Below are positions 1-41,807 of a DNA stretch of 41,807 nucleotides, piece after piece (positions within the stretch are counted from its first letter, which is position 1; every line of letters starts with the position of its first letter). The position numbers were made by a program, and so were the translations under genes. Where the stretch lies: positions 1 through 41,807 of the IMG/VR virus record IMGVR_UViG_3300045837_000015. One strand, written 5' to 3'. The notes beneath the pieces are model-generated. The model was not told the DNA's origin. It searched no databases and was given only the letters and a program-made list of their open reading frames with translations. Source of the DNA: a virus (Duplodnaviria; Caudoviricetes).

Positions 1-110
1 TTCGTCCGCGAAAAACTGCCACAGCCGAAGGCTCGTCCCGAGCGGGGTTTGCTGGGATTTGCATACCCCCTGGTCAGCGCGTTGTTTATGTTTGCTAACG
101 TACGCCAGCA
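1..110. other. Probable packaging (cos)-proximal non-coding region near the genome end
   Basis: Non-coding segment just downstream of the terminal HNH gene; on the minus strand it reads GGGGGTATG...TGGCAGTTTTTC. HNH-cos-terminase order is typical of cos siphoviruses. The exact cut site is not identifiable. Confidence 0.35.
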
Positions 111-177
111 TCGAGATTGGTAACGCTCTGACCTGCATAAACGCAAACACATTGCGCTGCAACGCATTTCAGGATGG

Positions 178-486
178 TCACCATGCAGGTACTGTCCATC
201 CTTTGCGCTGCATAGATTGCTTACTGCGGAGGGCCGGCGGCTTGGCTCCGCGGCGGTGGTTGCAGGATGCGTGCGCAATGCGGAAGTTGGTTGGTTCGTA
301 GCACAAGTGTGGATGAGTGGTGACCGGTCGTGCATGGTCTAGCTCTGGGCTGAGTGGTGTGCGACCTGTGGCGTGGTAGTCGATGCGTTCGCCGCATAGC
401 CAACAGGGTAGGTTGGCTGCTCTTGCTCTTGCTATGAAGTCTTGGCTTATGCGTCGGTAGCGTCTGCCGCTGCGTAGGTCAGCCAT
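178..486 (-). CDS. HNH endonuclease (packaging-associated type)
   Basis: CWLCG...ELDHARP...NFRIAHASCNHRRG motif; last gene of the right arm. Confidence 0.9.
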   Translation of the reverse strand: MADLRSGRRYRRISQDFIARARAANLPCWLCGERIDYHATGRTPLSPELDHARPVTTHPHLCYEPTNFRIAHASCNHRRGAKPPALRSKQSMQRKGWTVPAW

Positions 487-721
487 GATCTACCCATCCA
501 CCAGTGCCAACCTCATCGTCGGCCCAAGCTGTAGGAGATGATCCTCTCTGAGCTGGCCAGACCTCTACAGTCTTCCCGTTCTCATCGCATACATAGACGT
601 CACGGTATGTGCCGCCTTCGTGGGATCGGAACGTGATTGTTCCGTCTGCTTCGTGCGTGACTTCACCAGGGATTTGTCGGCCGCCATGTAGCGGGTGCCC
701 GTTCCAAAACGTGATGGTCAT
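479..721 (-). CDS. Hypothetical protein (80 aa)
   Basis: ORF tiled in the minus-strand operon, overlapping the HNH start. Confidence 0.6.
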   Translation of the reverse strand: MTITFWNGHPLHGGRQIPGEVTHEADGTITFRSHEGGTYRDVYVCDENGKTVEVWPAQRGSSPTAWADDEVGTGGWVDHG

Positions 722-730
722 GCTCGCAGC

Positions 731-994
731 CTAGACCTCTGGGTATAGGTAGGTGACTGTGCTGGTTCCTGTGGCGACGATGGCGTAGAGGTCGTGGCCG
801 ATGCCGCCGGCTGAGGGTACGCGTGTGACGGTGGTTGCTGGGATGCTGACGCCGGTTGTTGCGGTGACGCCGGGTCCGCCGAAGACGGTTGCTGCTGAGC
901 AGGAGATGAGGACGTCGTCGTTTTCTGGTGGGACTGTGCACACTTTGGTTGCTGTGGTGGTGACGGTGACGCTGCCGCTTGCGTAGGTTGCCAT
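731..994 (-). CDS. Hypothetical Thr/Val-rich beta-strand protein (87 aa)
   Basis: TGATG coupling to the upstream gene; composition suggests a beta-sandwich. Confidence 0.7.
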   Translation of the reverse strand: MATYASGSVTVTTTATKVCTVPPENDDVLISCSAATVFGGPGVTATTGVSIPATTVTRVPSAGGIGHDLYAIVATGTSTVTYLYPEV

Positions 995-1317
995 CAGAGC
1001 ACCTTTACGGGTTCGTTGTGTGGGTCATGCCGTTGCCGGCCGTTGATGCGGTAGAACTCGGCGATTTCGTGGTGTTCGATGCGCTCAAGGCGCCAGCGCA
1101 TGAAGTCGTGGAAGTGTTCGTTGTCGACGATGGGTGGGACTGGGACGCGGACGCGTTGGTCTTGGTCGCCGGTTCCGTATGCGTCTGGGACGGTGAACAT
1201 GACTTCAATGCACCACCCGTCGACTGGGTGTTTGTGCATGGTGAATTTCCAGCCGGGTTTGTAGGTGATGGTGTCGAGTTGGTCCCAGATTTCAGCGGGT
1301 GTCAGGTAGCGGTTCAT
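994..1317 (-). CDS. Hypothetical protein (107 aa)
   Basis: Tiled ORF with protein-like composition (ERIEHHEIAEF...DPH). Confidence 0.7.
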   Translation of the reverse strand: MNRYLTPAEIWDQLDTITYKPGWKFTMHKHPVDGWCIEVMFTVPDAYGTGDQDQRVRVPVPPIVDNEHFHDFMRWRLERIEHHEIAEFYRINGRQRHDPHNEPVKVL

Positions 1318-1504
1318 CGCTGGTTTTGTCTGTGGCCTTTGGTTTGAGTTCGCCGGTGATGATGACTTGGTGTGTTTGTTGGTCGAAGTTGACGTCGTGG
1401 ACGCGTACTGAGAGTTGGACTTTTCCGTTGACGCGGACGTCGAGGATGTTGGGGCCTGGTGGTGTTGGTTCTGCTGTGGCTTCGTCGGCTTGTTTGCGTG
1501 GCAT
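1292..1504 (-). CDS. Hypothetical protein (70 aa, MPRKQADE...)
   Basis: ATG at 1504 overlaps the upstream TAA (TAATG); C-terminal part of the listed 1292..1849 ORF. Confidence 0.6.
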   Translation of the reverse strand: MPRKQADEATAEPTPPGPNILDVRVNGKVQLSVRVHDVNFDQQTHQVIITGELKPKATDKTSDEPLPDTR

Positions 1505-1920
1505 TAGGTGCCTGCCGGTGGTTGGTCGGGTGTGGGCTGGTCGGGTGTGGGTGCGGGCGCTGGCGGTTGGTCCGGTGTCGGCGCAGGCGCCGGTGTGGGT
1601 GCTGGCGTGGGTGCGGGCGGCTCGAGTGACTGCAGGTCGCTCAACGCCTGGTTGAGGCCGCCGAGGTTGGCTTGTGGTAGCTGCTGCTGCAGGTTCTGGA
1701 TTTCGTTCGCGAGCGCGGTTTTGACGTTTTCGAGGTTGGTTGCGAGGTTGTCGAGGTCGGTTTGGTCGACCTGCACTTGCGCCATGATTGCTCCTTCTTG
1801 GCTGGTGATGGTGGCTAGTTGGCTGGCGATGTCGGATTGCTGGGACCACAGCACTGTGAAGGCTTCGCGGAACCAGGCTGGTGCGGTGTCGAGCCAGCGC
1901 AGTTCGTAGGGGTTGGTCAC
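1504..1920 (-). CDS. Coiled-coil protein with Pro/Thr/Ala repeat tail
   Basis: Heptad-like LDNLATNLENVKTALANEIQNLQQQL followed by PAPTPAPTPAPAPTPDQPP repeats; internal AAGGAG RBS before ATG 1785. Confidence 0.7.
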   Translation of the reverse strand: MTNPYELRWLDTAPAWFREAFTVLWSQQSDIASQLATITSQEGAIMAQVQVDQTDLDNLATNLENVKTALANEIQNLQQQLPQANLGGLNQALSDLQSLEPPAPTPAPTPAPAPTPDQPPAPAPTPDQPTPDQPPAGT

Positions 1921-1922
1921 AG

Positions 1923-2078
1923 CTAGTACCAGTAGCGTCTGCCGGCGAATGGGTGTCCTACTGCGCCGAGTAGGAACAGAATCACCCCGATGACGAGCAG
2001 GATGATGCCGATGGTGACGAGGATGCCGATGTTGAGTAGGAATCCGCAGATGAGGCAGATCAGGCCGAGAAGTATCAT
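1923..2078 (-). CDS. Small two-helix membrane protein resembling actinobacterial DUF6131 proteins (51 aa)
   Basis: MILLGLICLICGFLLNIGILVTIGIILLVIGVILFLLGAVGHPFAGRRYWY; ATGA overlap; family recognised from memory. Confidence 0.7.
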   Translation of the reverse strand: MILLGLICLICGFLLNIGILVTIGIILLVIGVILFLLGAVGHPFAGRRYWY

Positions 2079-2206
2079 GCTGGCTCCCGTCGGCAGTCGT
2101 GGGCGAAGTGCTGGTCTAGGTTTGCTTGGACGGTTTCCCAGTCGTCGTCTTCGCAGGCGATGGGTTGGCCGCAGTGGAAGCATGTGACGTTGGTGGATGC
2201 GCTCAT
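2075..2206 (-). CDS. Small Cys/His zinc-finger-like protein (43 aa)
   Basis: MSASTNVTCFHCG...HFAHDC; ATGA overlaps at both ends. Confidence 0.6.
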   Translation of the reverse strand: MSASTNVTCFHCGQPIACEDDDWETVQANLDQHFAHDCRREPA

Positions 2207-2391
2207 TGTGCGTGCTTCTTGAGGTTGCAATCCCGACAGAACGGCGGCTGTGCGGACACCCAAGTTTTGCTTGAGGTTTGGCATATCCAGAGTGGATGAT
2301 CACCGGCGTTGTACCAGCGTCCGTCAATCATTGCGAGCTGGATGGTGATCTTGGCTCTGCCGACTGGAGACAGGTCAATATCCACGCTCAT
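2203..2391 (-). CDS. Hypothetical protein (62 aa)
   Basis: ATGA coupling with both neighbours. Confidence 0.55.
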   Translation of the reverse strand: MSVDIDLSPVGRAKITIQLAMIDGRWYNAGDHPLWICQTSSKTWVSAQPPFCRDCNLKKHAQ

Positions 2392-2552
2392 CGTGCATCC
2401 TCAAGCCGGTCGAGTAGCACGTTGATTTGGTCGTGGACGAGTTCGACACCCTGCAAATCGCCTTCGTTGCGTGCCATGCGGGCGCGGCAGACTTTCATGG
2501 CGAGTTCGTTCCAGATGCTGGCCGCGGTGCGGGGCTTGGTTGCTGTGGCCAT
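2388..2552 (-). CDS. Hypothetical protein (54 aa, MATATKPR...)
   Basis: ATG at 2552 preceded by AAGGG; helical, ending INVLLDRL. Confidence 0.6.
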   Translation of the reverse strand: MATATKPRTAASIWNELAMKVCRARMARNEGDLQGVELVHDQINVLLDRLEDAR

Positions 2553-2586
2553 GTTGGACCCTTGGTTTGGCCGCTTGAACGCCAGA

Positions 2587-2620
2587 CAACCGCCCGGCAA
2601 GCACGGGGTTCGGGCGGTTG
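2587..2620. promoter_or_regulatory. Inverted repeat / hairpin in the leader of the terminal operon
   Basis: CAACCGCCCG (2587-2596) and CGGGCGGTTG (2611-2620) in the intergenic gap. Confidence 0.5.
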
Positions 2621-2718
2621 CTGGTTGTTCAGTTGTGAACGCCACCCTGGCCTGTTTTTTAGACACGGGTGGCGTGCCACCGACTGTAGCACGGGTAACT
2701 GACATGTTTGTGATTTGC

Positions 2719-3378
2719 TCATTCGAGCACGCCGGCGGGTAGTTCGTAGCCGAGTACGCGTGCCAGCCAGACGAAGCGTTCTGGCGCCCATTGAGCGTGG
2801 CAGTGTTGGCAGATGCAGCCGTGGATGGTGATCTGCAACGCAGGCTGTCTCACCAACTCGCCGGCTGAGTCGTGTCGGTAAACGATGTGGTGTTGGCAGG
2901 CTGGGCAGGCGGCGGGTAGGTGCCAGCGTGGTTTGTCGGCTAAGAGTTCGGTGATGGCTTTGGCCCAGGATTCGACTGCTCCGGCGATTTGTTCGATGGC
3001 GCGCACATCCTGCGGTCGCCATTTTCGGCGCTGAATCGCACGGAGACGCAAGATGGTGGGTGGTGTGGGGTCATCTATCGGATCGTGGGGTTCGATTGGC
3101 CAGCGTGGCTCCCAGGCGGTGATCGCGGTGTCGATCTCATGCAGGAGTTCCATTGCGTCGATCCAGACGGGTGGCTGGCTGGTGGGTACGCCGCTGCGTT
3201 CGAGTTTGGTGCCGGGGATGGCTTCAACTAACTGGTCGTAGAGGCTGTCGAGCCATTGGATGCCCTGTTCGGTTTGGATGGGTTTGGGTTCGGTGAGTGC
3301 GCTGATGGCGTATTCGAGGTGGCAGCGTGCGGCCGGCAGACTCCCGTCAGACGGTTTGTGGTTTGGACAAGCGTTCAC
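2719..3378 (-). CDS. Conserved actinophage protein with C-terminal zinc ribbon (possible late regulator)
   Basis: SLYDQL...PPVWIDAMELL...CPAC...CQHC motifs; position before the last operon. Confidence 0.7.
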   Translation of the reverse strand: MNACPNHKPSDGSLPAARCHLEYAISALTEPKPIQTEQGIQWLDSLYDQLVEAIPGTKLERSGVPTSQPPVWIDAMELLHEIDTAITAWEPRWPIEPHDPIDDPTPPTILRLRAIQRRKWRPQDVRAIEQIAGAVESWAKAITELLADKPRWHLPAACPACQHHIVYRHDSAGELVRQPALQITIHGCICQHCHAQWAPERFVWLARVLGYELPAGVLE

Positions 3379-3602
3379 AGCTCGAACACGCTCTCACAGA
3401 ATGGGCACGTGACATCGCGCGGCTTTGCGCCGCCCTGCTCCTCGCGTGACAGTTCTTTTATTACCTCGATGATCGCGTCAATCACCACTCTGGCGATTTC
3501 ATTGGCATGGCTGTTGGATGGCGCGGAGCCAGACGCTCCGTAACTGGCGGCGAGTTGCACGACTGCCGCGAGCTTTCCGATGGCATCGTCGCGGGCCTTC
3601 AT
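3375..3602 (-). CDS. Hypothetical protein (75 aa) with C-terminal CPFC
   Basis: Coupled by start/stop overlaps on both sides. Confidence 0.6.
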   Translation of the reverse strand: MKARDDAIGKLAAVVQLAASYGASGSAPSNSHANEIARVVIDAIIEVIKELSREEQGGAKPRDVTCPFCESVFEL

Positions 3603-4501
3603 GCGGTGTCCTTGACTGGTTCGCCGCTACGGCAGCCGTAGGGTGAGCAACCATCAGGGTCGCCGTCTTCAAGCACATCGAAGATGTCGAGCTGCCGGTC
3701 AGCCCACTCACGACGCGTAACACGATCGATGGGTGCCTGATCGAGCGGAACGCGGGAGCGATGCAGGAATGCTTCGCCGCGTAAGGCTCCTGCTGTGGCG
3801 CGTGCACCGCCCTTGCGGATTTGGCGATCAAAATCAACGGCGTCAGCCCACTCGTCGGGGTGGTTGTCGCGTAGGTCGCGCCACATGGCGTTGCCGTGCA
3901 GTGGACAGCCGATGCAGGCGGATTTGACGGTGTGTCCCCAGCCGCGCTTTTTCAGCCAGCGTTCGCAGTCTTTGCGGGACATGCCTAGTTCGATGAGTGG
4001 GTATCGCTGCTGGGTGTATTGGTTGGCTGGTTTGTCGTTGCAGCGGTGGATTTCGTCGGTGGAGAAGCCGATCCATTGTTCAGCTAGGCGGCCGCGTGGG
4101 ACGGTGCGGTAGTCGGGTGGTTTGGCTCCGAGTAGTTCGCGGACTTTGCGGTTGATGGGTGCGAGTTTGTATTCGGCGGTGCATTGGCGGCGTCCCATGC
4201 CGTCAGAGCCGTCTGGGTTGCGGATGTACCAGGGGACTGACACGAAGCGTTTGGTTGGGTCGATGGTGTCGGTGCGCAGGTTTCCGCGGTTGACGCGGTG
4301 GACGGGGATTTTGTTGCCCCATAGCCAGAGTGCGTCGGTGAGGCGTTGCACTTGCCGGTAGACAGCTCGTGGTTCCCAGCCGGTGTCGGCGAATATGGCT
4401 GCATCTAGGCCGGGGAGGGTGCCGTCGCAGGCCATGAGTGCGAGGGTGGTGGATTGGACGCCGGCGCCGAGGGACAGGACTCGCATGGTTGGTTCGGTCA
4501 T
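3599..4501 (-). CDS. PAPS-reductase-like / adenine nucleotide alpha-hydrolase family protein
   Basis: PP-loop-like SLGAGVQST, FADTGWE, RQCT..YK, GFSTDE, YPL, KSACIGCP. Confidence 0.8.
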   Translation of the reverse strand: MTEPTMRVLSLGAGVQSTTLALMACDGTLPGLDAAIFADTGWEPRAVYRQVQRLTDALWLWGNKIPVHRVNRGNLRTDTIDPTKRFVSVPWYIRNPDGSDGMGRRQCTAEYKLAPINRKVRELLGAKPPDYRTVPRGRLAEQWIGFSTDEIHRCNDKPANQYTQQRYPLIELGMSRKDCERWLKKRGWGHTVKSACIGCPLHGNAMWRDLRDNHPDEWADAVDFDRQIRKGGARATAGALRGEAFLHRSRVPLDQAPIDRVTRREWADRQLDIFDVLEDGDPDGCSPYGCRSGEPVKDTA

Positions 4502-4713
4502 AATCCAAAATCCTCAGGAGTCCAGCCGGTTACGTCGGTTCGGAGTGGAAGTTTGATGAGGTCGCAGACTTCGTCCCAGGCGTCTGGGTAGTTGGTTTTG
4601 GCGAGTCCGCGGCAGGTGCCGAGTCCTTCGGTTTCCCAGCTTTCGACGCAGATTCGAAGTTCGAATAGTCGTTGGAGTGCGAGGTCGCCGAGGCTGCGAA
4701 CGGTTCGGCTCAT
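4498..4713 (-). CDS. Hypothetical protein (71 aa, MSRTVRSL...)
   Basis: ATGA overlaps; C-terminal part of the listed 4498..4971 ORF. Confidence 0.6.
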   Translation of the reverse strand: MSRTVRSLGDLALQRLFELRICVESWETEGLGTCRGLAKTNYPDAWDEVCDLIKLPLRTDVTGWTPEDFGL

Positions 4714-5096
4714 AGCTTCACCACTTCCCTGAGCACGTCCGACAGTTCGACGATGGGTGCGCCGCAGCTCCCGCAGCAGCCCACACCGATGGCGTTGAGC
4801 TTGCCGAGGTGGTAGTTGATGTGGGCTTTGAGCCTGGCAACGCATTGTGCGCAGAGGAGTTCGATGCGGTTGCCGAACATGTCGACGTCGTCGGTGTTGC
4901 AGCGGTGGAGTGCGTGGATATGCACGATGTAGGTGGCGGGTTGTTTGCATGGTGGCCGGTGGTGGGTGCATTGGCAGGCGTAGGTGTGCCAGTCGAGTGG
5001 TGCGATGGCTTTATTGGTGGCGTAGTGCTGGTACGCCAGCAGGTCGCACACTCGCTCAAACGACTCGATGGCGTTGAAGGCTTCTTCGGGACTCAT
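4710..5096 (-). CDS. Cys/His-rich hypothetical protein
   Basis: CQCTHH...C...H..HRC...LCAQC...CCGSC; ATG at 5096 overlaps the upstream stop. Confidence 0.7.
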   Translation of the reverse strand: MSPEEAFNAIESFERVCDLLAYQHYATNKAIAPLDWHTYACQCTHHRPPCKQPATYIVHIHALHRCNTDDVDMFGNRIELLCAQCVARLKAHINYHLGKLNAIGVGCCGSCGAPIVELSDVLREVVKL

Positions 5097-5320
5097 TCGG
5101 CGCGCTCCCAATCGGTGGTATAGCAGCGTTCCTGATAGAGGGATTCGCGAACAAGCGGAGCGCCGGGTTCCTTACGCCAGCGGGTTTGTTGTTTCAGCCC
5201 GAGTTCGCCCACCAACACCGAAGCCACGTATGTAGCCCAGTAGCGCCCGTCTTCGCCATCGGCGTATTCGCCCATGTGATCCCGCAGCACGTCGGCGATC
5301 CGCTGCTCGATGCCGCTCAC
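5093..5320 (-). CDS. Hypothetical protein (75 aa)
   Basis: GTGA coupling; IEQRIADVLRDH N-terminus typical of small actinophage genes. Confidence 0.65.
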   Translation of the reverse strand: MSGIEQRIADVLRDHMGEYADGEDGRYWATYVASVLVGELGLKQQTRWRKEPGAPLVRESLYQERCYTTDWERAE

Positions 5321-5487
5321 CGCTCGCTCCTGGCGTAGTGCACCAGCCGGCCACCAGGCAACGGCAACCCCGGCTTAATCGTGTTCGAACATTTCTGGCC
5401 GGGCTTCGCATGACACAATGGGCACTTTTTAGTTAAAGCGTCCTGGACTTGCAGACTTTCAGGATTGTTCAAGTCAGCGATGCTCAT
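5317..5487 (-). CDS. Small zinc-finger protein (56 aa; not in ORF track)
   Basis: Translated by hand: MSIADLNNPESLQVQDALTKKCPLCHAKPGQKCSNTIKPGLPLPGGRLVHYARSER; CPxCxAxPGxxC...H motif; coupled on both sides. Confidence 0.7.
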   Translation of the reverse strand: MSIADLNNPESLQVQDALTKKCPLCHAKPGQKCSNTIKPGLPLPGGRLVHYARSER

Positions 5488-6254
5488 CGGGTCCAGCCCA
5501 TCGCTTTGTTGATTTCTTCGCGGCCCCGGCGAACAGTTAATGTTCGGTCAACGTGGTCGCAGATTGTGCCGTTTTCGCGGTATCCCTCGTCGTCGCATAA
5601 ACTGCAATTCGCTATTTCGGCGAATCTCGCCGCGGTTTCTTCGCGGCGGTTTTGTTGTTCGATGCGTTTTGCTTCGAGGCTTTGCGGTGTTGGCTGCGGC
5701 TCAGCATAGCGGCCGTTGGTGGTTTTGGCTAGCGGTGGCGGCGTGCCGCGCGGCGCTTTTGGGGGCGCGGCGCGGCTTGCCGCTGCATCAGAAGCCCTGG
5801 TAGGGGCTTCTGATGCTAATGTCTCTGTCTCTGCTACAGTTTTGCTAAGCACTTTGCTAGATGTTTGCTTAGCAGTGTGCTTAGCACGCCGCTTAGCACT
5901 GTGCTTAGCCTTCGCTAAACCTCCACGTCTACCAGCGGAAACAGCATGCTGCCTGCGCGCCTCAATGTCCGCTCTGGTGTCCTGGTGTTCATCGAAATCG
6001 CGTATGTAGAAGCCCTCTTCGGACTCGCTAAGTGACGGTTTTTCGGTGTCGTTGGTGCACAATTCGTGCAAAGTTTCTAGCGACCACCTAGCAACAGCGT
6101 AGCGACGTGCTAGAAACCCGTCTGTGAGGTGCTGCCGGGACCACAGAGTGGCTTCCACAAGGCACCTGAAGGCGGCGTCGGACAGCGGCGCGATCTTCGG
6201 ATGATCCGCGAAATCAAGCGAGAATCTCGCATATAGCCGCCTGTCTTTAGCCAT
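5484..6254 (-). CDS. Putative replication initiator / HTH DNA-binding protein
   Basis: LDFADHPKI..LSDAAFR...WS....TDG N-terminus, low-complexity linker, C-terminal CSLCD...CDH; position after the recombination genes. Confidence 0.7.
   Translation of the reverse strand: MAKDRRLYARFSLDFADHPKIAPLSDAAFRCLVEATLWSRQHLTDGFLARRYAVARWSLETLHELCTNDTEKPSLSESEEGFYIRDFDEHQDTRADIEARRQHAVSAGRRGGLAKAKHSAKRRAKHTAKQTSSKVLSKTVAETETLASEAPTRASDAAASRAAPPKAPRGTPPPLAKTTNGRYAEPQPTPQSLEAKRIEQQNRREETAARFAEIANCSLCDDEGYRENGTICDHVDRTLTVRRGREEINKAMGWTR
5844..5909. repeat. GCTTAGC direct repeats at 12-bp period (candidate origin iterons)
   Basis: GCTTAGC at 5867, 5879, 5891, 5903, plus inverted copy GCTAAGC at 5844. Confidence 0.6.
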
Positions 6255-6256
6255 TG

Positions 6257-6739
6257 TTATCCCGCTGTGATTTGGTCGCATTTGAACGTGCGGAGTTTCG
6301 TCTGTGGTAGTGCGTAAGTGTCGCCGTGTCCAAGGTTGGTGATTGTGTCGGGATTGATTAGTTCTGTGGCGGTCGCGTATCCGACGAAGTCGACTAGATC
6401 GTTGTCGACGATGGCGAGGACGTATATGTCGGCGGCGTCTATTGGTTTTTCTATGTGGGCGAGGAGTTGGCCGCGCGGGTTTTTGGTGGCTTTTATGTCG
6501 ATACGTTTTCCGGCGAGTATGGAGTCGGCGCTGCCGGCTCGGGGTGCGCAGGTGAGATCGGGGTAGATGTTCCAGGCTTTGGCCCAGGCGATTTCGGCGA
6601 TGGCGCCGGTCATGTCGATGTCGATGGCGTCGTGGGCGCGCCGTTTGTCGTTGATTCTGGTGGCTTGATTGACGCAGCGGCGCATGATGGCCATCAGGTG
6701 GGCTGTGGCCAGTTCTCCGCTGTTGAGCGTCACCTTCAT
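6257..6739 (-). CDS. Hypothetical protein, possible PD-(D/E)XK nuclease fold (160 aa, MKVTLNSG...)
   Basis: GAIAE...D...IDIKAT pattern; ATGA overlap at start. Confidence 0.6.
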   Translation of the reverse strand: MKVTLNSGELATAHLMAIMRRCVNQATRINDKRRAHDAIDIDMTGAIAEIAWAKAWNIYPDLTCAPRAGSADSILAGKRIDIKATKNPRGQLLAHIEKPIDAADIYVLAIVDNDLVDFVGYATATELINPDTITNLGHGDTYALPQTKLRTFKCDQITAG

Positions 6740-7773
6740 GGCTCCGTTGGGTTTTCGAGGATGTCGATCACTGTGCTGGCTTCTTGTTTGGTGAGGTCGT
6801 CGGTGCTGCCGACATCGCGGCCGACTGCTGATGACAGCCATGCCAAGCGTTCATCGCGTTTGGTGATCTTCTCCTTGCCCAACAAGGTCAAGACCTTCGT
6901 TCGTTGGGCGGGTGTGATCATTTCGACGGGTTGCAGGTCGGCGAGGAGGTCTGCTTCGTCGTCGGTTTCGACGTCTTCGATGGCGTCGGCGATGGGGTTG
7001 TCCTGGTCACGTGAGTCAATATCAACGTTGGCGCCCGACGACGGCTCAGCGCCCTGACTCAGGTCGTTACCGCCGTCTTGACCAGGCTCGTCTTCATCAC
7101 CTAGCAGCTCGGCCACGTCATCGTCAGGCTGCGCCGCTGACGCTGCGGCTGGTTGTGTTGCGGCTGCTTTGGGTTTACGGGTGCGGCGTTTGCGCTGCAC
7201 CGGCTCGGTGTCGGCTGGTGCTAGTTCGACGACGTCGGCGTCGCCGTAGTCTTCGAGTTCATCAACGGCTGGCAAACCCATGACGGCGTCGGCGAAAATC
7301 CTGCGGCACAGCCTGGAGGTGGCTCTGGCGACGAGTTTGTCTGCTGCGTAGCCGCGTGTGTCGATGCCGGCGCGTTTCGCATCGTCGGTGGTGAATTGGA
7401 CGCGGGTCCAGTCGTTGTCGTCTTTTCTGCGGCCTTCGACGATGCAGCGGTGGTCGGTGGATTCAACGTACCGGATTTCGTGGCCTGCGCGCAGCACCAG
7501 GGCGCGCATGAGTTCGGCTGACTGTCCGACTTTGCCTTTGACGACGAACAGGTGCCGCAGTGCGACCATCGGCGGCAGGCCGAGTTCTCGGCCGGTGAGG
7601 ACGGCGGCCGCCACTGCTGCCGGTCGGCGGCGCATCGCATCCGGTACGAACTCGGTGTCGGAGACGTATTCGGCGAGTTTGATGATGGATGGGAAGACGT
7701 CGAACCAGTCGTCGGTAGTGGTGCGCTGCAGCTCCAGCGGGGTTGGTCGGTAGTGTGCGAGTTCTTCACTCAT
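6736..7773 (-). CDS. Single-strand annealing protein / recombinase (RecT-like)
   Basis: GRELGLPPMVAL..LFVVKGK...SAELMRALV, ARATSRLCRRIF; acidic C-terminal tail; directly downstream of the exonuclease. Confidence 0.8.
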   Translation of the reverse strand: MSEELAHYRPTPLELQRTTTDDWFDVFPSIIKLAEYVSDTEFVPDAMRRRPAAVAAAVLTGRELGLPPMVALRHLFVVKGKVGQSAELMRALVLRAGHEIRYVESTDHRCIVEGRRKDDNDWTRVQFTTDDAKRAGIDTRGYAADKLVARATSRLCRRIFADAVMGLPAVDELEDYGDADVVELAPADTEPVQRKRRTRKPKAAATQPAAASAAQPDDDVAELLGDEDEPGQDGGNDLSQGAEPSSGANVDIDSRDQDNPIADAIEDVETDDEADLLADLQPVEMITPAQRTKVLTLLGKEKITKRDERLAWLSSAVGRDVGSTDDLTKQEASTVIDILENPTEP

Positions 7774-8581
7774 CGCTGCTCCAAACGATGCGGGCGGTCG
7801 ACGTTGACGGCTGCACCAACGGTGGGCGTATTAGCCCGTCTTTTTCTTTGTCGTACTGGTAGACCTTTTGGGCGATGCGGAACATGGTGAGTTGCTCGGG
7901 TCCGCTGACGGTTGGGATGAGTTGGGCGTCGTCGGCGGTGACGTGGATGGCGCCGGTGTGCTGGACGGGGACCATCGGTTTCTCTTGGCCGTCGTTGTCT
8001 ACGAAGAATTCGGCGTATCGGTAGGCGGCGAGCTGGAGCGCGGTTTCTGGGAAGATGCCTTTCTCCCCGGTTTTGATGTCGAGGAGCCAGATTTCGCGAT
8101 CGCCCTCAGGACTGGTGAGTTCGGCGATGAGGTCCAATGTTCCGGCGTAGCCGTGTTTGTAGTTGACGATGACGACTTCGACGTAGACGGGGTCGAGTTC
8201 CCAGGCGTCGATGAAGCGGGCATAGTTGTCGATGTAGGGGCGCAGATGTTCTTCGTCTTCTTTGGGCCTGACTTCCTCGCCTTGCACGAGGCGTTCAGCG
8301 TAGGCGTGGACTTTGGTGCCTTTGTTTTTCGCAGCGTTGGTGGTCTCGTATCGGAGGGCTTGTAGTGCTTTGAGCCGGGCTGCGGCTGGTAGTTCAGCAA
8401 AGTTGTCCCAGTCGTTGACTGCTCCTTCGGCGACTGTGTTCGCGGCCCAGCCGATGAGGAATGGTTTGGGTATGCCGGTGTCGAGGATGCTTGTGACGCC
8501 GGGGATTCGGTGGCCGTCGCCGTCTTCGTAGAAGTGGTAGCGACCGCGGTCGACGCGCCGCACCGGTGGAATGAACTTCAT
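7766..8581 (-). CDS. PD-(D/E)XK exonuclease (Cas4/RecB-like)
   Basis: PGVTSIL, GTKVH, E...YAGTLDL...LLDIKTG, LQLAAYRYA. Confidence 0.85.
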   Translation of the reverse strand: MKFIPPVRRVDRGRYHFYEDGDGHRIPGVTSILDTGIPKPFLIGWAANTVAEGAVNDWDNFAELPAAARLKALQALRYETTNAAKNKGTKVHAYAERLVQGEEVRPKEDEEHLRPYIDNYARFIDAWELDPVYVEVVIVNYKHGYAGTLDLIAELTSPEGDREIWLLDIKTGEKGIFPETALQLAAYRYAEFFVDNDGQEKPMVPVQHTGAIHVTADDAQLIPTVSGPEQLTMFRIAQKVYQYDKEKDGLIRPPLVQPSTSTARIVWSSDE

Positions 8582-8838
8582 GCGGCGTCTCCTCTGAGTT
8601 TGCGTCGTTCCCGTTCAGACATGCCGCCCCACACCCCGAAACGCTCGTTGTAGGTCAGGGCATAGTGCAGGCATTCTCTGCGGACGGGGCAGCCTTTGCA
8701 CACGTCTTTGGCGGCTTTGGCGTTGCCGGTGTCTTTTTCGGGGAAGAATAGTTCGGGGTCGACTTGTGTGCAGATGGCGTCGTTGCGCCATTCGCCGGCG
8801 GTGGGGAATGTTTGTCGGGTTCCTGGGACGCCGGTCAT
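8578..8838 (-). CDS. whiB: WhiB family transcription factor
   Basis: W...AIC.QVDPELFFP...AK..C..CPVRREC...GVWGG.SERERR; start taken at ATG 8838. Confidence 0.95.
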   Translation of the reverse strand: MTGVPGTRQTFPTAGEWRNDAICTQVDPELFFPEKDTGNAKAAKDVCKGCPVRRECLHYALTYNERFGVWGGMSERERRKLRGDAA

Positions 8839-9020
8839 GCTGGTTCCTCGGAGTTGGGGCAAGTCAGACTGTGATGCGCCTTAGTGTTCGTTTCCGCCAA
8901 TCCATCCGGCCAACTGTTCACTGTCATCGTGTTGTCGGCGCGATGCTGTTCACAACGACGACAGGGACAGCTCGGCGTGTACCGCCAGTCGCCAGTCCCG
9001 CAGCTATCGCTATCTCTCAT
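8835..9020 (-). CDS. Hypothetical Cys-rich protein (61 aa)
   Basis: ATGA coupling on both sides. Confidence 0.5.
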   Translation of the reverse strand: MRDSDSCGTGDWRYTPSCPCRRCEQHRADNTMTVNSWPDGLAETNTKAHHSLTCPNSEEPA

Positions 9021-9922
9021 GCTGGTTCCTCGAAGTCAAATGCTGCTTGGGTGAGTCGGGTTTTCAGGCTGAGGTCGAGGTAGTCGCGGTTGATGTCGAT
9101 GCCGATGTATTTGCGGCCGCATCGTTGGGCTGCGGCGCCGGTTGTGCCTGAGCCGCTGAAGGGGTCGAACACGGTGCCGCCTGGTTTGCAGCCGGCTTGT
9201 ATGCAGCGTTGCGGCAACTGGATCGGGTAGACGGCGAAGTGCGCGGCGGCGAAGGGAACTGTCGGCATTGTCCACACATCGCCGGGATTACGTCCTTCGG
9301 TCTTATAGACGCCGGTCATAAAGACGCTTGATTCTTTGGCGCCCGTCCATTTGGCGGTCTTGGTTCTGTTGCAACCGGCATTAGCGGCGGCGCCGTCTTT
9401 GTTGTGTCCGTGTGTGCGTTCTTCCCGTATTGGGTCCAAATCGAACCAGTACCGCCGCGACTTGGAGAACATGAAGATGTGTTCGTAGCGGCTGCTGAGT
9501 CGGTCGGTGACTGATTCGGGCATGGTGTTGGGTTTGTGCCAGATGATGGCGTTGCGGAGTATCCAGCCGTCGTTTTGGAGGGCGAACGCGACGCGCCACG
9601 GCACACCGATTAAGTTCTTATCTGGCACACCGCCGCCACTGCCTTTGATCTTGCTGCTATAGCTGTCACCGAGGTTGAGCCACAACGTGCCATCACCAGC
9701 CAGCACCCGCCGCAGCCCGGCGAACAGTCCGCGCAGCCGCTCCACATACTCGGCCGGCGATGACTCCAACCCGTACTGGCCGTCAATCCCGTAGTCCCGC
9801 AACCCGAAATACGGTGGGCTGGTGACGATGCAATCCACGCCGCCGCTAGGCAACTGGCGTGCGACGTCGAGGGCGTCGCCGTGGTACAGCGTCACCTGAT
9901 CATCACTGAAATAGGGTTTCAC
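9017..9922 (-). CDS. DNA methyltransferase, N6/N4 family (beta-class motif order; SPPY suggests N4-cytosine)
   Basis: TSPPY catalytic motif N-terminal, DPFSGSGTT SAM-binding motif C-terminal, HFAVYP. Confidence 0.92.
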   Translation of the reverse strand: MKPYFSDDQVTLYHGDALDVARQLPSGGVDCIVTSPPYFGLRDYGIDGQYGLESSPAEYVERLRGLFAGLRRVLAGDGTLWLNLGDSYSSKIKGSGGGVPDKNLIGVPWRVAFALQNDGWILRNAIIWHKPNTMPESVTDRLSSRYEHIFMFSKSRRYWFDLDPIREERTHGHNKDGAAANAGCNRTKTAKWTGAKESSVFMTGVYKTEGRNPGDVWTMPTVPFAAAHFAVYPIQLPQRCIQAGCKPGGTVFDPFSGSGTTGAAAQRCGRKYIGIDINRDYLDLSLKTRLTQAAFDFEEPA

Positions 9923-10119
9923 CCTTGCGCCTCTTCGGGTTTGACTGCGCGTAGCTGGCTGCCGTGTTTTTGTTGCATGGCTGCTGCGGTTTTGATGGCG
10001 GTTTGGATGTTGTTGCGGGTTTGGGTGAAGCGCCGGGTGACTAGGACGGCTTTGACACCGATGGTGAGCAGCAACAGTAGTGAGAGGCTGGAGATGATGA
10101 GGTTCGCTAGTTCCATCAC
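9919..10119 (-). CDS. Small membrane protein (66 aa)
   Basis: N-terminal hydrophobic helix; coupled to neighbours. Confidence 0.65.
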   Translation of the reverse strand: MMELANLIISSLSLLLLLTIGVKAVLVTRRFTQTRNNIQTAIKTAAAMQQKHGSQLRAVKPEEAQG

Positions 10120-10325
10120 TGCTCCTCGTATGCGCGGATAGCTACACCAGGATCGCGAATCTCGATGTCTTGCATGGCTTCGGCATCCCTACGCGCCCAT
10201 ACGGTTTCTCGTCTGCGCCGCATGCGTTCGCGGCGTTCATGTTTGACCACCATGACGGCCATGAAGATGACGAGCGAGATGACTGCGGTGGCCATCGCGA
10301 TCATGCTGTAATCGAAGACGGTCAT
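10116..10325 (-). CDS. Small membrane protein (69 aa, MTVFDYSM...)
   Basis: TM helix then Arg-rich stretch; ATGA overlap. Confidence 0.65.
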   Translation of the reverse strand: MTVFDYSMIAMATAVISLVIFMAVMVVKHERRERMRRRRETVWARRDAEAMQDIEIRDPGVAIRAYEEQ

Positions 10326-10522
10326 TCCCAGTGCCCGAACACTGCTTTGCGCGCCGCCGGCGACAGTTCCGACATGAGTTGGTTTTCGATGCTGTCGCCG
10401 CTGGTGGTGATGTGATGCATCGTGCCGGTTTCCAGCAGGAAGTCGGCCAGTCCGCGGAGGTAGGCGAGGTCGGCGCGGAACTCGTCTTCCTCGGAAAGCA
10501 TTTGCCGTTCGGTCGTTGTCAT
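10322..10522 (-). CDS. Hypothetical protein (66 aa)
   Basis: GGAGG RBS; ATGA overlaps. Confidence 0.65.
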   Translation of the reverse strand: MTTTERQMLSEEDEFRADLAYLRGLADFLLETGTMHHITTSGDSIENQLMSELSPAARKAVFGHWE

Positions 10523-10908
10523 TTCGCCTCCAGTTGGTTGAGTTGTTTTGCAACGTGGTTCGCCCAGTGCCGCAGCTGGTAGAAGTCGTCACCGCAAGTA
10601 CATATAAGCCAGCTGTCGTCGGGATCTGGCCAGTAAGGACTGTGCGCAAGGATGACGTCCGCCGGGGTGACTGCTGGTGGTTTGGAGTGGCCCGCGCCTG
10701 CGGGGGGGTGGGGGGGCTGGCGCGGGCCGTCCCCGGCGGCGGGCGGAAAGGAGTAAGACTCCGCGGCCGGGGAAGACTCGAAGTCCCAATCGATTTGATC
10801 AGTTAACGGGCGGAAGAAGTTTTCGACAGCGCAGCCGAGCCGGTCAGCGCGACGCGCCAACCATGTCTGTACTTCGTTGGTGACGGTTTTGATGACGGGT
10901 GGGATCAT
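10519..10908 (-). CDS. Hypothetical protein (129 aa, MIPPVIKT...)
   Basis: GGAGG RBS; C-terminal H...CTCG...H..H motif. Confidence 0.6.
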   Translation of the reverse strand: MIPPVIKTVTNEVQTWLARRADRLGCAVENFFRPLTDQIDWDFESSPAAESYSFPPAAGDGPRQPPHPPAGAGHSKPPAVTPADVILAHSPYWPDPDDSWLICTCGDDFYQLRHWANHVAKQLNQLEAK

Positions 10909-12215
10909 GCTGCTACCTCCGCGATGTGCAGGAGCCAGTGCAGTGCTGCGGTGGCTTGTTGTGGGACTACGCCGTTGCCGATGATGCGTAGGGCGTCGTT
11001 GCGGCTGATGCCTGGCACGGCGGTGACCCAGCCTTGCGGCCAGCCCATCATCCATTCGCTGAATGCGGCTGCTAGGCGCGGGTTTCCGTTTTTATTGGGT
11101 TCGGTGGGTGCGGGTGCGGGGCGGGTGGCTGCTTCCCAGCGGCGTATCGCAGGCTCGTACTTGCCCCACTGTGGCGAGTCATGCAGCAGCGCGAAGTCGA
11201 TGAGCTGGCGTGAATGTCCTTCACGGTTATCGGGGTGGGCGCCGCCGCCTGTTGAGTCGCTAGCTGCTGGTGTCGGCAGGTAGTGGTCAACTGCAGCGAG
11301 GGAAGGTGTGTGCCTGTTGTAGTCGCCTTCGCAGGCTTGTCGGCTGTCGCGGGACAGCGGCGTCGGCAGCAAGTGGCAGCCGCGGCCACGGTCATGGCCA
11401 GCGTCCGCATCAGGTGTCGGCAGTAGGTTTACAGGTCGGTCACCGCTGACGGCAGCATCAGATCGCCGCTCAAGCCGCGCTGGTTCGGGCCGCCCTTCAT
11501 GCCGTCCGTCGCCCGAGGAGTCGGCAGCATCGCCGCCACATGCGGGACGTCCGCTAACGCGTTCTCGAGGTTGCACGGCTTGTGTGGCCGCAGATAGATG
11601 TTGCTGTTCCGCGTTTCCTGCTGGGCCGCTCTCGGTGTCGGCAGCAGGTTGGCGATCTGGCGCTCCAGGTAGTTCTCGTTGTATTCCCCTGACGGGCGCC
11701 GCCGCGCCGTTGGGCCGCCCTGGTGCGCCTGCGGTGTCCCCAGCAAGGACGAAGACTCGCTCCCGCCGGTGTGGCGCCCCGACATCTGAAGCTCGTAGGC
11801 TGCACCATTGCGTGTCATACCGCATGCCGGCCAGGTCTGCGAGTACTCGATCGAACCCCAGAATCCGATGTCCGGCCACATTTTCCAGGACGACGTATCG
11901 GGGTCGTAGATGGCGAATTGCGTCCGCGAAGTAGGGCCATAGGTGGCGTTCATCGTCTGTTCCTTTGCGTTGCCCCGCTGCGGAGAATGGCTGGCACGGG
12001 TAGCCGCCGCACAGGACATCCACTGCGGCGACGGTTGTCTCCCAGTAGCGGACGGCGGTGATGTCACCGATGTTGGGTGCGTAGGGCCAGTGGTGTGCGA
12101 GGACTCTGCTTGCGGCCGGGTCGTTTTCGCAGTGCCACACCACCTGGCCGCCGAACACGTGCTCGACGGCGAGGTCGAGGCCACCAGCACCGGAGAACAG
12201 CGAACCGATCCTCAT
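10905..12215 (-). CDS. C5-cytosine DNA methyltransferase
   Basis: SLFSGAGG (I), GGYPCQPFS (IV), ENV (VI), HRRER (VIII), EWMMGWPQGW (IX), IGNGVVP (X); start ATG 12215. Confidence 0.92.
   Translation of the reverse strand: MRIGSLFSGAGGLDLAVEHVFGGQVVWHCENDPAASRVLAHHWPYAPNIGDITAVRYWETTVAAVDVLCGGYPCQPFSAAGQRKGTDDERHLWPYFADAIRHLRPRYVVLENVAGHRILGFDRVLADLAGMRYDTQWCSLRASDVGAPHRRERVFVLAGDTAGAPGRPNGAAAPVRGIQRELPGAPDRQPAADTESGPAGNAEQQHLSAATQAVQPRERVSGRPACGGDAADSSGDGRHEGRPEPARLERRSDAAVSGDRPVNLLPTPDADAGHDRGRGCHLLPTPLSRDSRQACEGDYNRHTPSLAAVDHYLPTPAASDSTGGGAHPDNREGHSRQLIDFALLHDSPQWGKYEPAIRRWEAATRPAPAPTEPNKNGNPRLAAAFSEWMMGWPQGWVTAVPGISRNDALRIIGNGVVPQQATAALHWLLHIAEVAA
11429..11953 (-). CDS. Nested out-of-frame ORF inside the C5 MTase (beta-subunit-like, 174 aa)
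   Basis: AAAGGA RBS and ATG at 11953; MNATYGPTS...WPACGMTRNG...LLPTPRA repeats. Confidence 0.65.
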   Translation of the reverse strand: MNATYGPTSRTQFAIYDPDTSSWKMWPDIGFWGSIEYSQTWPACGMTRNGAAYELQMSGRHTGGSESSSLLGTPQAHQGGPTARRRPSGEYNENYLERQIANLLPTPRAAQQETRNSNIYLRPHKPCNLENALADVPHVAAMLPTPRATDGMKGGPNQRGLSGDLMLPSAVTDL

Positions 12216-12349
12216 TGCTTGTCCTCCCGGCGTTGTTGTGCATGCTGGCGTCCGCGTCGGCAGCGTGGACACTTCCCAACGCTGTCGAAGCGGCATGAGT
12301 CGTGGCCGCATCGGCGCCACTGATCAATCAGCTTGTCCAACACAGTCAT
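12212..12349 (-). CDS. Small Cys-rich protein (45 aa, MTVLDKLI...)
   Basis: CGHDSC...CPRC; ATGA overlaps on both sides. Confidence 0.55.
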   Translation of the reverse strand: MTVLDKLIDQWRRCGHDSCRFDSVGKCPRCRRGRQHAQQRREDKQ

Positions 12350-12558
12350 GCGGCTGGTGTTTCGCCGTCGGGGTTCGGGGAGCTGCGGTTGTGCAGCCAG
12401 CGCGCGAGTTCGCGTGGTTCGATCAGGTAGGCGCCGGTGGTGCCGCCGAGTTTGTGGGCTTTGAGGTCGCCGCGGCGGATGGCGGCCTGGATGGTGCGTT
12501 TGGGGATGTTGTGTGTTTTGGATGCCTCGGCCACGGTGATGGGCGGGGTGTTTGGCAT
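12346..12558 (-). CDS. Cro/excisionase-like winged HTH protein, probably leaderless
   Basis: ITVAEAS....IPKRTIQAAIRRGDLKAHK...YLI pattern; first gene of the leftward early operon. Confidence 0.8.
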   Translation of the reverse strand: MPNTPPITVAEASKTHNIPKRTIQAAIRRGDLKAHKLGGTTGAYLIEPRELARWLHNRSSPNPDGETPAA

Positions 12559-12564
12559 ACGCAC

Positions 12565-12594
12565 AACCTAGACGCGGATGGCGTAGTTGCGCAA
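12565..12594 (-). promoter_or_regulatory. SigA-type promoter for the leftward early operon
   Basis: TTGCGC-18 bp-TAGGTT, then 6 nt to ATG 12558 (leaderless spacing). Confidence 0.65.
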
Positions 12595-12644
12595 GCACCA
12601 AAGTGGGGTGTTTTATAGATCAGGTCATCTGTTGCGTAGATGCG
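12581..12644. promoter_or_regulatory. Pair of candidate operator sites GCGTAG(T/A)TGCG
   Basis: GCGTAGTTGCG at 12581-12591 overlapping the -35, and GCGTAGATGCG at 12634-12644. Confidence 0.5.
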
Positions 12645-12667
12645 GCTAAGGGTCGACCTATGAGCTA

Positions 12668-12698
12668 AAGCCTGTAATCACCTTCGGTTCCCGGCCAG
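12668..12698 (+). repeat. Cassette repeat copy 1 (31 bp)
   Basis: AAGCCTGTAATCACCTTCGGTTCCCGGCCAG, identical to 12896-12926. Confidence 0.95.
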
Positions 12699-12717
12699 AT
12701 GAGGAAAAGAGGATCGC

Positions 12718-12894
12718 ATGACCCGAGTAACTGACCTGACGGCTGCGGTGCGCGCTGATTTACACCGCATCCTAGAAGTGTGTGATGAGGTGTTTCTTTC
12801 TGGTCATCCAGAACTGAGTTCACAAATCGCTGAGATTGTGGACCGGGTTAATAGGCAGGTCGAAGAGTTGTCGTACCTGGCAGCAGGCGACTGA
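12718..12894 (+). CDS. Small helical protein (58 aa; not in ORF track)
   Basis: GAGGA RBS; MTRVTDLTAAVRADLHRILEVCDEVFLSGHPELSSQIAEIVDRVNRQVEELSYLAAGD; stop lies 1 nt before repeat copy 2. Confidence 0.75.
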   Translation: MTRVTDLTAAVRADLHRILEVCDEVFLSGHPELSSQIAEIVDRVNRQVEELSYLAAGD

Positions 12895-12895
12895 C

Positions 12896-12926
12896 AAGCC
12901 TGTAATCACCTTCGGTTCCCGGCCAG
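12896..12926 (+). repeat. Cassette repeat copy 2 (31 bp)
   Basis: Exact copy of 12668-12698. Confidence 0.95.
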
Positions 12927-12941
12927 CGGCATAGGAGAATA

Positions 12942-13121
12942 ATGGCTGAAAGCCTGACCAATATTTGTGTATGCGGACACAGCAGGTATCAGCACCTAAC
13001 TTCACGCGGGGTGCCGACAGACTGCTCTGGCCGATGCTTGTGTGAGATATGCCCCGATGACACCGAGAACGACTGCTGGTGCGCGGGTTTCAAAGAAGTA
13101 GACGAACCGACAAGCCTGTAA
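12942..13121 (+). CDS. Small Cys-rich protein (59 aa; not in ORF track)
   Basis: AGGAG RBS; MAESLTNICVCGHSRYQHLTSRGVPTDCSGRCLCEICPDDTENDCWCAGFKEVDEPTSL; TAA lies inside repeat copy 3. Confidence 0.75.
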   Translation: MAESLTNICVCGHSRYQHLTSRGVPTDCSGRCLCEICPDDTENDCWCAGFKEVDEPTSL

Positions 13122-13138
13122 TCTTATGGTTACTGGCC
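13112..13138 (+). repeat. Cassette repeat copy 3 (diverged, more strongly palindromic)
   Basis: AAGCCTGTAATC-TTAT-GGTTACTGGCC. Confidence 0.8.
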
Positions 13139-13155
13139 TAGCAAAAGGAGAGCCT

Positions 13156-13353
13156 ATGTCGCTAACCGATGCCGAGATGTCGCGCCTTATTGGTCGCAGA
13201 ACGGCAATGGCTGAGCTTGAGTATGCACTAGAAGATTTCCGCACCGCTCAGGGTGGCAGAAGTATCGATGCACGGCTCAGTGCTGGCAACAACGTGGCGA
13301 AGATGGCCGGCAATCTCCTCGCCGTGCTGCGCGGTGAGGCCGATCCGACGTAA
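13156..13353 (+). CDS. Small helical protein (65 aa, MSLTDAEM...)
   Basis: AAAAGGAG RBS before ATG 13156. Confidence 0.75.
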   Translation: MSLTDAEMSRLIGRRTAMAELEYALEDFRTAQGGRSIDARLSAGNNVAKMAGNLLAVLRGEADPT

Positions 13354-13464
13354 CTCTTTTGTACCGGTTGACATGAGGGCCGCCTATGACGCATATGTAT
13401 CACATGGGGGTGGGGCGGCTCCCAACCGGGTGGGATGACGCGGTCAGCCGCTGGCTGGCGCCAT

Positions 13465-13581
13465 CTAGTCGTGGTTGAGTTGGGACCGGAACTCGGTGCA
13501 GTCGCAGAACTTGCAGTCCCAACCCTCATCGTGAACCATGCCGGCGTGCCCGCAGTCGCAGATTTCCATAGCCGATAACAT
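13465..13581 (-). CDS. Small CxCGH zinc-binding-like peptide (start near 13581 or at 13569)
   Basis: MEICDCGHAGMVHDEGWDCKFCDCTEFRS motif; start uncertain. Confidence 0.5.
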   Translation of the reverse strand: MLSAMEICDCGHAGMVHDEGWDCKFCDCTEFRSQLNHD

Positions 13582-13611
13582 GCCTTCTGTCAGCTCTGCC
13601 CAGCAACTAGG

Positions 13612-13905
13612 ATGACGCACATGCATCCAGGTGATTACATCAGCTTTGAGAAAGACGGCGCGATCCACACCGAGCGCGTCGAGTCGGTCCATTACAGCAG
13701 CGGTTCGCCAGCCATCTATAAGAGACTGAACCGCTGGCAGCAGATGGTGCGGCGATTTACGCCACGACGCTGGCGCAAGTCGCTGCTGGTGCGCGCTGCC
13801 GAGCCACCGTCAATCAGGATCAACGATCCTAACCAGAGTCCAATTGGCAAGACGCTGGCACAGCTTGAGCAGATGAAAGCCAGCATCGACCGGTTGCTGC
13901 AGTAA
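13612..13905 (+). CDS. Hypothetical protein (97 aa)
   Basis: Plus-strand ORF ending just before the hairpin; alternative start 13621. Confidence 0.6.
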   Translation: MTHMHPGDYISFEKDGAIHTERVESVHYSSGSPAIYKRLNRWQQMVRRFTPRRWRKSLLVRAAEPPSIRINDPNQSPIGKTLAQLEQMKASIDRLLQ

Positions 13906-13924
13906 CTACGCGGAACGACGAATA

Positions 13925-13970
13925 GCCCCTGGTGTGAGCTGCCATGTTCGGCCGCTCAAACACCAGGGGC
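13925..13970. terminator. Hairpin between convergent transcription units
   Basis: GCCCCTGGTG...CACCAGGGGC 10-bp inverted repeat with inner TGAGC/GCTCA stem. Confidence 0.7.
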
Positions 13971-14017
13971 AAGTCGGAAAGTCTAGCTAAAGTCAACTAA
14001 AGTCAAACTTTGACTTT
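13971..14017. repeat. Clustered AAAGTC(AA) direct and inverted repeats
   Basis: CTAAAGTCAA tandem at 13987 and 13997, AAAGTC at 13978, AAGTC at 13971, inverted TTGACTTT at 14010. Confidence 0.7.
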
Positions 14018-14302
14018 CGGTCGGATGAGGTTACGGGTGCCGCGTAACGGCCGGAACCAGATTGCATCCCAATGGAACGGGTCAACCCGGTTCGGCACCA
14101 CATGCGCAACATGCGCGGCGGTACCAAAAATAAACAGGCGCGCCAGCCAGCCGCGCAGACCGGGTGTGCTGCAATACCTGTTGGATGCTTCGGACATCAG
14201 CTCGCCGTCCTTGGCGAACAGCTCATAAACGACGATGCCGATCACCAGGACGATCCAGGCGTAGTCGGATGGTGTGAGGGTGAGCAGGATGCGCAGTCTC
14301 AT
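14003..14302 (-). CDS. Membrane protein (99 aa), typical of mycobacteriophage post-lysis genes
   Basis: AWIVLVIGIVVYE....GELMSEA..RY...H pattern; two hydrophobic segments. Confidence 0.75.
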   Translation of the reverse strand: MRLRILLTLTPSDYAWIVLVIGIVVYELFAKDGELMSEASNRYCSTPGLRGWLARLFIFGTAAHVAHVVPNRVDPFHWDAIWFRPLRGTRNLIRPKVKV

Positions 14303-14838
14303 CGGTGGTGTGGGGTGTTCTCCGTTGCTTCGGGGTTGCCGGCGTCGGGGTTGGTGACGGCCGGGGTTTCACCGGACGGCGGCGCGCTCGGACCCGGCTG
14401 GCTGTAGGGTTGGACGGTTTCGCTCCACGGGCCTGCGGGTTCGGTGTGGCCCTCGCATGCCTCGTTGGTGGGCTTCAAAGCGTCCTTCCATGCGCCGGGT
14501 GGGTTGGGCGCGGCCGCGACGGTATTGTCAGGACAACGCCATGTGCAGGATGTGCCGCCGCCGCCGAGCGCGGACAGGCCACCGAGGTTGACGCTGCCTT
14601 GAGTGAACGCGAACCCACCCAGATCGAAGCCACCGGTTTCGCAGTGCCAGTGTTGGCCCTGCGCTTCGGTGGGGAAGTCGCAGAAGGCGCCGTAGCCGCC
14701 GAGCACGTTGGCGCCGATCCCGACACCGGGATACTGGCAGGGGTAGTCGGGGCCGCCGCCGGGTTGGGCGTCGGCGGGTTCGGACAGGCACATCCATGCG
14801 ACGAGCGCGGTGATCGCGGCGAGAATCAGTTTCCGCAT
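14299..14838 (-). CDS. Secreted Cys-containing protein (179 aa)
   Basis: Signal peptide MRKLILAAITALVAWMCLSEPADA; six Cys in the mature part; AGAAAGA RBS. Confidence 0.75.
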   Translation of the reverse strand: MRKLILAAITALVAWMCLSEPADAQPGGGPDYPCQYPGVGIGANVLGGYGAFCDFPTEAQGQHWHCETGGFDLGGFAFTQGSVNLGGLSALGGGGTSCTWRCPDNTVAAAPNPPGAWKDALKPTNEACEGHTEPAGPWSETVQPYSQPGPSAPPSGETPAVTNPDAGNPEATENTPHHR

Positions 14839-14848
14839 TGTGTTCTTT

Positions 14849-15190
14849 CTAGGGTTCGTCGCCGCTTCGCACCCGGCGGATCACCCGCCGCAGCTCCGAT
14901 ACCTCGACGGTGCCCGAGTGCGCGTTCACGCACATCTCGTCGAGCGCGTCCACCAGCGCGTAGAACCGTTTTGAGAGCACGGCTAACCGTTCCTGGCAGT
15001 CTTTGGATTCCAAACCGATCCGGTTGTAGGCTTTCTCGGCTTCCTGCAGCCAGATGTCGTGGCGGGCGATCTGCTCCTGCGTTTTCCGCGCGGAGCGGGA
15101 GAACCACCACTGCAGCGCCGACACCGCGGCACCTGAGGAGAATGCGCCGGCGATAGCGGCCTCAATGAGCGAGCCGCCGGTGAACGCCAT
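14849..15190 (-). CDS. Membrane-anchored coiled-coil protein (113 aa)
   Basis: N-terminal hydrophobic segment followed by a charged helix. Confidence 0.7.
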   Translation of the reverse strand: MAFTGGSLIEAAIAGAFSSGAAVSALQWWFSRSARKTQEQIARHDIWLQEAEKAYNRIGLESKDCQERLAVLSKRFYALVDALDEMCVNAHSGTVEVSELRRVIRRVRSGDEP

Positions 15191-15194
15191 GAGG

Positions 15195-15623
15195 TCACCG
15201 CGTTCCGCGGAGCCGGATGACGGTGTGCAGCTGATACATGAGTCCCACGAACAGCCACAGCGCGAAGCTGATGTATCCGGCTTTCTGGTGCATGGCGGCG
15301 ATGAACATGACCGCCGACATCATCAGACACGCGGCGCCGACAGCGAAGTCGCCGAGCACGAACACCCAGTTGGAGTGCAGCAGCCGGGAGCCGACACGGG
15401 CGAGGATCAGCACTATCCCGCCGCCCATCAGCCCGACCGACAGACTCCAGTGTGGCAACCCGTATCCGACGAGTTGGTGGGTTTCGGTTGACCATGTGTC
15501 GCTGCGCCACGTCGCCACACCCGCCACGATCGGCCAGATGTGCAGCAGCAGCCGGGTGAACGCTATCCCGGCTTTGGCGTCGGTGTCCCGCAACCGGTCA
15601 AGGTCGCGGGCCATCGCCGTCAT
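15195..15623 (-). CDS. Multi-pass membrane protein (about four TM helices)
   Basis: Hydrophobic segments in MTAMARDL...RLRGTR; start 15623 or 15614. Confidence 0.65.
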   Translation of the reverse strand: MTAMARDLDRLRDTDAKAGIAFTRLLLHIWPIVAGVATWRSDTWSTETHQLVGYGLPHWSLSVGLMGGGIVLILARVGSRLLHSNWVFVLGDFAVGAACLMMSAVMFIAAMHQKAGYISFALWLFVGLMYQLHTVIRLRGTR

Positions 15624-15858
15624 TTGTTTGCCTGGCCACGACACCGGGAACGAACGATGCTGTTCCATTGCCTTGCCGCAGGGACGCGACTCCGGTGAGC
15701 ACAGCGACCAACCCCGCAATAACCGCTGTCGACAGAACCCCGTACCAGGGCACGTCGCCGATGGTTTTCGCGCCGGCGGAGCCGAGGGCGCCGACCGCGG
15801 CGTAGGCGGCGGCGCCCACGGCGTTTTCACCGAGGTGCTCAAAAAAGATTCGGTTCAC
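15598..15858 (-). CDS. Holin (r1t-like)
   Basis: ENAV..AA...V.W..VLS....AGL..VLTGVAS pattern; two TM segments; in lysis block. Confidence 0.8.
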   Translation of the reverse strand: MNRIFFEHLGENAVGAAAYAAVGALGSAGAKTIGDVPWYGVLSTAVIAGLVAVLTGVASLRQGNGTASFVPGVVARQTNDGDGPRP

Positions 15859-16574
15859 TGCTGGGCGGTCGGCTGCTGCGCTGGCGGCTGCTGTGGTTGC
15901 TGCTGCGGCTGCTGTTGGGGTGCGGCGCCCTGCACCTGAGTCACGAACTGAAGCACCTTCTGCAAGTCCTCCAGACCGTGGCGCACCGACACCGGCACGA
16001 ACGGCAACTGCTCCACCACACCCGAAAGAGCGTTCAGCAACTGCAAACCGGACTGCACGTCCTGCGGGCTGATGGTAATACCTTCGTTCGCCATTTGGGG
16101 TTCCTCTCGTTGTAGAAACGGCAGCGGTATCACACCTTTGATACCGCTGATGACGCCTTGAATGATCTGCCCTGGCGCGGCGGCGACCGCACCGGAGATC
16201 GCGTTGATGTCGCCGACGATGGCGTGGGCGGCGTTGTCGGTGTGCGTGTTGACACTGGAGATCACATTGTTGAAGCCGCTGACCGTGAGCTGCCCGATTT
16301 TGTCGGTGACGGCGTCCACCACCGCCGGAACAATGATCGGGGTCAGCGTGTTGGCGACGAGCTGCAACCGCTCCGGTGTCGTCAACTGCTCAACAATGTT
16401 GTTTTCGGCGTTGTCGACGCGCTGGTCGATCCACTGCGCGATCCGCGACTCCATCGCCGGATTCGCCTGCAACGCACCAGCCGAGCGTTTCCTGCTGGTC
16501 CACCACGCCATCACGCCCTGCAACACCAGGATGCCGGCGATAGCGCCGTAGAGTCCGAAGATCAGTCCGGTCAT
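15855..16574 (-). CDS. Membrane-anchored helical protein (239 aa) with Gln/Pro tail
   Basis: ATG 16574 overlaps the upstream TGA; N-terminal TM helix; internal GAGAGGA RBS before ATG 16094. Confidence 0.7.
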   Translation of the reverse strand: MTGLIFGLYGAIAGILVLQGVMAWWTSRKRSAGALQANPAMESRIAQWIDQRVDNAENNIVEQLTTPERLQLVANTLTPIIVPAVVDAVTDKIGQLTVSGFNNVISSVNTHTDNAAHAIVGDINAISGAVAAAPGQIIQGVISGIKGVIPLPFLQREEPQMANEGITISPQDVQSGLQLLNALSGVVEQLPFVPVSVRHGLEDLQKVLQFVTQVQGAAPQQQPQQQPQQPPAQQPTAQQ

Positions 16575-16795
16575 CGGTGCGGCATCAGCCAATACCACCA
16601 CGGCGGCGGCGGTGGAGGCGGTGGCGGCGGCGGATACGGGTAAGGCGGATAGTACGGGTACGGCGACGGCGGCGCCCACGGCCGCGGCGGGGTAGGCGGA
16701 TCATCATCATCGTCGCCGAGGACAGCGCGTTCCACCCGCCTCAACCGGTCATGGAGCTGCTTGACAGGATCATGCTCAGCAGGCTGCTCGCTCAC
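16571..16795 (-). CDS. Pro/Tyr/Trp-rich small protein (74 aa)
   Basis: AAGGAG RBS right after the lysin B stop; polyproline run. Confidence 0.65.
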   Translation of the reverse strand: MSEQPAEHDPVKQLHDRLRRVERAVLGDDDDDPPTPPRPWAPPSPYPYYPPYPYPPPPPPPPPPPWWYWLMPHR

Positions 16796-16806
16796 GATTG
16801 TTCTCC

Positions 16807-17643
16807 TTAGATGCGGTTGAGAATCCAGTTGATCGCCGGCCCGACGAATCCCTGGTATTGCCAGTGCGGGGCGTTCATCCCTGCGCTGGCGAACTTGAGT
16901 CCGTTGTAGATGGCTTTGATCGTGCTGATGGGCGCTCCGATGGATAGCGCGATCTTCAAGAAGTCGACGACAGAACCGGATTCGACGAAGTCGTACACCC
17001 TGGTTTCTATTTTCCCAGGGCCGGCTTCGTGCCGGTAGGGGTCGTCACCTACAGGGGCGCAGGCGTATAAATCGCCATCCAGGGCGCAGGACAGGTACCA
17101 CGGTGGGGTTTCGTCTGGGTGCAGGTCAAGCGGCCCAGCGATACCGCCAGTAGTGACGCCATCTAGCGTCGTCGGCATCGGGAACCCGAACGTCTGGTTA
17201 CCGTTCGCGATGCCGGGCGCACGAAGCGGATCACCGAAGTTGATGACCCCACCATTGGCCAGATCGGATAACCGGTTGTGCAGCGCACCATTCGGGGCCA
17301 GGAAGTCCATCAGAAACGTCATCCCGGTGACGATCGCACCCTGACTGTAACCCGACATGAACAGCGGATATCCCGGTGTGTGAACAAGATTCACCAACCG
17401 CACCACCTCAGCGCGGCCCGCCTTCACCGACGGGTTCATCGGAAAGACAGCCGCTGGGTAGCCGGTGGGCTGCCAGAACACCGGCGGCGGCGGGGGTGGT
17501 GGGTAGCCGGCGATATTGTTGGCGATACCCGCCCACGGGTTCACCGCGAACGCCCGACCGACGTCGGCGTCGAACCCGGCGCCGAAAGGATCGGCCTCGC
17601 CGGTTCCGTTGACCGTGATCAGGACGGGTTTACGTTCGCTCAC
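16807..17643 (-). CDS. lysB: Lysin B (cutinase-like serine esterase)
   Basis: TVNGTG, WQPTGYPAAVFPM, GYSQGA nucleophile elbow, FGDPLR, DLYAC, PH; GTG start overlaps the upstream stop. Confidence 0.9.
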   Translation of the reverse strand: MSERKPVLITVNGTGEADPFGAGFDADVGRAFAVNPWAGIANNIAGYPPPPPPPVFWQPTGYPAAVFPMNPSVKAGRAEVVRLVNLVHTPGYPLFMSGYSQGAIVTGMTFLMDFLAPNGALHNRLSDLANGGVINFGDPLRAPGIANGNQTFGFPMPTTLDGVTTGGIAGPLDLHPDETPPWYLSCALDGDLYACAPVGDDPYRHEAGPGKIETRVYDFVESGSVVDFLKIALSIGAPISTIKAIYNGLKFASAGMNAPHWQYQGFVGPAINWILNRI

Positions 17644-18164
17644 GACGTCTTCTTGTAGTTGACGCTGTTGACCTCGTCGTCGTTGAGGTGTGGGTTGGCG
17701 ACGAGTTCGCCTTTGGCGGCGGTGAATACGGCGTCCCACAGGTCGTAGTCGTTGCCGTCGGGCATCTTCTTCTTGCGGGTCAGCAGCTTCGTGAGGGTCG
17801 TGACCTGATCAGTCATCGAGGCTGAGACGTTGGAGCCTTCGGGGAAGGCGTAATCCTTTGACAGTCCGAACATGTGCGCGTCGTAGAGCATGGCGGCGAG
17901 CCGGAACGAGAGTGCTTGGCCGGTGCCGCCGTCCACGCCGCCGATCAGGTTGGCGACGTCGTTGGGGCCGGCGTTGTCGAACGGCCCGGCGCCGTACATG
18001 CCGGCGATCTTCGCCGCCGCGGTGGCCGGGAGGTTGTTGTACGGGTTAGCCAACTTGGCGTATTCGGCTGCCTGGCTGGCTTTGCGGTGAGCCATGAGGC
18101 CGATGATGGCCGCGAGCAGGCTGAACGCCGACGGCACAATCGCCACAATCAAACTGATAGGCAC
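17640..18164 (-). CDS. Membrane-anchored hypothetical protein between lysin A and lysin B (174 aa)
   Basis: AAGGA RBS; N-terminal TM helix. Confidence 0.7.
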   Translation of the reverse strand: MPISLIVAIVPSAFSLLAAIIGLMAHRKASQAAEYAKLANPYNNLPATAAAKIAGMYGAGPFDNAGPNDVANLIGGVDGGTGQALSFRLAAMLYDAHMFGLSKDYAFPEGSNVSASMTDQVTTLTKLLTRKKKMPDGNDYDLWDAVFTAAKGELVANPHLNDDEVNSVNYKKTS

Positions 18165-18175
18165 AGCGATATTCC

Positions 18176-19468
18176 TTACTGGGGTGGGTGGTAACCGGAT
18201 AAGCCGAGTTTCTCGCCGATCTCAGCGAGCGCATCAACCAGACTGCGGTTGTTCAACTGCTCCCAACCGTGACGCTGCCCATCCGCTCCGATCGGACCCA
18301 TCAACTGATCCATAATCAAATCCATGTCTCCTCCTGGGAACTGGCCGTAATCATCGGTGTGGGCTTCGTTGATATCTGCCTGCACACCGTCCACGTACTG
18401 GTAACCGATTGAGTTGCGTTGCACGATGTTGACTCTGGCGTCGACGTTGCCGTCTGACCAGGCTTCGGTCTGCCACGCGTACCGGCACACCCCGGCATCA
18501 AGTGCTCGGCTGACGACGTAGTAGGAGCCGTAGACGCCGACCTTGTCGGTGCCGCCAAGCACACCGGCGGCGGCGCGTAGGTAGTCGTTGATGGCGTCCT
18601 GCTGGTCTTCGCGCGCAGCCCAGTCCGCGGAAAAGTACACGACCGGGTTGTAGTCACCGGGCACGCCGGGAAGGTTGCGAATGTAGTTGAGTGCGACGGT
18701 GGCGTCTTGGGTGCCCTGCCAGCCGCCGTTGAGCATGGCGGTCGCCCAGGTCTCCCAGTTGAACACGATCTGGATGCCGTGGTTCACCAAGTCCAGCAGT
18801 TCGTCTGGGGTGAGCTGCTTTCCCGGCAGGCCGGGGCCACCGTCAGTCAAATATCGGCAGACGAAGGTGATTCCGGCGGCGGCGAGTTTCGATCCGCTGG
18901 GACGACCGCCGGCGTAGTCCAGGCCGCGTGGGTATCCCATCGGCTGCCTCCAAGCGGTGTCCTCGTTGATCGGGAAATCGCACACCCACCAGTCATTCCA
19001 AATGTCGGACTCGGGTGGGTTGATGTTGGGGCGCATCGTGCAAACCCCGTAGTCGCCGTTCGATTCCATCCACCAGCCGTCGATCTCGCACGCCATATGG
19101 CTATTCGGTCCGCCCCCGCCGTGCATGATATACACCTTGATCGGGTGATAGTTCGTCATGCAGTCCACGCGGCTGGTCTGTCTAAACCAGTCACCGAACT
19201 TGCCGGGGAAGGTTTCGGTGGAAAACAACCTGCCCCAATACATATCGTCAGGGCCGTCGATCGCGGCGCCGATGACGATGCCGCACAAGCCCGAGCAGTC
19301 GGCGCCGACACCGAAGTTGAACGGGTCGAAGCAGCCACCGTACTCGTATTCGTCGCCTGGGCCTTCGTCGATCTTGTCGGGCTGCAACAAAGGCTGGTTG
19401 TCGCACGTCAAGCGGTCGAGGAAGACGCGTTTGGCGAACTCGATGTTGGAGCGCAACAGTTCGGTCAT
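18176..19468 (-). CDS. lysA: Lysin A: N-terminal NlpC/P60-like Cys peptidase + GH25-like (DUF1906) glycoside hydrolase + C-terminal motif
   Basis: YGG...DCSGL...SHMAC..ES; GLDYAGGRP...FVCRYL...VYFSAD...GVYG...WQT.AWS...D.N; QLMGP..GWEQL..RSLVDA; start ATG 19468. Confidence 0.9.
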   Translation of the reverse strand: MTELLRSNIEFAKRVFLDRLTCDNQPLLQPDKIDEGPGDEYEYGGCFDPFNFGVGADCSGLCGIVIGAAIDGPDDMYWGRLFSTETFPGKFGDWFRQTSRVDCMTNYHPIKVYIMHGGGGPNSHMACEIDGWWMESNGDYGVCTMRPNINPPESDIWNDWWVCDFPINEDTAWRQPMGYPRGLDYAGGRPSGSKLAAAGITFVCRYLTDGGPGLPGKQLTPDELLDLVNHGIQIVFNWETWATAMLNGGWQGTQDATVALNYIRNLPGVPGDYNPVVYFSADWAAREDQQDAINDYLRAAAGVLGGTDKVGVYGSYYVVSRALDAGVCRYAWQTEAWSDGNVDARVNIVQRNSIGYQYVDGVQADINEAHTDDYGQFPGGDMDLIMDQLMGPIGADGQRHGWEQLNNRSLVDALAEIGEKLGLSGYHPPQ

Positions 19469-19881
19469 CCGATCAGCCCCCGCACATACTTCTCTGCCTC
19501 GAAATCGGCTGCTGACGCGACATGCACGCCGCCGTGGCCGCGGTGGTGGAACTCGCACAACCACAACAAGTTATCCGCGGATTCGATCCATGCCCCGACC
19601 TGATCGGGGTTGCTGACACCGGGATAGTCCTGCTCCAGCCACGCCAAATCGATCCCGTTCTGCAGCGCGAATTCGATGTGCGCATGATGCAGCTCAAGTT
19701 GACCGGCGCATTCGCTGAAATCTTGGCGGTGCGCGCCGATGGCGCACTGCGCTGACGCGTGGGTGCGGCGCCGGAACGAGTCGAAATCCTTGTAATGCGG
19801 GTCCGTTTTGCGGGGCGGGTGCGCCGGATAGTGCATGACATAGCGGTGCGACACTGGCTCGGAGTGCGCCGGTGTTATCAC
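19465..19881 (-). CDS. HNH-like His/Cys-rich protein (138 aa)
   Basis: C......C..QLELHH...NLLWLCEFHH...GVH. Confidence 0.65.
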   Translation of the reverse strand: MITPAHSEPVSHRYVMHYPAHPPRKTDPHYKDFDSFRRRTHASAQCAIGAHRQDFSECAGQLELHHAHIEFALQNGIDLAWLEQDYPGVSNPDQVGAWIESADNLLWLCEFHHRGHGGVHVASAADFEAEKYVRGLIG

Positions 19882-20732
19882 GATATGTCCTTGAGTTTCG
19901 GCATGTCCGCGGTCAGCGCCGCCAAATCCAAGCCTTCAAGGTCGACACCGTTGCGCAGTTTTTCTTCGGACATGATGGCGTAGGACTCATCGGAGCATTG
20001 CGCGTAGCCGGACTGGGTGAGTTCGATTTCGCCGCCCCAGGTGGAGACGACGCAGTTGTTGTCGCGCCATGCGACCTCGACGATGTAGTGGCCGCCTTCG
20101 TATCTGGGTCGGCAGACTCGCGTCCACGGCTGGCCCTTGTTGAAGGCGTCCATCCACTGCACCGGCAAGTTGATCCCGATCGCCACACCATCGAAGTAGT
20201 AGGAGGCGTACCGCAACTGCTCCCAATTGCCTGGTTCGAGCGCCACGACCGCACCGATTTTGTGGACGTTCCCGGCAGCATCCAGCAGCCCGGTGAGGTT
20301 CCAGTAGCGCAGCATCGCCGCCACATCCGTGCCCTGATCGGTCGGATTCTGTGGTGCGTTGTAGTCGGGGATCACGTTGCCGCTCGCATCGAACCCGCGG
20401 ACTTCGGGACCGGGTTTGTAGCCGGTCACGGCCGAGTAGTTGGCTAGTGCGGCTTTGTCGTTGAACGGTGCCTGATTCCCAGCCTCGGCGGTCCACAGCA
20501 TGATTTGGTGTGCGGCACCCGCACCGGCGGCGCAGTCGCCGACGAGGTCGTTGCACAGCATCGGGAAGCCACCATTGACGAGGCTGTCGTGGCCGAACAC
20601 TGGTGGCGGTTCCTGTAGCGCCTCGGTGCTGACATAGGTTTCGAACGCCAGCTTGACCGCGCCCGGCCGCGCTGGTCGCTTGCCGAGCTTGTAGCGCGGT
20701 TTCTTGCGAAAGATGTTCAAACTTATGTCCAT
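19878..20732 (-). CDS. Papain-like (C1-type) cysteine peptidase; start possibly TTG 20720
   Basis: NDLVGDC putative catalytic Cys, GGHYIV His, STWG. Confidence 0.7.
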   Translation of the reverse strand: MDISLNIFRKKPRYKLGKRPARPGAVKLAFETYVSTEALQEPPPVFGHDSLVNGGFPMLCNDLVGDCAAGAGAAHQIMLWTAEAGNQAPFNDKAALANYSAVTGYKPGPEVRGFDASGNVIPDYNAPQNPTDQGTDVAAMLRYWNLTGLLDAAGNVHKIGAVVALEPGNWEQLRYASYYFDGVAIGINLPVQWMDAFNKGQPWTRVCRPRYEGGHYIVEVAWRDNNCVVSTWGGEIELTQSGYAQCSDESYAIMSEEKLRNGVDLEGLDLAALTADMPKLKDIS

Positions 20733-21514
20733 TCGATGAGGGTGTAGCCGCCGCCGCCGCTGCCTCCGCCGCCGCCCGAACCTGTGGCACCTCCGCCACC
20801 GCCGCCACCGCCGCCAAAAGCGCCGCCATTGCCGCCTTTGTTGGTCCCTGACGATGAGCCGTAGCCGCCGCCGCCGCCCGCACCGCCATTACCGGCTGCC
20901 GCATCCGACGGGGCGGCACCGGTCAGGGTGACTGATGTGCCACCCGCACCGCCGGTTACAGTTTTCGAGCTACCACCGGCACCCCCGGCGGCGCCGTTGT
21001 AGAAGCCGCCGGCGCCGCCGCCGACGCCCTGATTGTTGGTCGTGTCGCTAGTGCCTGCCGCCCCGGCGCCGGTGTTGTTGCCGGCAGCCCCGGCCGTCCC
21101 GTTGTGTGTTGTCGCCGTCACCCCAGACGCCGAACAGGTGCCGCCAGCGCCTGCACTACCACCAGAGCCACCACCGCCGCCACCGCCGCCCGCCGACAAG
21201 CTCACACCACCCGACGAGAACGTGGATGCGGTGCCAGCATTGGTTGTGGCGGCCCCGCCGGTGCCGACACCCACCGAATATGTTGCACCTAACGACGCTA
21301 CGGCGACGAAAACCCGGTCGACGCGGCCACCGCCGCCGCCACCACCCCCACCGAATGTGCCGCCACCGGTACCGCCCGCGCCGCCGCCACCGATCAACGT
21401 CACCCAGCAGCCCTGTGTTCCTTGGGGAACCGTTTGATTTGTCTGCGCGGTGTTTGTTTCGTTGAACGGTACGAACAAGATCGGCGCGGCATAGGCCGGG
21501 GACTGCAGCGGCAT
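20723..21514 (-). CDS. Glycine-rich minor tail protein (263 aa)
   Basis: VTLIGGGGAGG...GGGYTLIEW polyglycine domain. Confidence 0.8.
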   Translation of the reverse strand: MPLQSPAYAAPILFVPFNETNTAQTNQTVPQGTQGCWVTLIGGGGAGGTGGGTFGGGGGGGGGRVDRVFVAVASLGATYSVGVGTGGAATTNAGTASTFSSGGVSLSAGGGGGGGGSGGSAGAGGTCSASGVTATTHNGTAGAAGNNTGAGAAGTSDTTNNQGVGGGAGGFYNGAAGGAGGSSKTVTGGAGGTSVTLTGAAPSDAAAGNGGAGGGGGYGSSSGTNKGGNGGAFGGGGGGGGGATGSGGGGGSGGGGYTLIEWT

Positions 21515-22671
21515 TATGACCAGGGACCAACGCTGGTCATTGTCGACGGCCCAATTGACCAGATACGGAAAAAGGAATCAGCACCAACCACAGCAGCCGC
21601 CGCGACACCGAGGCTCACCTGCGGTATTAAAGTTCCAGCAGCAGAAACCCGCACCTTCCCCCAAACATGCGCCCACCCGGTTGTAGCGGTGGTGGCGGTG
21701 ACGATAGCAGTGTTAGCTGCGGTGTTCATTGTGTTTTGTGCTGCCGCTGCCGTCGCCAACGCTGCTTTATTTCCTTCTGTCTGCCAAAGCTGTCCAGCGA
21801 TGGTGGCCGTTCCGGCGAGTGCGAACCCGAACGAACCCGACGTGCTCGACATGCTCGACAGGGTGAAAAAGCAGTCGAAAAAGAACGACCCCACAGGCAG
21901 GGTTACTTGGCCGTTGGTTGGTGTGCCGAATATTTTCTGGGCTGCCGTCTGGCTGGTCAGTGTCCTGGTGGCTGTGCTGGTGATAATCGCCTCGGCGTGC
22001 ATCGCGCCGGAAAGATCAGGAGCCTCAAACGTTCTAGTGTTCCCTGTGGTGATCGTTGAGCAGTCGATCGCCAAAGCTTTGGTTGTGTCGGCGCTGTCCA
22101 CAATCGAGAAAGCGTTGTCAGCAAATGCGTTCAGGTTCACTGAGGAACCATCGGTTGCCGACAGGGTGATGGTGTTGTTGACGGTCAACGACTTTCCAGT
22201 CACGACCTGGACCGCGCCATACTGGGCGTCCCAACCGGCCGCTGTGGTGGGAGCCGCAGCGTTAGCGGTGAACACAGCAGCGGTGCCGCCCGCCAATGTC
22301 AACACGGTCGCACCACCAGAAGCGTTCACCGTAACGGCACCCGTCGACTGGTTCTCGATCGACCACTGCATACCCGCCGTCACCGACGTGGTTGGCAGCG
22401 TGACGGTTTGGGTGGTGGTGCCAGTGAAAGCCTGAACCTGAGTGGACGTGACGGTCAGGGTTGTGGTTCCGGCGGCGGTGGCGGTGTGAGTATCGCCCTG
22501 CGGCGGGTTACCGCCACCACCGGAAGGTGTCTGCCACGATGCGGTGGTGCCGTTGGATGTCAGCACCGTGTTGTTGCCGCCGATCATCGACAACCCGGTG
22601 CCGCCGTTAGCGAGCGGCAACACACCCTGCACCTGCTCACCGTTGGTGAGATCAACAAGAGTTTTAGCCAT
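21514..22671 (-). CDS. Tail fibre / virion structural protein (385 aa)
   Basis: GVLPLANGGTG fibre motif; Thr/Ala-rich beta content; in tail block. Confidence 0.7.
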   Translation of the reverse strand: MAKTLVDLTNGEQVQGVLPLANGGTGLSMIGGNNTVLTSNGTTASWQTPSGGGGNPPQGDTHTATAAGTTTLTVTSTQVQAFTGTTTQTVTLPTTSVTAGMQWSIENQSTGAVTVNASGGATVLTLAGGTAAVFTANAAAPTTAAGWDAQYGAVQVVTGKSLTVNNTITLSATDGSSVNLNAFADNAFSIVDSADTTKALAIDCSTITTGNTRTFEAPDLSGAMHAEAIITSTATRTLTSQTAAQKIFGTPTNGQVTLPVGSFFFDCFFTLSSMSSTSGSFGFALAGTATIAGQLWQTEGNKAALATAAAAQNTMNTAANTAIVTATTATTGWAHVWGKVRVSAAGTLIPQVSLGVAAAAVVGADSFFRIWSIGPSTMTSVGPWS

Positions 22672-22675
22672 CTAG

Positions 22676-23659
22676 CTACTTCTGGTAGTTGACGCGGATT
22701 TTGTCGCCCGTCGCCGGCGCCGTCAGAAACGTAATCGTCCCACCACTGATCGTGTAATCATTACCCGCGCCCGCATCCTGGAGGATGCCGTTTAAAAACA
22801 CCACCTCCGTACCGGACAGCGGTGTGTTCGCCAGCGTAAACGTGGTATTCGAGCCGTTGATGGTTCCGGTCGGGGTTTCCCGAACTACGAAGCTCGACGG
22901 CGCCATGTAGTCGGAGCTGGCTGTTGCCGCCGACACCGCGGTCCCGTTGCCCTTCAACAAACCCGTGACGGTGGTTTGCATGGTGATGGCCGGGGTGGTG
23001 TTCGGGTTCGCCACTGTACCCGAGAAACCGTTCGCGGTCGCCACCGACACCGACGACACCCCGGTACCTGCCGATGAGAAGATCGACCACTTGATGTTGT
23101 TGGTGCCGTAAGTAAAAGCCGTATCGGGTGTGGTCGGGTCGACCACCACATAACCCATGCCCTTATTGGCGGTACCGGCCTCAACGAACGTGAACGCGCC
23201 CGCCGGGTTGATCGTGCCCGACAAGTCACCGGCGCGGGACACGCTCAGGTTCGTGGTGTTCGCCGTCACCGTGTAGATGCCGTTGCCGGGCTGATCCGAG
23301 CCACCCGAACCAGTGCCGCTCGCTGCGGGCGCATCCTTGATCAGGATTCGGTCACCCACCGCCGGGGACACACCATCCAGGGTGGTGCCGTTGATCTGGG
23401 TGACACTGCCAGATGTGACGGTGAAGGTTTCCGACCCGGTTGTCGCCGCCTGCACACTGGCCTTCGTCGACAAGCCCTGCGCGACACCATCCACATACCC
23501 TTTGGTGGCGAGATGCGCCGCCCCGGTTGGGGTGACACCGGAGACGGTGCCGGTGAACGCGTTGGCGCCGCTGGCGATGATGACTGACGTGTCAACCTCA
23601 GCCGAGGTGAGGCTGTTGGCTTTGATCTGTTCGTGGCCGTTGATCCGAGTAGTGGCCAT
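22676..23659 (-). CDS. Virion structural / fibre protein (327 aa)
   Basis: ATKGYVD, GDRILIKD...NGIYTV, C-terminal VFLNGILQ...DYTISG.ITF..AP module. Confidence 0.75.
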   Translation of the reverse strand: MATTRINGHEQIKANSLTSAEVDTSVIIASGANAFTGTVSGVTPTGAAHLATKGYVDGVAQGLSTKASVQAATTGSETFTVTSGSVTQINGTTLDGVSPAVGDRILIKDAPAASGTGSGGSDQPGNGIYTVTANTTNLSVSRAGDLSGTINPAGAFTFVEAGTANKGMGYVVVDPTTPDTAFTYGTNNIKWSIFSSAGTGVSSVSVATANGFSGTVANPNTTPAITMQTTVTGLLKGNGTAVSAATASSDYMAPSSFVVRETPTGTINGSNTTFTLANTPLSGTEVVFLNGILQDAGAGNDYTISGGTITFLTAPATGDKIRVNYQK

Positions 23660-23678
23660 AGCAGTTGCTGTTCCTTAT

Positions 23679-24056
23679 CTATCCGACGAGATAGTCGACC
23701 AACAGGTCGTCGTCCGAGTTGGGTGCGGTGGTGAACGTGATCCGATTCGGTGCTGTTTCGCTGTACCCGACAGATGGCATTTCGCGTAAACCGTTGCGGT
23801 AGACGGCGACGGTGCCGGGGTTGTAGTTGTTGGCCAGCGTGAAGATCAGGTTGTTGCCGTCTTTGGTGCCGGCGGGGATTTCCCCGATAATCCTGGCCCC
23901 GGTGCCGGGCGGCCCGGCCGGTCCTGGTGGGCCTTGCACCGTCACCACCGTGAACGGCTGCGCCACCGTGGAAATGTTCACACCGGGCGCGACCGGTGGT
24001 GTCACAGTGACGATTTGATCCTCGATGATCGCCGTCAACTCGACAGGGGTGGTCAT
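23679..24056 (-). CDS. Virion protein with short collagen-like motif (125 aa, MTTPVELT...)
   Basis: QGPPGPAGPPG; VYRNGL...ITFTTAP module shared with 22676..23659. Confidence 0.7.
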   Translation of the reverse strand: MTTPVELTAIIEDQIVTVTPPVAPGVNISTVAQPFTVVTVQGPPGPAGPPGTGARIIGEIPAGTKDGNNLIFTLANNYNPGTVAVYRNGLREMPSVGYSETAPNRITFTTAPNSDDDLLVDYLVG

Positions 24057-24391
24057 GCGCTGCCGCCGTCGTCGCGTTCGAAGTTGCCGACCGCGATCGG
24101 CAACGTCAACGTGTTCGGCGCCGTCCCGGTCTGCATATACAGCCGCCACCGGGTGGTGTTCTTCACCTCATCGCACACCGATGAGTGCAGCAGCAGCACA
24201 GCCTGATTCCCGGTCACCGTCGCGTTGATGGTGGTGGGATTAAGGCGGTCGATATCTATGGCCATGAACACCGCCGCGGACCAGTTCACCGGATTATTCG
24301 AAGTATCGACCCGGTTGACGGTGAACTCGACATCAGCGCCCAGCGTGACGGGGATGGTGAACTGTTGGGGCGGCGCACCGATATAAACCAA
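24053..24391 (-). CDS. Minor tail-associated protein (LtfC-like, 112 aa)
   Basis: AGGA RBS with TTG start; IG..P....IPVTLGAD...G.FER pattern. Confidence 0.6.
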   Translation of the reverse strand: MVYIGAPPQQFTIPVTLGADVEFTVNRVDTSNNPVNWSAAVFMAIDIDRLNPTTINATVTGNQAVLLLHSSVCDEVKNTTRWRLYMQTGTAPNTLTLPIAVGNFERDDGGSA

Positions 24392-24400
24392 GTCAGTTTC

Positions 24401-24916
24401 CTATGTGCCTTGCAGGTTGTGGTTCCACGTCGCGGTGAGCGTGTCGGTGGACTGCTTCTGCGAGATACCGGTCACCAATATGCGGGCGATCGTGTTCGCG
24501 GCCGTCGATGTGGCGTCGGTGGTGATGGTGTCGTTGACGATGACCGCTTCGGTGATCGCCGATGCTGTGGTGGCCTGCCCCGCCAAATAGCTGCACTTGT
24601 ACTGAATCTGCCTGGCGGCACCGTTCAATGATGATTGCGGCCACGTCGAGTCGAACGCGTGATTGGAGCCGCTCAGATAGGTGGTCAACGCTGCGCCGGC
24701 ACCGGTTTTCGCGACCGCTGTGCTGCCGGTGCCCAACCGCATCCCGGTGGGTGCTGCTGGTGCGCCGCTGATGGCGGCGCCGCGCTCACCGTACATTTGG
24801 TCGCCGACTTGGGTGACAAGGTTGTTGCCTTCGAACCGCTCGACGAGTTCGCCGTCGGCGTTGCGCCGCTCGATCACAAGGTGCCCGATGATGGCTGCCG
24901 TATCTGCTTCTGTCAC
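24401..24916 (-). CDS. Virion structural protein (171 aa)
   Basis: NLVTQVG...LGTG...ITEA...K...DTLT.TW tail-collar-like pattern. Confidence 0.7.
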   Translation of the reverse strand: MTEADTAAIIGHLVIERRNADGELVERFEGNNLVTQVGDQMYGERGAAISGAPAAPTGMRLGTGSTAVAKTGAGAALTTYLSGSNHAFDSTWPQSSLNGAARQIQYKCSYLAGQATTASAITEAVIVNDTITTDATSTAANTIARILVTGISQKQSTDTLTATWNHNLQGT

Positions 24917-24929
24917 CTAAATCCTCGTA

Positions 24930-26006
24930 TCAACGCCATTCGAGAAGGGTGTAGCCGGCGCCACCGGTACCGCCTGCGCCGCCGCCGCCGCTGTTACCTG
25001 GCGCGCCGCCGCCACCGCCGCCGCCGCCGTAGGCGCCTCCGGTGCCGCCCGCGCCTGAACTACCGGTTTGGACGCCGCCGCCGCCACCACCACCGGCACC
25101 ACCGTTAGTTGATCCTGCGCTGGCCGGTGATCCGCCTGCGCCGCCGCCGGATGCGCCGCCCGCGCCGCCCGCAACAAGGGTTGAGCTTCCGCCCGCCGCT
25201 CCCGCCGCGGCGCCGCTGGTGCCGCCGCCGCCACCCGCCCCGCCGTTGGTGGTGTTGTTGGTTCCGGCGGTCCCGGCGCCGCTACGGCCACCGTTACCGC
25301 CTGCGGTGCCGGGATGGGTTGTCGCCGCGACACCGGTGGCGGTCGCTGTCCCGCCCGCGCCGCCGGTACCGCCCGCGCTTGAGGTTCCCGCGGCACCGGC
25401 TTTGCCGCCGCCCGCGGTGAGGGTGATCGACCCGGTGGAGAACGACGAGTCGCCGCCGTTCGCACCGGCGGCACCGGCCGCGCCGACGACAGTCGTATAG
25501 GTGGCCCCGAGCTGGTTGGCGGCTATAAATATGCGGTCGACCCGCGCCCCACCACCGCCGGCGCCGCCGGCGCCCTGCAGACTGATGCCGCCGCCGCCCG
25601 CACCCCCACCCGCACCTGCCCCGATCAGGGTGACATAGACGCCTGTCGCGTTCGCCGGGACCGCCTTGTTGGTTTGCGCGGTGTTTTCCTCGTTGAACGT
25701 GGTTCCCGGCGCGAACGTCGCTGAATCAGTGATACCGAGCGGGTCATCAGCGGACCGGGACATTGACAGCACCGCCGACCACACGTCGGTCAGGCCAACG
25801 CTTTCGGCGGGAACACGCCCATAGTTGGCGACCGTCGAAAATGTGTCGGTCAACCCGACCTGTTCAGCGGCGGGACCAATAGCTAGTTGCGCGTACCAGC
25901 CGGTTTGCGGCGCCGGTGTGGTCAACGGTGGTGGGCTGCTCCACCATCCTGTTGGTTGAGGTGGGGGGGTCAGCGGTGTCGGGTTAGTCCACCATCCGGT
26001 GCTCAC
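24930..26006 (-). CDS. Glycine-rich minor tail protein
   Basis: GTG 26006 overlaps the upstream TGA; TGW(W/Y) x3 N-terminus; polyglycine domain ending GAGYTLLEWR. Confidence 0.8.
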   Translation of the reverse strand: MSTGWWTNPTPLTPPPQPTGWWSSPPPLTTPAPQTGWYAQLAIGPAAEQVGLTDTFSTVANYGRVPAESVGLTDVWSAVLSMSRSADDPLGITDSATFAPGTTFNEENTAQTNKAVPANATGVYVTLIGAGAGGGAGGGGISLQGAGGAGGGGARVDRIFIAANQLGATYTTVVGAAGAAGANGGDSSFSTGSITLTAGGGKAGAAGTSSAGGTGGAGGTATATGVAATTHPGTAGGNGGRSGAGTAGTNNTTNGGAGGGGGTSGAAAGAAGGSSTLVAGGAGGASGGGAGGSPASAGSTNGGAGGGGGGGVQTGSSGAGGTGGAYGGGGGGGGAPGNSGGGGAGGTGGAGYTLLEWR

Positions 26007-29000
26007 TGGTAGGCCCGAAGCCACACCGAGCCGTCAGCGCCGTTAGCGCCGAAGTCGTAGTTGCCGAAGACACCGCCTTTGCCGCCGCCACCACCGCCGC
26101 CGGGTGGGCTGCCCGTCTTCTCGGTGGTGACATCGGTGCCCCCGAAGTACTGCTGCCCGTTGAAAGTGTCCGCACCCGGCCCATGCCCGGTGCTGTTACC
26201 GAACCCGCTGCCGCCCGCGCCGCCGGCACCGGTCAAGGTTGCCACCCCGGTGTGTGTGCATGTACTGGCGGTGCCGGCGGTGCCCGGCCCGTTGGTGTTG
26301 TAGTCAATGGTGCCTGTACCACCCGAACCGTGGGTGCCGACATGCACATTCAATGTTGTGGTGCCTGCGGGCAGGTTCGCCACCGTCAACGTGTCTGCGG
26401 CGAAACTGCCTGCGGCGCCGCCGTTGCCGACGCGGCCACCACCACCGTCACCGCAGGAACCGCCGCCACCAGCACCCAGCACAACCCGGTCCACGTAGTT
26501 CGCCCACGTTGGGATCGTCCACACGTAGTCGCCCGGCGTCGTGTATTGGTCGGTGGTCGGGGTAAACGACGACTGGCCCGCGGACCCGCCTAGCCCGATC
26601 CACGCCACATTGTTGCTGTAGACAGGTGTGGTAATCGACGTCGGCGGTAGCGGCACCAAACCATGCACCGGGATGGCCAGCGAACCCCACGTGCTGCTGC
26701 TTGACAGTGTCGCCGTGAATCCCACGGACACTGATCCTGCGGCATGCCCGAAAGCTGAGGCGTAGTTGACGTTGCTGCCCAGCGCAGCGTTGTAATCCTG
26801 GGTTTGGTTGTAAGCAGAAAACGCAGCGCCGGTTTGGTTGAGGCTCGATCCGAACGCCTGGAACACAATGTCAGTCGATGTCCCGGTCGTCACAGTATGT
26901 GATGCGGCGGTGCCGCTGCCGCTGGTCGTGGCGGCCGTCCCGGTGCCTGCGCCGGTGCTGGCCAGCGCGTACACTTCCATCGCCGTGGCGTCGGTGCCGG
27001 CGGAAATCGACAACGACACGGCTTGTGCGGTGGTGGTGCCGCGCAGCGGCGACGTCGGCCCGATATACAGGCCGAACGCCACCAGCCAGAAGTTTCCGGT
27101 GTAGTTGTAGGCGGCCAACTGTGTCATCGTCTGCCCGCCGCATGTCGCTGAAAACGTCGCCCCCGACGATTGCCCTGTTGACACATGCGCCATGCACAGC
27201 GCGTAGTTGTCGTTACCGGAAAAAGGCAGGTTACGGGTGACCGTCATCGCCGTCGACCCACCCGCCGCGATACCGGTGCCGATCTCATCCAAGATGGGAG
27301 CGACCGCGGAGCGGATCATCGCCATGCCCTGCGGGTACACATTCGGATTCGGCGGCAGCCAATGCCCAGTGATACCAACGATGTTGTAGGTGCCCGGCCC
27401 GCTGACCCGCATCTCGGTCGTGTACCAGTCGCCGTGCATGGTTGAAAACCAGTTCGCGGACGGCAGGTTGTAATAGTTCCTCACCGGGGTGGCGCCACCG
27501 GCCAGTGACGCGCTGATGTCACCTGATGTGAACACCTGGGACAGTGACCCCGTGGTCGGGTCGAGTTTGTTGACGGTCACCATGAAGCTGCTGATGCTGC
27601 CGGTTGGATAACCGAACCACGAAATGGACTTCTTTGTGCCGCCGTGAAGCGTGTTCATCACACCGTGGAACGCCTGCTGCGATGTGATCGGGATCGTCGG
27701 CGCGGTTGTGCCGTTGAGTGAGGAGATGTTGAAAACGGCGTCCATCGTCGGGTCACCGGCCTGGTACAGCGGCCGGGTCACCGCATAGTTGGACAGCGTG
27801 GTCGAGTTGTTTTGGCTGACGCTTTTCGTGTTGAACGTCGTATTCGCGAGACTGGCCAGCCAGTTCCCCAAATCAGCCAATGTGGCTTCCACGAACGACA
27901 CACCCGGCGGCAGGATCGCCCGCAACAGTGTGTCCCACGTGTTTTGGATCGTAGTCAGGTTGTCCACGATCCCTTGAATCCCAACCACGTTGGAGCTGGG
28001 GATGAAGAAGAACGGAAACCCCGTCCCCAAACCTGTCGGATTGCCCAGCCCGAACATCAGATCAGTGAACACCTGGATCAGCGCGCTGATCGGGTTGCCA
28101 GTCGTAGAGCCGCCGGTGATCGCGTTCAAAATGTTGTCGACGATGCTTTGCACATCGGCGCCGATGGTGGACGCGGCACCACTGATACCGGCCATCACGT
28201 TATTTCCCATGAGGGAACTCGAGGTCAGGTTGCCGTGACCGAACCACACCGTCCCCGCAGTCGCCGCGCTGGTGAGCTGTGACGCCATGCGCAGCGACTG
28301 AACACCCGCCGGCACAACATAGCTGCCCGACAGGGTGGCCTGCAGGGCACCGGTCGGAGCGCCCGTCCACGAACTGGGTGTGGCGCCGTGCCCTGTCCCG
28401 GTCTGCGCGATAACCACCGGCGACCCGACCGCAGTGTTACCGAGCTTGTCGGAATAGGTTTGCGCCACAAGCTGCACACCGGAACCGTTGTCGGTCAGGT
28501 TCTGCCACAACGCCTGAATTGAGAAGACTTTCGTCTGGCCGGGCTGAACCTGAACAAGATTCGAGAACAGCGGTTTGGTGCTGCCGTTCGCGGTGACTTT
28601 CGCCGAACCCGGTGTCGATGTGGCCGCCGCGCTCGCCGTCGGATAAACCGTGCCATCCCACGAATACAAGGTGGAGCCGCTCAACGATCCTGAACCGGAG
28701 AAGTCGGCGTTGCGTAGCTGGTTGCCCTGCACGGTGGTAACCGAACCCGCAGTCAGCAACCCGAGCAGCTCGAACGGTATCTGGTCGATCAGGTTCAGCG
28801 CCGACAGCGGCGAAAAGATCGTCAACAGGTCGGTGATAACGCCCTGCAGATCACCGATGCTGTGACCAGTCGCGGCACCGCCAGTGATGAAATTGAAAAA
28901 CAGGTCAAGCAGTTCCTGCGCCAACTGGCCGCTAGCCGACGCCAACGCCTCAACCAGACCAACCACGTTGCCCTGCGGAATGTTCTCCAGCGCGGTGATC

Positions 29001-29476
29001 AAACCACTCGCACCGCTGCCGCTGCCGCCGAGCGCGGAAATAATGTCAGCGATCGGGGCCAAGCCCTGCAGGAACGTGGTGAACGAGTTAGCTGAGCCGC
29101 TCGTCGACAGCGACCCCAAACCCAGCAGCGACAGAACAGTGTCGAGGAAGCTGATCGGCAAATCCAGCAGGTTACCGAGCTGGGTGCCGCTTCCCGACCC
29201 GTTGCCGAGAAACGTGCCGAACCCGAACACACTCAACAGCGCGTTCAGAAACGCCTCGACATCCTGCACCAGCGGCAGCAGATCAATGCCGGTGACCTCA
29301 TCGAAATAGGTGAGGAACTGGTTAATAAACTGTTCGATCGCCTCGATGGTGACCGCCGGGATATCGGCGATATCGGCGAGCATGTTCTGCAACTGGCCCG
29401 GCCCGACACCGAGCATCTGGTTGGGGTTGTGGGTGACCTGAAGGTTCTGCGGTGTCAGGTCGATAGCGCGCGGCAT
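26003..29476 (-). CDS. Large minor tail protein (1157 aa) with carbohydrate-binding-like region and C-terminal glycine-rich domain
   Basis: MPRAID start typical of mycobacteriophage minor tails; helical N-terminus; LGAGGGG...GADGSVWLRAYQ end. Confidence 0.88.
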   Translation of the reverse strand: MPRAIDLTPQNLQVTHNPNQMLGVGPGQLQNMLADIADIPAVTIEAIEQFINQFLTYFDEVTGIDLLPLVQDVEAFLNALLSVFGFGTFLGNGSGSGTQLGNLLDLPISFLDTVLSLLGLGSLSTSGSANSFTTFLQGLAPIADIISALGGSGSGASGLITALENIPQGNVVGLVEALASASGQLAQELLDLFFNFITGGAATGHSIGDLQGVITDLLTIFSPLSALNLIDQIPFELLGLLTAGSVTTVQGNQLRNADFSGSGSLSGSTLYSWDGTVYPTASAAATSTPGSAKVTANGSTKPLFSNLVQVQPGQTKVFSIQALWQNLTDNGSGVQLVAQTYSDKLGNTAVGSPVVIAQTGTGHGATPSSWTGAPTGALQATLSGSYVVPAGVQSLRMASQLTSAATAGTVWFGHGNLTSSSLMGNNVMAGISGAASTIGADVQSIVDNILNAITGGSTTGNPISALIQVFTDLMFGLGNPTGLGTGFPFFFIPSSNVVGIQGIVDNLTTIQNTWDTLLRAILPPGVSFVEATLADLGNWLASLANTTFNTKSVSQNNSTTLSNYAVTRPLYQAGDPTMDAVFNISSLNGTTAPTIPITSQQAFHGVMNTLHGGTKKSISWFGYPTGSISSFMVTVNKLDPTTGSLSQVFTSGDISASLAGGATPVRNYYNLPSANWFSTMHGDWYTTEMRVSGPGTYNIVGITGHWLPPNPNVYPQGMAMIRSAVAPILDEIGTGIAAGGSTAMTVTRNLPFSGNDNYALCMAHVSTGQSSGATFSATCGGQTMTQLAAYNYTGNFWLVAFGLYIGPTSPLRGTTTAQAVSLSISAGTDATAMEVYALASTGAGTGTAATTSGSGTAASHTVTTGTSTDIVFQAFGSSLNQTGAAFSAYNQTQDYNAALGSNVNYASAFGHAAGSVSVGFTATLSSSSTWGSLAIPVHGLVPLPPTSITTPVYSNNVAWIGLGGSAGQSSFTPTTDQYTTPGDYVWTIPTWANYVDRVVLGAGGGGSCGDGGGGRVGNGGAAGSFAADTLTVANLPAGTTTLNVHVGTHGSGGTGTIDYNTNGPGTAGTASTCTHTGVATLTGAGGAGGSGFGNSTGHGPGADTFNGQQYFGGTDVTTEKTGSPPGGGGGGGKGGVFGNYDFGANGADGSVWLRAYQ

Positions 29477-29480
29477 GCGC

Positions 29481-29831
29481 TCAGGTGGTGCTCGAAGAAG
29501 GTGTGATCGGAACCGCGGTCTGCCCTGTGATAACGATCGGGGTTTGCAGCGTGAACCAGTCGATCATCGTGTTGCCGGTCGACGCTGAGCAGATAATGCC
29601 GTAGCTGTAGGTGCCGGCCGGAAGGTTCAGTGTGACTTGGCTTCCGGTGTTGGTGCCGTTCGTTCCCGGTGTCCAGGTGGTTTGCTGCCGCGCATAAGCC
29701 GGGCTGCCGCCCGTCGCCTCATTCAAAACGGTGGACGTGTTGCCTGGCGGGCCGGTGCATACACCGATCCAATTTCCCAAAGAGACTTTGTAGTTGTCCA
29801 ACGCTTGCGCGGTGCTCAAAACATTCGTCAT
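29481..29831 (-). CDS. Minor tail protein (116 aa)
   Basis: TGPPG...EATGGSPAYARQQTTW...PAGTY motif. Confidence 0.8.
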   Translation of the reverse strand: MTNVLSTAQALDNYKVSLGNWIGVCTGPPGNTSTVLNEATGGSPAYARQQTTWTPGTNGTNTGSQVTLNLPAGTYSYGIICSASTGNTMIDWFTLQTPIVITGQTAVPITPSSSTT

Positions 29832-29844
29832 CTACTGCTGATCC

Positions 29845-31053
29845 TTAACCGTGTGTTGCGGTGAACGATGAACGCGCCGACGCGATCCCGTAATAGGTTG
29901 TCGGCAGCGCGCGCGTCGTGGCCTGCGGTAACGCCAGCATCGCCAACTGCGCATTCGCAGGCTTGAAATCGAAGCTGCCCCCGGCGCTTTCATTAACGAG
30001 GTTCACATACAGGGTGGGCTGCACACCGGCAGCGACTTTCGCGTAGTTGTTGTCCGGTGTCATCGCCGTCGTCGGCGAACTCGAGGAGCTGGTGTGCGGG
30101 ATGATCGTGACCACACCGGTGGCGTTGCCGACACCGAGCGCGACGATCGGCCCCGTGTTCGGGTCATTGAGGCGCACTTCGCAGCCGACGATCTGCGCGT
30201 TACCACCGACACCGCCGAAGCTCAGGAAGTTGAGGAAGCTGACCCCGAACATGGCCATCTGACCCCACACGAACGGCTGCCAATCCCACTGCTGCGCCGG
30301 CGCCTGCCACGTACACACCGTCTGCCTTGACTGGGTGATCCCGTTGTAGGCGGTGAACGCCGACTCGGGGATCGTGTACGGGCGCGGCAGGATGTCGCCG
30401 ACGTTCATCGGCTGGAAAATCGGCTGCCCGGATTGGCTGTATTTTCCGGCGAACCCGATGACTTGGCCGACCGTCGGTGGTGTGGTGTCGTCGAACTGGT
30501 TCCAGCCGCCCGCCGGCCCGGCAGGGCCGGCCGGGACCGCGAGGTGCAGCGCCCAGTTTGGATTCGACGACGGCCCAGTGACATCAATGTAGGAGGTGAG
30601 GTCGGGGTCGAGCAGGTTCACCGTCGGGGTGATCACCGGATACGGGCCGGGCGGCCCTTGCGAACCCATCGGCATGGTGCGCCAGCCGCCGGCAGTCGAC
30701 CCGTACCAGATGTAGGCTTGTGTGCCGACGACGTTGCCGTTGTTGTCGTAGGACTTGAAAATCCAGTACTTGCCGACGTCGGTGGTGTCATTCAAGTTGT
30801 TCGGCAACTGGGTTGGGTCGGTGAGGTTGTCGTTCTGGAACTTCAGCGCGAACTGCGGCGTCCCCGCCGGGCCGGGCGGCCCCTGCAACACCGGCACCGC
30901 CAACACACCCTGATCCCCGAACGCCTCCAGCGTGGCACCGAACTGGTTCGGGGTGCTCGGATCGGTCACCACACCCATCAGGTGCAGATTCGCGAGAATC
31001 GTCCCCAACGGGACAGTGTCACCGGGATTCAACTGGATAACAGGCTGGGTCAC
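29845..31053 (-). CDS. Minor tail protein with collagen-like G-P-x triplets (402 aa)
   Basis: QGPPGPAG, GSQGPPGP, PYTIPESAF, W.PFVWG. Confidence 0.85.
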   Translation of the reverse strand: MTQPVIQLNPGDTVPLGTILANLHLMGVVTDPSTPNQFGATLEAFGDQGVLAVPVLQGPPGPAGTPQFALKFQNDNLTDPTQLPNNLNDTTDVGKYWIFKSYDNNGNVVGTQAYIWYGSTAGGWRTMPMGSQGPPGPYPVITPTVNLLDPDLTSYIDVTGPSSNPNWALHLAVPAGPAGPAGGWNQFDDTTPPTVGQVIGFAGKYSQSGQPIFQPMNVGDILPRPYTIPESAFTAYNGITQSRQTVCTWQAPAQQWDWQPFVWGQMAMFGVSFLNFLSFGGVGGNAQIVGCEVRLNDPNTGPIVALGVGNATGVVTIIPHTSSSSSPTTAMTPDNNYAKVAAGVQPTLYVNLVNESAGGSFDFKPANAQLAMLALPQATTRALPTTYYGIASARSSFTATHG

Positions 31054-31322
31054 TGATCCGAAAACCCTTCAGTTTCAATATGGTCAACAAAGTTCACTTC
31101 CGGCGCACCCTGCCTCCACAACTCCTGCTGTTCGGGTTGCTCGCCGTCGGCTTGCTGCAGCCGCCACTGCGGGGCGCGCACCATCTCCACAAACATCTGC
31201 TGCGCAGCCCGCTTCATCTCCTCGACATGAGGTGCCGCGGCCCGGCAGTCCTTGGCGAACTGGATGAACGCCGCCTGCTGCTCGGGTGTCAGCTTCGAAA
31301 GGTCAACGCGTTTGATCGGCAT
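31050..31322 (-). CDS. Hypothetical protein in tail operon (90 aa)
   Basis: AAGGA RBS; GTGA coupling downstream. Confidence 0.65.
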   Translation of the reverse strand: MPIKRVDLSKLTPEQQAAFIQFAKDCRAAAPHVEEMKRAAQQMFVEMVRAPQWRLQQADGEQPEQQELWRQGAPEVNFVDHIETEGFSDQ

Positions 31323-31431
31323 GAAATCGGTCCTTGCTGCGCCGCAATTCGCGGAAACCGAGCACTAGGAAAATGCCAGCCACGATGGCCACCGCTGCCG
31401 CGAATCCGATCAGCATCCAGAAAATGATCAT
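31303..31431 (-). CDS. Small single-TM protein (42 aa, MIIFWMLIG...)
   Basis: Hydrophobic helix plus basic tail filling the gap after the 648-aa gene. Confidence 0.5.
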   Translation of the reverse strand: MIIFWMLIGFAAAVAIVAGIFLVLGFRELRRSKDRFHADQTR

Positions 31432-31435
31432 GCAC

Positions 31436-33382
31436 TCAGCCAAAGAATGTTCCCTCTCCCAAGAAGGCGCCAAGCATCCCATACATGGCGTTAATAGCGC
31501 GCATGGAACGTGCGATCGGGTCTTGCCGGTCCTTGTCGTCACCAACCGACAGCGTGCACAGCACCGGCCGGGAGCGGTCCCATGACCGCCGGATGGCGGT
31601 GACTTGGTCGACGTAGATGACGCCGTCTTGTTCCCAGCCGCCGCGCTCCCCCAATCGGATGTCGACGTCGAGCACCCACGGGAAACCGGATATGACTTGG
31701 GCTTGGAATCCGTAGTAGGCGCGGGTGTTCCAGTCGGCCTGCCGCAGCGTGAGGATGCTGGCCAATGTGTAGGCGACTTGCTGGCCGCGCTCAAAATGCT
31801 CCTGATAGGCGACGTCACCCGTCCATACAGCGCGGGTCGGGTCCGTGATCCGCTCCCACGCCAAGAACACGTTATCCAACTGGCCTTGGTACAAGTTTTC
31901 GATACCGGACAGGATCGGAGCCGGGCCGATGCTCTCAAACACGCCGGTGACGTTCGTCAACTGGATTTGCGACAACGCGAACCGAATCAGGAACGTGATG
32001 CCCTCGTTCACGATCGTCGGCGACCGGCCACCCGTCATCATCGTCCGCGTCGGAGCCTTATACAGCGTGTGCTGCTTCGACACCACCCGGTCATACTGCG
32101 AGTCCCGCCAGATCACTTTCGGCGGCGCAGGCGCCACACCGAGAATCGATTCGAAGAACGGTGTGACAGGGTTGATGACGTCAACCACCGGTTCGCCGTC
32201 CAGGGTTTGGCCGGTGTCAGTGTTCACCAAAGTTGTGGTGAACATGTCATCCAGGGTGACACCGATCAGGTTGAGCAGACCGTCGAACGCTGTGCCGGTC
32301 GGCCCGGTCTGACCAGACATGTCCTCAATGGAGAACACGACGCAGTTGCGTTTCGGTCGGGTCACCGCATCCAAACCCTGATCCGCGGCCACTTTCACGA
32401 AGTCATCGATCGCGCCGAGACCAAACAGCGCAAGCAAATCCATCGCGACGCCGCCGACACCGTTGACGATGTCGAACAGCTCGGTGTGCGGTGAGTCTTC
32501 GTCTTCGTCGAGCCAGGTGTAGGCGCGCAGCATGCAGCCGCAGTCCTTGAGCATGTCCACGGTGGCGTCATGCCAATTCGTCCACGCCGCACCAATCGCC
32601 GTCCACCGCGACTGGTCCAACACCGGGTTGACGAACGCTACCTGGATCGGCCACGCCAACGGATCAATGTTCTCCAGCCCGGTGACGTTCAACGGGTTCA
32701 GCCACGAAAACGGGTTGACAATGTTGGTGAGCGTCGACAACCCCGGCATAAACAGTCTGGCCAGGTTCACCGCGAACGTGATGAACAGAATGGTTCTGAT
32801 CGGGCCGGGTAGTACCCACATGCGCGGGAACTGCACCTCAGGCATCAGGAACGGCATGCTCGCGATCAGCAGCCGCTTAGCGTGCTCCCGGTGCGACAGA
32901 GCCACCAAATCGATTGTGCTGGTGCCGTCCTCGTTGCGTTTGACGTTGATCTGATGAACCTTGCCGCCCCACCGGGTACGCCACGTCCGCTGCGTCGGCA
33001 CCGGATCAACCAGGATATGCATATCCTCATCGACACGCGTCTGGTTGATCAGCCAGTCAACAAGCCAGTTGTCATACGTCGCAACCAGATGGGCGGTGCC
33101 GGTGTCCGACATCAATTCCTCGGTGTCACACGACAACTCGCCGGTCAGCTCGGCCATCACCTTCAGGTTTTTGTCGGCGAGCCGCACCATGGGCCGCTGC
33201 TGCGCGCTTTGTGTGATGAGGTTGGCTTTGTTCACCATGTAGATGAACGCCGACACCGGATTCTTGACGGCGTCAGGCACACCGCTGGCGCCGTTCTCCT
33301 CAAACACATTCAAAAACTGGGAGAACTGCACCGGCATGATCGGCTGCTCGGGGATACCGAACAGATCAAACGTGCTCGTCAC
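31436..33382 (-). CDS. Minor tail protein (Gp37-like / baseplate hub)
   Basis: RLADKN, RWGGKV, GGRSP, LGERGG, VGDD...DP motifs; second gene after the TMP. Confidence 0.9.
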   Translation of the reverse strand: MTSTFDLFGIPEQPIMPVQFSQFLNVFEENGASGVPDAVKNPVSAFIYMVNKANLITQSAQQRPMVRLADKNLKVMAELTGELSCDTEELMSDTGTAHLVATYDNWLVDWLINQTRVDEDMHILVDPVPTQRTWRTRWGGKVHQINVKRNEDGTSTIDLVALSHREHAKRLLIASMPFLMPEVQFPRMWVLPGPIRTILFITFAVNLARLFMPGLSTLTNIVNPFSWLNPLNVTGLENIDPLAWPIQVAFVNPVLDQSRWTAIGAAWTNWHDATVDMLKDCGCMLRAYTWLDEDEDSPHTELFDIVNGVGGVAMDLLALFGLGAIDDFVKVAADQGLDAVTRPKRNCVVFSIEDMSGQTGPTGTAFDGLLNLIGVTLDDMFTTTLVNTDTGQTLDGEPVVDVINPVTPFFESILGVAPAPPKVIWRDSQYDRVVSKQHTLYKAPTRTMMTGGRSPTIVNEGITFLIRFALSQIQLTNVTGVFESIGPAPILSGIENLYQGQLDNVFLAWERITDPTRAVWTGDVAYQEHFERGQQVAYTLASILTLRQADWNTRAYYGFQAQVISGFPWVLDVDIRLGERGGWEQDGVIYVDQVTAIRRSWDRSRPVLCTLSVGDDKDRQDPIARSMRAINAMYGMLGAFLGEGTFFG

Positions 33383-34428
33383 TAGCGCGCCCTGCGGTAA
33401 CGCTGCGGCAGAAACGCCGTAATCGTCGCGGCCGGGTTGGTGTGCGCCACCGTGAAATGAGTCACCGTCTGCCCCGGAGTCGTGTACAGAAACCGGGTGT
33501 ATCCGCGCTGCCAGATCGGGATACCCGCGTCAGCCACACCAGACAGAAAAAAGTTCAATATCCCTGAGGCGCGGGCGATCTTAAAGAAGAAGTCGTCCTG
33601 CGGATCGTTCTGCGCCAACAACGTGCGCTGCGCTGGGTCGGTGTTGCATAACACTGTGCCGTCGCTGGGTTCGATGATCGGCAACGCCACCAGGCTGTCG
33701 GAGTTGTTATCCTGCACCTTCGCATAACCCGCGCCGGTGATCAGATAGTAGATATAGGTGTCGACGTCGCCGCGATTCGCCAAAACAAGGTTCCCGTAAT
33801 AAAACCCATCGCTGTGCTTAGCACCGGCCGTCGATGCGGTCCACTGCTTCCACACCGCAGGCTTCGAATAAAACGGGTAGGGTGCGATCCAGTTGATGTC
33901 CCACACCGCATAGTTATTGCCATACGCGACCGGGTCTTGCCGCACCGCGGTGTCCACCGTCCGATACGGCCACACCTGAATCCACCGCCACCCAGACAGC
34001 CGGGTGAACACACCCAGCCAACCCGGCTTGTTCTCGACCTGGCCCGCCCACCAGCGGTCCTCAGCCATCCGATACGTGTAATTGTTGAACCCGGTCCCGC
34101 CGATCTGGATACGAAAATTGATCAAACGCTTCTCATAGTTGGTGCGCTGAATCGTCGAACCAACCTGAAACGCGCCCTCAATCAACACCTGGGAGAACGG
34201 GATGTGCTGCTCACCCTGGATCGTTTCACCGATCCGCACACCCTCCATCCCAGCGAACGTGCCATTCAAATGGAACACGTTTTGGTTGGGGTCGATGTAG
34301 ACGATGACCGTCTCCAGCGCCGCCAGAAACTCGGGAAACTGGTCGAGTTCGGTGTAGGTGTTGAGTTGCTGCGCCAGCGTGTACGAGGAGGTTTGGCCGA
34401 CGGGGATGCTGGTGATCGGAGCGGTCAT
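33382..34428 (-). CDS. Minor tail protein (distal tail-like)
   Basis: First gene after the TMP; FHLNG...EGV, GWLGVFT...GWRW, NRGD, TDP..RT. Confidence 0.88.
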   Translation of the reverse strand: MTAPITSIPVGQTSSYTLAQQLNTYTELDQFPEFLAALETVIVYIDPNQNVFHLNGTFAGMEGVRIGETIQGEQHIPFSQVLIEGAFQVGSTIQRTNYEKRLINFRIQIGGTGFNNYTYRMAEDRWWAGQVENKPGWLGVFTRLSGWRWIQVWPYRTVDTAVRQDPVAYGNNYAVWDINWIAPYPFYSKPAVWKQWTASTAGAKHSDGFYYGNLVLANRGDVDTYIYYLITGAGYAKVQDNNSDSLVALPIIEPSDGTVLCNTDPAQRTLLAQNDPQDDFFFKIARASGILNFFLSGVADAGIPIWQRGYTRFLYTTPGQTVTHFTVAHTNPAATITAFLPQRYRRAR

Positions 34429-34429
34429 T

Positions 34430-36844
34430 CTACGTGCCGCCGTTGACTTGGCTCGGCATGAATCCCTGGTATCGGTTCGCGCTGTTGGCCATTCCTTGGA
34501 TGTCGAATAGCGGCGTGTTGTCTTTCACGTTCTGCGTCACGTTCAGCGAATGATCAATGTTGCCGATGTTCGTTGTCGGTCCCGGCGCGGCACCGGTTCC
34601 CTGGTGCGCGGTCGGAACCACGTTCGAGCCTGCCGCTCCTGGGATGACGTTTTTGAGGCCGGGAATCAAATCCAGGAACGGCAACGTCGAACCGTCACCA
34701 CCGGCAACAGAACCGGCGCCGTCGCTGGCCCCGATCCCGGCGACGTATTTCAGTATCCCGGTGCCCAGCTTGGTGATGCCCCACTGCAGCGGGCTGCCCA
34801 GGTTTTGGCCGGGGAAGCCGCTCAGGACCGACCCGTCCAGGCCGACGGCTTCAAGTAGCCCGTTCACTAGTCCTTTGCCGAGGTCGTTGGCTTCCTTCTC
34901 GAACGGACTTTTCTGGTCATCTGCTGTTTTGTCTTTATCGCTGCTCGCGACGTAGACAGGGTCATGCTGCGCACCGGTCGGTATCTGACCGCCAGCCGCT
35001 CCTGCGCGACCACGGCCGCCGGTCAGCGCAGCCTCAAACGCTGCCGCCTGCGCATCAGTGACCGCCAGGTGGACGTGGTCGCCGTGGTAGCCGGCCTGTC
35101 CACTGCTGTACACCGAACCCGGCATGTCGATCGCGGGACCGAGCTTGCCGCTCTTGATGTTCTGCGTGACGCCGGGACCGGAGTGGATGAGTTCTTCAAT
35201 ATAGGGCGCGAACTGTAGCAGGTAGTTGGAGAGTGCGGCTTGTTCTGCTGGTGTGCCGCCGCCGATGTCGATGGCTTGGCCTTTGGGATGCCAGCCCTGG
35301 TCCATCGGATGGTCCGACATGCCGGCGGTCAACTGCAAGTCAGGGAACATCGATTGGGCTGCGGCGAGGGCGTAGGCGAGTTGTGGGTGCGCGCCACGAA
35401 CATCCGGCAAGCTGGTGACTGATGACGTCATGCTTCGCGGTGCGCGCGGCGCAGGAGCCGAACCACCGCCGCCGGCACCGCTGGCAGCAGCGGCAGCACC
35501 AGCACCACCCGGCGCCCCAAAGTGATACGTGTTCGGCCACGCCTTCGGGCCTTGATGCGCGAGGATTCTCTCTGCGACCGCGATCTGCTGCTCACGGGTA
35601 GCTTTATCAGCGGTCGGGGCATAAGCAGTCCCACCGAACTGCACCCACGTCGAATCAAGGATTTGCAGGCCACCGCGGAATGCTCGGCCCTGAGAATCGG
35701 AGCCTAAGTCCCAGCGGCCACCGGATTCTGCCTGGGCTATCGCATCCCAGTCAGTGCCGGATGTCGGGGCCGGTGGCGCTGCCGCAGCAGCGCCCCAGTA
35801 GACGTTTGAGCCGCTGGGAATGTCGGTAGTTGGTGTTGATTGCGATGCTGGAGGTGCTGGCATAGGTGGCGGTGCGCCACCACCACCCGGTGCCCCTCCC
35901 AATCGAGTCGGGTCGAGCGGACCGCCCGGCGCAGTTGCTGGCAGCGCACCAGGAGTCGGAGCCGGGGCTGGCGGCGCGGGAGCGTGCATCGACGGCGGCT
36001 CAAAAAACTTGAGCGGACCGCCATGCTCCATGATCCACCGGTCTATCCCACTTTTCGGGGTGCCATCGGGATTCATAAACCGATCGTGGATGGCGCCAAC
36101 ATGGTCGAACAGGTTCGCAAGTTCTTTACCCAGACCAATACCCACGGAGATCGGTCCCGCTAGCTCGGAGATTGCCGTTCCGACTCGGCCGATAATCCCA
36201 GGCAATCCCTTAAACAGCTCACTCCACTGTTCGATTTGGCCCCGCACATTGGCCGACTTGTTGAAGACGTCCTGAACAGCGCCAGCAACGCCACCCTCAC
36301 CGAGATCGATGCCTATGCGTTTCGCTAGATCATCGACGCGACCCAGCGCGCCGCCGATTTTGTCGCCGATTATCGAGCCGACACGGTCACCGATAGCACC
36401 GATCGGACCTTCCGCAGCGGCGAAGTGCTGTGTGAGGGTGTTTCCGAGGTTGGTGCCGACTTTGGCGCCGATGTCAGACGCTTGACCTTCGAGCAGTGTT
36501 CCGAGGACACCGAATCGGTTGGTGATGGCGCGGGCACCGTCCTCGCCAGCTTTGGCGAGGTTGTCTGAGATGGTTTTCGAGCTGTCGACGCTAGCGCGGG
36601 ATAGTGCGTCGTGGATGCTGTGGCCTGCGCTGGTGAAGATGTCTTTGGCGCGTGACCCGACTTTCTCCAGGTCGTCGTGGATTGTGGAGCCGATGTCGCG
36701 AACTGATTCGCGGAAGCGGCCTTTGGCTTCTTTGCCGGCCTCTTCCATCTTCGGGCCGACCTGGCTGGTTTCGGGAACAACCGGAACCCAAAGGGTGGCG
36801 ATAGTGACATCGCCGGAAGAACCTCCGCCGGTGGGGCTAGTCAT
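34430..36844 (-). CDS. Tape measure protein with Rpf-like transglycosylase and Zn-peptidase-like domains (804 aa)
   Basis: IATLWVPVVP N-terminus; WDAIAQAESGG...GGLQI..STW..FGG...ATREQQIAVAE..L..QG..AWP; H.KGQAID...EELI...HGDHVH. Confidence 0.9.
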   Translation of the reverse strand: MTSPTGGGSSGDVTIATLWVPVVPETSQVGPKMEEAGKEAKGRFRESVRDIGSTIHDDLEKVGSRAKDIFTSAGHSIHDALSRASVDSSKTISDNLAKAGEDGARAITNRFGVLGTLLEGQASDIGAKVGTNLGNTLTQHFAAAEGPIGAIGDRVGSIIGDKIGGALGRVDDLAKRIGIDLGEGGVAGAVQDVFNKSANVRGQIEQWSELFKGLPGIIGRVGTAISELAGPISVGIGLGKELANLFDHVGAIHDRFMNPDGTPKSGIDRWIMEHGGPLKFFEPPSMHAPAPPAPAPTPGALPATAPGGPLDPTRLGGAPGGGGAPPPMPAPPASQSTPTTDIPSGSNVYWGAAAAAPPAPTSGTDWDAIAQAESGGRWDLGSDSQGRAFRGGLQILDSTWVQFGGTAYAPTADKATREQQIAVAERILAHQGPKAWPNTYHFGAPGGAGAAAAASGAGGGGSAPAPRAPRSMTSSVTSLPDVRGAHPQLAYALAAAQSMFPDLQLTAGMSDHPMDQGWHPKGQAIDIGGGTPAEQAALSNYLLQFAPYIEELIHSGPGVTQNIKSGKLGPAIDMPGSVYSSGQAGYHGDHVHLAVTDAQAAAFEAALTGGRGRAGAAGGQIPTGAQHDPVYVASSDKDKTADDQKSPFEKEANDLGKGLVNGLLEAVGLDGSVLSGFPGQNLGSPLQWGITKLGTGILKYVAGIGASDGAGSVAGGDGSTLPFLDLIPGLKNVIPGAAGSNVVPTAHQGTGAAPGPTTNIGNIDHSLNVTQNVKDNTPLFDIQGMANSANRYQGFMPSQVNGGT

Positions 36845-37215
36845 CGAGCGTTGTCGGCTTTCTGCCGTTTGATGAACTCATCGAGTGGCATGGTGTCGAA
36901 AGTGATCCTGTCGGGGTCTGCAACTGTTTTCGGTTCCGGCTCGCGCGGTTTGGTTCCCGGCCGCTGATAACGGTCCTTGAGTTTGACGAGGCCGGCGCGC
37001 TGCTCCAACTGGGTGGCGAGCAGATGATCGGTGACCGTCCAACCGCCGTCGGTCATGTAGCGGACGGCGCTGCCCGCGGGTGCGGCTACGATGATCGACA
37101 CAACTTCCGCGGCAGACAGTTTCGTGAACATGTCGCTCGCCCGATAGCCGAGTGCTAACAGGTCGCGCTGGACCGCGTGCCAATGAAACCCGAGGACACG
37201 GACCAGCGTCAGGAT
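36841..37215 (-). CDS. Tail assembly chaperone, -1 frameshift extension
   Basis: The -1 frame is open from the slippery site (ILTLVRVLGFHWHAVQRDLLALGYRASDMFTK...) to 36841. Confidence 0.85.
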   Translation of the reverse strand: MLTLVRVLGFHWHAVQRDLLALGYRASDMFTKLSAAEVVSIIVAAPAGSAVRYMTDGGWTVTDHLLATQLEQRAGLVKLKDRYQRPGTKPREPEPKTVADPDRITFDTMPLDEFIKRQKADNAR

Positions 37216-37607
37216 TCCCCCGGCAGCCCGGCCTCTGGCGGCTCGGTCACCTCAGCGAACCAGCGGCGAAACAACTCCTGGCGTTCCTCATCGGGTAAAT
37301 CGAGTGCGCGTTCCACGATGTCGTCGGGGACTTTGGCGCGCTCCAGAAACGCGAACGTCTGATACGGCTCGTTCAACTTCCGTACCCGCCACAGGAATTT
37401 GATCGGTTTGACTCCGTCGACTTCCTCCCACAACACATCCGCGGTAGGGAAGATGATCAGCTCGCCGCCGTCCTTGGGTTGGTAGGTGAATGTCGGCGCA
37501 TCCCCATAAGGCGATTTCGGCTTGGGCTTGCCGTTGGATTTGGCTTTCGGGCCTTCGGCGGCCCGCCGCATCTTCTCTTCGGTGCTGAGTTCTGTTGGCG
37601 CGGTCAT
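37209..37607 (-). CDS. Tail assembly chaperone
   Basis: Between major tail and TMP; ends LPGES. Confidence 0.88.
   Translation of the reverse strand: MTAPTELSTEEKMRRAAEGPKAKSNGKPKPKSPYGDAPTFTYQPKDGGELIIFPTADVLWEEVDGVKPIKFLWRVRKLNEPYQTFAFLERAKVPDDIVERALDLPDEERQELFRRWFAEVTEPPEAGLPGES
37214..37221 (-). other. Programmed -1 ribosomal frameshift site GGGGGAAT
   Basis: CCG GGG GAA TCC TGA at the end of the chaperone gene. Confidence 0.85.
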
Positions 37608-38188
37608 TAGGTGTGGATGCCGTCGTTGGTGATCAGATAGGAGAAGTTGCCGCTGGTGTCAGGGAACGCCTGCACCGTCACATCAAACACCTGCAACGCT
37701 TTCTGGGTCCACCGGGTTGCGCGTTGCGTGGTGACACGCGCATTGGGTACCGCCCACCGCACCGTAGCGTTCTGGTAGTAGCCCGCGAACACCCAGGCGC
37801 TGTTGATCGGTAGCTTCGGGTTGATGGTGGTCGTCGTCAACGTACCGACCGTGCTGGTAGGTGGAGTGACGGTGACGTTGGTGTCACTGAACACCGTCTT
37901 GAGTACGTCGGGATCCAGCGGCTGCAACAGTTTGAACGAGAATGTGTTGTTGAAGCTTGTCTGTAAGCTGGCGACCAGCCCACCGCCCCAGCCGTATTGG
38001 GGAGTGTTGGGTCGCGCGATGTCGACCGTGATGCCGTCATCATCGACCCAGCCGAGCGGGATGAATGCCACATTGAGTGCGGTTGTGGTATCGGTTGGCA
38101 GCGTCGTCCCTGCTGGTGCGCGGTAGACGCCGCCCGAAACATCAGGTGATGCTGCGAGGATTTGCGTTGTTGAAAGACCCGACATCAA
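37607..38188 (-). CDS. Major tail protein
   Basis: GGVYRAPAGTTLPTD...LGWVDDDG...WGG...AFPD..GN. Confidence 0.92.
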   Translation of the reverse strand: MMSGLSTTQILAASPDVSGGVYRAPAGTTLPTDTTTALNVAFIPLGWVDDDGITVDIARPNTPQYGWGGGLVASLQTSFNNTFSFKLLQPLDPDVLKTVFSDTNVTVTPPTSTVGTLTTTTINPKLPINSAWVFAGYYQNATVRWAVPNARVTTQRATRWTQKALQVFDVTVQAFPDTSGNFSYLITNDGIHT

Positions 38189-38201
38189 TGTTCCCTATCT
38201 G

Positions 38202-38639
38202 TTAGTCGGATTGGTTGAACGGGAGTCCCGGCACCCGCCAGGTCACGGCCGCGCGGAACCGCGGCAAAATCACATTCGGATCAGTAAGACGATGCGCCGC
38301 AATAACACCGGTCACCCCGACCACATACACACCGTTCACCGTCTGGCCCTGTGCCGCTGAGGTGAGCGCGACAGCTTGGTCGGCGATCTCCGCGCCCTGG
38401 TTTTCGTCGGCGCTGTAGGCGTGCATGATGCACTGCAGGTCGTATTGGAACGGTGTCGGTTTGGAGCCGCCGCCGTACTCGAGGCGTAGGAACCCGTTGA
38501 CGGTGTCCGCAGTGTTGTCCGGTGACGGTAGCCGGGTGGCGATCGGCGTCGGACCTAATGGCCCCAACAGGAAGGCGCGGACCAGTTGCACGATCTTGGG
38601 CGGTTTGAGTATCGGCCAATACGTGCTCGGCAACGTCAT
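38202..38639 (-). CDS. Tail terminator
   Basis: Position before major tail; ATRLP...FLR...GG...DP....R. Confidence 0.8.
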   Translation of the reverse strand: MTLPSTYWPILKPPKIVQLVRAFLLGPLGPTPIATRLPSPDNTADTVNGFLRLEYGGGSKPTPFQYDLQCIMHAYSADENQGAEIADQAVALTSAAQGQTVNGVYVVGVTGVIAAHRLTDPNVILPRFRAAVTWRVPGLPFNQSD

Positions 38640-38932
38640 TGCTTAGGAAGCCCCGCAATCGCCTTCAACAGCACGGATTCGCCTTGCTCGACATGGATTC
38701 CGGTGCGCCCCAGCGGGTGCACGTAAGCACGCGCCCGCGTGCCGCCGGGAGTGACATAGACACCGAAGTTGTCGTTGCCGGCTTCGCTCGGCCGGTTGAA
38801 CTGCGCGGCCATCGAGTTCGCCGAGTCCGCCAACTGCTGCGCGATCTGCTTCAACCTGGCTGCGGTGCCGGGGTGGCGTAGCAGCTTCTCCCGGTCCTCC
38901 GATGTCATGCCTTGCCAGTCGTCGTCGGGCAT
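38636..38932 (-). CDS. Neck / tail completion protein (98 aa, MPDDDW...)
   Basis: TGATG overlap; RARAYV...LLKA motif. Confidence 0.75.
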   Translation of the reverse strand: MPDDDWQGMTSEDREKLLRHPGTAARLKQIAQQLADSANSMAAQFNRPSEAGNDNFGVYVTPGGTRARAYVHPLGRTGIHVEQGESVLLKAIAGLPKQ

Positions 38933-39330
38933 CAGTTGACCCGCCTCACGTGCACGGTGCCGCCGAACAGCTTGGAGTAGTGTTGCCACGGCAGGCCGAT
39001 CTGCCAATTCACCGGGCGGCCTTGCACTTCGTAGGCGACGGTTTCGCCGGTGGTGTTGACCAGCACCCGATCGAGCTTCTTGTAAAGCGTCGGATCAGGA
39101 ACCTCGAGAATCAGGTCGGTGATGGTGCGCTCCACATACTCGACAGAGATCGGGTCGACCCTGCCGTCGTGGAGTTGTTGGATTCCGATGATGTAGCGGG
39201 TCACCGGCGCCGCCAGCGACCCGACCGGGTTGCCGTCAGCGTCCAAAACCTGCTTGCCCTGGCTGTCGACCTGCCACACCCACACCTGATGCTGAATCGG
39301 GATTTTCGCCGGAAGAACAGTGAGAGCCAT
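38932..39330 (-). CDS. Head-to-tail stopper
   Basis: DADGNP...YEVQG.P..W...V.RV; gene order. Confidence 0.8.
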   Translation of the reverse strand: MALTVLPAKIPIQHQVWVWQVDSQGKQVLDADGNPVGSLAAPVTRYIIGIQQLHDGRVDPISVEYVERTITDLILEVPDPTLYKKLDRVLVNTTGETVAYEVQGRPVNWQIGLPWQHYSKLFGGTVHVRRVN

Positions 39331-39929
39331 CAGAACCGGACAAGGGTGAACGGCCCCAGGCGGCGGCGCTGATCATCGGTCGGCACAATCCCCAACGCAC
39401 CCAGGCCGATCGTGTACGGACCCGAGGCGATCTGGTTCGCCACACCGGCCGGCATCTCCATCGCGCGGGCCGCCAGCTCGTAGGCGACCGCGGCAACCGG
39501 TGCGGGAACGGTTGGATAGCCGTGCGTGAACGTCACCGCCGCGCGTTTCGCCAGCGGGCTTGGGTATTCGCGGAACTTGTGCTCCGACTGGATCGGCCAC
39601 AACGGCCACTGAAAATACTGGTTCGCGTTGTAGACACGTTTGATGTAGCCCGCAGTTTCGAACTCATAGCTCGACGGGTCCAACGCCAGCCCGTCGATCG
39701 TGATCGACGACACCGCAGTCACATACAGCGACGGCAGCATGATCGTCCCATCCGGCTGGATCGGCAGCGACACCGTCGTTGTGACGCTCGGCGCCACATG
39801 CCACTGGCAGATATCCCAGCGCACCGTCTCCCCAGCGGCGTTCAAAAACCAGTCGGGGTCACTGGCCTGAAACAGCGCCAAATCATCCGAAGACAGCAGC
39901 GTCGGGATCGGATCAGCAGGACTGGTCAC
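39330..39929 (-). CDS. Head-to-tail adaptor
   Basis: C.WHVAP, LPSLYV..VSS, VTFTHGY, L..F end. Confidence 0.85.
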   Translation of the reverse strand: MTSPADPIPTLLSSDDLALFQASDPDWFLNAAGETVRWDICQWHVAPSVTTTVSLPIQPDGTIMLPSLYVTAVSSITIDGLALDPSSYEFETAGYIKRVYNANQYFQWPLWPIQSEHKFREYPSPLAKRAAVTFTHGYPTVPAPVAAVAYELAARAMEMPAGVANQIASGPYTIGLGALGIVPTDDQRRRLGPFTLVRF

Positions 39930-40072
39930 GGCTGGCTAATCCAAATCTGCTTGTACTCCGAATCCACCACCGGCACACCCATGCCCGCGTCCTCATGGAA
40001 GTCGGTCACCGGCCGGTAAATGTAGCGGTCGGTGTCGGGTGGAATGTCCGGCGGAACGTAAGGTCCAGTCAC
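39926..40072 (-). CDS. Hypothetical protein (48 aa; not in ORF track)
   Basis: MTGPYVPPDIPPDTDRYIYRPVTDFHEDAGMGVPVVDSEYKQIWISQP; GTGA overlaps at both ends. Confidence 0.6.
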   Translation of the reverse strand: MTGPYVPPDIPPDTDRYIYRPVTDFHEDAGMGVPVVDSEYKQIWISQP

Positions 40073-40323
40073 TTACTCTTGCTCTTGGACTTCGCGCTCG
40101 ACTTCTTCGGCGCGGGCCGGTCTTCCGGTTCCACCGTTTTCGACACGTAGTCAGGTTCCTCGGGAAGATCGGCGACGTCTTTCGGTATCTCGCTCTCCGA
40201 CATGTGCTTCTTGGGAAGGTTGCGGTCTTTCGCGCGTGACGCCTCGATGTCGACGCCCTCGACAGGTGGCGGCCCATCCCCGCGCTCGCGCTCCGGTTCT
40301 GGGATTGATGTTGTGTAACCCAT
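40069..40323 (-). CDS. Charged low-complexity protein after the capsid gene (84 aa)
   Basis: GAGG RBS; Lys-rich tail. Confidence 0.7.
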   Translation of the reverse strand: MGYTTSIPEPERERGDGPPPVEGVDIEASRAKDRNLPKKHMSESEIPKDVADLPEEPDYVSKTVEPEDRPAPKKSSAKSKSKSK

Positions 40324-40362
40324 TGCCTCGTCCTCGCTTTCGTGACATCACCGAATTTTGGG

Positions 40363-40416
40363 GGAAGCCGGCCAGGACTGCGCCCGAGGCGTAGTGGCCG
40401 GCCCTGGCCGGCTTCC
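40363..40416. terminator. Strong hairpin downstream of the major capsid gene
   Basis: GGAAGCCGGCCAGG / CCTGGCCGGCTTCC perfect 14-bp inverted repeat with an inner stem; no U-tract on the minus strand. Confidence 0.65.
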
Positions 40417-40430
40417 GATCCTGGGTGCGA

Positions 40431-41807
40431 CTATGCGCCGTTCAGGAACTGCACCAGCTCGTGCACCTCGGGACGCTCAACCATCAAACCGATTCTTTCT
40501 TCGGCCCTGGCTGTCCAGAGGTTCTGCTCAAAGTCAGTTCCGTTTGTGTTCGTAATGTCGACCCGCAGGCCGCCACGGCGAAGCACCCGGTCCCAGTCAG
40601 CGAAGTCACCAGTCAGCGCCAAACCCTGCGGCATGGCTGGTGTGGCAACTGTCTTCAGACCCCACAACCCGAACTGGAACACCGCTTGCGGTGTCGGCTC
40701 GTTCGCCGCGAAACCGTAGTCACGGCCAAACATGGACCCGCCATAATATTGATTGTTGAGGTCCTTAGCTAGCCTAACAGTCAAGTAGTCCAGCGGGTTC
40801 ATGATGATCGCGGTCGGCTCGAAGAACGTGTTGACGCGGATATCGGTGATAGCGCGCAACAGTCCTTCAGCGATCTGGATACCGGTCGGCGGGTTGGTGC
40901 CCGCCGCCGCACCCGCGCCACCATAAACAGCACGCCCAGGCGTCACTGTCGCGACGGTGTCTGGTGCGGCACCGATACCCGGCGTGCCCGCCGTCGGGAA
41001 CGACAAGTTGGTCACCGCAGGAACAGTCATCGGCGCCTGGAATGAACCAGCGAACGACAACAAACCACCCACACCGGGATAGCCTGCGCCCGCCACCAAT
41101 TCGATTTCTTCCTTACGCTGAACACCCTGAACGAGCCTCTGCTGGATCAAACCCCACACCATCGGGGCATCCATCACCAGCTCGTCAGTCACCCGCTCCA
41201 AGTTCGCGATCTTGCCCACCTGGGCGGTGAAGCGTTGCAGGGAGTGGGTGCTGGTGGGTTTCGTCGCACCTTCAGGAGTTGCGGCGGCGTTGTTCGTCCA
41301 CGTCGACTCACGAACCCACGTCACAACCGGCGAATCCGTTGCATACGACGGGATCAGGTCGGCGATCACATTCTGGTAAAACCGCAACTCCACGATCGGC
41401 TGCACGAACTCCGGTTGAATGAACGGACCCGCGGTACCGGTCAGGAAGTAGCTGTTCGCCGCCAGCGCGGATGGTGCGGTGGTGCCCGATGCGGCTTCAC
41501 CGGAAAGCCCGGTCACACCTTGGGCTTTCATCCGCATGTCTTCCTGGTAGCTCTTGAAAGCGAAGTCGAACGACACCGACTCGGGATGCCGAGTCTTCGG
41601 GTTGGCCGCTTCCTTCAGCTTTTCGAAACCCTCCTGGTATTCCTTGAGGTGCATCGGCTGCGCGTGCTCCGGTTGCCCCTCAGGGTTCGGGTCGGATGAA
41701 CCGGCAAGCCCTTGCGCTGCGCGCACATTCTTGATGGCGATGCCGATCTTCTCCGACTCCTTGTCGGCGGTTTTCACTACTTGTTCGAGTTCGTCAGCGG
41801 TGATCTC
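40431..41807 (-). CDS. Major capsid protein (HK97 fold), 5' end beyond the window
   Basis: EGATKP, KIA....TDEL..DAP, IIMNPLD..., LWGL..V.TP, GDF, FEQNL...RAEER.GL; frame stays open to the window edge. Confidence 0.93.
   Translation of the reverse strand, partial: EITADELEQVVKTADKESEKIGIAIKNVRAAQGLAGSSDPNPEGQPEHAQPMHLKEYQEGFEKLKEAANPKTRHPESVSFDFAFKSYQEDMRMKAQGVTGLSGEAASGTTAPSALAANSYFLTGTAGPFIQPEFVQPIVELRFYQNVIADLIPSYATDSPVVTWVRESTWTNNAAATPEGATKPTSTHSLQRFTAQVGKIANLERVTDELVMDAPMVWGLIQQRLVQGVQRKEEIELVAGAGYPGVGGLLSFAGSFQAPMTVPAVTNLSFPTAGTPGIGAAPDTVATVTPGRAVYGGAGAAAGTNPPTGIQIAEGLLRAITDIRVNTFFEPTAIIMNPLDYLTVRLAKDLNNQYYGGSMFGRDYGFAANEPTPQAVFQFGLWGLKTVATPAMPQGLALTGDFADWDRVLRRGGLRVDITNTNGTDFEQNLWTARAEERIGLMVERPEVHELVQFLNGA

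Follow-up and report, generated by a model that had tools for sequence, protein, structure and literature searches.

The array and its position in the phage genome

The window (the whole 41,807-nt stretch of DNA analysed here) is a partial tailed-phage genome, approximately 60% complete, whose sequence was present in soil and rhizosphere DNA runs. Its nearest tail proteins are those of mycobacteriophages, suggesting that the host is mycobacterial. Almost every gene lies on the minus strand, whereas a three-repeat array occupies the plus strand. A Cro/Xis-like HTH gene flanks it on one side and the end of the lysis operon on the other, a position usually taken by phage immunity and integration genes. 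The features of this region are as follows.

12346..12558, minus strand: Cro/Xis-like HTH_17 gene, first of the lytic arm (PF12728, E 4e-9)
12559..12659, no strand: divergent control region, homologous to cro-rep intergenic regions by position and partly by sequence (L028 alignment)
12660..12668, plus strand: two-codon frame, Met-Ser-stop, near the repressor-start position of relatives
12670..12695, plus strand: site 1 (arm 12670-12679, 6-bp spacer, arm 12686-12695)
12680..12907, plus strand: proposed cassette unit 1, 228 bp (spacer, right arm, RBS, ORF1, left arm)
12718-12894, plus strand: ORF1, 58 aa, orphan, stopping 1 nt before copy 2
12898..12923, plus strand: site 2, identical to site 1
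12908..13123, plus strand: proposed cassette unit 2, 216 bp, with presumed boundaries
12942-13121, plus strand: ORF2, 59 aa, its stop a TAA inside site 3
13114..13137, plus strand: site 3, with the canonical geometry (10-bp arm, 4-bp spacer, 10-bp arm)
13156-13353, plus strand: ORF3, 65 aa, orphan, with no site at its 3' end
13612..13905, plus strand: phrog_7097 gene (PHROG match; 63% aa identity to L032:6920-7195)
13919..13976, no strand: terminator-like inverted repeat with 17-bp arms, at the junction with the lysis operon

The repeat AAGCCTGTAATC begins at 12668, 12896, and 13112 and, allowing for at most one mismatch, was absent elsewhere in the window. An earlier sequence-only reading had described three repeat-RBS-ORF units spaced 228 and 216 bp apart with ORFs of 58-65 aa, and these positions and ORFs were confirmed, as were the plus-strand orientation, the location of the ORF1 and ORF2 stops, and the 31-bp identity of copies 1 and 2, which is the sole exact 31-bp repeat in the 41.8 kb. 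The array was also AT-rich, as that reading had it; its GC content was 54.7% compared with 61.6%, placing it in the lowest 1% among 412 windows of equal size. Using a site score derived from the window sites and the related sites themselves, three sites scored at least 27 in the window and none in each of 10 base shuffles; a threshold of 23 was abandoned because the shuffles gave as many sites as the window. A 735-nt contig from a second run, X10, which may come from the same sampling campaign as the window, covered 12677-13411 with zero differences, indicating that the gene order is not an assembly artefact.

The leaders following the three sites differed, and the repeat was restricted to this one locus. 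An SD-like stretch preceded each ORF, being strongest for ORF3 and weakest for ORF1. As had been claimed, the cargo proteins showed no mutual resemblance, and Atlas look-ups returned no named family. Word-index searches with the three ORFs gave nothing beyond the query itself; ORF1 matched ORF1 alone, and no PHROG or Pfam family was found for it. ORF2 gave 14 matches at E<=1e-3, and alignment of 12 of these, all short proteins, revealed eight Cys and two His residues as invariant. ORF2 thus belongs to a small Cys/His-rich family that is likely zinc-binding. In isolated phages ORF2 had two weak matches only, and its family was not found in five related contigs. ORF3 is predicted to be a small helical protein; its word-index search returned only itself, and its Atlas model matched generic helical stretches and no family. 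A 34-aa ORF of the CxCGH type (13465-13569, minus strand), which is of the same general type as ORF2, was noted inside the variable region described below.

The flanks of the array resembled those of an immunity region. The HTH gene and the adjoining intergenic region were 76% identical at the nucleotide level to L028 and 69% to G702; in both, rep comes next, and the homologue of the window HTH gene faces the repressor. The L032 homologue of the phrog_7097 gene lies immediately 3' of int. Since the region before the array matches the cro-rep interval of L028 and G702 and the gene after it matches the gene directly after int in L032, the array occupies the rep-attP-int slot. The window lacks the rep, attP, and int that relatives carry at the array position. 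An attP with tRNA homology inside the repressor was present in L028, L032, L033, L097, and G702 and absent from the window, and the repressor of a relative had no window match (best E 0.41). The Met-Ser frame begins 101 nt from the HTH start, compared with 119-120 nt for the repressor in L028 and G702, and is possibly a remnant of a lost repressor gene. The promoter reading the array likely lies within 12559..12659, although a plus-strand scan for one promoter type, the sigma-70 consensus, gave no match at the control region or at the window sites. No plus-strand terminator was matched at the repeats.

Contigs from X9 and X10 either departed from the window sequence after 12629 or joined it no earlier than 13914. 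This suggests that the region is variable, with the inverted repeat at 13919..13976 as its right edge. An X1 contig joined 13137 to 13364 with five foreign letters and a short side of 27 nt, and this joint was not a clean unit loss. The precise 228-bp deletions or circles that the sequence-only reading had suggested looking for did not appear; in the contigs of four runs, neither a circle nor a clean 228- or 216-bp deletion was found. Three further observations concern this part of the genome. First, TTGACA at 13368-13373 is followed by a 16-bp imperfect palindrome with no clear -10 (13364-13410), and the X1 contig placed a site-like stretch directly before it. Second, DNA methyltransferase coding extends over two long overlapping frames (10905-12320 and 11429-12190, minus strand), possibly reflecting a frameshift or a split gene. 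Third, a second methyltransferase lies at 9017-9922.

Related arrays and the identity of the sites

Several searches for relatives gave nothing. BLAST of the island, repeat 3, and two related arrays/sites against 50,697 phage records returned nothing relevant, and locus scans with single proteins (HTH, DUF7427, and exonuclease) found no relatives. A possible resemblance between the repeat and the SRP Alu motif, or the 3' end of a tRNA, was weighed and set aside. A scan with the endolysin gave contig L028, which led to the related loci; L027 contained no array. In L028, the gene facing the HTH gene encodes an XRE repressor, and its 3' end contains a tRNA-like attP; four small ORFs come next, and then a 285-aa tyrosine integrase that carries PF00589 only and is 46% identical to BPs Int. 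In phages of the BPs type, attP lies within rep, and there are neither arm-type sites nor a directionality factor (PMC3694055 and PMC9262239). The L028 ORFs have three palindromes between them that were shaped like the L028 att core, with two 10-bp arms around 4 bp.

Closer relatives of this integrase carry one such site shortly upstream of int. In G520, G667, and G637, the arm of the pre-int site is CCTGTAATC, the same as the window arm. In the G702 att, tRNA-Asn sequence is joined at the 4-bp core to this same arm, indicating that it is the phage arm of att. Except for two additional spacer bases, window sites 1 and 2 agreed with 17 positions of the G702 att core, and the annotated BPs attP ends where the 10+4+10 geometry predicts. 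From these sequence comparisons, the window repeats are very probably core-type sites of a clade of armless (BPs/Brujita-type) integrases acting at tRNA-Asn. The sequence-only reading had stated that no site-specific recombinase was present. Within the window, a partial genome, this held for PF00589 and tyrosine integrases; however, relatives have an armless tyrosine integrase in this place, and its att arm is the arm of the repeat. The att within the G702 repressor (L091 4119-4200 / L127 10590-10650) carries the 5' part of tRNA-Asn where a 3' half would be usual. Its phage arm lies on the other side, and integration there may run in the reverse sense.

The integrase clade (support 98/99) comprised 14 rows: three with arrays, five with a single site upstream of int, one with a weak site, three with none, and two at a contig edge. 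One genome with unscored candidates was omitted from this survey, and a phylum-wide integrase search gave 0/301 at E<=1e-60. No multiplied full sites were found in BPs, Paito, Weirdo19, Bipper, Typha, Bakery, or McGonagall, seven isolated phages with more distant armless integrases. Lunt and Hatfull reportedly found in 2016 that Brujita attP requires an extra Int site displaced from the core; this may be the normal role of the single pre-int site.

A strict pattern matched five places in 401 Mycobacterium-genus genomes, compared with one place for the reversed control, and no array was found there. Three of the five matches lay upstream of clade integrases, and these three had been used to build the pattern. 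Another lay in a 573-bp att-bounded remnant at tRNA-Asn (L121 1366-2010, G501), consisting of an intact tRNA, one site, a 108-aa ORF (phrog_658), and a duplicated tRNA 3' half, with no integrase; the integrase survey gave no clade integrase for G501. The fifth match was unexplained.

Arrays of this site type were found in four phage contigs besides the window, each with different cargo.

L028: three sites between attP and int
L033: one site on each side of int and two more downstream, on the opposite strand
L097: one full site and two half-sites between attP and int
L098: five full sites and one half-site

The pattern that picked up L097 and L098 had been fixed before either contig was seen. 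The pattern scan gave 27 stretches: eight with an Int relative, one array without, one lone GC-rich site, and 17 low-GC stretches (GC 0.35-0.45), which were set aside. A perfect single site was present at L085 1695-1718 (G701), a viral fragment of 8.5 kb that is GC-rich and lacks an integrase. The matching integrase was missing for two arrays, those of the window and of G700, where only an unrelated 374-aa integrase was found.

These arrays largely refute a one-off local duplication without continuing function. The exact repeat, searched for in three collections, was found 0 times in viral contigs and as 15 and 11 scattered single matches in genome and metagenome contigs, respectively, which were treated as chance; taken alone, this pattern would suit a duplication. 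However, four more arrays share the site type and the gene punctuation, and ORF2 belongs to a conserved family, so we give this explanation hardly any weight. The sequence-only reading had proposed asking whether the repeat flanks different small ORFs elsewhere; the site type does so in four contigs, whereas the exact repeat gave the scattered single matches only.

Several other repeats were noted in these contigs. L028 contains a second repeat family before small ORFs (approximately 2030-2960, 5157 on the plus strand, and 7400 on the minus strand), composed of TTGACA, 17 bp with a short hairpin, and TACAGT, which resembles an actinophage array of PeSL-type promoter cassettes. Palindromes similar to the sites, but spaced by 5 bp, occur at L028 477-501 and 2237-2260 and at L030 1260-1285, one of them in the lysis region before a 204-aa ORF. 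In L032, a motif ending in GGTTATCGGC is repeated three times downstream of int (8252, 8887, and 9951). In L047 (G004), an integrase gene lies between direct sites at 6703 and 7789 whose spacers differ at one base, and this gene could be an excisable unit.

Punctuation, folding, and possible working of the sites

The sites punctuated the genes of all five arrays. An ORF ended within -10 to +20 of the site at 15 of 19 array sites (null, 16%) and on the TAA of the arm at nine (null, 10%); an RBS and ATG just after the site were present at 12 (null, 6%), and an upstream ORF end together with a downstream RBS/ATG at nine (null, 2.3%). For the null, 639 TAA positions were taken from the two strands of these contigs, and the sense strands were assigned by the analyst. 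Start codons lay 5-22 nt after the site, often 18. Some units held two ORFs, and the sites L028C, L033c, and L098s5 closed arrays with no gene following. A PHROG scan of 19 proteins gave no family for 14, weak matches for three, and clear matches for two; weak hits aside, no match for 16 of the 19 passed E 1e-3. L033 and L098 share a head module, in which the RHH gene is 67% identical at the amino acid level and the 52-nt leader 81% identical, with divergent cargo downstream. Among the five arrays, no downstream cargo gene was common to two arrays or present at two positions. The idea of modular, exchangeable cassettes was upheld with respect to modular units and different cargo in four more contigs, but no unit was seen in two places.

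The regular distance from site to start codon could also be explained if the sites were operators or roadblocks at which Int or another phage protein tunes each small gene, similar to the ESAS of cluster K phages. A single copy upstream of int would suit autoregulation, and binding would tolerate a variable spacer and the 6-bp form more easily than recombination would. ESAS are likewise inverted repeats with a variable spacer near gene starts and are read as protein-binding in PMC3203893. However, the scan for one promoter type found no consensus at the window sites, the array-closing sites have no gene after them, and the RHH candidate binder was present in two of five arrays and not in the window. 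We consider the operator explanation improbable, though it deserves some weight.

The sequence-only reading favored an RNA or ssDNA hairpin based on a conserved stem, noting that copy 3 pairs better and has a loop of 4 instead of 6. The latter was correct: the spacers are 4 and 6 bp, and the fold energy was -10.1 kcal/mol for copy 3 and -4.9 kcal/mol (a weak stem) for copies 1 and 2. The conserved stem did not hold beyond the window. At the variable arm position, 22 related non-att sites (sense strand) had T-A in eight, C-G in five, a C.A mismatch in five, and T.G in four, and several barely folded (-0.1 to -4 kcal/mol). The hairpin argument can be attributed to the three window copies all happening to give T.G. 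Mixed pairing, weak folds, and the same arm in att cores fit independent DNA half-sites. RNA hairpins acting in processing or translational control would agree with T.G in all three window copies and with the fold of copy 3, but C.A mismatches are as common as T.G, several sites barely fold, the arm is that of att, and Rfam gave three sub-threshold matches with none at the gathering level; this explanation is very improbable. The R boxes of integrons follow the patterns RYYYAAC and GTTRRRY, and both were absent from every window copy. The likeness to attC drawn in the sequence-only reading therefore applies to the architecture and not to the boxes.

The arms and spacers bear on whether the sites recombine. 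Every other full site tabulated has a 4-bp spacer, in contrast to the 6 bp of sites 1 and 2. Spacers recurred within arrays (TGCC three times in L097 and CGAT three times in L098), and direct sites on both sides of int in L033 had near-identical spacers. However, neighboring sites often differed in spacer, as did all three in L028; differing spacers block ordinary tyrosine-recombinase exchange. Right arms were more decayed than left arms. Three half-sites consisted of the left arm and spacer followed by other DNA, as expected from exchange with foreign DNA. When each unit was taken to start at its spacer and to finish with the following left arm, units 1 and 2 had near-equal ends (the first 19 bp and 17 of the last 18 bp in common) with different cargo, and removal of either would leave one whole site.

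Shuffling by the phage's own exonuclease/annealing pair, as proposed in the sequence-only reading, was not supported and is retained as an alternative, namely that sites of integrase descent now serve only as short homology blocks for RecE/RecT, comparable to PeSLs or boundary sequences. Genes for an exonuclease and a RecT-like protein are present in the window, the matching integrase is missing in two arrays, sites 1 and 2 share 31 identical bp, arms resemble each other more within one array than across arrays, and T4-type phages provide documented cases of PeSL exchange and mini-circles (PMC2839356). On the other hand, the common stretches measure just 12-31 bp, and homology blocks leave unexplained why the two arms and their 4-bp separation persist despite a varying spacer and why half-sites break exactly after the spacer. 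We regard this alternative as unlikely. Both it and the operator explanation can be compatible with an integrase origin of the sites.

The reading that we prefer, with a probability of roughly 0.55, is that the locus is an orphaned, integrase-built cassette array, integron-like in its working yet not an integron. Judging from the sequences, the armless tRNA-Asn integrase would likely excise and insert units bounded by array sites. A directionless Int that needs core sites only could use direct sites with the same spacer as substrates: it would bind the array sites, recombine two of them, and free the intervening unit as a circle, which could re-enter at another site in the same phage or a co-infecting phage. 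Each unit would supply its own RBS, one upstream promoter would read all of them, and the TAA of the arm would terminate incoming frames. The window array is likely orphaned; exchange there would now depend on Int supplied in trans, and sites 1 and 2 may have been frozen by their 6-bp spacer. The evidence against integrase-built cassettes includes the differing spacers of neighboring sites, the lack of any unit seen twice and of circles or clean deletions in the contigs of four runs, the two arrays without an enzyme, the wrong spacing in sites 1 and 2, and the more decayed right arms. The seven isolated phages without multiplied full sites and the strict-pattern scan of 401 genomes without an array also count against it. 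A broader proposal is a phage-borne integron analogue, in which the armless integrase would shuffle cassettes, make new ones by off-target exchange, and excise its own gene, with orphan arrays serviced in trans. Off-target exchange of this kind would leave half-sites of left arm plus spacer and frames ending on the TAA of the arm. We offer this broader proposal only tentatively and think it rather doubtful.

Comparison with known systems

Repeats at gene boundaries in a variable region are known from the PeSL cassettes of T4-type phages (Arbiol et al. 2010, PMC2839356). PeSLs also resemble the window sites in having the upstream stop and the downstream SD inside the element and in carrying orphan cargo. 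In contrast, they have no likeness to att and include a terminator along with a sigma-70 promoter, whereas neither was matched at the window sites in the plus-strand scan. The ESAS of cluster K mycobacteriophages, associated with SAS (Pope et al. 2011, PMC3203893), are imperfect inverted repeats whose spacer varies; they lie immediately before a start site and are read as DNA-binding sites. They differ from the window sites in their 17-bp arms, in being tied to a conserved 13-bp SAS and spread over the right genome arm, and in being conserved with a gene family; the window-type arms are 10 bp, match att, and occupy one slot with varying cargo. The window sites are not of the type of the cluster O repeat described in PMC4351075.

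The relatives also resemble integration-dependent immunity (BPs, Brujita, and Charlie; the IntBrujita subgroup), a three-gene unit of approximately 2 kb according to PMC3694055. In the relatives, cro is accompanied by an armless Int and by a rep gene whose 3' end contains attP, and the 10+4+10 core geometry is common to both. The window keeps the divergent cro-like HTH_17 gene and the homologous intergenic region, and its array fills the slot of the system; it differs in having no rep, no attP with tRNA homology, and no armless int. A further difference is that core-type sites are multiplied between small genes here. Integrase core-type sites multiplied into small-gene arrays, and apparently orphaned in the window phage, are what the sequences suggest is new; the literature consulted, largely without subscription papers and without the Brujita integrase paper, contained no account of core-site arrays for armless integrases.

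Mosaicism in mycobacteriophages is mostly credited to illegitimate recombination, with boundary sequences rarely found, and reviews name integrase-mediated events as a possible source (PMC3029335 and PMC9262239). If the broader proposal is true, the arrays would provide a site-specific path to single-gene mosaicism in these phages. With a defined 24-bp site, an enzyme, and five natural arrays, such a route is testable in M. smegmatis. Because the arrays lie beside lysogeny genes and carry orphan microproteins, the site also provides a search handle for accessory genes that annotation misses.

Integrons and CALINs share with the window-type arrays mostly single-gene units between tyrosine-recombinase-type sites (PMC4889954 and PMC8618304) and an array likely read from one upstream promoter. 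CALINs, as described in PMC8618304, also resemble those window-type arrays that have no integrase of their own. Several points set the window-type arrays apart: no IntI was found, with no PF00589 protein in the window and BPs-like integrases beside related arrays, and each site is a double-strand palindrome of 24-26 bp that lacks R boxes and shows no conserved fold. Recombination would fall to the integrase that the phage itself encodes. The origin of new integron cassettes was stated as unknown in 2016 (PMC4889954); if the broader proposal is true, the phage arrays would offer a testable model for the first creation of gene cassettes.
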